Source: an uncultured Nitrososphaerales archaeon (GTDB lineage Archaea > Thermoproteota > Nitrososphaeria > Nitrososphaerales > Nitrososphaeraceae). From it: 48,371 nt of DNA. The notes beneath the pieces are model-generated. The model ran no database searches and was not told where the DNA came from. It worked only from the letters and a program-made list of their open reading frames with translations. The stretch lies in contig CAVPXM010000086.1 in the NCBI GenBank assembly GCA_963709405.1, positions 1-48,371 of the forward strand, read 5' to 3'. Of this stretch, positions 1-48,371 are shown one piece after another. Within the stretch, counting starts at the first letter, position 1. Each line of letters opens with the position of its first letter. A program made the position numbers and the translations under genes.

Positions 1-379
1 CCATAAAATATTTTTTGTTGCTTCATTTGTTTCCTCAGTTTTCTAAATAAGGCAGAAAAATATGATGTTATAATTGCTTTAATAGTTCTTAATTTCATTC
101 TTTTCTTGACATCCTTTTTTGAATACATAGTAAGAATAAGCTGATAATCGGTCAATATTTTTGAAATTTGATTCCTCGTCTAACTCTTAACATGATGATA
201 ACTGCTATTGAATATGAGAATCACGAAAACAGAAACAAGTCCTCTAGTATAGCAAAGAATTAGAAAGACAGAATGCTTTATTTGCATCTAAATTGAAGCA
301 AATAATTAGAAAATATATAGGTCGCTATGAATATTCCTATAATAGATCAAATCAAACCAAACCAAACCAAAAATGGTCT

Positions 380-1021
380 TTATTTACCAACAATAAAAAC
401 AATGTCGACATTTTGTGATATCGTCTGTTCACCCGCGATGATTGGTGTTGGAGGAGTTGCAGCGATAGCTTTCGTAGCAAATACTTGCTGTGGTAGTGGA
501 GATGCTGTAAATTCTAAAAGTTTAATGGATTTCACTCCAATTATTTTTAATCCTAATGCTGAAGCTGCAATGTTAGCTTTCTCTACGGCGCTATCAATCG
601 CAGGCTCGATCAAGGAATTCTTAATTTGTTCTAACTTCTTATCAGAAAGGGTAAAATCTATACTGTTAATGTTGTTGGCTCCTGCGGCTATTGCAGTATC
701 GATCCAATTTGATGTTGCATTAATGTTGAAGCTTTCTATTGTGATAGAATTTCTTGCTGTAAATCCAGTCAGATCTCCTCTACTTGATTGTGAGTAGTTG
801 TAATTTGGTGAAATATCAAATAAGGATGTGCTTGTCTCATTTTCTTTGACTCCTGCTGTTTTTAATGCCGCAAGGGTTTTATTCATTGACTTTGAATTGG
901 AAGATAATGCAGCATCTGCAGTTTTATTTGTAGTCTCGACACCTAATGAGAGTGTAACCTTGTCAGGTTTTATTTTTATCATGGATGCTCCAGAAGCAGA
1001 TAATGTACGTATTAAAATCAC
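380..1021 (-). CDS. SIMPL (DUF541) domain protein; 5' end probably frameshifted
   Basis: SIMPL-type motifs: IKIKPDKVTLSLGVET, GFTARNSITI, IDTAIAAGANNINSIDF, PIIAGEQTISQNVDIVF. A signal-peptide-like stretch (SLLTISILTIVSIACLSSINSLNAQ) lies upstream to ~1140 in another frame. Confidence 0.85.
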   Translation of the reverse strand: MILIRTLSASGASMIKIKPDKVTLSLGVETTNKTADAALSSNSKSMNKTLAALKTAGVKENETSTSLFDISPNYNYSQSSRGDLTGFTARNSITIESFNINATSNWIDTAIAAGANNINSIDFTLSDKKLEQIKNSLIEPAIDSAVEKANIAASALGLKIIGVKSIKLLEFTASPLPQQVFATKAIAATPPTPIIAGEQTISQNVDIVFIVGK

Positions 1022-1356
1022 GATTAGATAGTATTATAGTGTGATTATTTTGCGAAGACTGGGCGTTTAATGAATTAATTGAAGAGAGACAAGCGATAGA
1101 GACTATTGTCAAAATTGATATAGTAAGAAGGGATCTTGTACATTTCTTATATTTCGTTTATACTATATTATATTTGTATTATTACGTATACAATTCTAAC
1201 TTATATGCGGGGTGGAACATAAAATCGAGATTCAGTATATCAAAACGAACTTTACCGGCTCAACCATAACAAATAGGAGAGATCGACATAATAATTAGAA
1301 TCGACTGTTCTTATTAATCACTAGATAGTAACATAAATGAAGTTACCACAGCTTAA

Positions 1357-2296
1357 GAACCCATCCGAAAAGTAGAGTTTTATTGAGTTATAAGCAAACT
1401 GTGTTTGATCGATAAAGCTAACTGTACTACACTTTCTTTTGAGCTGTATTGATATCAGAGGTTACTGGAGTTGATTCATGGTACTGCATACCTGATGTTG
1501 TATGGGATAGAATCATTACATTGCTATCATCATCAATACGTAGGAGAAAGAAGAAAAAGGCTGGTCGTCCAAGAATGAATGACAGGACGGCCATGAGTGC
1601 TATTTTCTACGTCCTACGTACAGGCTGTCAGTGGAATGCTCTACCTAGAAGTCTTGGTGCTTCAAGTACAGTACATGACAGATTCCAGGAATGGAGAAAG
1701 GCTGGTGTTTTCAAGCGAATGTGGATCGATGGATTGTCGGTATATGATAAAAAAACTGGGATCGATTGGAAATGGCAGGCTATGGATGGCGTTATTACAA
1801 AAGCGCCTCTTGGGGGAAAAAAGCACAGGACCAAATCCCACAGACAGAGCTAAATCAGGTACAAAACGTAGTATTCTGGTAGATGGTAAAGGAGTACCAC
1901 TTGGTGTATGTGTAGATGGAGCTAACAGGCATGACATGAAGATGACCAAAGCAACATTGCAAAGCATAGTCATCTATAGACCTGAACCAACAATCAGATC
2001 AAAGCGGCACATGTGCATGGACAAAGGCTACGCGTTTCCAGAGGTATACGAATTACTGGAAGAGTATGGCTATACAATTCACATCAGATTAAAAGGAAAG
2101 GAAAGAAGCAGCATTAAAGAAGGAATACCAAAATACAGAGCTAGACGATGGGTGGTTGAAAGAACCCATTCTTGGATGAACAGATTCAGACGATTGCTGG
2201 TAAGATGGGAAAAGAGGATTGAAAACTATATTGGAATGTTACATTTTGCATGTGCATGGATCACCTATAGAAGAAGTGGACTTTTCGCATAGGCTC
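1357..2296 (+). mobile_element. IS5-family insertion sequence, ~940 bp, complete
   Basis: Imperfect terminal IRs GAACCCATCCGAAAAG and CTTTTCGCATAGGCTC, with a TAA target duplication at 1354-1356 and 2297-2299. Confidence 0.92.
1449..2292 (+). CDS. IS5-family transposase in two ORFs (1449-1853 and ~1820-2292), joined by a +1 frameshift at GGGGGAAAAAA
   Basis: Motifs YVLRTGCQWNALP, STVHDRFQEW, TGPNPTDRAKSGTKR, MDKGY, RWVVERTHSW. Confidence 0.92.
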
Positions 2297-2759
2297 TAAG
2301 TAAGAGAAATGAACCAACCATCCAACAATGGAATAGGATAAGATAATCCGGTTGGAAGTATCCAACCAACCCGGGTAATTCAGTACACCATCGTTACCGT
2401 AGCACAGTACCACCACCAGCCAGTATAACGACAGAACTACATAGTAGACTAAAATCTTTAAACTTTCTAAACCGTCTATTATGGGTCCTCGACTATAACA
2501 TTTTTCACATTTAACAGTGGCATACTAATGAGTAATGCAGGCGATATAAAATAGGAGGATAGCCCCGGCATATAACATAGAAATCCAATGCAGCAGATAA
2601 AGGCTATAAACCCATAAAATGTCATCATCATTCCGATTATGGTTCCGCTTGAAAATAGAAGGCTTGACCTAGACAGATAAGATCAAACTAACTAACACCT
2701 GAAGGTGATCGGAAAACACATGGAGACTCATCGGTTCTTTGTTGTTATTGCAAAAAATA

Positions 2760-3323
2760 TTACACGTTATTTGGGTATAACCATCGTCGCAGCAATCTAC
2801 TCAACAGAGGCATTGCGAAATATGTAAGACCTATGACCAGTATTATGGTCATAAGTAGGTCAGTAAGCAATGGTCGCTGTCCTAAGTAAATACTAAGGAT
2901 ATAATGTGCTATCGAACTAATACTATATGCCGCAATAAATGAAACTATTGCCATTTTCCATTTGGGAGGTGCACTTATAGTTTTCAAATTTGGCAGATTA
3001 AACCATGTCTCCAAACCAGTAACTCTCTGGAGAGTAGAGTATTTGTTGATCTCATCTATTAATGAAAGCGCTACTTCTGAATTTTCCCATGCATCAAGTG
3101 AGGCCTGATCTGAGAAGCGATTGATAACATACCGCACAGAAGAGGTATTGCCGCCAGGGGCAATTATCGTCGTTCCTAGATACCCAGGAAACTGCCTCTC
3201 CGATATCATAAAACGCTCCAACCAATCGTCGTAATCTTTTTCGTGACCGGCAGCTATGTTTCTGCAGATGACCTCAGTAACTTCCTTCGAGGAGTGTTTG
3301 CCATACCCACTTTTCTTATTCAT
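2760..3323 (-). CDS. Antibiotic biosynthesis monooxygenase (ABM)-domain membrane protein
   Basis: N-terminal ABM-like segment (FPGYLG...RFSDQASLDAWENS), then TGLETWF, PPKWKMA and two TM helices ending MPLLSRLLRRWLYP. Confidence 0.8.
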   Translation of the reverse strand: MNKKSGYGKHSSKEVTEVICRNIAAGHEKDYDDWLERFMISERQFPGYLGTTIIAPGGNTSSVRYVINRFSDQASLDAWENSEVALSLIDEINKYSTLQRVTGLETWFNLPNLKTISAPPKWKMAIVSFIAAYSISSIAHYILSIYLGQRPLLTDLLMTIILVIGLTYFAMPLLSRLLRRWLYPNNV

Positions 3324-3356
3324 GAATTCCGTTCGAGCTCGGTTTTCCTAAATCGG

Positions 3357-4032
3357 TTATTGTGTCCCTCTGACCGGGGGAACTATTTTAGATGTCGTTA
3401 TTGTGCTGTAGATATCTCTCATTGACACAAAGTGGCTCTGACCTATTGCGGCATAGACTTGTGCCGCCAGCGGATCCGCGTTATTTTCCAACATCTCGAC
3501 CACAATCGCATTGTAATCTGCTACGATCACTCCCGCCTGATTCATCCTGGTGATTGCAGTTTGTCGCTCTGTCTCATCAAAAGCGCCTGAGGCATCAATG
3601 GCCGCATACGCACTGTAGCCAGCATTCATGGCCGAAATTGCAGGGAAACAGGTGCAAACTGCGGTGTTGACACCCGCAATAATTACTTTGGATTTTCCTG
3701 TTTTCTTGATGGAGGAAGGGATTCGAGGTTCGTCGAAAGGGTTTACCTTCGTTCGATCAATTATTTCTTGATCCTTCAAGAGATCGGCCAGCTCTGGAAA
3801 GAGGGGTCCGAACATGCCGTCTGACATAGTAGTCGTTACCACTATCGGCAAGCCAAGAATCTTGGAAGCACGAGCGAGACCAACGACGTTCTTTCTGAGA
3901 TCTTGCGGGTTCGGGGTATCTGGAACCAGCAACCAGACCGACCTGATGGTCGACGAGTAGCAGTACCGCGTTAGTTCTAGTTAGCCGGTCATAGGTTGCA
4001 TGTTTGAATTCGCCTTCTGGTATATTTTTCAC
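3357..4032 (-). pseudogene. YcaC-like isochorismatase-family cysteine hydrolase, frameshifted near 3930
   Basis: N-terminus RLTRTNAVLLLVDHQVGL is in the 3757-4032 frame. The remainder (LPIVVTT, IAGVNTAVCTCFPAISA, IDASG) is in the 3357-3932 frame. Confidence 0.85.
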
Positions 4033-4239
4033 TGATCAACATAACCGACAGTCTGATATTTCACAACGATGTATTTTTCGTAATGAAACGTAACTGTTTG
4101 TATGTAGAATGTTGGCGGAAGCAGTCGAAAAAGGATGCGGCGTTGCAAGTTGCCCTTCTTATGGCAGTACCAGGTCTTGGAGTTCTCCTGGTCAATGAGG
4201 GAAGATTTGAAAAAGTGGAACTCCTTTCTTACTCAGAAT

Positions 4240-4773
4240 TTATGTTTGAATTTCGATAACCACAGCCTGGTCGGTGGTTGTTATCCTTGGCTCTACATTG
4301 ATTTCCTCAAAGAGGGCCTTCACAAAACTGGACAGATAAATCGACCCATTTTGCCCCATAGGGTGCGTCAGGGTGATGACTCGCCTGTATTGGCGTGATT
4401 CCGTTTCGAGGAACTCGCCCCATCCGCCATATGTCATCGTTAGGAAAAGGGCGTTGAGCAGACTCGTCAGATTCAGCTCGCCGTATTTTGCAATAATTGC
4501 AATTTTGCCCATCTCCTTCATGTGCTGCCTCGCGGCCTGGGCTACTCTATCCTCTGGCGATATCTCGAGTAATCTGCGAATGGTACTCCTTGCCATTCTC
4601 ATCATTCCAAATTTTTTCATAAACCTCTCATAGGAAGTATGCACCCCGATTATCTGATCGACCAGAGTGTTGACGCTCACATTAAGCAGTGCCGCTTCTT
4701 CTTCTAATACGTTAAAGGATTCCTCACTGATTCTAAAAGACCTAATGATAGTCTTCTTGCTCTTGGTCGGCAT
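4240..4773 (-). CDS. Ribbon-helix-helix (CopG-like) regulator with C-terminal domain, thaumarchaeal type
   Basis: KTIIRSFRISEESFNVLEEEAALLNVSVNTLVDQII fits the RHH pattern. Likely start is ATG 4773 (MPTKSKK). Confidence 0.7.
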   Translation of the reverse strand: MPTKSKKTIIRSFRISEESFNVLEEEAALLNVSVNTLVDQIIGVHTSYERFMKKFGMMRMARSTIRRLLEISPEDRVAQAARQHMKEMGKIAIIAKYGELNLTSLLNALFLTMTYGGWGEFLETESRQYRRVITLTHPMGQNGSIYLSSFVKALFEEINVEPRITTTDQAVVIEIQT

Positions 4774-5603
4774 AGCTGAGGATCTGAAGAGCATTTGTAA
4801 CTGTAAAGTCATACTAGCTATTTGAGCATTCTGAGTTGATACTCAAGCATGTAACTGAGATGTTGAGTTTGGGGTGCTTAGTCTCATCATGGAAACATTG
4901 TTACAAACAGCTACAAAAAATACGTCGAAACTAATTACTTCGATTCCCTTAGAGAAGAACATGCGGAGGCGGTGACACTCTAAACTTATGCGAACTGCAA
5001 AGACCGCAATCCGTGCAAAGGCTAGCGAGGGTCCTTGCGGATTAGAGAATGCGAAAATGGCCGTTTCTCAAGACAGACTGACTTTGGCTCAAACGAAGAA
5101 TCGTTAAAAAGGCCTGCAGTGAGCAACGCATTGGTGCTAAAAATCTGTGGGGTCTTCGAGTAAGGTTTGAAGCTCATGAGTATGTCTTAGAAAAAATACT
5201 TGAGGCTACAAAATCAATTATAAAAGTTCAAATAGATCTAGCTAATTTGCTATCGGTGGACAGAAAGGAGCCTAAAGGAGAACAGAAATTTAAGCCTGAC
5301 ACAAGAGCAATTCGAGATGCAACGGCTCACGCCAAGTTTAAAATCTACAAAGAGTCAGGAGACTTTGTAATTCATTTCAATAATACCGATGAGGGTTATC
5401 GATTTCAGAGGAGATTTTCGAGAAGTAATCATATATATGAACCAGTTATAACCCTTAAATTTTTCATTCGAAAGAAGAACTCATTCTTTAAATGAAGACC
5501 TTTTTGAAATAGTTAGTATTAAACCCGGTCAGTAAGATGAATCTACTATCCTTGGAGTATTAGTACCGCCTATAATATATAATGTCGGATCGATTTAAGA
5601 TAC

Positions 5604-6356
5604 ATGACAGATCAAAAAGCTGCGATCGTAACAGGTGGTGGTTCTGGTATTGGAAGGGCAACTGCAGTTGCGCTTGCAAAAGAAGGAGTTAAGGTTGCGG
5701 TAGCCGACCTCCGTGCCAAAGAAGGAGAGGAAACCGTGCACCTAGTCAAAGAAGCTGGAAATGACGGCATCTTTGTGGAGACCGATGTGGCAAATGAAGA
5801 TGATGTCAGGTCGCTTGTAGAGAAGACCGTCAAGAGATACGGTAGGCTCGATTATGCATTTAATAATGCTGGTATAGAAGAAACGCCGACATCATTAGTA
5901 GACCAGACATCAAATGTTTTTGATCAGATCATGAACGTAAATGTCAAAGGTGTATGGTTGTGTTTGAAATATGAGATTCCGGAGATAATTAGAACAGGAG
6001 GTGGAGCTATAGTAAACATGTCCGCTGGACTCGGCGTAATAGGAAGTCCGCAGATGCCAATTTATAGCGCGAGCAAACATGCTGTGCTTGGACTGACCAA
6101 ATCAGCTGCACTAGAATATGCCAAATCTGGAATCAGAATAAATGCTGTTGCTCCAGGTGGAGTTGAAACCGATATGGTTCGACGAGCAACTGACGATAAC
6201 AAGCAGTTTGTAGAAACACTTAAGTCAATGCAGCCTACAGGACGCTTTGCAGATCCAGAAGAGATTGCAAATGCAGTGGTTTGGTTATTATCTGACAAAG
6301 CATCTTTTGTTTTAGGTCACACGTTGTTAGTTGACGGAGGATTAGTCAGTCGATGA
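5604..6356 (+). CDS. Short-chain dehydrogenase/reductase (glucose 1-dehydrogenase-like SDR)
   Basis: TGGGSGIG, NNAG, catalytic YSASK, IRINAVAPG, VDGG. Confidence 0.95.
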   Translation: MTDQKAAIVTGGGSGIGRATAVALAKEGVKVAVADLRAKEGEETVHLVKEAGNDGIFVETDVANEDDVRSLVEKTVKRYGRLDYAFNNAGIEETPTSLVDQTSNVFDQIMNVNVKGVWLCLKYEIPEIIRTGGGAIVNMSAGLGVIGSPQMPIYSASKHAVLGLTKSAALEYAKSGIRINAVAPGGVETDMVRRATDDNKQFVETLKSMQPTGRFADPEEIANAVVWLLSDKASFVLGHTLLVDGGLVSR

Positions 6357-6542
6357 GCCCGCCTAATGTAGAGACATCACAACCAGAGTCACCGGTAGAA
6401 GAAGATCCAGAACAAGAACCAGGAGATCATGAATCAGAAGGAGAGAGAGAGAGAATAATACAGTCGACCAAGAACACGTTAAACGAATTACGGCCATATT
6501 TAAGTACAATAAAGAACTGTCCCTTGCCGTATGAAGGACCAA

Positions 6543-7109
6543 ATGCTCAAGGTAGTCATTATTCTTGGAAGCACCAAACCTGGCCGTAATGGTGAAGCAG
6601 TCAATCAGCGGATATATGAGATTGCCAAGAAACGCAGCGAAGCCGATTTTGAGTTACTTGATATAAAAGATTTTAATCTTCCTTTATCAGATGAACCGAT
6701 CTCGCCCACTATGGGTCAATACACCAAAGAACACACGAACACTTGGTCGGTAAAAATCAAATCATTTGATGCATATGTGTTTGTAACAGCAGAATACAAC
6801 CATGGTATCCCCGGCGCATTAAAAAATGCAAATGACTTTCTTTTCAAGGAATGGAACAATAAGGTTGCAGGATTTGTAGGCTATGGCGGCGCTGGCGGGG
6901 TTTGCGCAGTAGAGCAGCTACGATTGGTTATGGCAGAATTGCATGTTGCAACCGTCCGCGCCCAAGTCCAGCTGTCACTTTTTACAGACTTTGAGAACTT
7001 TACAAGGTTTAAACCTGCTCCGTATAACGAAAAATCAGCTAGTGATATGTTGGACCAAGTCATAAGTTGGGAAAGCGCTCTAAAGGTACTTAGAACAAAA
7101 AATCGTTAG
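6543..7109 (+). CDS. NADPH-dependent FMN reductase (flavodoxin fold)
   Basis: IILGSTKPGRNG, FVTAEYNHGIPGALKNA, EWNNKVAGFVGYG. Start is ATG 6543 or 6531. Confidence 0.93.
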   Translation: MLKVVIILGSTKPGRNGEAVNQRIYEIAKKRSEADFELLDIKDFNLPLSDEPISPTMGQYTKEHTNTWSVKIKSFDAYVFVTAEYNHGIPGALKNANDFLFKEWNNKVAGFVGYGGAGGVCAVEQLRLVMAELHVATVRAQVQLSLFTDFENFTRFKPAPYNEKSASDMLDQVISWESALKVLRTKNR

Positions 7110-7788
7110 ATTATGTATTAGGTGTCCCATAGATATTGTCATCATCAGACAGACCATCTATCACTGTCTCCAACACCGATATCTCGGGGTCTGATTCCGA
7201 TAGTTATCTGTAAAGTTAGCCTTATGTAGACTACCTTGTAAGTTGCAAATTGTTACCAGTTTTAGATATAACACTACCTTCGTATACTCATCAAATCTTG
7301 CAGTCATTCGGAAGAAGTAAACCTTGGTAATGTATCTTTAAAAATGGGCCTGGTAGTTCGATACCAGTAGCTGGCAAAACTATCGGAAGATGGGGCTATG
7401 GAAATAGACGAAGTTACAAAGGAAGATGTCATATATCTTGTTCATTGATGGGAAACGGCTCTCACATTTTATTATGATAAAAAAGCCTGAGGTGGTTGGA
7501 CAGGATAGTCCTTAAAGAGAATTTAGGATTACGTCTTCTAGGTTCTTCAAGCAAGCTTGCGTAAATCTTCTAATCTCTTACTCCTATTGCAATATACATA
7601 TCTCTATTTAGGGACCTTTTGGTTATACAGACTTTCATAACATACCCAATTCACAATACCCATCAACTAGCTTCGACTATAGACATATCCTCGGCTGGAA
7701 ATGGAACACCCAATCAAATTCAAGCATATGAAAAGGAACGGTTGAGCTGGGGCATGGCAACATCAAGGTCAACAAGTGCGTTTAACGT

Positions 7789-8030
7789 TTATACGTTTAC
7801 TACGGGGTTTGATTTTCCTTGACTAGCAAATATTTGGTTAACGATTTGTTGAAGGTTGGAGATAGGTTTATGGCTTGGCTTCGATATCATGTCCTCCTTT
7901 GGAGTCTTTGGCGGGGTGTCGACAAATATGTTCATCATCCTGTAACCGAACAGAGTCGGATTGGGAAAGACCTTCCAACCAGATAGGAAGCCCTTTTCTA
8001 GCAACCACTTGAATCGATTTCTCACACATG
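7789..8030 (-). pseudogene. Lrp/AsnC-type regulator fragment
   Basis: NRFKWLLEKGFLSGWKVFPNPTLFGY resembles the AsnC HTH/wing and linker. Both ends are missing. Confidence 0.5.
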
Positions 8031-8132
8031 ATTACACACCTGATGGACTGAAGAGAGGTCCAGCCTCCAATTGCGGCAGCGGCTTCGTCTAGGATAGAAA
8101 ACACCGTTTGACTCCCGACCATAGCCGCGTTC

Positions 8133-8540
8133 CTACTCCGCCGACTTTGTGGGCGCCAATTCCGGTAAAGGGCCGAGCTTACACGTCATGGTGAGCTCGT
8201 CTGACGGACCCACGCGGTCGACGATTTTACCGTCTCGGAAGTGGTAGAGATGAAAGACTTTGAACTCGACCTTCCGGCCCGTTGACGGATTGGATCCCAT
8301 CGGCCCGGTATCAGTGCCGCACACCGTATTGTACGCCATTATCAGGCCGCCCTCAGCGACCTCCGCATGATACTCTGACTGCACGTCCGGAAACGCTCTG
8401 AAGTTGGCGTAAAGCTCGCGATAGACGCCTGGCCCCTTGCGGGCCTTGGTCGGAAACAGCTCATAGTGGTGGACGAAATCGGGATGCAGGATCTCGTCAA
8501 GGACGTCGAGGTTGCGCCCGTTGAACACCTCCTCGATCAA
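8133..8540 (-). CDS. SnoaL-like ester cyclase (NTF2 fold)
   Basis: IEEVFNGRNLDVLDEILHPDFVHH, RAFPD, TGRKVEF, FRDGKIVD. High-GC sequence. Confidence 0.85.
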   Translation of the reverse strand: MIEEVFNGRNLDVLDEILHPDFVHHYELFPTKARKGPGVYRELYANFRAFPDVQSEYHAEVAEGGLIMAYNTVCGTDTGPMGSNPSTGRKVEFKVFHLYHFRDGKIVDRVGPSDELTMTCKLGPLPELAPTKSAE

Positions 8541-9982
8541 CCAGTCGTGGACATGGCGATTAAGCGCTGCCGCCTGTGCGATTGGATCGGACCCGTAAGT
8601 GCGACTTTGAACATGGTTGCCTTCTTGCGATTGTTCAGGCGCTTGGCACGAGACCGAGCTGGCCGCATAATGGCAAGCTCGTCCCTCATGATGGCATCTT
8701 CGAGGATTTTGCCGTCACGAATGGTGTACATGTGGATCGCCATCCACTCGATGCGATTGCCCGTGCCGGGACGTCCGAGGAACTCCCCGCAATGCGTACC
8801 ACCGAAGCGATCGAGGATTACGACCTTATCGCCTTCCGCGACAACGTTAAGCACCTCGCCTCGCGCGTCGGGGATCGCTTGAATGAACGTCTCGTAGAGC
8901 TTTCGCCGGGCACCGGGTCCGACCTCGGGCAGTGGTCCCCAGGCGTCGATGCCTACTGCGAACATCGAGCGCAGGATGCGGCGCACCATATCGGAGAGAC
9001 GCTCCTTAGACAGCTTACCCTGCGCGTAGGCCTCCTTGAGCGGCTCCACGAACGGCTGCGCGTGCCAGTTGATCTTGTCGATCTGGAGACCGCTCTCCTG
9101 GTCGAGCCCCTTGAGCGCGAACTCCCAGCTCAGGGTGGCGCCCCAGTCGGACATCACCCATCCCGGGTAGGCCCACGCGCCCTTGAGCACGTCCTCGAGC
9201 AGTACGGCGTTGCCGCCGGCGTAGTCGCCGTTAATCTTGTTGTAGCCGGTCATCACCGAGCCTGGCTGCGAACGCTCGATCGCGATCTCGAACGCCAGCA
9301 GGTCGGATTCACGATGCGCGGCCGGGTCAATGATCGCGTCCAGCCAGTGGCGGTTGGTCTCGTTGCAGTTGAGCGAGTAGTGCTTGATCGTCGAGATCAC
9401 TCCTTCGCCCTGGATGCCGTTGATCGACTCGGCGGCGAGCACTGCACTCAGCAGCGGATCCTCGGATAGATACTCGAAGTTACGTCCGTTGCGTGGATCT
9501 CGGGCGAGGTTGATGCCGCCAGCCAGCTGGACATTGAAGCCTCTACTGCGCGCCTCGAGAGCGATCATGCGACCACTGGCACGGGCGAGCTCAGGGTTGA
9601 AACTCGAGTCGAGCACGATGCTAGCGGGCAGCGCTGTGGCCATGTCGCCCTCACGGAACCCGGGGTTGGTGACACCGAGGCTCGCGTCCCTCATCAGGAG
9701 CGCTGGGACACCGAGGCGCGGCACGCCGGGCGTGTAGCCCGCGCTCATGAGGGTTCCCATGGGGATGCGCACGTCTCTGGCTAACGGGATGACCGGGTTT
9801 TCTCCCACCACGCTGACAACTAGCGAGAACCGGTCGTCGTCGGTCATCTGCTCCTCGACCTCACGCGCCCGCACATCGGCCGGCGAATCTTGTGTAGCCG
9901 CGGATCTACTCTGTTGCGTCATGACAGCCTCCTCTAGACGGCCTTTGCATTGGTTTCCGTGCTCCGGTTGGTATTTCAGCAC
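8537..9982 (-). pseudogene. Chimera: GH3 beta-glucosidase N-terminal TIM-barrel fused in frame to a second SnoaL-like fragment
   Basis: GH3 motifs RDPRNGRNFEYLSEDP, TIKHY and nucleophile VMSDWGA. After ~8920 the sequence becomes SnoaL-like (VVAEGDKVV, GTHCGEFLGRPGTG, IRDGKI). The GH3 C-terminal domain is absent. Confidence 0.85.
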
Positions 9983-10396
9983 GAATTATAAATCTCATCG
10001 ATAAGATTGTATGATGAAATCTGTAAAAGACTTATTTCTATCCATCTAGTAGGTGGACAAATCATACGCGATTCATATGTTTTAATTGTGGTAACGTTTG
10101 GATTCAACAGATCAATAATGATGGCTGCATACTGTAAACAACTTTACCCTCTACCAAATTGATAATAGGATTCTTTATGATTCAATATGGGAAGTATTGG
10201 TAAACTAATAAACCCGTTCAAGTTACTTCATAGTAATCTAAGATTAACTGATGTATGCTTGCCGAGATTAAACTATAGAAAATAAATTCGTGTAACTACT
10301 TCACTTGGTACGTATTCACTGTAGTATTTGTTGCAATGCAATGCGATCAGAAGATATAAAAACACGTCTTAACAGGTATCAAATGCATGAATACAT

Positions 10397-11458
10397 ATGA
10401 AAAAGAGCAATGATGATAAGACTAACTCCAAACCTTTTGGACATATGGAATATAAGATAAAAAAGGAAGTTTCTATTTTAAGAGTTTTATATGTTACATT
10501 GATGACTATTTCTTTATTCGGTGGTCTTGCCATTACTTCAGTATTCACTGCGGGCCAATATACCATTAGTCCTGCGATGGCTATAGGTGATAATAATGCT
10601 AGCAGTACGACGATCGCTCACAATAATACTCCAGAACAAAAATCTATCACTACCAATGATACTAAAGCACACCCGCATAAGGTATTTACAATGATAGCCG
10701 AAGACGCTAGTATTGAAATATCTCCTGGCGAGCGAGTAAAGGTATGGACATTTAATGGAACAGTTCCTGGGCCTACGCTGAGATTTACGGAAGGAGATAA
10801 TGTCACTATTCACTTTAAAAATAATGCACCAATGGCACATACATTACATATGCATGGAACACACGATGCAAAGAATGATGGTGGATTTCCCTTGATACTA
10901 CCAAATCAAACTTATACTTATAACTTTATAGCTGAACCTGCGGGGGCGTTTCTGTATCATTGTCATGCTCAACCAGCGTCACTCCACATTAGAATGGGAA
11001 TGTATGGCTCGTTGATTATAGATCCAAAAGGAAATGACAGTTCAATTCTAAAACCGGCTAGAGAATATGCATTAGTATTAAGTGAATATGACCCTGTGAA
11101 TCCAGAAGCATTTATTCCTAAATATTACCCTATGAATGGCTATGCTGATCAATACATGGATAATAATTCTTTGCAAGCAAGACAAAATGAGCTCGTTAGA
11201 TTTTATGTAGCTAACATCGGAACCACAATACCGTACTCATTTCATTTGCACAGCACTATTTTCAAAGTGTACCAATCTGGATTAATATCAAATAAACCTA
11301 TAGACGCTCAAACAATATCAATTGGTCCAGGGGATGCTGCAATAGTTGAAGCAGTATGGAAATCTCCTGGAACATATTTTGTCCATAGTCACGGATTACA
11401 AGAAGAAAGAGGAAATATGGGAGAGATACATGTGATTCCAACAGCTGAAAAGAAATAA
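10397..11458 (+). CDS. Two-domain multicopper oxidase with N-terminal TM/signal segment
   Basis: WTFNGTVPGPTLR, HTLHMHG, type-1 Cu motif YHCH...HIRMGM, and FHLH / VHSH in domain 2. Confidence 0.92.
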   Translation: MKKSNDDKTNSKPFGHMEYKIKKEVSILRVLYVTLMTISLFGGLAITSVFTAGQYTISPAMAIGDNNASSTTIAHNNTPEQKSITTNDTKAHPHKVFTMIAEDASIEISPGERVKVWTFNGTVPGPTLRFTEGDNVTIHFKNNAPMAHTLHMHGTHDAKNDGGFPLILPNQTYTYNFIAEPAGAFLYHCHAQPASLHIRMGMYGSLIIDPKGNDSSILKPAREYALVLSEYDPVNPEAFIPKYYPMNGYADQYMDNNSLQARQNELVRFYVANIGTTIPYSFHLHSTIFKVYQSGLISNKPIDAQTISIGPGDAAIVEAVWKSPGTYFVHSHGLQEERGNMGEIHVIPTAEKK

Positions 11459-11531
11459 TAATAATAATAATACTGTTGCTTCAACATCAAACTACTCTTC
11501 TCTAAAACCAGTTACAAACAAGAGCGTATCA

Positions 11532-12008
11532 ATGATAGCTTGGCAGTATCAGTTGCAAAAAAAATTACAAAAACCAATCATCTCCAATGGTAGCGGAGAA
11601 GAAATAGCAAATTCCTCAGAACCTCTTGTTTCTAAAATGCAGCCTAGTCCAATGACAGAAGGACAAGGGCATCAAGAGCATTTGGCCACAAATTTTACTT
11701 CTAATCGTAACAACACAAATAATACCGCATCAACTACCCAAGTAAGCATTGAAAAAGGTTCTTGGGATACTAAGCAAAAAGATAATTACTCGCCAAAAGA
11801 AATCATTGCACGTGTTGGCTCTACAATTACATGGATAAATGATGACACGTTGCCTCATACTATAACAAGCGATAGATCTGGATTGTTTGATTCTTCCATT
11901 CTATCAGCAGGGCACAAATGGATGCATACATTCGTCAAAATTGGAGATTATGAATATCATTGTACCCTGCATCCTTGGATGAAAGGGAGTGTAAAAGTGA
12001 TAAGTTAA
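11532..12008 (+). CDS. Plastocyanin/azurin-like cupredoxin; probably the C-terminus of the upstream MCO via a frameshift
   Basis: TITWINDDTLPHTITS and YHCTLHPWMKG type-1 Cu ligands. This frame is open back to 11436. Confidence 0.9.
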   Translation: MIAWQYQLQKKLQKPIISNGSGEEIANSSEPLVSKMQPSPMTEGQGHQEHLATNFTSNRNNTNNTASTTQVSIEKGSWDTKQKDNYSPKEIIARVGSTITWINDDTLPHTITSDRSGLFDSSILSAGHKWMHTFVKIGDYEYHCTLHPWMKGSVKVIS

Positions 12009-12188
12009 TAGTCATGTATTGGGAATTAAATTTTGGTTTGAACGAATCTATTAAATACTGAATAATTTGGCAGTCTGTCGTCATGCCATTCAATCCACGA
12101 TGTTCTTGCGTTAACTTGAGCAATAAATAGTTCAAAACAAAAAAAGTATGGGATTGCATGAATGATACTAACATTATGGTGAAGGAGT

Positions 12189-14015
12189 ATAAAAATTAAG
12201 AATGCTGACATCGCAAAGGCATTGCGCGAAATTGGCTTTCTGCTGGAAATGGAAGAGGAAAAAAATTCTAACATAACCTTTAAGATAAGATCTTATAAAG
12301 CCGCATCAGATGTAATTGCAAACTTATCATCAAATATTGATGAAATATACAGAAATCAAGGATTGAGAGGCTTAATGCAAATCCCATCCGTAGGAAAGGC
12401 AATTGCTTCAAAAATTGAAGAATATCTAAGATCAGGACAAATACAATACCTGGAAGAATTAAAATCCAAAACCACCATAAATGTTGATGAATTTTATGAT
12501 TTGGAAGGTATAGGTCCTAAGACAATCAAGATCCTTTATGATAACTTGGGTGTTAAGGGCTTATCTGATTTAGAAAAAGCGGCATCAGAAGGAAAGCTAC
12601 GCGATATTCGAGGGTTTTCAGAAAAGAAGGAAGAAGTAATTCTAAAGAAAATTCAGCTATTTAAGAAAGGAAGAGGCCGATATCTTTTAGGTGAAGTTTA
12701 TCCTCTGGTAAAACAAATAGAGACACGACTACTAAACTTTAAAGGAGTAAAAAATGCAGTTGCCGCAGGCTCTTTTAGAAGAATGAAAGAAACGATAGGT
12801 GACATTGACTTTGTAGTAGCCTCAAACGAAGCTAAAAAGATAATGGATTATTTTATTTCAATGCCAGAAATACACGAGGTTCTTGGAAAGGGGGCAAGCA
12901 AAACTTTTGTGCGGCTAAATAATGGCATGGATGCTGATCTTCTAGTTGTTCCTGAAGAAAGTTTCGGATCCGCCTTACAATATTTTACAGGCAGTAAGGA
13001 ACATGGCGTAGCTATGCGTAAGGTAGCACTCGCAAAAGGTCTTCACTTAAATGAATGGGGAATTTTTGACAAGGATCAGAACAGAGTTGCAGGTTCAACT
13101 GAAGAAGATGTCTACCATGCGCTAGATTTAGAATGGATTCCTCCAGAAATTAGAGAAAACACTGGAGAAATCGAATTGGCAAAAAATGGGGGGCAGCGAC
13201 TTCCACGATTAATACAATATGATGATCTGAAGGGTGATTTGCAAGTCCACAGTAACAGTACAGACGGCACAATGTCAATAGAAGACATGGCTTTAGCAGC
13301 CAAGGAGAACTTTGGACTCCAATACATAGCAATAACAGATCATACGAAAAGTTTGAAATTAACAAATGGGCTTGATGAAACGCAATTGCTAGATCAGGCA
13401 AACAAAATCTCGGAGATAAATGATAGAATAAAACAGGGACAATATACCACGCAGCAGCAACAACCACACATTCATAACGAAAAAGAACAAACTACAACCG
13501 TGACAAGAAGTGAAAATTTCCGAATATTGTCTGCTGCTGAAGTGAATATAATGAAAGATGGATCTCTTGATATTCCAAATAACATATTGGATAAACTGGA
13601 CATTGTAGGGGCAGCTATTCATTCTAATTTTTCACATTCAATCGAAGTGCAAACAGATAGGTTGCTAAAAGCAATGGAAAATCCTAGTGTCGATATCATA
13701 TTTCATCCTACAGGTAGGCGCATAAACAAAAGAGAAGGATATCCTGTCAATATTGAGAAATTAGCGGATAGTGCAAAGGATACGAATACCGTACTCGAAA
13801 TTGATGCACATTATGATCGGCTTGATCTAAAAGATGAGTATGTAAGAATGGCCATACAAAAAAATGTCAAGCTTGTAATTGATTCAGACGCACATCATCC
13901 AGTTCATTTTGCTTTTCTAAAATTTGGTATAGGTCAAGCTAGGCGTGGCTGGGCCATAAAATCTGATATACTAAATACGTTGTCGTTTACCGAGTTTATG
14001 TCGAGTCTAAAGTGA
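12189..14015 (+). CDS. polX: DNA polymerase X family with C-terminal PHP domain
   Basis: HhH motifs IPSVGKAIA and GIGPKT, AGSFRR, GDID, YFTGSKEH, PHP motifs DLQVHS, TDH, DSDAH. The homologous N-terminus KNADIAKALREI extends upstream of TTG 12222 to ATA 12189. Confidence 0.95.
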   Translation: MKIKNADIAKALREIGFLLEMEEEKNSNITFKIRSYKAASDVIANLSSNIDEIYRNQGLRGLMQIPSVGKAIASKIEEYLRSGQIQYLEELKSKTTINVDEFYDLEGIGPKTIKILYDNLGVKGLSDLEKAASEGKLRDIRGFSEKKEEVILKKIQLFKKGRGRYLLGEVYPLVKQIETRLLNFKGVKNAVAAGSFRRMKETIGDIDFVVASNEAKKIMDYFISMPEIHEVLGKGASKTFVRLNNGMDADLLVVPEESFGSALQYFTGSKEHGVAMRKVALAKGLHLNEWGIFDKDQNRVAGSTEEDVYHALDLEWIPPEIRENTGEIELAKNGGQRLPRLIQYDDLKGDLQVHSNSTDGTMSIEDMALAAKENFGLQYIAITDHTKSLKLTNGLDETQLLDQANKISEINDRIKQGQYTTQQQQPHIHNEKEQTTTVTRSENFRILSAAEVNIMKDGSLDIPNNILDKLDIVGAAIHSNFSHSIEVQTDRLLKAMENPSVDIIFHPTGRRINKREGYPVNIEKLADSAKDTNTVLEIDAHYDRLDLKDEYVRMAIQKNVKLVIDSDAHHPVHFAFLKFGIGQARRGWAIKSDILNTLSFTEFMSSLK

Positions 14016-14374
14016 TTAGAATATAAGGCGCTAACCACATATTTTATTCTTAAATTTAGAATTTGAACGGAATGCATTTTAATATTGCTCTAAAATTACT
14101 CATACAGTAGATTGTGAAACAAAGAATTGTGCGGGTTAATGTCAGGAAAATTACGAAACTATAATTGGATTCAAACTATCTATTAATTCTTAATTAATAA
14201 ATACGGAAGATGGTGTGGCTTTGTTGTTTAAAAATATATTCTTACGAATCAGCCTGAGTTAGCCTTTTAAACTGGGATCTAATTTAGATATTATTTTTTG
14301 AATATTGTTTTATATTGACGTATTATTACTGTTATTAATGACGTTTACTTTTTTGTTATTTGAACGTACTATTA

Positions 14375-14546
14375 CTAGAGATTAGAACTCTTTATTAGAA
14401 CAGTTTTCACTTGCTTAAACATGCAGGGTTTTATTGCTTTGTCATGGATTCTACAAGCCGTAAAGTGCCACGCTATTTCCAATGAGAAGTACGTGACAAT
14501 GAATCCCGTAACCAAAATACATTGTCAGGTCAATGTTTTCAAACAT
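14375..14546 (-). pseudogene. Small membrane protein, paralog of 36352-36498, with a 1-nt frameshift near its start
   Basis: Manual translation: MFENIDLTMY / LVTGFIVTYFSLEIAWHFTACRIHDKAIKPCMFKQVKTVLIKSSNL. It aligns with the 36.4 kb protein. Confidence 0.65.
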
Positions 14547-14772
14547 AATTACATTGCTGAAGCATTATATATAAACTTCATCATCATAAAGTTAAACATT
14601 TGGATAACTATTCTTTAAAAAACTTTATGTTTGTTAATCGATAGCATACAAATCCGAATTTATTTTTTAAGTCACTGAGATAACTCATTATTCAATGGAT
14701 TGGATTGTAGAAATCAATGCATTCGCCAAAATGTGACTAGACATCTATTTCCTGAAACGAATATTCACACAA

Positions 14773-15210
14773 CTAAAAAAATCGAAAATCCTCTTTTACG
14801 GTTACTAACACCATACGACTATTAGTTCTTTCAACATATGGTAATGATAGATCTTTTTTTACGAAATCGCTTAGCTCTCTGCGATTTCTAAATTTGGCAA
14901 CTATTATCATATCTGTTAACCCAGTGATGTCGTATACGGCACAAACATTTGCAAATTTTGATATATGTTTTTCTACTTCTGTTATCTTACCCTTTACAGC
15001 GGTGAGCTCAATTATAGCAGTTAGATCATAACCCAATTTCTCATGATCTAATACAGCTGAATATGATTTTATGACATGACTGCGTTCTAGCTTTTGTATT
15101 CTATTAAGAACCGTGGGAGGCGACACGCCAATTTGTTCTGCGATCTTTCTATATGATGACCTTCCATCAGATAATATCTGATGAAGTATTTTAGTGTCTG
15201 TTTCATCCAT
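14773..15210 (-). CDS. Lrp/AsnC family transcriptional regulator
   Basis: MDETDTKIL..DGRSSYRKIAEQIGVSPPTVLNRIQKLE HTH and RAM domain VYDITGLTD. Confidence 0.95.
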   Translation of the reverse strand: MDETDTKILHQILSDGRSSYRKIAEQIGVSPPTVLNRIQKLERSHVIKSYSAVLDHEKLGYDLTAIIELTAVKGKITEVEKHISKFANVCAVYDITGLTDMIIVAKFRNRRELSDFVKKDLSLPYVERTNSRMVLVTVKEDFRFF

Positions 15211-15523
15211 ATTGAGAAATTAAATATTATCTAGCAAATAAAGTTATTATTATGACCGAGCTACCGATTTTTCATTGGAAGTCAAAGGTCAATAATGAGA
15301 TTTTATGTCTTAAGCAGTATTTGATTTATTGTCAACTAAAAGTGATATTTTACGAATCAATATTCTATACGTTAGGATTTTTAATTGGAAAACTACATCG
15401 AATGCTCATTCTAAATACTAGTTATGATTTATTTGTGCAAACGACTTAATCAATAAAATAAATAGGATAAAAAATGTAATGTGAATTTGGATAATAATGT
15501 ATTGGAATTAGGACAACTGTCTT

Positions 15524-16030
15524 TTGGTGCATGTAGTATCACAATGGAATTATTTTAGTGGTTACATAATTCAGAATGGTTTGAGCACAAATGACTATAA
15601 GGTTAAGAGAGCGACTCTAGGTGATGTTAATAATATAGCTAAATATCTTAGATACTCTAAAATCTTCAAGTTATCTGGTGAAAGTTATGTGGATCGGTGG
15701 AGATGGTATCCTATAGATTTAGATTCCGGAACTTCACCACCTCATCACTAATAATATTGTGCTTGCTGCTGAAAATGAAAGTTCAACTATCACCGGTGTA
15801 GTAATTGCTAACAAAGATAATATTGGACAGCCCAAATTGTTTATTTGGATACTAATCATGCGTCTGTCTTGAAGCAGTTAGTCATATATGCCATAAATTT
15901 GGAGGAATCAACTGAAAAATACGGAAGAATACAAATATTTAGTCCACAAGTTCCATATATTGACTCGGTTATGAAAAATATAGGGCTGAATGAATGCGGT
16001 GAATTTTTATTATATAAAAGAAAAATCTGA
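15524..16030 (+). pseudogene. Degraded gene, possibly the C-terminal part of a GNAT-family acetyltransferase
   Basis: Two co-linear ORF fragments (SGESYVDRWRWYP; GRIQIFSPQ...FLLYKRKI) separated by stops or frameshifts. Confidence 0.35.
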
Positions 16031-16286
16031 AAGCATAAATTAATACTTTATCATTCCATTCTTTGCTTTTGCATTAGTTCGATAATTGAGTACATAATAT
16101 TATAGATGAGTTGTGTTTTGATTACTAAAATCATTGGATGAACCTACTACAATTGCAATGAGGTTAGACTATGTGCTTTGGTCAATAAAAGCAAATAGAA
16201 GGCGATGTTATATCTTGTCATTTGTACATCAAACTTACTGACACTTCTCAATGCAAAATATCAATAGCCAAAATCTCAGTTAACGA

Positions 16287-17144
16287 TTATATTAATAATA
16301 TCTCTCCATTCAATCTAGATATTTCTGCAATTAAGGTGTCATAAATGTAATTATACGTTGATTGCACTATTGATCTATCTTTTCCTTTGGAAACAATTTG
16401 AATTCTTATTTTTGGTTTGTTATCTTTAGTAAATCCACGTGGATGTGTTTTCAGATAAATTGAATCATCAGAAAATGACTGAACTATTCTTAGAAGAATT
16501 GGAGCAAGCATTGCTTCGCTAACACTTGCAATTTCATGATTTGTTTCAATAATATGAAAATCGCCGAGTATCAGTTTCATTTTTGGAAGTACACTTTCTA
16601 GAAATATTGCCTCTAATTCCTTAGGTACTCCAGGAAGACAAATGATCTTTGTATATGTACTTAGAACTGTGGAACTAATATTACTATCGATTTTAGTATC
16701 TATTAATATTGATGGGGCACTGCCAACAGGATTTTGGATTGGAGTTGATCCTCTGGGAATTCTAGCCATTTTTAATCTAACTTCGTCTAATTTGAAACTT
16801 GATGAATATCTGGCATAACTTCGCTTCAGCATTTCTATAGCATTAACATCTAATACAAGATCTGTCCCAAGGGCCACGGCAACACCTTCTAATGTTTTAT
16901 CATCATACGTGGGTCCAAGTCCTCCAGAAATGATTAGCCAGTTGGGTTTTCTACTTTGCACTTCTTTCACTACTGAAGCTATTTCATTAACATCGTCTCT
17001 GACAACGGTTAGTCTTCTTACTACCCCTCCAGCTTCTGTAATTCTTTTTGAAATCCATTGAGCATTAGTATTTACAATTGTCCCTGAAAGTAATTCATTT
17101 CCTATGCATAATATCTCAGATATATCGGTCATTATTATGGCCAT
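16287..17144 (-). CDS. cinA: CinA-like molybdopterin-binding domain protein (short archaeal form)
   Basis: EILCIGNELLSGTIVNTNAQWI, SGGLGPTYDDKT, NPVGSAP, LPGVPKE, YLKTHP. Confidence 0.88.
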   Translation of the reverse strand: MAIIMTDISEILCIGNELLSGTIVNTNAQWISKRITEAGGVVRRLTVVRDDVNEIASVVKEVQSRKPNWLIISGGLGPTYDDKTLEGVAVALGTDLVLDVNAIEMLKRSYARYSSSFKLDEVRLKMARIPRGSTPIQNPVGSAPSILIDTKIDSNISSTVLSTYTKIICLPGVPKELEAIFLESVLPKMKLILGDFHIIETNHEIASVSEAMLAPILLRIVQSFSDDSIYLKTHPRGFTKDNKPKIRIQIVSKGKDRSIVQSTYNYIYDTLIAEISRLNGEILLI

Positions 17145-17584
17145 ATTATAATTATTACTTCTGGTTATATCTTATCACTGAATGATTGTACATTTTTCAA
17201 GTTAATTTCATTTTCTTGTTCTTTTATTATAAATCTCTACTGTGAACATATCTTTCATTATATTCACTTTTATTCATCAATTCGACCATTTCATATTTGT
17301 AGCGTGAGGAAGTTTTATGGATTTTCAAAATCTAGATACAAAAGGTTACATAATCACGTATATTTAATCATATTTTCATCATATCACGTTCATTTCAATA
17401 TTCCATCCTTAATAATATTGTATCCAGATATGATAAAATAAGGATACTCTGACATTACTATCTATTAATTTCTAAACATGTAAATCGGCAACATTTGTCG
17501 AGTTAACTTTGTTCAGCAATCTATTATATTTACAGCTCTGGAAGATAAGTTATTATTCTTGCATGTAGTAAAGAAAAAGTCGGT

Positions 17585-18310
17585 TTGCATCTTGAATTTT
17601 TATCATCAAGATTTAGTTTGATTATTCTGTTTTTCTTATCGGTATTGTCTATATCGTCAAGTTTCGTTATTCCGCACAGTTTTCTACAGCAACAAGCTAT
17701 TGCGGAGACTACGAAAAGTTCAGATAATGCCAATGTAACTCCAGTCAATAAGAAACTAGTGAGCCACAATGAAGACTTCGCGATATACAAAAATTCTGCT
17801 TTCGGAATAATTATGCAATATCCACTAAATTGGGAAAAGATGGAAGGCGATGATGATCAAGATTCTTCAGATAAACAAGTTGTTAAATTCATCTCTCCAA
17901 TGAAAGATCATTCAGATAAATATCCGCCAAGTCTTACTGTATCCATTCATAGTATGCATCACGATAATATCAAAGATTTTTTCGGACTTTTCGATAAACC
18001 AACTTCTCAAGCAATTTCACTACGTGGCTTTATGCTTTCACATCTCACTTCTTTATCAACAAAATTATTAGATTTTAAAATTATTAAACCAGAATCGTAT
18101 GAAACCACTCTTGCAGGTAATAATGTTGCACAGAAAATAGTATATACGTTTAGAAAAGGTCAAGAAGACACTACAGCTAAAGTAATGGAGGTTATGATGA
18201 TAAAAGATGATAGAGGATATATTATTAGATATTCTGCTGACTCGGCCAAATATTTGTATTACCTTCCAACTATTCAAAAAGTGACTGATTCGTTTGAATT
18301 AACTAAATAA
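17585..18310 (+). CDS. Secreted PsbP-like protein
   Basis: Signal peptide, then YKNSAFGIIMQYPLNWEK, TTLAGNNVAQKIVYT, YLPTIQKVTDSFELTK. Confidence 0.8.
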   Translation: MHLEFLSSRFSLIILFFLSVLSISSSFVIPHSFLQQQAIAETTKSSDNANVTPVNKKLVSHNEDFAIYKNSAFGIIMQYPLNWEKMEGDDDQDSSDKQVVKFISPMKDHSDKYPPSLTVSIHSMHHDNIKDFFGLFDKPTSQAISLRGFMLSHLTSLSTKLLDFKIIKPESYETTLAGNNVAQKIVYTFRKGQEDTTAKVMEVMMIKDDRGYIIRYSADSAKYLYYLPTIQKVTDSFELTK

Positions 18311-19040
18311 GATGTCTTGAAATAATATTGCTGTTGAATTCTATTCCGATAATACGTCACATACCGATCTCAATTCACAATTTTGACACGTTTGGTAAAT
18401 ATAGACGAACTTAAATAATATGTATCTCATATACATATTAGGTAATGAGGGGTTCAATCTTAAGTATGATCCTAAATATAGTTTCAGTTAGATTTTTCCT
18501 TCAGTAAGTGATGCTTAATTTGAAATAAAATTCATTAATATTAGTGTGTTGTATGCAGGACAAACTTCATCGAAAGGTACGAATGAATAATATGATTGAC
18601 TACAGACAAGTGAGGAAATTAACGCGATACCCAAATGCTTTTTATTTTCTTTCGAATTCAAAGATAATATAGACAAATACTGAACAGTAGTTCTACCAAA
18701 TTTTCATATATGTTACTAACTGCAGACCTCACAAAAAGATGCATAAGAATATAAAATAAAGATTCAACCACTAAGTGTAATGTTTCTACATAATAAAAGA
18801 TATTCCGCGGCACCAATCAATCAGTAGTAACGTGGATTATATATGTAATGTTTATGCTGCTTCTATTGCTGTATGATAAAAAGTATCTCGTATATATTTA
18901 ATTCACTACACACCAATATTTGAGTGAACATTAATGTGCTTGCCTATTATTTTTCCGCTTTTGACCTCTTCTATCTGAACAATGTATTCAATTAAGATAT
19001 TGGAACAAATTTTTATTCATCTAGAAAATCCCCATCATAA

Positions 19041-19289
19041 TTAATTAACATTACAAATATGAAATTTAATATCGTGAAGGTCATTTAAAACTTTACCACA
19101 TAAATCACAGAAATACTTCTTGCAGGTCGTGCATTGAATTGCAAAACATGCTGTTGTTACTAAAAGATTTGTTTGTGCAAAGTCATGTTCATGTATCATT
19201 GCATCCTTCGTCACAAGCTCAGAATTAGTGAAATCAGAAGGATTATGAGTAGAGAGATGCCTTGCTACTTTACCATTCTTTTTCCTCAT
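19041..19289 (-). CDS. Small Cys/His-rich putative zinc-binding protein
   Basis: HEHDF..IQCTTCKKYFCDLCGK..HIC. Confidence 0.6.
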   Translation of the reverse strand: MRKKNGKVARHLSTHNPSDFTNSELVTKDAMIHEHDFAQTNLLVTTACFAIQCTTCKKYFCDLCGKVLNDLHDIKFHICNVN

Positions 19290-19406
19290 ATCGAGAAATA
19301 TTAATAATAAGGTCTTAAAGCATGCTAACCAATGTAAATTGACATTGTTAATCGAATTCGCAGATTACTAGTAATATTGTGTCCATTTACTAGCAATATC
19401 TTTATC

Positions 19407-20101
19407 GGCACTGTCCAGTTAACGATAGACCTATAGCTAAAAACATCCTACTTTCTGTTAATGGCTAAACTTAAAGAAAGTAGCAGGACCTCTTCAAAGT
19501 ATGTTTATTATGCATTACACCTATACTTTTTTTCAGGTTTATCACTTCGAAAAACATCACAAAGGCTATCTCAATTTATCAAAAGAAACCATGTTTCGAT
19601 TTGGAACTGGATCCAGCGTTACAAAACCAAGAAAGATATATTACAAAAGAGATGCAAACTATCTAAATATATCATAGATGAAACATTGATTAAGGTAGGT
19701 AGTGACTATGTATGGTTATGGGTTGCGATTGAGCCAACCAATAAGACAATCTTAGGTATACGCATCTCAATTGAAAGGAACATGCTTGTGGCTGAACAGT
19801 TTATACAATCTCTGATTAGAAGATATGGAAGACACAATATTTCAACAGACGGTGGTACGTGGTATCCACAAGCATGTAGATTCCTGAATGTTAAACATCA
19901 TAATCATTCATCGATTGAAAAAAGCTTCATAGAAAGGACGATAGAGTACATAATAAAAGATAATACCGAATGTTTTGATGATTATTTCCATTGTAGGAAA
20001 GAAAATAATGATTGTAAGCTAAAGCATGTCATGAATTGGTTGAGTTTATTTGTAGATATCACAATAGAGAAATTACGGAAAAGATTGTTAAGTGAAGAGT
20101 C
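19407..20101 (+). mobile_element. IS6-family element, copy 1 (transposase 19461-20111)
   Basis: Left IR GGCACTGTCCAGTTAAC and a degenerate right IR at ~20086-20101. DDE motifs IDETLIKVG, WLWVAIE, STDGGTWYPQAC, IERTIE. Confidence 0.85.
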
Positions 20102-20783
20102 GGCTCTGTAAAGTTAAGGAAAAATCTATAGCTTTATGACTCCGATATAGGTTATGATGTGTCAAATAAGAAAGAGAACAGAACCTGAGGATATAGCATA
20201 TTCTCTGTATCTGTATTTCCTTGGTCTTTCATTAAGAAATACTTCCAAAGCTGTGTCTAGATTTGTTAAAAGAAGTCATACTGCCATCAGAGACTGGATT
20301 CAAAAATATAAACCAGAGATGTTAAGTTCCAGAAAGATAGATACGTATTACTGAATTTATAATTGATGAAACTATCATTAAAGTTGGTTCCGAATATATC
20401 TGGTTATGGATAGCCATTGAAAATGAATGATAACCGAGAAATCCTTCAAATAAGCATATCAAAAGAGAGAAACATGTTTGTTGCAGAACGTTTTATATTA
20501 AACCTTGTAAAAAGATATGGAGAACATCTATCCTGTTTCAACTGATGGAGGTACATGGTATCCACAGGCTTGTAGATTCTTGAGACTGCACCATCACATC
20601 CATTCTCCATATGAGAAAAGTATCATAGAAAGGACGGTACAATACATCAAAGATAGAACAGAATATTTCGATGATTATTTTCCTTGTAGAAAAAGTAAGT
20701 GTAAATTGCAACACATACAAAAATGGTTGGATCTATTTGTTAGTCATCATAACAATAATTTGTTATCTTAACTTTACAGAGCC
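20102..20783 (+). mobile_element. IS6-family element, copy 2, with frameshifted transposase (20154-20771)
   Basis: Perfect 17-bp IRs GGCTCTGTAAAGTTAAG and CTTAACTTTACAGAGCC. Transposase fragments include STDGGTWYPQAC and IKDRTEYFDDYFPC. Confidence 0.9.
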
Positions 20784-21106
20784 TTATTTCCATATGATAC
20801 CTTGTAGAAAAACTTCAGGATTTTTCTAAATTTCTCATGAGTTGATGCTTTGTAATTCTGTTTATCCATCCATTTGAATAATAATCTTATATCTTCCACT
20901 GTAGCTTCATTAAAGTTTTTTTGTATATGTCTTCACATTTGAATAAGAGCTGTTATACACCGAACGATCCACAATATACTCCTATCTTTGTCTTGCATAT
21001 GCTGTACAAGTTTTAAAACATCAGTTCTATCTGGTTCCTGAAGGTCAATATCTATCCTCTTAGTCCAGTATGCCAGTTTTTCTTGTCTAGAATATAGGTC
21101 TCTCAT
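20784..21106 (-). pseudogene. Tyrosine recombinase/integrase N-terminal fragment, cut by IS6
   Basis: Manual translation MRDLYSRQEKLAYWTKRIDIDL...IQM*RHIQKNFNEATVEDIRLLFKWMDKQNYKASTHEKFRKILKFFYKVSYGN ends at the IS6 IR. It resembles the N-terminal SAM-like domain of archaeal integrases. Confidence 0.7.
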
Positions 21107-21303
21107 TTCAAAGTTTATTTTGCTATTATTCGATGTGTTCGACTTGGCTATATCCTTTATTCCGAAGGTAGTCGACGATATTGGTTTACAACTGACTTCC
21201 TTATTGTTTTTTATTTTTGGGATTTGAACCGAGGATTCAATGGACTGGGCGGGATTATATCCCTTGTGGTAAAGGGGTTCAACTCTTTTACTACAGGCTC
21301 ACT

Positions 21304-21420
21304 TCATGATCTAAACTTTAATTCCTGGGCAATCTCAGATTCATTCATCGATTGTGCTAACAAACAAGATACTTTTCTACGTCGTTCTTCAATCTTGAAA
21401 TTATATTGGCCAATCAGACC
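21304..21420 (-). pseudogene. HTH protein N-terminal remnant (terminase-small-subunit-like)
   Basis: YNFKIEERRRKVSCLLAQSMNESEIAQEL followed by an early stop. Confidence 0.45.
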
Positions 21421-21714
21421 TAGACTTCATCCAAGTCACCTAGAAGCTAACATAATTTTGAGATAAGGTGATTGATTGAGTTCTCCTTATAAACATAATA
21501 TTGAATTATCCTTCGGTTCTGGTATGGGGGGAAATAAATAGAAGCGCCACTTCATAGAATATATCTTGCAACAAAGTCACCGTATACCTTCAGATGTTTA
21601 CGACCTTTTGATATGAAGGCGATAAATTCCTTTGTTTTTTCATATACTAATGGTGGAACATCAGCATCGTCAATACCATCAATTCCTTCTCTTTTATTGT
21701 AGAAGTGCTTTTTG

Positions 21715-22089
21715 TTATTCTTGTTTTCCTTCTTTATTTTTTGACAATGGCTTCATCCGAAGGAAGTGTAACCAATATTTGGTCATTTTTTCTGTACTAT
21801 TGGCAGATTCTTTATACAATTTAGTCATCTTCTCTGCATTTGCAGCCAGTTCCTTATACAGCTGTGTCATCCTCTGTGAACTTTCTGCGTATTCATTATA
21901 TATTTCAGTCATTCTTCTTGTGTAATTAATATATTCGTTATATATTTCGCTCCAGGCCATAGGAGAATATTGTTGCCATAAATTACTAATTGACGCAATT
22001 TCATTAGGATTAACTAAGTCATTGTTCATCTTCAGTCTGTCGTCTTCTTTCTTTTCATTGCTGTTGTTATTGGCTTTTTCATTTTTCAT
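21715..22089 (-). CDS. Hypothetical protein with 14-aa amphipathic tandem repeats
   Basis: MTEIYNEYAESSQR / MTQLYKELAANAEK / MTKLYKESANSTEK / MTKYW. Confidence 0.7.
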   Translation of the reverse strand: MKNEKANNNSNEKKEDDRLKMNNDLVNPNEIASISNLWQQYSPMAWSEIYNEYINYTRRMTEIYNEYAESSQRMTQLYKELAANAEKMTKLYKESANSTEKMTKYWLHFLRMKPLSKNKEGKQE

Positions 22090-22957
22090 AATATATTCAC
22101 TAACTCATCCCTATACACTCCTAATATTGTTGCGCATAAAATTGTTTATAGAATAGATACCCCTCATAATAAAGCAGAAAGTAGTCTTTTGATTCATCCA
22201 TTTTATTCTACAAAATAAGATTAGTGGATAATCGGTTATATGCAATGACTAAGTTATCCTCTTAATTCCATCTGGAAATTTATTAAATATACACTATGAG
22301 ATATTAATATCGGTTATAGATGTAACAGATAGAACAAAGTAAACAGGGGTTAAAAAGAAAAAGCGAGGAATTTAAAATGAATAAAAATAACTGCTTTGTT
22401 GCACGATTCATGTGTTGTAAGTGATATTTATTTGACCACTCTGCATTTAGCTACCTAATAGTAATTATTCTGGCAAGAGAGCCAGAGAAGAAGAGCACAG
22501 GAAGATTAACCTAGCAATATTAACAGCGAACAATCATTATGCTGGTTTTGGTCCTGGAATTGCTAACATTTTTAGAAAAATGACAAAGGAAACTCTATCA
22601 ATATCTAGAACACAAGATTTGTATATAATCAGGAATACCTATTTGGCTCGAGCTTAGTTCTAAAGACACGTAATAAAAAATTCTAAAAATACAGGTTAAA
22701 GATAATAATAATTATGCCATATAATAATAATTACCTCATGTGGGTGTTTTTCTAGTTCATCTAAACAACCAGATAATCCTCAATGTGATTCGTGTCCTGA
22801 TACGATTTTTATGATTTTGCCTTTATTTATCAAATATAGACAAGAGATGTGATGTTTGAAGCCTATATATTTTGTAATTAGGAACAATGTTCCGAAGGAT
22901 TCGTTATTACAGCCGCAATTTAAAGCCTATTATATAGGCGAGGTGTATATATATGTG

Positions 22958-23877
22958 ATGTTAGCAAACGAGTTAGTATGTAAAGCATGTTATAAATTCT
23001 CCGATGTAATCACAGACACAGAGTCTGGCGAAATGATTTGCACAAATTGTGGTATCGTTATTAGTACTGATAAGTCACCTCAGCAGGTTACCCCAGAGTG
23101 GCGTGCATTTGATGCTAATCAAATGAGAGATAGAAGTAGAGTAGGAATGCCCATGACATTAACACGTCATGATAGAGGGCTTTCCACAGTAATTGGAAGA
23201 CCAGATAAGGATGCTAGTGGACATGGGCTGGACAATTCAATGAGTTCTATGATGCAAAGATTAAGGACATGGGACTATAGAATTCAAGTTAGTTCACCAA
23301 CGGATAGAAATCTTAAAAATGCGTTCGAGAAGCTTGACATGCTAAAAGGGAAGCTGGGGTTGCCAGGTAATGTAATAGAAAAGGCAGCCTATATCTATAG
23401 AAAAGTACAGCAACTGAGGATGGTTAGAGGAAGGACAATAGCTGCCTGCACTAGCGGCGTCTATCTATGTTGCTTCTAGGGAGGCTGGAGTTCCAAGAAC
23501 ATTATCAGAGGTAGCGTCTCTTAGCAATGTATCATACAAGGAGCTCTCAAAAGCATATAGGCAAATAGTTTTGAATCTAGATTTAAAAGTTCCAATGGTA
23601 GATCCAATAAAGTGTATTGCAAAGATTGCAAATAAAATGGAGATAAGCGAGAAAACAAAAAGGCATGCTGTAAATTATATGCGTGATGTAATAACAAGTG
23701 GAATTGCGGCAGGAAAAGATCCTATGGGATTAGCAGGAGCGGTTTTATACCTGTCGTTAATACGCAGCGATGAGCATAGGACTCAGTTAGATGTCGCCGT
23801 CTGCCTCTGGAGTATCAGAAGTAACTCTGAGAAACAGATGTAAAGAACTTAACATAAAGATTCCCCAGCTTAATTAG
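22958..23877 (+). pseudogene. tfb: Transcription initiation factor IIB paralog with two frameshifts (~23446, ~23799)
   Basis: Zn ribbon CKAC...GEMICTNCG, PEWRAF, HDRGLST, KAAYIYRK, GKDPMGLAG. The shifted frames give REAGVPRTL and GVSEVTLRNRCKEL. Confidence 0.92.
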
Positions 23878-23926
23878 TACAACAGCCCAAGTAGTTCCCC
23901 CATTTAATTAGTACAACAAACCAAGC
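23861..23926 (+). repeat. Imperfect ~31-bp direct tandem repeat at the tfb 3' end
   Basis: TTCCCCAGCTTAATTAGTACAACAGCCCAAG versus TTCCCCCATTTAATTAGTACAACAAACCAAG. Confidence 0.6.
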
Positions 23927-24454
23927 AAAAAAAGTGTAGCAGGAATATTTCTTATCAGTATAGTATATGTTGTATTCTTGCTATCACAGGCTAGGGATCT
24001 CGACCTGCAGTTACACTGTAGACAAAAGAAATATGCTGCTCCATTCTTTATTGTGATTATTTCCATAGTCTTAGAAAATCTGCGTTACCGTAGTTGAAGA
24101 TAATCCTAACAAGAGCGTGACTAGAAATGAAGTCGCATTTACTGATTCAGAGCTAGCTGACACTTCACATATTACTAACGTCTTCTAGGGGGTCTCTTGT
24201 GAGTTCTAGCTGCACTCTTCGAGTCAGTATCGTTTAGAACTAAGGAGGTACATTGGAATAACATCTCAGTCCTAGTATCTTAGGCTCACTGATGATCGAC
24301 ACACTTAATGCCCTTGATTTCGATAATGTAAAGATGGATTCTTGATCCTGGTTGCTACTCTTAATAATTTTGATTTTTATCTTTTGCTTAGAAAACTACA
24401 TTGAGGATTCTCTGTTCATGATTTATAATTATTATGTTGTTCGTGTTGTAGCTG

Positions 24455-24646
24455 ATCTTCCTAAATGGTACTGGTGGACGTCCTATGGTATTATTTGGTT
24501 TTTCTGGTGGAAGTATCAATCTTATTCCATCCCATAACTTGTCAGGGATTCTTTTGACAGCTGAAAGATAATTGACTCTATCGTAAGCCACACTTATGAA
24601 CAAAACCCTCTCAAGCTATATGTCTATCTATTTTTGGGATGGGTTC
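24455..24646 (-). mobile_element. IS5-family remnant (left end plus transposase start)
   Basis: Terminal GAACCCATCCCAAAA on the minus strand resembles the other IS5 IRs. IPDKLWDGIRLILPPEKPNNTIGRPPVPFRK is homologous to the 43545 ORF. Confidence 0.8.
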
Positions 24647-25203
24647 TAAGTCGATTTAATAATACCGCTTGTTTGATACTTCAAATAAATCTGAAGATCA
24701 TTTAAAAAACAGATCTGAAGGTAATATCCCTGCTAAACTATGCTGATAATGTAAAAGGTAGAATCTATCTCCAAAAACTAAAATATCTCCATTAGATATT
24801 AGATCTATTGCGTAATATATTGTTTCCCAATAGGGTAATTTGTATCGGATGGCACTATCAGTAAATAATATATACATTGAAAAATCCTTTGATCTGTTAT
24901 TTTGATTAAAACGATAAGAATTGTTTTATTCTACGCAATACTTTTTACATATACTTAAGTACAACGCTGTTGGTACATCTCATTGAAGGAGATATTATTC
25001 ATTGTATATTGTAATAGCTGTGGCAAAGATGATGAATTCCCACGTTAACAGATAGTAATAGTAAACAAGAGAAATCTAACGCTAACCAATTTTCAAATAT
25101 TAATAAAAATATAGGAAAGACCCAAGTATTATACGGCATTAATAATGTAATAAATGCAGAATTACAATTCTTCTCTAAAACAACAGGAAAAATCGATACC
25201 TGT

Positions 25204-26835
25204 ATGAATTATACAAGGCCGCCATTAGCCATTCAGGTTAAAACAATAAAGAAAGCTTTTTCTGATGCTAAAAGAAGAAATGTAAGACTAAGATACCTCA
25301 CTGAAATTACTAAAGACAATATCTCTTATTGCAAAGAGCTTATGACAATAGTAGATGAGCTAAGACATTTAGACGGTATAAAAGGGAATTTTATGTTGAG
25401 TGAAACAGAATACCTTTCTCCTGTAGTTTTGTTTGAGAAAGAAAAAGTAGCATCACAGATAATATACAGCAATGTAAAGGAAATTGTAGAACATCAGCTA
25501 TACGTTTTTGACACTTTTTGGAGCAGATCAATTCTAGCACAACAGAAAATAAGAGAGATTGAAGAAGGAATAGAAGCTGAATTTTATGAAGTTATTACTG
25601 ACCGCAAAAAAGCAGCTCAGATTCTTTTTGAATTAGCAAAATCGATAAAGAAAGAGGCACTAATTCTTCTTCCTAATGATAAATCGATGATAAGACTAAA
25701 CCGATTAGGAGTTATCGATTATACTATAAAGGCATCACAAGAAAAGGATGCAGAAGTGAAAATAATATGTCCTTTATCTGAAGTAAATTCTGAGATCGTC
25801 AAAAGAATATCGAGTAGCGCGCCTAATATCAAAATTCTAAATGGCAATAACTCTCTATACGGCATGTACATAGTGGATAGTGAAAAATTCCTTAGGGCTG
25901 AGCTTAAAGAACCAAATGCCGAAACGCTTTCAGAATCAATTGGGTTTACGTTCTATTCTAATAGCAAACTGAGTGTGGACTCATATAAATCAATATTTGA
26001 ATTGCTTTGGAACGAACACATGCTAAATGAAGAGTTAAGAAGAGTAGGAAAAATTGAAAGAGAGTTTATCACTGTAGCAGCTCATGAGTTAAGAAATCCT
26101 ATACAACCAATACTAGGTTTGACTGAGGTTCTTCGATCCATAATAAAAGAACCAGAACAACAGGAGTTGCTAGATGTCACTATTAGAAATGCAAAAAGAT
26201 TGCAACATCTTGCAGAAGATATTTTAGATGTAACAAAAATTGAAAGGCAATCACTTAATCTGAAATATGAGTCATTCAATCTAAATGACATAATAACAAA
26301 TGCTATAGATGATGTAACAATAAACATAGCCTCTTCTAAGAAGAGCCAACAAGGAAATGTAATAAAATTAGCATATCAGCCTCAGGTTATATTCATAGAA
26401 GCTGATAAAGCAAGGATAACTCAAGTAATTTCTAATCTTCTGAATAATGCAGTTAAATTTACAGAAGTAAAAATTAACGAAGGAGTAGGAGAAGGAGAAG
26501 GAAGAGCAATTATAAATATCAATACTGAAAAGGTTGATGATGTTCAGGCTATTGTCAGTATCAGGGATACTGGTACTGGAATAGATCCTGAAATATTGCC
26601 TAGGTTATTTGAAAAGTTTGCAACGAAATCTTATCAAGGAACTGGACTTGGACTATTCATATCAAAGGGCATAATTCAAGCTCATGGGGGTAAGATATGG
26701 GCTGAGAATAATAGGGATAATAAAGATGGCAAAAGAGGGGGAGCTACATTTAGATTTAGCCTACCAATCAGCAAAGAAAACAGCAGCATCATACGCAAAA
26801 ACAGTGGAGTAAATCAGCTCGTGACAAAAGAATGA
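25204..26835 (+). CDS. Cytoplasmic sensor histidine kinase with TrmB/PLD-like N-terminal domains
   Basis: H-box AAHELRNPIQPI, N-box NLLNNAVKF, DTGTGI, GTGLGL. No TM segment. The frame is open upstream to 25036. Confidence 0.95.
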   Translation: MNYTRPPLAIQVKTIKKAFSDAKRRNVRLRYLTEITKDNISYCKELMTIVDELRHLDGIKGNFMLSETEYLSPVVLFEKEKVASQIIYSNVKEIVEHQLYVFDTFWSRSILAQQKIREIEEGIEAEFYEVITDRKKAAQILFELAKSIKKEALILLPNDKSMIRLNRLGVIDYTIKASQEKDAEVKIICPLSEVNSEIVKRISSSAPNIKILNGNNSLYGMYIVDSEKFLRAELKEPNAETLSESIGFTFYSNSKLSVDSYKSIFELLWNEHMLNEELRRVGKIEREFITVAAHELRNPIQPILGLTEVLRSIIKEPEQQELLDVTIRNAKRLQHLAEDILDVTKIERQSLNLKYESFNLNDIITNAIDDVTINIASSKKSQQGNVIKLAYQPQVIFIEADKARITQVISNLLNNAVKFTEVKINEGVGEGEGRAIININTEKVDDVQAIVSIRDTGTGIDPEILPRLFEKFATKSYQGTGLGLFISKGIIQAHGGKIWAENNRDNKDGKRGGATFRFSLPISKENSSIIRKNSGVNQLVTKE

Positions 26836-27188
26836 GTAAAGCCTCTCTTGTAATAATGCTCGCTGATGAAATTTACTGAAAGTTCTTCAAAGTTATTCAA
26901 CATTGGATTCCAAACATGTGAGCAATACAAACATATCAACAATAAGTATCTGTGTCGAATGTAGATATTCTGGTAAGGTCCTGTTTCACATTCATCTACT
27001 CATACGTCTTGAAAATAGATTCCAAATCTAAAATATCTGTTGGCAGCTATGTTGAAGTCGGAACGATCTTAAGTTCTGTTCATGGAAAGTAACTTTCATA
27101 CTATAGCCTAGCAATTTGTTCTTAGCTCTCTAAAAACACTTATCCAATGGAGTTTTATAATCAATTGATAATTCTTAGTCTGTTTATA

Positions 27189-27662
27189 CTAAGCAGAAAA
27201 CTCCGGAAATAAACTTGTTGTATCTTCGTAAATAGGATCAGATAGCGTATTATTATTGTAGCTGTTGTTTAGTATAAGTGGCAGTGTTTCATATAGCTGT
27301 AAAATAGATTTTGTAAGAGCATGGATTTCTTTATGAGCTGAGATTTGAACAAATGGTTGATTTTCATATTTTCTGACTAGTTCCCATAAATCTCTACGTT
27401 GTTCATTTCATTCCATTATTCTTTGTCTGTATTCATCTACGTAGGCATCTTTACCTATTGAAAGGTTTCGCAACCATTCTTGAGCATCATATTTTGTTTT
27501 CTGTATAATATTGAGCAGACCCTTATTTGATAGAGTATTATTATATTTTCTTAGATTATCATTTAAATTTGATAAAATCTGTTTATGGTTGTATCCTCTC
27601 GCCCTACACACAAGTATTAAACTCTTAGTCTCTTCTTTTTCTAAGGCCCCCATTCTTGGCAT
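27189..27662 (-). pseudogene. Helical HTH protein (terminase-small-subunit-like) with in-frame TGA at 27408-27410
   Basis: The 84-aa ORF continues in frame after the TGA: NEQRRDLWELVRKYENQPFVQISAHKEIHALTKSILQLYETLPLIL... to TAG at 27189. Confidence 0.5.
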
Positions 27663-27766
27663 AAAACCATATATTTTATTAGTGTTTTATTGATAAATAA
27701 ATATATATACCAATAGAAAATATAACTCAGATTAATTTATGAATTACGCCTTTCTGTAGGCTCGTT

Positions 27767-28070
27767 TCAGAAAAATCCCCTTGACGGCAGAGTTAAGGTT
27801 GTTAAAAGGTTATCAAATAGGGCAGTATTCCCAAATAAAGTAACCAAGTAGTTGAGTTGTTCTCTAGGAAAATCCTTAATTTGCTGCAATATTCTCTCCT
27901 TACATGTCTGGGTATTAATTATGATAAGTCTTTTAGCATTATTATCATTCAGAGCTTCTAAAAAAAGCGTCATTTATAGACTTGTCTCTGAAGAAATAAC
28001 CAATACAGATGTAGATAGTATCAAACTTTAAGAATTTATTAAACGATTCATAGAGAGATACAAATGGCAG
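27767..28070 (-). pseudogene. SIR2-like (SIR2_2) domain protein, C-terminal remnant
   Basis: PFVSLYESFNKFL...ICIGYFFRDKSINDAF / LEAL...RLIIIN matches the IGYSFxDxxIN motif. There is a frameshift in an A/T homopolymer, and the 5' part is replaced by IS481. Confidence 0.6.
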
Positions 28071-28071
28071 G

Positions 28072-28384
28072 CTTAATCGTCGTAGATCAAGAATTGTCTC
28101 TTCTATTTCTGATGTTACCTTTCTACATGGAGTATTATGAGGTCTTTTAGAGTTATCTAGAAGTCCTTCTATCCCTTTCTGTTTGTATCTGTTATTCCAC
28201 TTGTAGTAAGTCTTTCTGGATGTACCGTATCTTTTACAAATATTAGATACTGTATCGCCAGTCCATTCTTTCTCATGTATTAGATTGAATTTAGTTATGA
28301 TTTCTATATGGATACACTTCCTGACAGCAGAAGTGTAACCCATGTCAGTAAGCTATAATGTCACCTATGTTAGGAAGTACAACA
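28072..28384 (-). mobile_element. IS481-family remnant (left end plus HTH region)
   Basis: Begins TGTTGTACTT on the minus strand. HEKEWTGD..ICKRYGTSRKTYYKW is homologous to the 45314 element and stops after TILDLR. Confidence 0.85.
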
Positions 28385-28548
28385 CCCAATCAACCAAAAC
28401 ATGGGAAGCCGAGGTGAGTGCATTCTGCTATATTATTGATGTTATTGACACATTAGTTGCAACCTCATGGGTTAGAACAGAGCTTATTCTAGATCTAGCT
28501 AATAAATCATATATCAAGTCATGTAACCATAAATAGCTGCATGCTATT

Positions 28549-28851
28549 TTGGGGATATGGAAGAAGAGAGAGAAACAAAAAACAAAAAAAATAGAGTTAT
28601 CCTTCCCCAAGTTACAATCACAAGAAGATAATGAATATATCTCAAAAGGAAAAGGTGGACAAGGGGAAATACTGGAGCGGTTTTCAGCTTCTGTGGAAGA
28701 GGTTTCAAGTTGGTACAAACAATACCAAGTAGACACAATAGAGTTATGGATCAGTGGTGTAATAGAAACTGGAGGAATAACTAAGTTAGTTGTTAGTGCT
28801 AAGGGCGAGGGTGGTTTGAGGGTCTTATTAAAGCCAAGAAATCAAGTATGA
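28549..28851 (+). CDS. Small Pepco/Trypco-like (peptidase co-occurring) protein
   Basis: The C-terminal half YQVDTIELWISGVIETGGITKLVVSAKGEGGLRVLLKP has the Gly-rich alternating beta-hairpin pattern of Pepco/Trypco domains. It lies directly upstream of a caspase. Confidence 0.6.
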   Translation: MGIWKKREKQKTKKIELSFPKLQSQEDNEYISKGKGGQGEILERFSASVEEVSSWYKQYQVDTIELWISGVIETGGITKLVVSAKGEGGLRVLLKPRNQV

Positions 28852-28968
28852 ACCAATTATGATATATAGACAGTTAATATAATTTATTAGCTTCACTAAT
28901 AACTTTTGTACGTAATATGGATTAATCTTATTATAATTGCCAAACTGAGTAAAACTATCCTAGGAAAA

Positions 28969-30415
28969 ATGAAAAATGGGCCTATAGTAATAGATCATGG
29001 GGAAGGAGAAAATATTACTACCAAAAAGAAGGCAATAGTAATCGGTGTTAGCGATTATAGCACCAACCTACAATCTCTTAACTTTTGCAAAAATGATGGA
29101 AAAGAGTTATCTGAGCTTCTGACATCGTTAGGATATGAAATTTTAGACAGTCATAGACTAATAGGATATATTAGATTTGATCAAATGAGAGAGGCAATTT
29201 ATGATTTCTTTGATAATGCATCTACCCAGGCCGATGAGACCCTTGTTTTCTATTTTTCTGGTCATGGTATACCAGCACCTGATGGAGATATGTGCCTTGC
29301 ATCCTCTGAAATAAATCCAGATGATCCTTACAGAAGAGGCTTTTCTTCCTACGAACTTACAAGGTTGATGCAGAGCAGCGTGTCATTGAGAGTGGTAACA
29401 ATTTTGGATTGTTGTTATAGTGGAGCAGCTAAGCTAAGCAAAGGACATGAAGACGATGCTGCAAAAATAGGGACCGACGCATTACGAAGCAAAGCAAGAA
29501 TACTTCAAGATGAGCAGCAAGGTGAAGGAAAATGTCTTTTAGCTGCAAGCCAAGCTCGCCCAAGAAGCTTACGGTCCAAAAAAACAAGACCATAGTATAT
29601 TTACTTACTATTTGCTCGAAGGATTAAGAGGAAATGAAAGATCTGTTGAAGTTAATGGTAATATTACGCCATATTCTTTAGGCAGCTACGTTTACAAGGT
29701 CATCATGAATCTTCCTCCAAAAAAGAGACCGAAACAGAAACCAATAACAAAAGTGGAGGCATCAGGCGATATTATACTTGCCAGTTATCCCAATCTTGTA
29801 AGGAGAGATTCTTCTGCTATTCTCACTCCTATTTCTTCTTCTGGCCTTCTTTTCTATTCCTTACTTCCAGAGCAGGTGTCACAACCTGCACAACAACGAC
29901 GACTAATATCACGATCACCTATCGCATCGCCTTACGCCTTAGATGAGGCAAGGCAAAAGACAAAAAAAGAACAATACGAGGCAGCACCAATTATAGCCAA
30001 AGCGGAGGAGAAAAAACAACCGCAACAACTACTCAGTAATTCTAAAGTGGCGATACTAATAGTAGTGATTGCTATAAGTCTAATTGTGGCATTTATTTTC
30101 ATCAGCGGAATACATACACAAGCACCCAATCATCTTCCATCAGCTATTGACCAGTCTATTATAACTAAGTTGAATACGCCTGTAAACATGACATTGGAAG
30201 GTATTGATCGAGATATACGTGATACAATAACTGCGGCTATCGTCACAATTCCATCTCATGGAACTTTACGTAATATCAACCAAGTTAGTGGTGTTATAAC
30301 TTATACGCCAAATCGGGACTTTGCTGGAGATGACAGCTTTACATACAAGGTAAATGATGGTAAAATAGATAGTAACAATATAGCTTTAGTGAAGATAAGA
30401 GTAGGTGTCCGGTAA
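28969..30415 (+). CDS. Membrane-anchored caspase-family (peptidase C14) protein with C-terminal Ig-like (Big_9/cadherin-like) domain; +1 frameshift at ~29557
   Basis: KKAIVIGVSDY, catalytic FYFSGHG and ILDCCYSG. SQA/AQEAY..HSIFTYYLLEGL spans the shift. TM VAILIVVIAISLIVAFIFISGI, then PSHGTL..ITYTPNRDFAGDDSFTYKVNDG. Confidence 0.9.
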
Positions 30416-30494
30416 GTGTATAGATCATCAACATGAGTGATGACAATATAACCTCTTTGACTTTATCCGATTTTGGTAATAAAGTGAGCAGCGT

Positions 30495-31750
30495 TTGGTA
30501 GCGAAAAAAAAGTCCGGAATAGAGCATACGAAAACTACATCCTCTGTCTTTCTACCATATTCTTCGTTTGCTGTCATATTGTCAGTGTTTCTCATGTTGT
30601 CCTCATTTACCACTGATATTGCCTTTAGTATTCCTAACCGTTATAACATACCATTAGTTGTTAATCATCCTCCTGTAGTCAAAGCTGGACCAGATCAAAC
30701 GGTAGAAGAAAATGGAACTGTAGTACTTCATGGCATAGCAAATGATTCTGATCCTGGTGATATAATCAGCTATTCATGGAGACAAATGGCTGGGCATGCT
30801 GTAAAATTAAGTAGCAGCAATAGCAAGAATCCGTCGTTTATTGCACCTAAGGTATCAGTTGATACTCAGCTGAGGTTTGCATTAACAGCTAGAGATGATA
30901 GAGGAGCTACAAGTATTACTCCTGCTAATGTTACTATTACAGTTGAACACATTAACCGTGCACTTGTAGCTAATGCTGGTACTGATCAGACAGTTAATGC
31001 AGGTTATGTTGTTATTTTGGATGGAAGTAAAAGCAGAGACCAGGACAATGATCCGTTGACTTACACCTGGAAAGAGACTGAAGGAACACCTGTAGTATTA
31101 AACGGTGCCAATACATCTATTGCTACCTTTACAGCTCCCAAAGGTATATCTTCAGACACAGATATGACATTTGAATTAACAGTTACTGATAGCAAGAATG
31201 CAACAAATACTTCTACTGTCAAAGTTACGGCCAAGTATGTACCACCACCGAATCAACCTTCAATAGCTAATGCTGGTTTAGATCAGACAGTTAATGCTGG
31301 AGATAAAGTTATTTTGTATGGTAGTGGTAGCAAAGATCCAGATGGTACTATAATATCCTACTCTTGGAAACAGTCTAGTGGTCCATCTGTTGCATTAAAC
31401 AGCTCTGACAGGGGAGGTAAAACATTTTCTGCCCCGCCTGTTTTATCCGTTACTACTTATCCGTTACTACTTTAGCTTTCTCTTTGACTGTCACAGATGA
31501 TAAAGGTGCTTCTAGTACTCCTGAGAATGTGGCTATCACTGTAAAACCACATGAGCCAATAGGTATCGGAGGCAATAAGACATCAAAACCTGTGTGTCAA
31601 TATATTCCTGGTCCTAGACATTCTTCTAATCTGATAAGCTCGTGTAATATGATATTGAGCATTCGTTATACTTCGTCAACAAGATTGTCAAGTCCTTCTA
31701 CGTCTATTAATTCGTCACTTTTAGCCCCTGCTATCCCCAAAATAATTTAG
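30495..31750 (+). pseudogene. Secreted PKD/REJ-repeat surface protein, frameshifted by a 14-bp tandem duplication
   Basis: Signal/TM segment and three repeats (NHPPVVKAGPDQTV, ANAGTDQTV, ANAGLDQTV; DGSKSRDQD; LTVTD). TTATCCGTTACTAC occurs twice at 31443-31470. Confidence 0.85.
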
Positions 31751-32437
31751 CCCCTTTATCCACTAGACATATTTTTCGAGATAACATATATCCTACTTCT
31801 GAAATATATATGTCTTCAATAAAGCCGAACGCTATTACGGAATGACTTACTGGCCATACTTTTGACATTTAGTGTTAACTATGACAAACTTAGGATATAA
31901 TATTTCCTAAATACTGGTAATGATTTTGGCATAGTTTTGTATACTGCTAAGGTTCGTTCTAAATAAGAATGACTTACCGTCAGAAGTAATGTTTTATATA
32001 TATATACAGCTCGAAGAGCATTAGAGGATTATTCTGAGTAAGGTACATAAATCTTGAAACCGTTCCTACAATTGATATAGACATTAAGTAACATTGTTAA
32101 CTTTAAAGGTAGAAATTCCTGCGAAGGATTTTGCAATAAGGCGCAATATTCAGGATAAATATGTGATACGGTAGAACTTATTATTAGCGGTAAATGGAAG
32201 GGGGTATCAGTTAACCAGTGGTTATATAAAGAATCGATAATTTACTAAGCCCGTAATATAACATGTCATACGTGTAGAATTTAATCATCTTAATGATTAG
32301 CACTGTAATTCTGAAATGATAAATATTGCGAGTAATCTTCTTGCATTTAGCATTTACATCGTTATAGAATGTAGAAATTTAGTATAAAAAATAAAGCAGT
32401 GCCTAAATCTTAGATTTACTTAATTTTTGTCGATTAA

Positions 32438-32710
32438 TTATTGTACTCCTATCACATTGACTGCATTACCATCGCCTTGCACCTGGTTAGCTAGATTTTG
32501 ACAATTAACATCAGAGGCTCCGTTACCATTACCACAGACATTTGCCTGGGCAATTGTTTGCTGATTATTGCCCCCGCCCCCTGATCTAGACTTTTTACAC
32601 TTGGCAAATGCATCTTGACTTGCAACTGCAGCGGTTATCACGATAGTAGATACAGCTATGACGGCAATAAGTGCGAGTATCTTATTGTTCATGATTAAGT
32701 ATGTTGACAC
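32438..32710 (-). CDS. Small secreted Asn/Gln/Gly-rich protein
   Basis: Signal peptide ending QDAFA, then NNQQTIAQANVCGNGNGASDVNCQNLANQVQGDGNAVNV. Confidence 0.75.
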   Translation of the reverse strand: MSTYLIMNNKILALIAVIAVSTIVITAAVASQDAFAKCKKSRSGGGGNNQQTIAQANVCGNGNGASDVNCQNLANQVQGDGNAVNVIGVQ

Positions 32711-32902
32711 GTGATTTATTTAATTTAAGAATATGTGTGCTCTAAGTTATTTCTAATTATTCTACTAGAAGATTAGGTTTAATTAATAAAAACATTAGAA
32801 TATATAATCACTACTTTAACAAAGCAGAAAGATAGTTGATAATAGATATCTATTCGGATAGCCTAGGTTATCGAACGACTTCCATGTTATCTTGACTGTC
32901 CC

Positions 32903-34843
32903 TCAAAAGAGTTGTTCACCGCGGTGTAGTTGATTTGCTATCTGATAAGTCCTAATTTGAGACCGCATTGTAGGAGAATGTGCAGCTAAATATCTGGAGA
33001 TCGCTAATAAAAAATTCACTCTTGCTATACTGTTAGTACTGATATTATCATTATTTTCCTCATCCAGAAGAGAATATTGTCTGGATGCTGCTTCAAGCAT
33101 TTGAATAGAGTGGAAGTTTCGATCTTCCCGTAACAAGAGCTTTACTAGGATAGAGATGAGTTGATCTGGATCCCCACCTCTATAAAGATAATCTGCTACC
33201 ATTTCTGAGGCTTCATTTACTCTCTGTTGCTTATCCAATAGGTCTGATAACCTACACCATATAGTTTTAGGTGAACGATTTATCCCATCGTTATTAATAT
33301 TATCATAGGTAGATCCTTTAGGAATGGTCGCTGATGGTATATTGAGGAAACGATTAAGGTATACTCTGATTGCAGCATCGAAAACTCCTCTCAACAGCTC
33401 AGTTGTAGGAATCCGTCTTAACCCTTGATGTAATGCATTCGCAAAAGTAAATGTGTGTAATATAGCATCCCAATCACTGAATTCATTTCGCGTATGAAAT
33501 TGTACTATTCGTAAAGCTGAAGCATAACATACAATGCTTGCCAACTCCCATTCGGTAGTACCTTGCTCTAATGCGCTTAATAATACATCTATTATTGATT
33601 GTGGATTATCACCCAATAGCACTGTTACCAAAGCATCTAAATCAATGATTGTGTTACTCCTCTTTCGGTGTGCCTTCTTACTTTTATCATCAACATAATT
33701 CGTTGTTTCTTCTTGTTGATCAGTTAGTCTCACAGCCTTACCTTTTTTTAAAGCTACTGGCAATTTACTAAAAGCACCTTCAAGAATAGCTACCAAGTCT
33801 ATCGGGTAACGCCAAGAGCTTGATTCTTCCATCCTTTCAGCAGACGCATAGCCAGTTACAAGACTAGTTAGTATTGATTCTATTAATATCCTGTCATGAT
33901 CCCAATCCAGTTTATCAATTGCTTCTAATGCTTTATTGGTGAAATCAAGGGTATGCCCTATATCAAGAAAACGGTGATCGGTGGCTGCCGCAAAAAGCAT
34001 ATCTGCGATCTGTTGTATATTAACACCAAGTTTTATGGCGGTAGCAATACATCTCTCTGCAGATTGACCATCACGTGATTCGATAAACTGCCTAAACCAG
34101 CGCTTGAGTGTAACTAAGTCAGGCCAAGGTCCTGGAAGTGGAGTAATTTCAAATCTAGGAGGCATCGAAACACAGTCTTCTGCCACAGCGCAAAGGCCTT
34201 GGTAAAGTGCATGTGGTCTATCTTCGATATCGAGATATGGCGTCATATTCATCATACATGTGAGGACAGTTAGTCCCTGTCCCCAGCCAGATTGCTTATA
34301 ATGGGTGCCAAAATCGAGACCAATTCGAAACACATTTACAAGTTTAGATTCATTCTTGTTACTTCCAGTTTCACATTCATCCAGTAATGCGATAACTGCT
34401 TTAGCTATAGTTAACCTGAGATTTTGCTTTAGCCCACTACATAATAGCATTTGATAATGAGAAGTCACATCGACAGAAGACAGCGATGAAATACTCACCC
34501 AAACTTCATTTTTATTTCTAATCTTTACAGGAAAAGATCTCACATCACCAGCCCATTGGTCAAATGTACCACCACCGTTAAGATCAAAGCGTGCATGATG
34601 CCAATGGCATGTAAGGATAGCATCTTTAACAGTACCTTGTATTAGCGGAAAGCCCATATGAGGACATCTGTTATCTATTGCATAAACTTTTGAATTACGA
34701 TAGAAAAGAGCGACTATATGTCTTTGAATAGGTACAGATAAGCATTGACCAACAGCGTTTTGTATATCAAATAAACTTGCTGCAAATACATAATGGTCAT
34801 CATTACCATTTACTTTTGACATGTTTGTCACACACATAGCCAA
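32903..34843 (-). CDS. Rieske [2Fe-2S] domain protein with long helical repeat region
   Basis: NRCPHMGFPL and TCHWHHARFDL Rieske ligands, plus recurring His motifs GHTLDF, LHTFTFANA, FHSIQM. Confidence 0.9.
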   Translation of the reverse strand: MAMCVTNMSKVNGNDDHYVFAASLFDIQNAVGQCLSVPIQRHIVALFYRNSKVYAIDNRCPHMGFPLIQGTVKDAILTCHWHHARFDLNGGGTFDQWAGDVRSFPVKIRNKNEVWVSISSLSSVDVTSHYQMLLCSGLKQNLRLTIAKAVIALLDECETGSNKNESKLVNVFRIGLDFGTHYKQSGWGQGLTVLTCMMNMTPYLDIEDRPHALYQGLCAVAEDCVSMPPRFEITPLPGPWPDLVTLKRWFRQFIESRDGQSAERCIATAIKLGVNIQQIADMLFAAATDHRFLDIGHTLDFTNKALEAIDKLDWDHDRILIESILTSLVTGYASAERMEESSSWRYPIDLVAILEGAFSKLPVALKKGKAVRLTDQQEETTNYVDDKSKKAHRKRSNTIIDLDALVTVLLGDNPQSIIDVLLSALEQGTTEWELASIVCYASALRIVQFHTRNEFSDWDAILHTFTFANALHQGLRRIPTTELLRGVFDAAIRVYLNRFLNIPSATIPKGSTYDNINNDGINRSPKTIWCRLSDLLDKQQRVNEASEMVADYLYRGGDPDQLISILVKLLLREDRNFHSIQMLEAASRQYSLLDEENNDNISTNSIARVNFLLAISRYLAAHSPTMRSQIRTYQIANQLHRGEQLF

Positions 34844-35296
34844 TAGATAAATGATCTAATAAAAACATAAAGTCTCTGAAAATACCAAACTTATTTGTCT
34901 GAGATGATTACTAACCAAAACAAGTTAATTAACTAGATAATATCTCTTTTCTGCTTCCTATCAAACGCGCTCTTCTTTTATACTATACAGAGTATAAAGG
35001 GTCAGAATTTTTAGACAGGAATTTCGACATAGTACTTAAACTATTGAAATTTAGTTCTTGCTATAATTAGGAATAACAAAGGATTGTCTAATTTTGAATT
35101 TGCTAATCATTATGTATTATAGATACTTTATAATGACCAATCTTGAGATTATTACAATTAGCTATCTAATCATTAATGAATTATGATAATTTAAAATTGA
35201 ATACTGTCTCATGAGCACATTGCGATCTCCTCACAGTATTGTGATAAACACAAATCGTTCAGATGGAGGGAGATAAATCTTGATTTTTCAGTATTA

Positions 35297-35512
35297 ATGC
35301 ATCGTGATACTAATATCGACAGATGGCCCCACAACTACGGGTCTAGTGGTGGATATGCACTAGCATATTTGAATATTGCAGATAATCTTCCAGACAGTAG
35401 TGAAGTCGAATCGGATCTCTTGGATCATGTTCCGATAGATACAAAGCGTATTCTCGATCTTGGTACAAGCTATGGTAAACTAGCAGAGTCTGACAATAGC
35501 TATCTTTTGTAA
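35297..35512 (+). pseudogene. Class I SAM-dependent methyltransferase N-terminal fragment
   Basis: Motif I region KRILDLGTSYGKL, followed by truncation. Confidence 0.6.
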
Positions 35513-36351
35513 GAGGTTAAAATATTAATTAACGACATAACTTTAAGATCAACTTGCTTCAATGCTTGACATACTGACACGAGGATCTACTTTACTAATA
35601 TCAATTATCATTTGCTTATAATAGTATAAGAAAATCAAATAATTAGACAAGCTCAGTCAATGGTTAATGTGAATACAGAGTCGAGGAAAAGTAATTAAAT
35701 GAGATTACTTGAAATCTCGTAATAGAAGATACAAATTAGGAATAGGAGAGGATATACTATTGATACTATTATTACCACTGCTCGTGTAATGGTATCAAGA
35801 ATAGACTGACGACAAAGAGTAATCCTACAACCATTCCGATGACACAGATGTTTGCTTTGATCGCTTTTAGTAGATTTTTCATCAATTTTATAATTCCTTT
35901 ATGTAGTATTACTAGTCTGCTTGCATTTATCGCTTAGAACTAAGCAGCAGATTTTATTATTAATAACGACGATGTGTTACCTATTCCATTTTGGCAATTG
36001 AAACCTATAGTATATAGCGAGTCGAAGATAAGTGAATCATGAAAGGAAATAAGAAATCGAATAGTAAGAAAGACTTTTCTATCATAAACATTTTAGCTGC
36101 CAGCATTACTTTTAGCCTTGCAAATAGCATGAATTAGTGATAATAGTATGCTATGATTTAGCATAATTATTTGTTGAAGACCAAATTACCACTATTCTGC
36201 TAGAATTTCTCAATTTATGTAGCTTGTCTTCTATTGGCTACTTGACTCCGTGTACTAATATGAAAGATTTGCATAATATGGCGACTGAGGAAGCATCCCG
36301 ATAGTATTATAATAACTTGTTAAATACCAAAGGCATACTCTAACTTCTTTT

Positions 36352-36498
36352 TCACTTTAATAGCCCAATTTGCTTAAACAGTGAAGGTTTTATTGTCTTG
36401 TCCTTAATCTTACACGCTGTAAAGTGCCATGCAACTTCTAGGGCTAGATACGTAGTCATAAATCCTATGATAGGATATATTACTAGACTTTCTAACAT
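36352..36498 (-). CDS. 48-aa single-TM protein (not in ORF track)
   Basis: MLESLVIYPIIGFMTTYLALEVAWHFTACKIKDKTIKPSLFKQIGLLK. The paralog at 14.4 kb supports that it is coding. Confidence 0.75.
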   Translation of the reverse strand: MLESLVIYPIIGFMTTYLALEVAWHFTACKIKDKTIKPSLFKQIGLLK

Positions 36499-36739
36499 AT
36501 TTAGAAATGTTGCTTAGTTACTTTAATTACTTTTATCAAGTTCATTGATGACTTGTCAGTATTGCTGCTGATATATTCCTACTTATCATTATTTTTTCTG
36601 GCGCAGCTCGATACACAAAATAGAATCCGATGATTTTTACCACTAAAACAGCTCTTTCTCCTAGAACAATATTCCTGAAGCGGCATGAATAATTGGAACA
36701 TAAACTTCAAATTAATCAGTACAAACTAACGAAAAGAAA

Positions 36740-37230
36740 GCTGATGAATTCAATTTTTACTTTCAAGCTTGAAGCTATTAAACCACATGCTGTCTGTAAT
36801 GAAGGACTAGGGCAATGGCTAACGAAAATAATTTCTCTATACTGAAAGGATGGCATTATATTCTCTACGATTAGATAGTGGAGAAGTCAGAGAACCGCAC
36901 TGGCATCCCAATGCGGCTGAATTGGACTAAGTAATAAGCGAAAGGGGACGAATGACCATTTTTAGTCCTGGGCAGTAACATAGATACATTTGAAGTTTGT
37001 CCGTGAGAGATAGTTTTTATTCCGCCCGCATACTTTCATTATATAGAAAATTTGAACTAGTGAAGACATACAATTTGCGGTCTTCAGACATGAAGGACCA
37101 GAAGACATCGGTATTTCAGGTGCCTTTGGCGCATATTCAAATTAGGTCTTGTGGTCTATTTTTACTTTACATCCAAAAATCCTGGATGCGTTACCAAAAT
37201 ATCAAGAAAGCCTCTATGTCGTAGCTGCAG
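36740..37230 (+). pseudogene. Oxalate-decarboxylase-like cupin, degraded
   Basis: Across frames: LYSLRLDSGEVREPHWHPNAAELD*, IVFIPPAYFHYIENL, PEDIGISGAF, with several stops. Confidence 0.75.
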
Positions 37231-37419
37231 GCTAAATAGGTAAAATAGCTACTGACGTCGCCTGTTTGGGATCAATCGACATAAATGGAATAGTCGTTAT
37301 CTTTAAGATCTAATCATGTTTAAAACAAGATTTACTCATTAATCAGATTTTGAAATAGGATTGTCATTTGTAATGCTAAATTGTACTCTTTATTTGATGT
37401 TCGATGGATCCATTCTGGC

Positions 37420-37560
37420 TCAACCTCTCAATCTATCTTGATTAAATTCCGGACTACCATATTCACTTATTTTTGACTTTCTTCCATGTACTTTTTTATG
37501 AATTTCTAAACGCCTCTTCTCTTCAAATTGCGTTCCGCATTCTTTGCATTTAAAGGCCAT
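37420..37560 (-). CDS. 46-aa C2H2 zinc-finger protein (not in ORF track)
   Basis: MAFKCKECGTQFEEKRRLEIHKKVHGRK... fits F-x-C-x2-C-x3-F-x5-L-x2-H-x3-H. Confidence 0.85.
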   Translation of the reverse strand: MAFKCKECGTQFEEKRRLEIHKKVHGRKSKISEYGSPEFNQDRLRG

Positions 37561-37674
37561 TGATAAGAATAGTTTAGTGAGCTAGGATAAAAGAATGTGG
37601 TACAAAGTCAGGCCAGGAGCAAAGTGTAAATCATGGACTCGGTCCAGAATCAAAATATATCTATAATAGTTAAT

Positions 37675-38247
37675 TGTTGTACTTACTGACATAGGTGACA
37701 TTATAGCTTACAGACATGGGTTACACTTCTGTCGGGAAGTGAATCCATATAGAAATCAGAATAAGGTTTAATCTAATACATGAAAAAGAATGGACTGGTG
37801 ATACCATATGTATTATTTGTAAAAGATATGGTATATCCAGAAAGACTTACTACAAGTGGAATAATAGATACAAGCAGAAAGGGATAGAAGGCCTATCAGA
37901 TAACTCCAGAAGGCCTCATAAAATCAACTACAGGAAGGTAACACCAGAAGTAGAAGAGACTATACTTGATCTACGATTAACTAAGAGATTTGGATGTAGC
38001 AGGATCAAATTTCGACTAAAAAGAATCATTGGAATCTCATTAAGCACCCGAACTATATACAAGATACTAAAGAGACATTGTCTTAATATCCTCATGTGTA
38101 AGGCCAAAGCAAGAACTTACAAACGGTTTGTCATGAAGCATCCAAATGATATGGTGCAAGTGGATATCCTTGGCCCTTTCTATCTGAGTAATTCCAGTCA
38201 AAGGAATTACATCATTAGTTGCTTAGATGATTGTTCTAGGAAGGTAG
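37675..38247 (+). mobile_element. IS481-family element, left part only
   Basis: Near-identical to 45314-45887. Identity stops at AGGAAGGTAG, just before the IS3 IR. Confidence 0.92.
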
Positions 38248-38252
38248 GGGAG

Positions 38253-39507
38253 TGTACCCCTCCAAACTGGGCAGCTTGTCAAGAGATAGTCTACTACCCA
38301 TCTAATTATTACCTCCATTTATCATAGCATAAAACTCCTTCGGTGTCATGTACTTTAATGATGAATGCGGCCTGTTCCAGTTGTAGTCATGGAAGAACTT
38401 GTGGATAACAAGGTCGGCTTCTTGGAATGTCTGAAAGTCGTGCTGCCAAATACAGTCTTCTTTGATGGACTTGTGGAATGCCTCGATATACGCGTTCTGG
38501 TCAGGTCTATTCTTTCCAGTAACTTCATGCCTTATTTCGTACACCTTCAAGGTACTGACAAACCTATGAGACGTGTACTGCGGGCCACCATCACTCCTTG
38601 TTGTCAGACCAAGTAGAGGAGGAATGACGCCATCTGGAAACCTTTCCAGTACTGCCATTTCCAATGTCGTTATAGCTTCATCTGTACCACACTGGGTGCT
38701 GAATGTGTACGCCAGCCATTCTCTTGTATAACAGTCCAAGATGCTAAACAGATAGCACCACCCATCATGGCCACACCAGATATAGGTTATATCCTGTTGC
38801 CAAAGCTGGTCTGGTCTTTCCGGTATAGTAAGGATCCTCCTTATGATAACATGCCTTCTGACGCTTCTTTTCCTGACAAGATTAGCATGCTTCATGATAC
38901 GGTACACCTTCTTTCTGTTTGCTGTTATCCCACTTCTATGGAGCATGGCTGTTATTCTCCTGACTCCATAGGATGGATATTCCAGTGCCACTTTTTCTAT
39001 GGCTTCAAGTACTGCCGCTGCTGAATCAGTGCGACGATTTCTGCTGATAACCGGTTGCTTGTGCCTGTAGTAATAGGAACTTCTGGAATATCCTGACAGA
39101 ACAGACGCTTTCAGTATGTTACTCTCTTTCATCAACAACTCCTGAAAAGCAGCTTTTCTCATAGCCTTGTCCGCCCCTTTTTTAAAAGCTCATTTGCCAG
39201 TGCTAGGTCAGCTACCATTTCCTTGAGTCTCTTATTTTCCTGTTCCAGCTGCTTTTCTCTATCCGATGCATCTGTACCAGATAAACCTCTTGTACCTGCT
39301 TGAACGAAACTTGCTTTCCAGCTGTAGACCAGGGTTGGTCGAACGTTGTACCTCCTGCATATTTCGACTGTCGGCGTACTTGTGGTCAATATTTCCAGCA
39401 CTATGTTGGCCTTCTCTTCTCCACTCCATCTTCTACCTGGCATATTCTGTACCCTCCAAACTGTATCTTAAAACTGGCCTAAAGCTGCCCAGCTGGTACG
39501 GGGTACA
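38253..39507 (-). mobile_element. IS3-family element (orfA 39159-39443, orfB 38302-39162; -1 frameshift at A AAA AAG)
   Basis: TG..CA ends with IRs TGTACCCC..CTGGGCAGCTT. OrfB has DITYI, SDGGPQY, NAYIEAFHKSIKE, YNWNRPHSSL. Confidence 0.95.
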
Positions 39508-40409
39508 GATCAGTATGAGTCTTTTCTACCAATCACTTTTCATAATGTTTCTCTTAGATTCTCCAGATGGTCAATAGTATTCGTAGAATTCATTCTATCA
39601 TCATAGAAATCATACGTCATTAATTTCTCTTCAGGCCATAGCATGGATATATATGCGGAGAACTTCCTTCTACTTCCATTATGTTCTATCCTTTGTTGCT
39701 GGCCTTCAAAACTCATGGACTTGTGAATACAAGGTTTCTGTGTTATGGTAGTTTCATCTTCAAATGCCATTATAACTCTCTTTTTTTCAGAGCTGATGCT
39801 ACATGCTTGTAGTTATCCACTCTCTTTTTCCCTTGTTCATAATCCTCTCCATGTAATAGTTCCAATTTTGGTCTTTTGCATCTAATTCCCATATCCTTAG
39901 TTATTCTTTGTAGATGTTTGAAACTGATTGGAATATCAAGCTCATCTGTAAGACACCTTGCCAGCGACCTTAGACTCCATGTATTCCTTAGATAACCAAA
40001 GATATGTGGATCGTTAAACAATGCTGAAAGGATAATCTCTTTATCCCTATCAGTTATCCTAGATTTCGATCCTCCAGGTTTCTTGATCTTTATTCCGACT
40101 AGCCCTTTCTTAATGTATGCAGCGATCCATCTTTGTACAGATCTACTGCTAACTCCACGCTCCTTTGCTATGTCATGATAGGTTCTACCTTCTCCTTTTT
40201 GTAGTATAGCCAGCAACCTACGATAATCCTTTTTATTATCGGTACTCTTCATGATTGACTTTAACATATTCTCCTGACCTCTAGAAAGTTTTAGAGTAGA
40301 AGGATGATTCATAAAATAGAGATATTCTACATATGTTAAGCTTTAACTATACAAAAATCTAGACTAGATGATAAATAAAATACGACATAAATATGGACAC
40401 TTCACTTAG
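39508..40409 (-). mobile_element. IS630-family element, truncated at the 3' end by IS3 (orfA 39770-40312, orfB from 39770)
   Basis: HTH plus winged helix (WSLRSLA), A7 slippery run, FEDET first catalytic Asp. It ends at KRLILI, before the expected second Asp. TA at the left end (40410-40411). Confidence 0.82.
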
Positions 40410-40791
40410 TATTGATATTGCAATGATTAGCAAAGATAACTATCTGCTTTTCACACCCATGCTTCACGAAGTAGCTTCCGGAATGATCGAAACAAGACAG
40501 GATTGCTGGTAAACCAATGAGTAATGACTAGTCTATTAGTTGCTATATAGAACAAGGCCGAACTCTTTATTACTTTTCAAGTAGTAGTATATTTTATACC
40601 CTGTGTATGTGTAATGCATATGGGGAAGGTGGTCTGTCTACATATATATCCTCATCCGATGGTGCGGCTACTCTCGCCCACTGGCTTAGATTTTATCATT
40701 TACCAGGTCAGGGTATTTTCTGTGAGCCTTAAGTTCCTTCAGATTTACAGTAAATCCTAAATCTGTAGTCTCGTAATAACTAATAGCAAAA

Positions 40792-42356
40792 GTGACTTTT
40801 AAAGATCTGAGAAAACGAGTTGGTCTGAAAACAATACATCAGAATTTACTTTATGACAGATTAAAAAATAAACCATTTTGGATATGGGACCAGCAGCAAC
40901 ACAAGAAGATAGATATCGAAACTAATGGAGATTGTTGCTTCAATCATATCATTGGGCTACCTACAAAAGGAACAAGAGGAAAACCAATCTTTGATTATCA
41001 AAAATTATTGTATGACAACCTGCTTATTCCAAATATAAATAATCCATTAAAGCATGATTTTAAAGACAAGCATCTATGGGTTAAAAAGGCAACTGGTCTT
41101 GGTGTTACAGAATTCTTTCTTAGATTAATGGCTTGGTTATGCTTGAAAGATGATACTTATCGTAATTCACAAATGTGTATCGTAACAGGTCCTAACCAGG
41201 ATATTGCTATCAAACTCATCAAGAGAATGAAAGCATTATTTGAACCTCATAACATTATATTTGCAAACAAAGAAACAGTATTGGAATTAAATGGTTGCAC
41301 TATTGAAGCATATCCTTCAAATCACTTGGATGCTTACCGTGCTTTAGATAATCCCAAATTCATTTTATTGGATGAGGCAGACTTTTTCAGAAAATCAGAA
41401 CAGGAAGATGTTAGACATGTATCAGAACGATACATTGCAAAATCAGATCCATTCATAGTGATGGTATCAACTCCTAATGCACCTGGTGGTCTTTTTGAAA
41501 AGATAGAAAAAGAACCAGAAGAGACTTGCATTTACAAACGTCTCAAACTGGATTATACTTATGGTCTTGACAAGATATATACAATCGAAGAGATAGAAAA
41601 AGCCAAACAATCACCTTCGTTTGAAAGAGAATACAATCTAAAATATTTAGGCAAAATAGGAAATGTATTCCATACTAAAGACATTGAAAAAGCGATAGAA
41701 CTTGGCCAAAAATATAGCGTCGAATATGAACACCCAGAGATATGCGAAATCAAAGTAATCTGAATATTACATACACTGCTAGAAAGTCATTAGGTCTAGA
41801 TCCAGGTTATGGTAGTTCTGCATTTGGTGTTGTTGCAACTCAGTTTGTAGATGGTCAAATACAAATAATATATGCAGATCAATTTGAAAGACCAGACTTT
41901 AATCAGATGTTAAATGTTGTATGGAATTTAACTAATTACTTTCATTTTACACCAGAAAATAGCAAGATATACGTAGATGCAGCAAATCCTTCCTTCATAA
42001 AATCATTAAAGATACAACGAGGTGAAAGAGAAGATTATGATCAAGCAATAGCAGAATACAAACATACATTCCCAGGTTATGACTGGACTACTGCTACTGA
42101 TATGTTTATAATTCCAGTTAATTTTGCTCAAGAACATAAGAAGATGTTGTTACATGCTAAAATGTTGTTAGAAGATAAACATGGTTTAGTAGCAATAAAT
42201 CCTAAATTTGACAAACTAATAACATCATTAAGAACTGCAGTGGAGAAAGGTGAAGGAACTTTAGATAAAGAATCAACTTCCTACAATGATATATTTGATG
42301 CTTACAGACTCGCATTACATCATTATGAGAAAAAACCTGTAAGGAATGTGTTATGA
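40792..42356 (+). CDS. Terminase large subunit-like protein (ATPase 40792-41763 plus RNase H-like nuclease 41742-42356), split by a -1 frameshift
   Basis: Walker A-like VKKATGLGVTE, Walker B ILLDEADF, motif III VSTPN, FEREY. Nuclease motifs LGLDPGYG, YVDAANP, NDIFDA. Confidence 0.85.
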
Positions 42357-42362
42357 TTTGAA

Positions 42363-42848
42363 ATGATAAATGTTAATGATTCAGTTGTAAATCGCTATTG
42401 TTATGTTTGTGGATATGTTCATGAAAGCAAGGAAGATTATAGAATCTGCGATTATTGTCTAGAGCACAAACGTTGGGTATCTCTACCAAAACCAGTATAT
42501 TACAGATATGGTTTTGCTAAACGTTTAGTCTCAATTTGTGAAGATTGTAATATATACGAGTTTGAAAATCTGAAAGTTAAACCAAGAATTATTACTGTTC
42601 CTACACAGATTAATGCTTTTGAATCAATCTGTAGAGTTATCAAAAGATCGGGTGGGAATAATTCTGTTAATTACTATCAAGTCGTAAGGATGGCATATTC
42701 AGAAAGTGAAGAGTTAAGAGAATATCTTGGTCCTGATGTTATCGACATCAACCTGTATCATAAGACATCATATGGAAGGATTTTATCCTTTTTGAAGGAC
42801 AGTATTTCAAGAATAGAAGATCATCCTCAGCGGTCCACAAGTCAGTAG
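42363..42848 (+). CDS. Hypothetical protein with three CxxC pairs; native C-terminus probably lost at ~42750
   Basis: CYVC, CDYC, CEDC. The last 100 bp overlap the antisense integrase fragment. Confidence 0.55.
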   Translation: MINVNDSVVNRYCYVCGYVHESKEDYRICDYCLEHKRWVSLPKPVYYRYGFAKRLVSICEDCNIYEFENLKVKPRIITVPTQINAFESICRVIKRSGGNNSVNYYQVVRMAYSESEELREYLGPDVIDINLYHKTSYGRILSFLKDSISRIEDHPQRSTSQ

Positions 42849-43386
42849 GTTTGTAGATTGATTTTTCTCTTCTTTTTAATTGGAGAATATTTTCCATTAT
42901 TGCAGGCTTAGATCTTTTATCAGGTTCTACATCAGGATAATATAGCCACTTAAAGAGTCTGAGTAAATATGTCCTAAATAGATTATACGTTCCTATCCAT
43001 TTATGTAGAGGGTCTGAGGCTTCAGTTTTACGAAGACTATCTAGGAATGATAAGACATCGTCTCTTATTACCTGTTTGAATGCTTTATTGTGGTGAAATA
43101 TGGAAAACCTGATCAATAACCTGATATTGTCTCTTCGGTAGTTATCTGCAGGATTGATCTCAGACTTCATTGATAAAATATAATTAGCGATTGTTAGAGC
43201 GTCATCATAGGATATTTTGTAAAATCGTTTATAACAGTCTGATTTAAGTCCTTCTGTAACATTTTCAATTTTTCTATCGAAAAATGGGTCATTGTATTCT
43301 TCCTGTTTCTGTTCTTTCACTGCGGTGAAATTGCTTCTCAGTTTCGTTGTCGCTATTCCGCCTGTATTAGATGAAGACGATACCAT
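42748..43386 (-). pseudogene. Thaumarchaeal-type tyrosine integrase, N-terminal half only
   Basis: DPLHKWIGTYN, KRREKSIYKPTDLWT..DLLFLKYCPSKR..YDTG. It stops just before the expected catalytic Arg. Confidence 0.8.
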
Positions 43387-43490
43387 TTTAGTATATACAT
43401 ATATTGGACTAAGCCGTATGATATAAGCGTATATTATATATCACATTATGTATTAATAATAAATCCTGATTGGAAACAAAGACTCATTTA

Positions 43491-44462
43491 GAGCCTATCC
43501 CAAAATTCGATACGATTATAGCTCGATGTTGCTTTTGCTAAAGTATGGCCTGTATCCAGAAGAAGAATGAGAAAGAGGATGATAAAAAGGATAATCGCAC
43601 CATCATAACCATTCCAGATGAATTGTGGGATGAGATTAAAGTAATTTTACCCAGAGAGAAACCACTCAAAACAGTGGGTCGGCCAATTGTACGATACAGA
43701 AAGGTACTTGATGGAGTTTTATACATCCTTAGAACTGGGTGCCAATGGAAGATGCTACCCAAAGAGTATGGATCGGGTTCCACATGCCATAGAAGGTTTC
43801 AGGAATGGAATAAACTGGATGTTTTCAAAAAGACATGGATTCGATTACTGAAAATATATGATCGAATCATTGGTATCAACTGGACATGGCAATCAATCGA
43901 TAGTATATCCATAAAATCGCCTTTAGGGGGGCGATGACCGGAAATAATCCCACGGACAGGAGCAAACTGGGCACAAAAAGACACATTTTAACAGACAAAG
44001 AAGGTATACCGCTTTCGGCGGTCATTTCATCTGCTAGTACCCATGACATTAAACTGGTAATAGATATGGTTGATAATTCAGTTATTAAAAAGCCGTCATC
44101 ATCATCCAAACCGAAATCAAGAAGAAAGGGAAGAAGGAGAAGGTTACAACATCTATGTCTTGACAAAGCATATAATTCCACACAAGAAGAACAGGAACTA
44201 ATCAGGCGGGGATATGTACTGCACATTAGTCCCAAAAGAAAGAGGGGTGAAAAAGAGGAGGAGATCAAGACGAAAACGCAACCTTCCTTAAACCGGAAAA
44301 AACATTCTGCAAAAAGATGGGTTGTGGAAAGGACAAACTCATGGCACAACAGGTTCAGAAAACTGTTCACACGATATGAAAAGAAGGCAGAGAACTACCT
44401 TGGACTGGTACAGTTCTCCTGTTTTATGATCATCTGTAGAAAGATAATTTTGGGATAGGTTC
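43491..44462 (+). mobile_element. IS5-family element, complete (ORFs 43545-43937 and 43934-44458; -1 shift at G6)
   Basis: IRs GAGCCTATCCCAAAATT and AATTTTGGGATAGGTTC with a TTA target duplication. Motifs ILRTGCQW, LDKAY, RWVVERT. Confidence 0.95.
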
Positions 44463-45313
44463 TTAGTATTAGTTGGCTTTGGTCAGAACAGAATCCATCT
44501 GATTCCGGTGGTAATGGCTATTTGTAATGATCTTCCAGAACTCAAAGTGACGATAATTGATAAGAAGAGTTTTGAGTCCATTATTGGAGAAAGCAGGCTA
44601 TTAACGGAAGAGCAGACCAACTGGTGTAAGGAAAGATTCGTGCAAGAGAATGGAGGCAGTGAAGTGGTTGCTGATAATTTGCTGTTAAGAGAAATATTAC
44701 GGACAGATTATGAAAAAGGTTTTCAAAGAATTTTCTATTTGTCTCTTCCTCCTGAGATCTTCGAATCTACTATCAAGAAATACTCTGGATATGCTGATAT
44801 TTTTATAATCGAAAAGCCTTGGGCATTAGATCAGGAACGTCTTCGAAAAATTGTTGAATCCTCAAGATTTATTAAAATACTCGGAATCGATCACTATCTG
44901 TGGAAGCCAAAGGTTAGACAATTTCTGAAAGATATGCAACTCGAATACAATCTAAAATTATTACTAGAAAGTCATTCTCTCGATTTTGTTCTTTGTGAAT
45001 CTGATTTAGACTCCAGAGATAGAACTTACTTTTGGAAAACCGGTGTAGCTATAGGTACGATTCCACATGTCATGCCGTTGCTAGATAGACTATTTGATAA
45101 TCGCATAAGAAAGGTTTCAGTAAGAAAGGCTATTCCTGGTATATGTGACGATATAATAGTGAGTGACGTTCTTAATAAGAGTAATAATGTATCTGTTACT
45201 GGACCTAGTTCAACGGCAGCTATAAAATTCGATGTAAAGGAAACTTTCGCTGAGATAATCATGATTCTTTATCTCGAGTCAGGTCAAAGCAAATTAGTAC
45301 ATGTTGTATTAGT

Positions 45314-46346
45314 TGTTGTACTTACTGACATAGGTGACATTATAGCTTACAGACATGGGTTACACTTCTGTCGGGAAGTGAATCCATATAGAAATCAGAA
45401 TAAGGTTTAATCTAATACACGAAAAAGAATGGACTGGTGATACCATAAGCATTATTTGTAAGAGATATGGTGTATCCAGAAAGACTTACTACAAGTGGAA
45501 TAATAGATACAAACAGAAAGGGATAGAAGGCCTATCAGATAACTCCAGAAGGCCTCATAAAATCAACTACAGGAAGGTAACACCAGAAGTAGAAGAGACT
45601 ATACTTGATCTACGATTAACTAAGAGATTTGGATGTAATAGGATCAAATTTCGACTAAAAAGAATCATTGGAATCTCATTAAGCACCCGAACTATATACA
45701 AGATACTAAAGAGACATTGTCTTAATATCCTCATGTGTAAGGCCAAAGCAAGAACTTACAAACGGTTTGTCATGAAGCATCCAAATGATATGGTGCAAGT
45801 GGATATCCTTGGCCCTTTCTATCTGAGTAATTCCAGTCAAAGGAATTACATCATTAGTTGCTTAGATGATTGTTCTAGGAAGGTAGCTAGCAAGTGGTCC
45901 GAAAGAAAGAGGTCAGTGGATGTTCTTAATGTATTAGAGGACTGGATAATGATTAATGGTAAGCCTAAGATGATGATGCATGATAACGGTAAACAGTTTA
46001 CATCCAGAATATTCAGACATTTCCTTATACATAATCAGATAAAAGATAAGCAAATACCAAAATCATATCCGCAGTTACAGGGCAAAGTAGAAGCATATAA
46101 CAAGATTGTAAGGAGTGAATTCATAGCATTAGAAGATATACCAAACATAGATGATGGTAAACAAAGATACGACATGTTTGTTAAAGCATATAACGAAACC
46201 AGAGAACATGGAGGCATAAATGGTCTTACTCCATCGGAGATGTTCCTACAAAGGTTAATTACATCCAGTACACATACGAGAACTAAACAGAAAAGTGTAA
46301 CCCATGTAGGTAATTAGAAATGTAACCTATCCGTGCAAGTACAACA
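45314..46346 (+). mobile_element. IS481-family element, complete, 1033 bp (transposase ~45388-46317)
   Basis: TGTTGTACTT..AAGTACAACA ends with internal repeated binding motifs. Flanks ATTAGT and ATTAGG (5/6 match). Motifs VQVDI, HDNGKQF, QGKVEAYN. Confidence 0.95.
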
Positions 46347-48371
46347 ATTAGGTAAGGGAATAACAGTACCATCTATTTTGGTCTGCGATGAGAGAAGCCA
46401 GTTTCAAAAATTCCTTTACTGTTCTTTTGGCGACATATTCTTGGATCTGAGCAACTACAATATAGTATTAAAATGTGATAAAAAAGTATCAAATGAAATA
46501 GAAAGTGTCTGGACTAGTCTACCAGTGTTCATGTAGCGGAATTACAAATAGACTGCCGACAAGAGCTAACCCTACAGCCATACCTATGATATAGATGTTT
46601 GATCTAATTTTTTCTTTCCACATACTACAGGCTATTAAATAGCTGATAGACTTAAACCTTATCATAAAAATATTAAACATTTGTAAATTAAAAACCTAAC
46701 TATAATAATAAATGTAAACCTACGCTCCTAAATAGCAAAATACATTTATCAAATGCGAATATTATTTATTCGGTTACTCTATAACCGATATAATTCATCT
46801 TCACAATCCTTCCAAGAAAAGTTAAACTCCTGCAAATATAGTTGCCTTGGCTGCAACGTCTGTTAGTTGTTGTGAACTAATAAAATAGTTGCCTATAAAA
46901 ATTATGGCTGTACCTGCACGTAGCCCGATTCCAATTAGGACTGCAAGTCTATAGACTCTTTTCACGCTTCTACTATGAATTTAAGAATCTGCTGTTAGAT
47001 GAGATGATGTAATTTTTACCATTTGATATAGTCCTATTTTTCACTTACTAGATATAACAAATCTTTGCTTTTATTGTTGTCCCAACTAACTTTGATAACC
47101 TCTGCAATAATTCACCATTGTTCTCTAACTTAAAGGCCTGTCTATTTGTCAAAAAGAAGACGGAAGCTATTGATACAGCCTCTGAGTTTTGCGGATGTGG
47201 CTCAGTCTTATGATGGTCTTCTTATTGCCCTATTCGTCGAAAGTGTTTCTAAATTCATCCCGTCTAAAGAGGAGAAGAACTAGTCGAGACATTTATCCTG
47301 AACACATCGAATCGCGGGGGCTAAGCAATCAAAGTCTAAGACGCGATTATCCATAGTAACCGTAGGTACATATTCAAATCTGTACAAGAAAATAGTACGT
47401 AAGGTGTCACATGTTCATAATATGAGATTCAATAAAGTACTATGGATACCCTGACGTCTATGACGGCTCGTCATCTCACATTTAGATAAACCGAAGCCAT
47501 AAGAAGATCATTAGTGATATTAACTGGAAATCTGACGGGGATGTTGAAGGATGCGCCTGCTCATGTCCCAGTTACCAAACGAATCAGCTATACATATAGA
47601 AGACACGGCCAAAATTAGGTCAATAACTGACTTCTCTTATAATGATCCAAGTACGCCATATACACACCGCTCCCAAAGCAAGATTTAGACCAAAGCCCGT
47701 GTTATCCAATAATTGCTATAAAGCAGGAAGACTATCACTGCGGATTACATCCTGAGATAAAGTATGTACACCAGAATCGAGAGAATCAAATACAAAGATC
47801 CTCTATTACATAAATCAAGGTTCTTGAAATTAGCTGAACATTCCCAAACTCATATGAGCAGCTGATCCTATCAATAGGTAAAACTTCAGGACTTAGCGAC
47901 ATTAATTACGCAACTGAGCTGCCGACTCTACAATTGATATCTATAGATAGTAATCATTGGTTGATGTTAACCCACGGATTCAATTTGCTAATATCCAGTT
48001 AGTTTTTAATATATCAGATAATATCGGATTCTTTTAAAGTCCAGTTAAGTTATATCGGAAAGAGTGTCTTCTAATACAGATGTGCGACACACGAGATTAT
48101 AAATATTTTCTGGAAGGTGACATTATCTGTATAGAGTATGATAAATGGACATAATCACATAACACTTTGTATGTTAGTTAGTCATGGGTGCGCGCCAGAT
48201 GCCGCACGATCCAAAATAGGAATTAGTTGACAGCACGATATCTAAGAAATATGATCTTTGATCAGTGGTAAATCGAGGTCAAAGATTGTATTTGCAAATT
48301 ACGAAATATTCTAGATTTTCGATGTTCTAACTAGTTTGTATTAGACTCTGTTAGTGAGGCTAAAAATATGA

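What the first reader, a model, noticed from the sequence alone, without database searches (positions are those of the whole stretch)
28549..30415. Candidate archaeal protease-activated defence module: Pepco/Trypco-like effector directly upstream of a caspase
Seen: a 100-aa ORF whose C-terminal half is a Gly-rich amphipathic beta-hairpin (VDTIELWISGVIETGGITKLVVSAKGEGGLRVLLKP), co-oriented and ~120 bp upstream of a C14 protease with an intact His-Cys dyad. Known: small Trypco/Pepco domains sit next to peptidases in prokaryotic conflict systems, as gasdermins do with caspase-like proteases. Inference: the caspase cleaves the small protein and releases an oligomerising, membrane-damaging beta-structure. 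I do not know of such a pair being characterised in ammonia-oxidising archaea.
Basis: partly seen in the sequence, partly recalled or inferred. Interest (0 to 1): 0.88.

Follow-up and report, generated by a model that had tools for sequence, protein, structure and literature searches.

The report
Archaeal caspase with Pepco-like small partner
A small, strongly conserved protein of soil and marine ammonia-oxidising archaea almost always sits beside a caspase-type protease and faintly resembles the bacterial Pepco pore-formers, so it is probably an archaeal protease-triggered cell-death module, though no experiment or firm sequence match shows this yet.

Summary
The small ORF is real. Its true start is ATG 28557 (97 aa); the TTG start comes from one extra A in an A8 run. 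The caspase (28969-30415) carries His99 and Cys149 but has one extra base at 29557. Contigs from 3 of 3 public runs that cover these sites lack both extra bases, so intact alleles exist.

The small protein defines an unannotated family: 232 representatives, found in 19 of 401 genomes of the class. A caspase lies within 700 bp in 43 of 62 metagenome loci, or 26 of 30 informative clusters after removing near-duplicates. A peptidase is adjacent in 12 of 21 genome loci, one of them a trypsin-STAND protein.

Membership in Pepco/Trypco1 is not established. No Pfam hit reaches cut-off. The support is an excess of weak hits (8 and 7 of 100 representatives, against at most 2 for any other family) and protein-language-model neighbours.

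Cleavage, oligomerisation, membrane damage and a defence role are all inferred. I rate it a new variant of a known kind, of moderate interest.

The parts
28557..28851 (+). Small gene of the Pepco-like family. It gives 97 aa if one A of the A8 run is dropped; as assembled, the frame opens only from TTG 28549.
28584..28591 (+). A8 run holding one letter more than in relative L001 and in the contigs of runs X1, X2 and X3. It shifts the N-terminal frame of the small gene.
28618..28677 (+). Codons for the predicted disordered linker (about residues 18-40 of the 97-aa form). It holds the conserved S-[KR]-G motif, which is the inferred cleavage region.
   Evidence: AF2 pLDDT below 50 at residues 24-27 and 29-36. 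A basic residue followed by Gly is read by eye in most, though not all, of the 35 N-termini printed. The cleavage itself is inference.
28852..28968 (+). 117-nt spacer between the small gene and the caspase.
28969..30415 (+). Caspase gene as one unit: N-terminal C14 domain, linker, one transmembrane helix and a C-terminal Ig-like domain. It is broken in the window by one extra base at about 29557.
   Evidence: In the orthologue L005 9018-10244 the two matched parts lie in one frame, and that locus ends before the gene does.
29263..29265 (+). Codon of the catalytic His (His99, in FYFSGHG).
   Evidence: The assignment of the catalytic role rests on a recalled metacaspase motif.
29413..29415 (+). 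Codon of the catalytic Cys (Cys149, in LDCCYSG).
   Evidence: The assignment rests on a recalled metacaspase motif.
29557..29557 (+). Extra base that splits the caspase frame. It is absent from L005 and from the contigs of X1, X2 and X3.
30011..30016 (+). A6 run. Contigs of X1, X2 and X4 have two letters fewer here, while X3 agrees with the window. The shorter form would end the caspase about 6 codons later and detach the TM and Ig-like part.
30047..30112 (+). Hydrophobic stretch VAILIVVIAISLIVAFIFISGI, taken as a transmembrane helix.
   Evidence: translation. The topology, with the caspase inside and the Ig-like domain outside, is inferred.
30128..30376 (+). Big_9 / cadherin-like Ig domain.
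   Evidence: PF17963 at E=9.7e-13 and PF17892 at E=2.1e-9.

Best explanation
The two genes form a protease-effector pair of the kind now described for bacterial Pepco-protease modules.

The caspase is the switch. Its C14 domain has no signal peptide and is probably cytoplasmic. It is tethered by one transmembrane helix to an extracellular Ig-like domain, which could act as the sensor. In other members that part is replaced by TPR repeats, or by an unassigned C-terminal region with no Pfam match.

The 97-aa protein is the substrate and effector. It has a conserved N-terminal strand (IELxFP), a disordered acidic and Gly-rich linker carrying a conserved S-[KR]-G, a short amphipathic helix, and a four-stranded Gly-rich beta unit (WISG...ETGG...SAKGEGG...LKP).

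On activation the caspase would cut the linker and free the beta unit from its N-terminal strand. The beta unit would then assemble or change shape into a membrane-damaging oligomer, stopping or killing the infected or stressed cell.

Shown: the gene pairing, the conservation, the presence of catalytic residues, the patchy accessory distribution, and a weak but specific resemblance to Pepco/Trypco1.

Inferred: cleavage and its site, oligomerisation, membrane action, and the defence role.
For: (1) Pairing in metagenomes. A caspase lies within 700 bp of the small gene in 43 of 62 metagenome loci: 20 co-oriented downstream, 22 divergent upstream, 1 convergent. After removing near-duplicates at 90% identity, 26 clusters have a caspase, 4 lack one despite at least 1 kb on both sides, and 12 have flanks too short to tell.

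(2) Pairing in genomes. Of 21 distinct genome loci, 9 hold caspase-homologous sequence of one clade, 2 hold a second caspase clade (L006, L007) and 1 holds a 1220-aa Trypsin_2-STAND-pentapeptide protein (L040). The partner is therefore 'a peptidase', not one particular lineage.

(3) The caspases carry varied C-terminal modules: TPR in L046, L044, L002 and L004; TM plus Big_9 in the window; no Pfam-recognised module in L013 and L045. They match PADLOC's caspase model PDLC02987 (window 1.1e-15; L007 1.7e-48 over its full length).

(4) Accessory distribution. The family is in 19 of 401 genomes of the class, and in 12 of 78 genomes of the same taxonomic family, G000 not counted. A 97-99% identical relative, L001, keeps the small gene but lacks window 28988-35495.

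(5) Resemblance to Pepco/Trypco1. Of 100 representatives scanned at E<=5, 8 hit Pepco and 7 hit Trypco1, and no other family is hit by more than 2. Among 100 unrelated neighbour ORFs, neither family appears among the 25 listed, which include every family with 2 or more members. The best hit, P0228, is colinear: residues 43-116 on Pepco positions 35-111 of 112.

(6) ESM-Atlas. The nearest named clusters for P0002 and for a 43%-identical Nitrosarchaeum member are Pepco/Trypco1, scoring 0.84-0.88 with 181-198 shared features.

(7) The AF2 model built with 100 sequences (mean pLDDT 71.8) gives strand 11-17, a low-confidence linker, helix 46-52 and four strands.

(8) Published Pepco is a small protein beside serine or cysteine proteases. 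It forms a barrel with an amphipathic helix and is activated by one cut.
Against: No member reaches a Pfam cut-off. The best is 18 bits against 27.

The window protein has no Pfam hit at E<=10.

Five relatives of P0228 and five further archaeal members show no Pepco or Trypco hit at E<=10.

The Pepco model finds nothing over cut-off in 401 genomes of the phylum.

The family lacks the roughly 20-aa charged, proline-rich C-terminal tail whose removal activates SsPepco. Only 1-10 residues follow LKP.

25 of 100 remote representatives carry an N-terminal hydrophobic, signal-like segment, which fits an exported protein better than a cytoplasmic effector; 0 of 35 of the archaeal set do.

9 of 21 genome loci have no peptidase next door. 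Their neighbours include Metallophos, MarR and unknown genes.

No recognised defence genes flank the pair in the window. The neighbours are a histidine kinase, an IS fragment and PKD proteins.

As assembled, both genes are frameshifted in the window.
Confidence: 0.45

Rival explanations
1. The small protein regulates the caspase, as an inhibitor, a chaperone or an activating adaptor, and is not a death effector. The real substrates lie elsewhere in the cell.
For: The gene pairing fits a regulator as well as a substrate. The family lacks the Pepco C-terminal tail. Effector-independent defensive caspases are reported (Evans preprint, discussion passage). Half of the pairs are divergently transcribed (22 of 43), which allows separate control of the two genes.
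Against: The weak hits and the ESM neighbours point specifically to Pepco/Trypco1, which is reported as an effector. The same small family also sits beside a trypsin-STAND protein; a fold-specific inhibitor of caspases would not be expected there.
Confidence: 0.2
2. The pair has a housekeeping or envelope role rather than a defence role. A membrane-anchored caspase would process a small beta-rich protein for a cell-surface or stress function.
For: 25 of 100 remote relatives carry signal-like N-termini. The window's caspase has an extracellular Ig-like domain, and PKD-domain surface proteins follow it. The C-terminal half of the small protein is unusually conserved for a conflict gene (mean column identity 61%). 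No defence genes are nearby.
Against: The distribution is patchy: 19 of 401 genomes of the class. A near-identical strain differs in presence or absence of the caspase. The caspases carry swappable TPR, TM-Ig or unassigned C-terminal regions, and one partner is a STAND NTPase protease. These are the marks of accessory conflict systems.
Confidence: 0.15
3. In this particular genome the module is dead. The two single-base insertions are real mutations, and the pair is a decaying remnant beside IS debris.
For: Both genes are frameshifted in the window. An IS481-like HTH fragment lies at 27945-28343. Relative L001 has lost the caspase. In L005 the copy directly upstream of the orthologous caspase is a decayed remnant.
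Against: Contigs of 3 of 3 covering runs lack both extra letters. One of the two is in an A8 homopolymer. Both frames are otherwise free of stops over their full lengths. This fits assembly errors or a very recent change.
Confidence: 0.15
4. The adjacency is accidental and the two genes are functionally unrelated.
For: 9 of 21 genome loci lack a peptidase neighbour.
Against: 26 of 30 informative metagenome clusters have the caspase within 700 bp. The pairing spans two taxonomic families of the order, f1 and f2; by the record titles these include Nitrososphaeraceae and Nitrosarchaeum. It is kept in two gene orientations.
Confidence: 0.03

Closest known systems
Pepco / Trypco1 small proteins paired with proteases (Pfam PF24393, PF19493; SsPepco-SsAvs4 of Streptomyces subrutilus; Evans et al. 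2025 bioRxiv 10.1101/2025.11.14.688446; Trypco1/2 named in Kaur et al. 2020, PMC7159879)
   Same: Both are small stand-alone proteins of about 100-120 aa encoded beside a trypsin-like or caspase-like peptidase that is fused to varied sensor parts. Both have a helix plus a Gly-rich beta region. This family shows weak but specific sequence resemblance and protein-language-model resemblance to Pepco/Trypco1. One member sits beside a trypsin-STAND NTPase, as SsPepco sits beside Avs4.
   Different: This family falls below the Pfam cut-offs. It is archaeal; the Pepco passages I read call Pepco prevalent in Actinobacteria and cyanobacteria, and the word 'archaea' occurs 0 times in the preprint's main text. 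It has no charged, proline-rich C-terminal tail. Instead it has an N-terminal strand plus a disordered linker, so any activating cut would probably be N-terminal. The partner is nearly always a caspase. No biochemistry exists.
EACC1-caspase modules (for example Ktedonobacter EACC1 with Avs12; Evans et al. 2025)
   Same: [quoted passage not shown]
   Different: No Pfam family of any kind hits the window protein at E<=10. No EACC1 entry stood among the 25 most frequent families of the 100 representatives. I did not verify the EACC1 accession. EACC1 is described as a monomer with an autoinhibitory domain.
Bacterial gasdermin with caspase-like protease (recalled: Johnson et al. 2022; PADLOC holds a 'caspase' model, PDLC02987)
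   Same: The logic is the same: a caspase-like protease next to a pore-forming substrate. The caspases here match PDLC02987.
   Different: The small protein has about 97 residues and no gasdermin, Pfam or PADLOC match. From recall, gasdermins are some 240-300 aa with a different fold.
Prokaryotic C14 peptidases (orthocaspases and metacaspase-like enzymes)
   Same: The Peptidase_C14 domain and the His/Cys dyad are present.
   Different: The architecture here is a C14 domain, one TM helix and an extracellular Big_9 domain, with a dedicated conserved small partner gene.

Membership tests
Pepco (PF24393) | Match to the Pfam model at or above its gathering cut-off (27 bits) | tested here: not met
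   The window protein has 0 families at E<=10. The window's own genome has 0 matches at E<=1. Of 100 family representatives, 8 match at E<=5; the best is 18 bits, E=0.0043. 0 of 401 genomes of the phylum are over cut-off.
Pepco (PF24393) | Small stand-alone protein of about 100-120 aa | tested here: met
   The protein has 97 aa. The 120 listed of 199 database relatives have 90-121 aa, though that search admits only 55-175 aa. The best 150 hits of the profile search, which has no length limit, have 34-215 aa.
Pepco (PF24393) | Encoded next to a trypsin-like or caspase-like peptidase | tested here: met
   43 of 62 metagenome loci; 26 of 30 informative clusters; 12 of 21 genome loci, including one trypsin-STAND.
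Pepco (PF24393) | Amphipathic helix plus beta-hairpin protomer | tested here: inconclusive
   AF2 (pLDDT 71.8) gives helix 46-52 and strands 56-64, 67-71, 74-78 and 86-93, plus an extra N-terminal strand 11-17. No Pepco model was available to superpose. Foldseek against the PDB gave 0 matches at E<=0.001.
Pepco (PF24393) | Charged, proline-rich C-terminal tail of about 2 kDa that the protease removes | tested here: not met
   Only 1-10 residues follow the last strand (...LKP) in 24 aligned members. The feature is taken from Evans et al., section 8.
Pepco (PF24393) | Pre-assembled 9-10-mer SDS-resistant beta-barrel that becomes toxic when cut | not testable with these tools
   This needs biochemistry or large multimer modelling.
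Trypco1 (PF19493) | Match to the Pfam model at or above cut-off (24.6 bits) | tested here: not met
   The window's own genome has 0 matches at E<=1. 7 of 100 representatives match at E<=5, best E=0.0081. P0224 scores 13.1 bits, colinear on positions 32-95 of 98.
Trypco2 (PF19631) | Match to the Pfam model | tested here: not met
   The window's own genome has 0 matches at E<=1. The family is not among the 25 listed for the 100 representatives.
Peptidase C14 (caspase fold) | Pfam PF00656 over cut-off, and the His-Cys dyad | tested here: met
   E=5e-19, 69.3 bits against 21.4. SGHG and DCCYSG are present.
Peptidase C14 (caspase fold) | Uninterrupted reading frame in this genome | tested here: not met
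   There is an extra base at about 29557 in the window. Contigs of 3 of 3 covering runs lack it.
Bacterial gasdermin | Gasdermin-domain match for the protein next to the protease | tested here: not met
   The small protein has no Pfam or PADLOC hit.

The most novel reading that the evidence does not exclude
This is the first caspase-gated pore-forming death module of Archaea. It would be a deeply divergent Pepco relative, widespread in ammonia-oxidising archaea, that is armed differently from bacterial Pepco. The caspase would cut a disordered N-terminal linker at a conserved S-[KR]-G and release a capping strand, instead of trimming a C-terminal tail. In the window's version the caspase is wired through the membrane to an extracellular Ig-like sensor, so an event at the cell surface could trigger the death switch from outside.
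Probability: 0.3. Interest if true: 0.75.

Novelty: new variant of a known kind. Interest (0 to 1): 0.55.

Why it matters
Ammonia-oxidising archaea drive nitrification in soils and oceans.

If this pair works like Pepco-protease modules, the protease-licensed pore-former logic extends to Archaea. That logic is shared by bacterial Pepco, EACC1 and gasdermins and by animal caspase-gasdermin.

It would also add a family that current Pfam models miss, and offer a second way of arming such a pore.

In practical terms, it gives a name and a testable function to a conserved 'hypothetical protein' with 232 representative clusters.

Tried and rejected
1. Pfam on the window protein at E<=1 and E<=10: nothing.

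2. NCBIfam on 100 representatives: no informative family.

3. PADLOC on the small protein: nothing.

4. PDB by sequence profile: only chance hits at E>4.

5. Foldseek against the PDB with both AF2 models: 0 matches at E<=0.001.

6. I looked for true Pepco sequences to run a profile-profile comparison and found none. The Pepco model found nothing over cut-off in 401 genomes of the phylum, in L001's genome, or in 301 genomes of the phylum of G742, reached through the 'of' option. tblastn of P0228 and P0224 against plasmids gave one chance hit and nothing. P0228 has only 4 database relatives, none annotated. The hhalign test therefore could not be run.

7. Complex prediction with 4 copies of the small protein: no verdict (score 0.27, mark 0.42). 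This is evidence neither for nor against.

8. The look-up of sequencing runs: no RNA holder listed, so nothing can be said about expression.

9. Viral contigs: no relative found.

10. Repeats at the edges of the 6.5-kb difference from L001: none found.

11. The bacterial-type promoter and terminator scan was at chance level and does not suit an archaeon.

12. The literature search with 'orthocaspase', 'archaea' and 'Thaumarchaeota' was unspecific. Kaur et al. 2021 has no 'CATASP' or 'Trypco' in its main text.

Supplementary files of papers were closed. The supplements of Evans et al. may list archaeal Pepco homologues that I could not see.

14. I first placed the caspase frameshift in the A7 run at 29578-29584 (note 1). 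One search showed it lies at about 29557 instead.
Full report
WHAT IS IN THE SEQUENCE

It has no in-frame ATG.

Comparison with the 97-99% identical relative L001, and with database proteins P0002 and P0003, shows why. The natural protein starts at ATG 28557 (MEEERETKNKKIELSF..., 97 aa). The window carries 8 A at 28584-28591 where L001 has 7.

The downstream gene starts at ATG 28969, 117 nt after the small gene's stop. Its first part matches Peptidase_C14 at E=5e-19 and holds SGHG (His99) and DCCYSG (Cys149).

The gene is split by one extra base at about 29557, relative to the 81% identical orthologue in L005. In L005 the two parts lie in one frame, although that locus ends before the gene does. 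The second part, read from 29558, continues the caspase domain. It then has a Lys/Pro-rich linker, one hydrophobic helix (30047-30112) and a Big_9/cadherin-like Ig domain at E=9.7e-13.

ARE THE FRAMESHIFTS REAL?

I laid Logan contigs of four soil-metagenome runs on 28400-30500. X1, X2 and X3, from two studies, each have one letter fewer at 28584 and one fewer at 29557. X4 does not cover those places. Intact forms of both genes therefore exist in nature, and the window's two breaks are either assembly errors or a very recent change. Depths are low, about 3-6, and the best holder may be the sample from which the window was assembled.

A third difference is that X1, X2 and X4 have two letters fewer in the A6 run at 30011-30016, while X3 agrees with the window. 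That shorter form would end the caspase about six codons later and separate it from the membrane and Ig-like part.

THE SMALL PROTEIN IS A REAL, UNANNOTATED FAMILY

A word-seeded search found 199 clusters at E<=0.01. The 120 listed are 90-121 aa long and none carries a Pfam domain or a name beyond 'hypothetical protein'.

A full HMMER profile search of 1.84 billion representatives found 232 at E<=1e-3, and the best 150 are 34-215 aa long.

In 24 aligned members the mean column identity is 61% and 28 columns are invariant. The run S-A-K-G-E-G-G is fully invariant, W-I-S-G holds three invariant residues plus a nearly invariant W, and L-K-P is invariant. Only 1-10 residues follow L-K-P.

Distribution is patchy: 19 of 401 genomes sampled from the class. 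That is 12 of 78 in the window's taxonomic family and 5 of 223 in the next, G000 not counted. One of the 19, G365, is unpublished.

The window's own genome has one copy. No relative was found in viral contigs.

GENE NEIGHBOURHOOD

Among species-representative genomes I obtained 21 distinct loci.

- Nine hold sequence homologous to the window's caspase next to, or near, the small gene: the window, L002, L046 (same as L003), L004, L005, L009, L013, L045 (same as L014) and L044.
- Some of these are partial. In L002 and L009 the caspase is broken into several frames. In L004 the N-terminus runs off the contig. In L005 the intact small gene is 3.7 kb away, and a decayed remnant lies directly upstream of the caspase.
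- Two loci, L006 and L007, hold a second caspase clade. L007's 728-aa protein matches PF00656 at 3e-17 and PADLOC's caspase model at 1.7e-48.
- One locus, L040, has a divergently placed 1220-aa protein with Trypsin_2, STAND-type NTPase and pentapeptide repeats, plus a nucleotide cyclase.
- The other nine have a Metallophos gene overlapping the small gene by 4 nt (L038, L039), MarR (L041, L042), conserved unknown genes (L036, L037, L047), a short contig (L008) or a deletion (L001).

In metagenome contigs the link is stronger (one search returned 67 loci).

- I dropped 5 loci: 3 with no ORF hit and 2 with fragments below 60 bits.
- Of the 62 kept, 43 have a caspase within 700 bp: 20 co-oriented downstream, 22 divergent upstream and 1 convergent.
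- After merging near-identical copies there are 42 clusters. 26 have a caspase, 4 have none despite at least 1 kb on each side, and 12 cannot be judged.

The caspases carry different C-terminal parts: TPR arrays, TM plus Ig-like domain, or an unassigned region with no Pfam match. The closest relative, L001, lacks window 28988-35495 altogether while keeping the small gene.

IS IT PEPCO OR TRYPCO?

The tool confirmed the accession numbers I recalled: PF24393 is Pepco, PF19493 is Trypco1 and PF19631 is Trypco2. None finds anything in the window's own genome at E<=1, and the window protein hits no Pfam family at E<=10. Membership by the defining model is therefore not met.

There is, however, a specific faint signal.

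- Of 100 family representatives scanned one by one at E<=5, 8 hit Pepco and 7 hit Trypco1, and none of the other 47 families is hit by more than 2. At E<=0.01 each has one hit.
- In a control of 100 unrelated neighbour ORFs of 60-220 aa, neither family appears among the 25 listed, which include every family with two or more members.
- The best hit is colinear: P0228 residues 43-116 on Pepco positions 35-111 of 112, while the same protein matches this family's profile positions 35-92 at residues 61-118.

Against this, four close relatives of P0228, P0213 and five divergent archaeal members show no such hit at E<=10.

Independently, the ESM-Atlas feature search places P0002 and a 43%-identical Nitrosarchaeum member nearest to clusters labelled Pepco and/or Trypco1. 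Scores are 0.84-0.88 with 181-198 shared features, and 9 and 8 of the ten best named hits share a family or clan. Scores under 0.9 are leads only.

I put the chance of true homology at about 70%. The profile-profile comparison that would settle it could not be run, because no bona fide Pepco sequence could be obtained with the tools.

STRUCTURE

With 35 sequences AF2 gave mean pLDDT 57.5. With 100 sequences it gave 71.8 and pTM 0.51. The second model has these elements:

- a strand at residues 11-17, the conserved IELxFP;
- a linker with pLDDT below 50 at 24-27 and 29-36;
- a strand at 41-45 and a helix at 46-52;
- four strands at 56-64, 67-71, 74-78 and 86-93.

The linker holds an acidic run and a basic residue followed by Gly. 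I read this by eye in most, though not all, of the 35 N-termini printed; in the 24-sequence alignment K33 and G34 are invariant.

No solved structure resembles either model. This fits the statement in the preprint that no high-resolution Pepco structure was obtained.

WHAT IS KNOWN

Kaur et al. 2020 named Trypco1 and Trypco2 as small proteins that co-occur with trypsin-like peptidases (passages).

Evans et al. 2025 is a preprint; I read the abstract, passages and section 8. They treat Pepco as the same thing as Trypco1/2. They report a 117-aa protein next to serine or cysteine proteases, prevalent in Actinobacteria and cyanobacteria. It forms heat- and SDS-resistant 9-10-mer beta-barrels, carries an N-terminal amphipathic helix, and becomes toxic when Avs4 removes a 2-kDa C-terminal tail after Ile97. 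The word 'archaea' does not occur in the main text, and I could not see the supplements.

MOST LIKELY MECHANISM

The pair is a protease-effector module. The caspase, activated through its variable C-terminal part, cuts the small protein. In the window that part is an Ig-like domain beyond a membrane helix; elsewhere it is TPR repeats.

The family has no C-terminal tail but does have a disordered, conserved N-terminal linker. I therefore infer that the cut falls in that linker. Two candidate sites are after the conserved basic residue, if the enzyme prefers Arg/Lys as characterised prokaryotic orthocaspases do (recalled), or in the acidic run. The cut would release the N-terminal strand and let the beta core assemble or remodel into a membrane-damaging oligomer.

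Only the linkage, the conservation, the catalytic residues and the faint family resemblance are shown. Everything downstream is inference.

The main caveats are four: the sub-threshold homology; the signal-like N-termini of 25 of 100 remote relatives, against 0 of 35 in the archaeal set; the nine genome loci without a peptidase; and the absence of any functional data.

VERDICT

This is not categorically new, since protease-licensed small pore-formers are now described in bacteria. It is a divergent, archaeal, caspase-linked variant that current models miss, with a probably different arming geometry.

Interest is 0.55. Confidence in the full mechanism is 0.45. Confidence that the two genes work together is about 0.9.

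Noticed in passing
window 30011-30016: The A6 run is two letters shorter in the contigs of 3 runs (X1, X2, X4), while X3 agrees with the window. The short form would end the caspase before its membrane helix and leave the TM plus Ig-like part in another frame. This may be phase variation or a strain difference.
   Followed up: partly
window 28988-35495 versus L001: A 97-99% identical relative lacks this 6.5-kb stretch, which holds the caspase, the PKD-domain genes, a small Gly-rich secreted protein and a 646-aa Rieske-motif protein, but it keeps the small gene. No repeats were found at the edges.
   Followed up: partly
window 27945-28343 (-); also 28080-28384 and 37675-37920: A truncated IS481-type transposase holding only the HTH part (PF13551, PF13011) lies just upstream of the small gene. 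Related copies occur elsewhere in the window and in L001.
   Followed up: no
L001 (record titled 'uncultured Acidobacteriota bacterium'): This 248-kb contig is 97-99.8% identical to the archaeal window over more than 8 kb. The bin is therefore probably mislabelled or mixed. Its genome handle G742 has 5.7 Mb, and its 'phylum' sample holds genomes of bacterial size.
   Followed up: partly
L040 (G360:C145): A family member lies head-to-head with a 1220-aa Trypsin_2-STAND NTPase-pentapeptide protein and is followed by a nucleotide cyclase. This is an Avs-like context in an archaeon of the window's taxonomic family.
   Followed up: partly
L038 4754-6270 and L039 4877-6273: In two genomes of the sister family the small gene overlaps the end of a 376-414-aa calcineurin-like phosphoesterase gene by 4 nt, and no peptidase was seen. 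The Evans preprint lists metallophosphoesterases among protease-associated effectors.
   Followed up: no
L005 8790-8909 and 4992-5258: Directly upstream of the orthologous caspase, the small gene is a decayed remnant with a broken frame and the SAKGEGG motif lost. An intact paralogue lies 3.7 kb upstream.
   Followed up: yes
window 30495-31475 and 31484-31750: The PKD/K319L-like repeat protein downstream of the caspase appears to be split into two frames. This may be another single-base assembly error.
   Followed up: no
Representatives P0201, P0224, P0251, P0253, P0267, P0269 and others: 25 of 100 remote family representatives have an N-terminal hydrophobic, signal-like segment, and some have N-terminal extensions of 60-120 aa. 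Their gene neighbourhoods could not be examined.
   Followed up: partly
Neighbour ORFs of the genome loci (alignment A4): Two neighbour ORFs match the T4 gp19 tail-tube family (6.7e-42) and two match Emfourin, a protease-inhibitor family (3.3e-18). I did not resolve which loci they are in.
   Followed up: no
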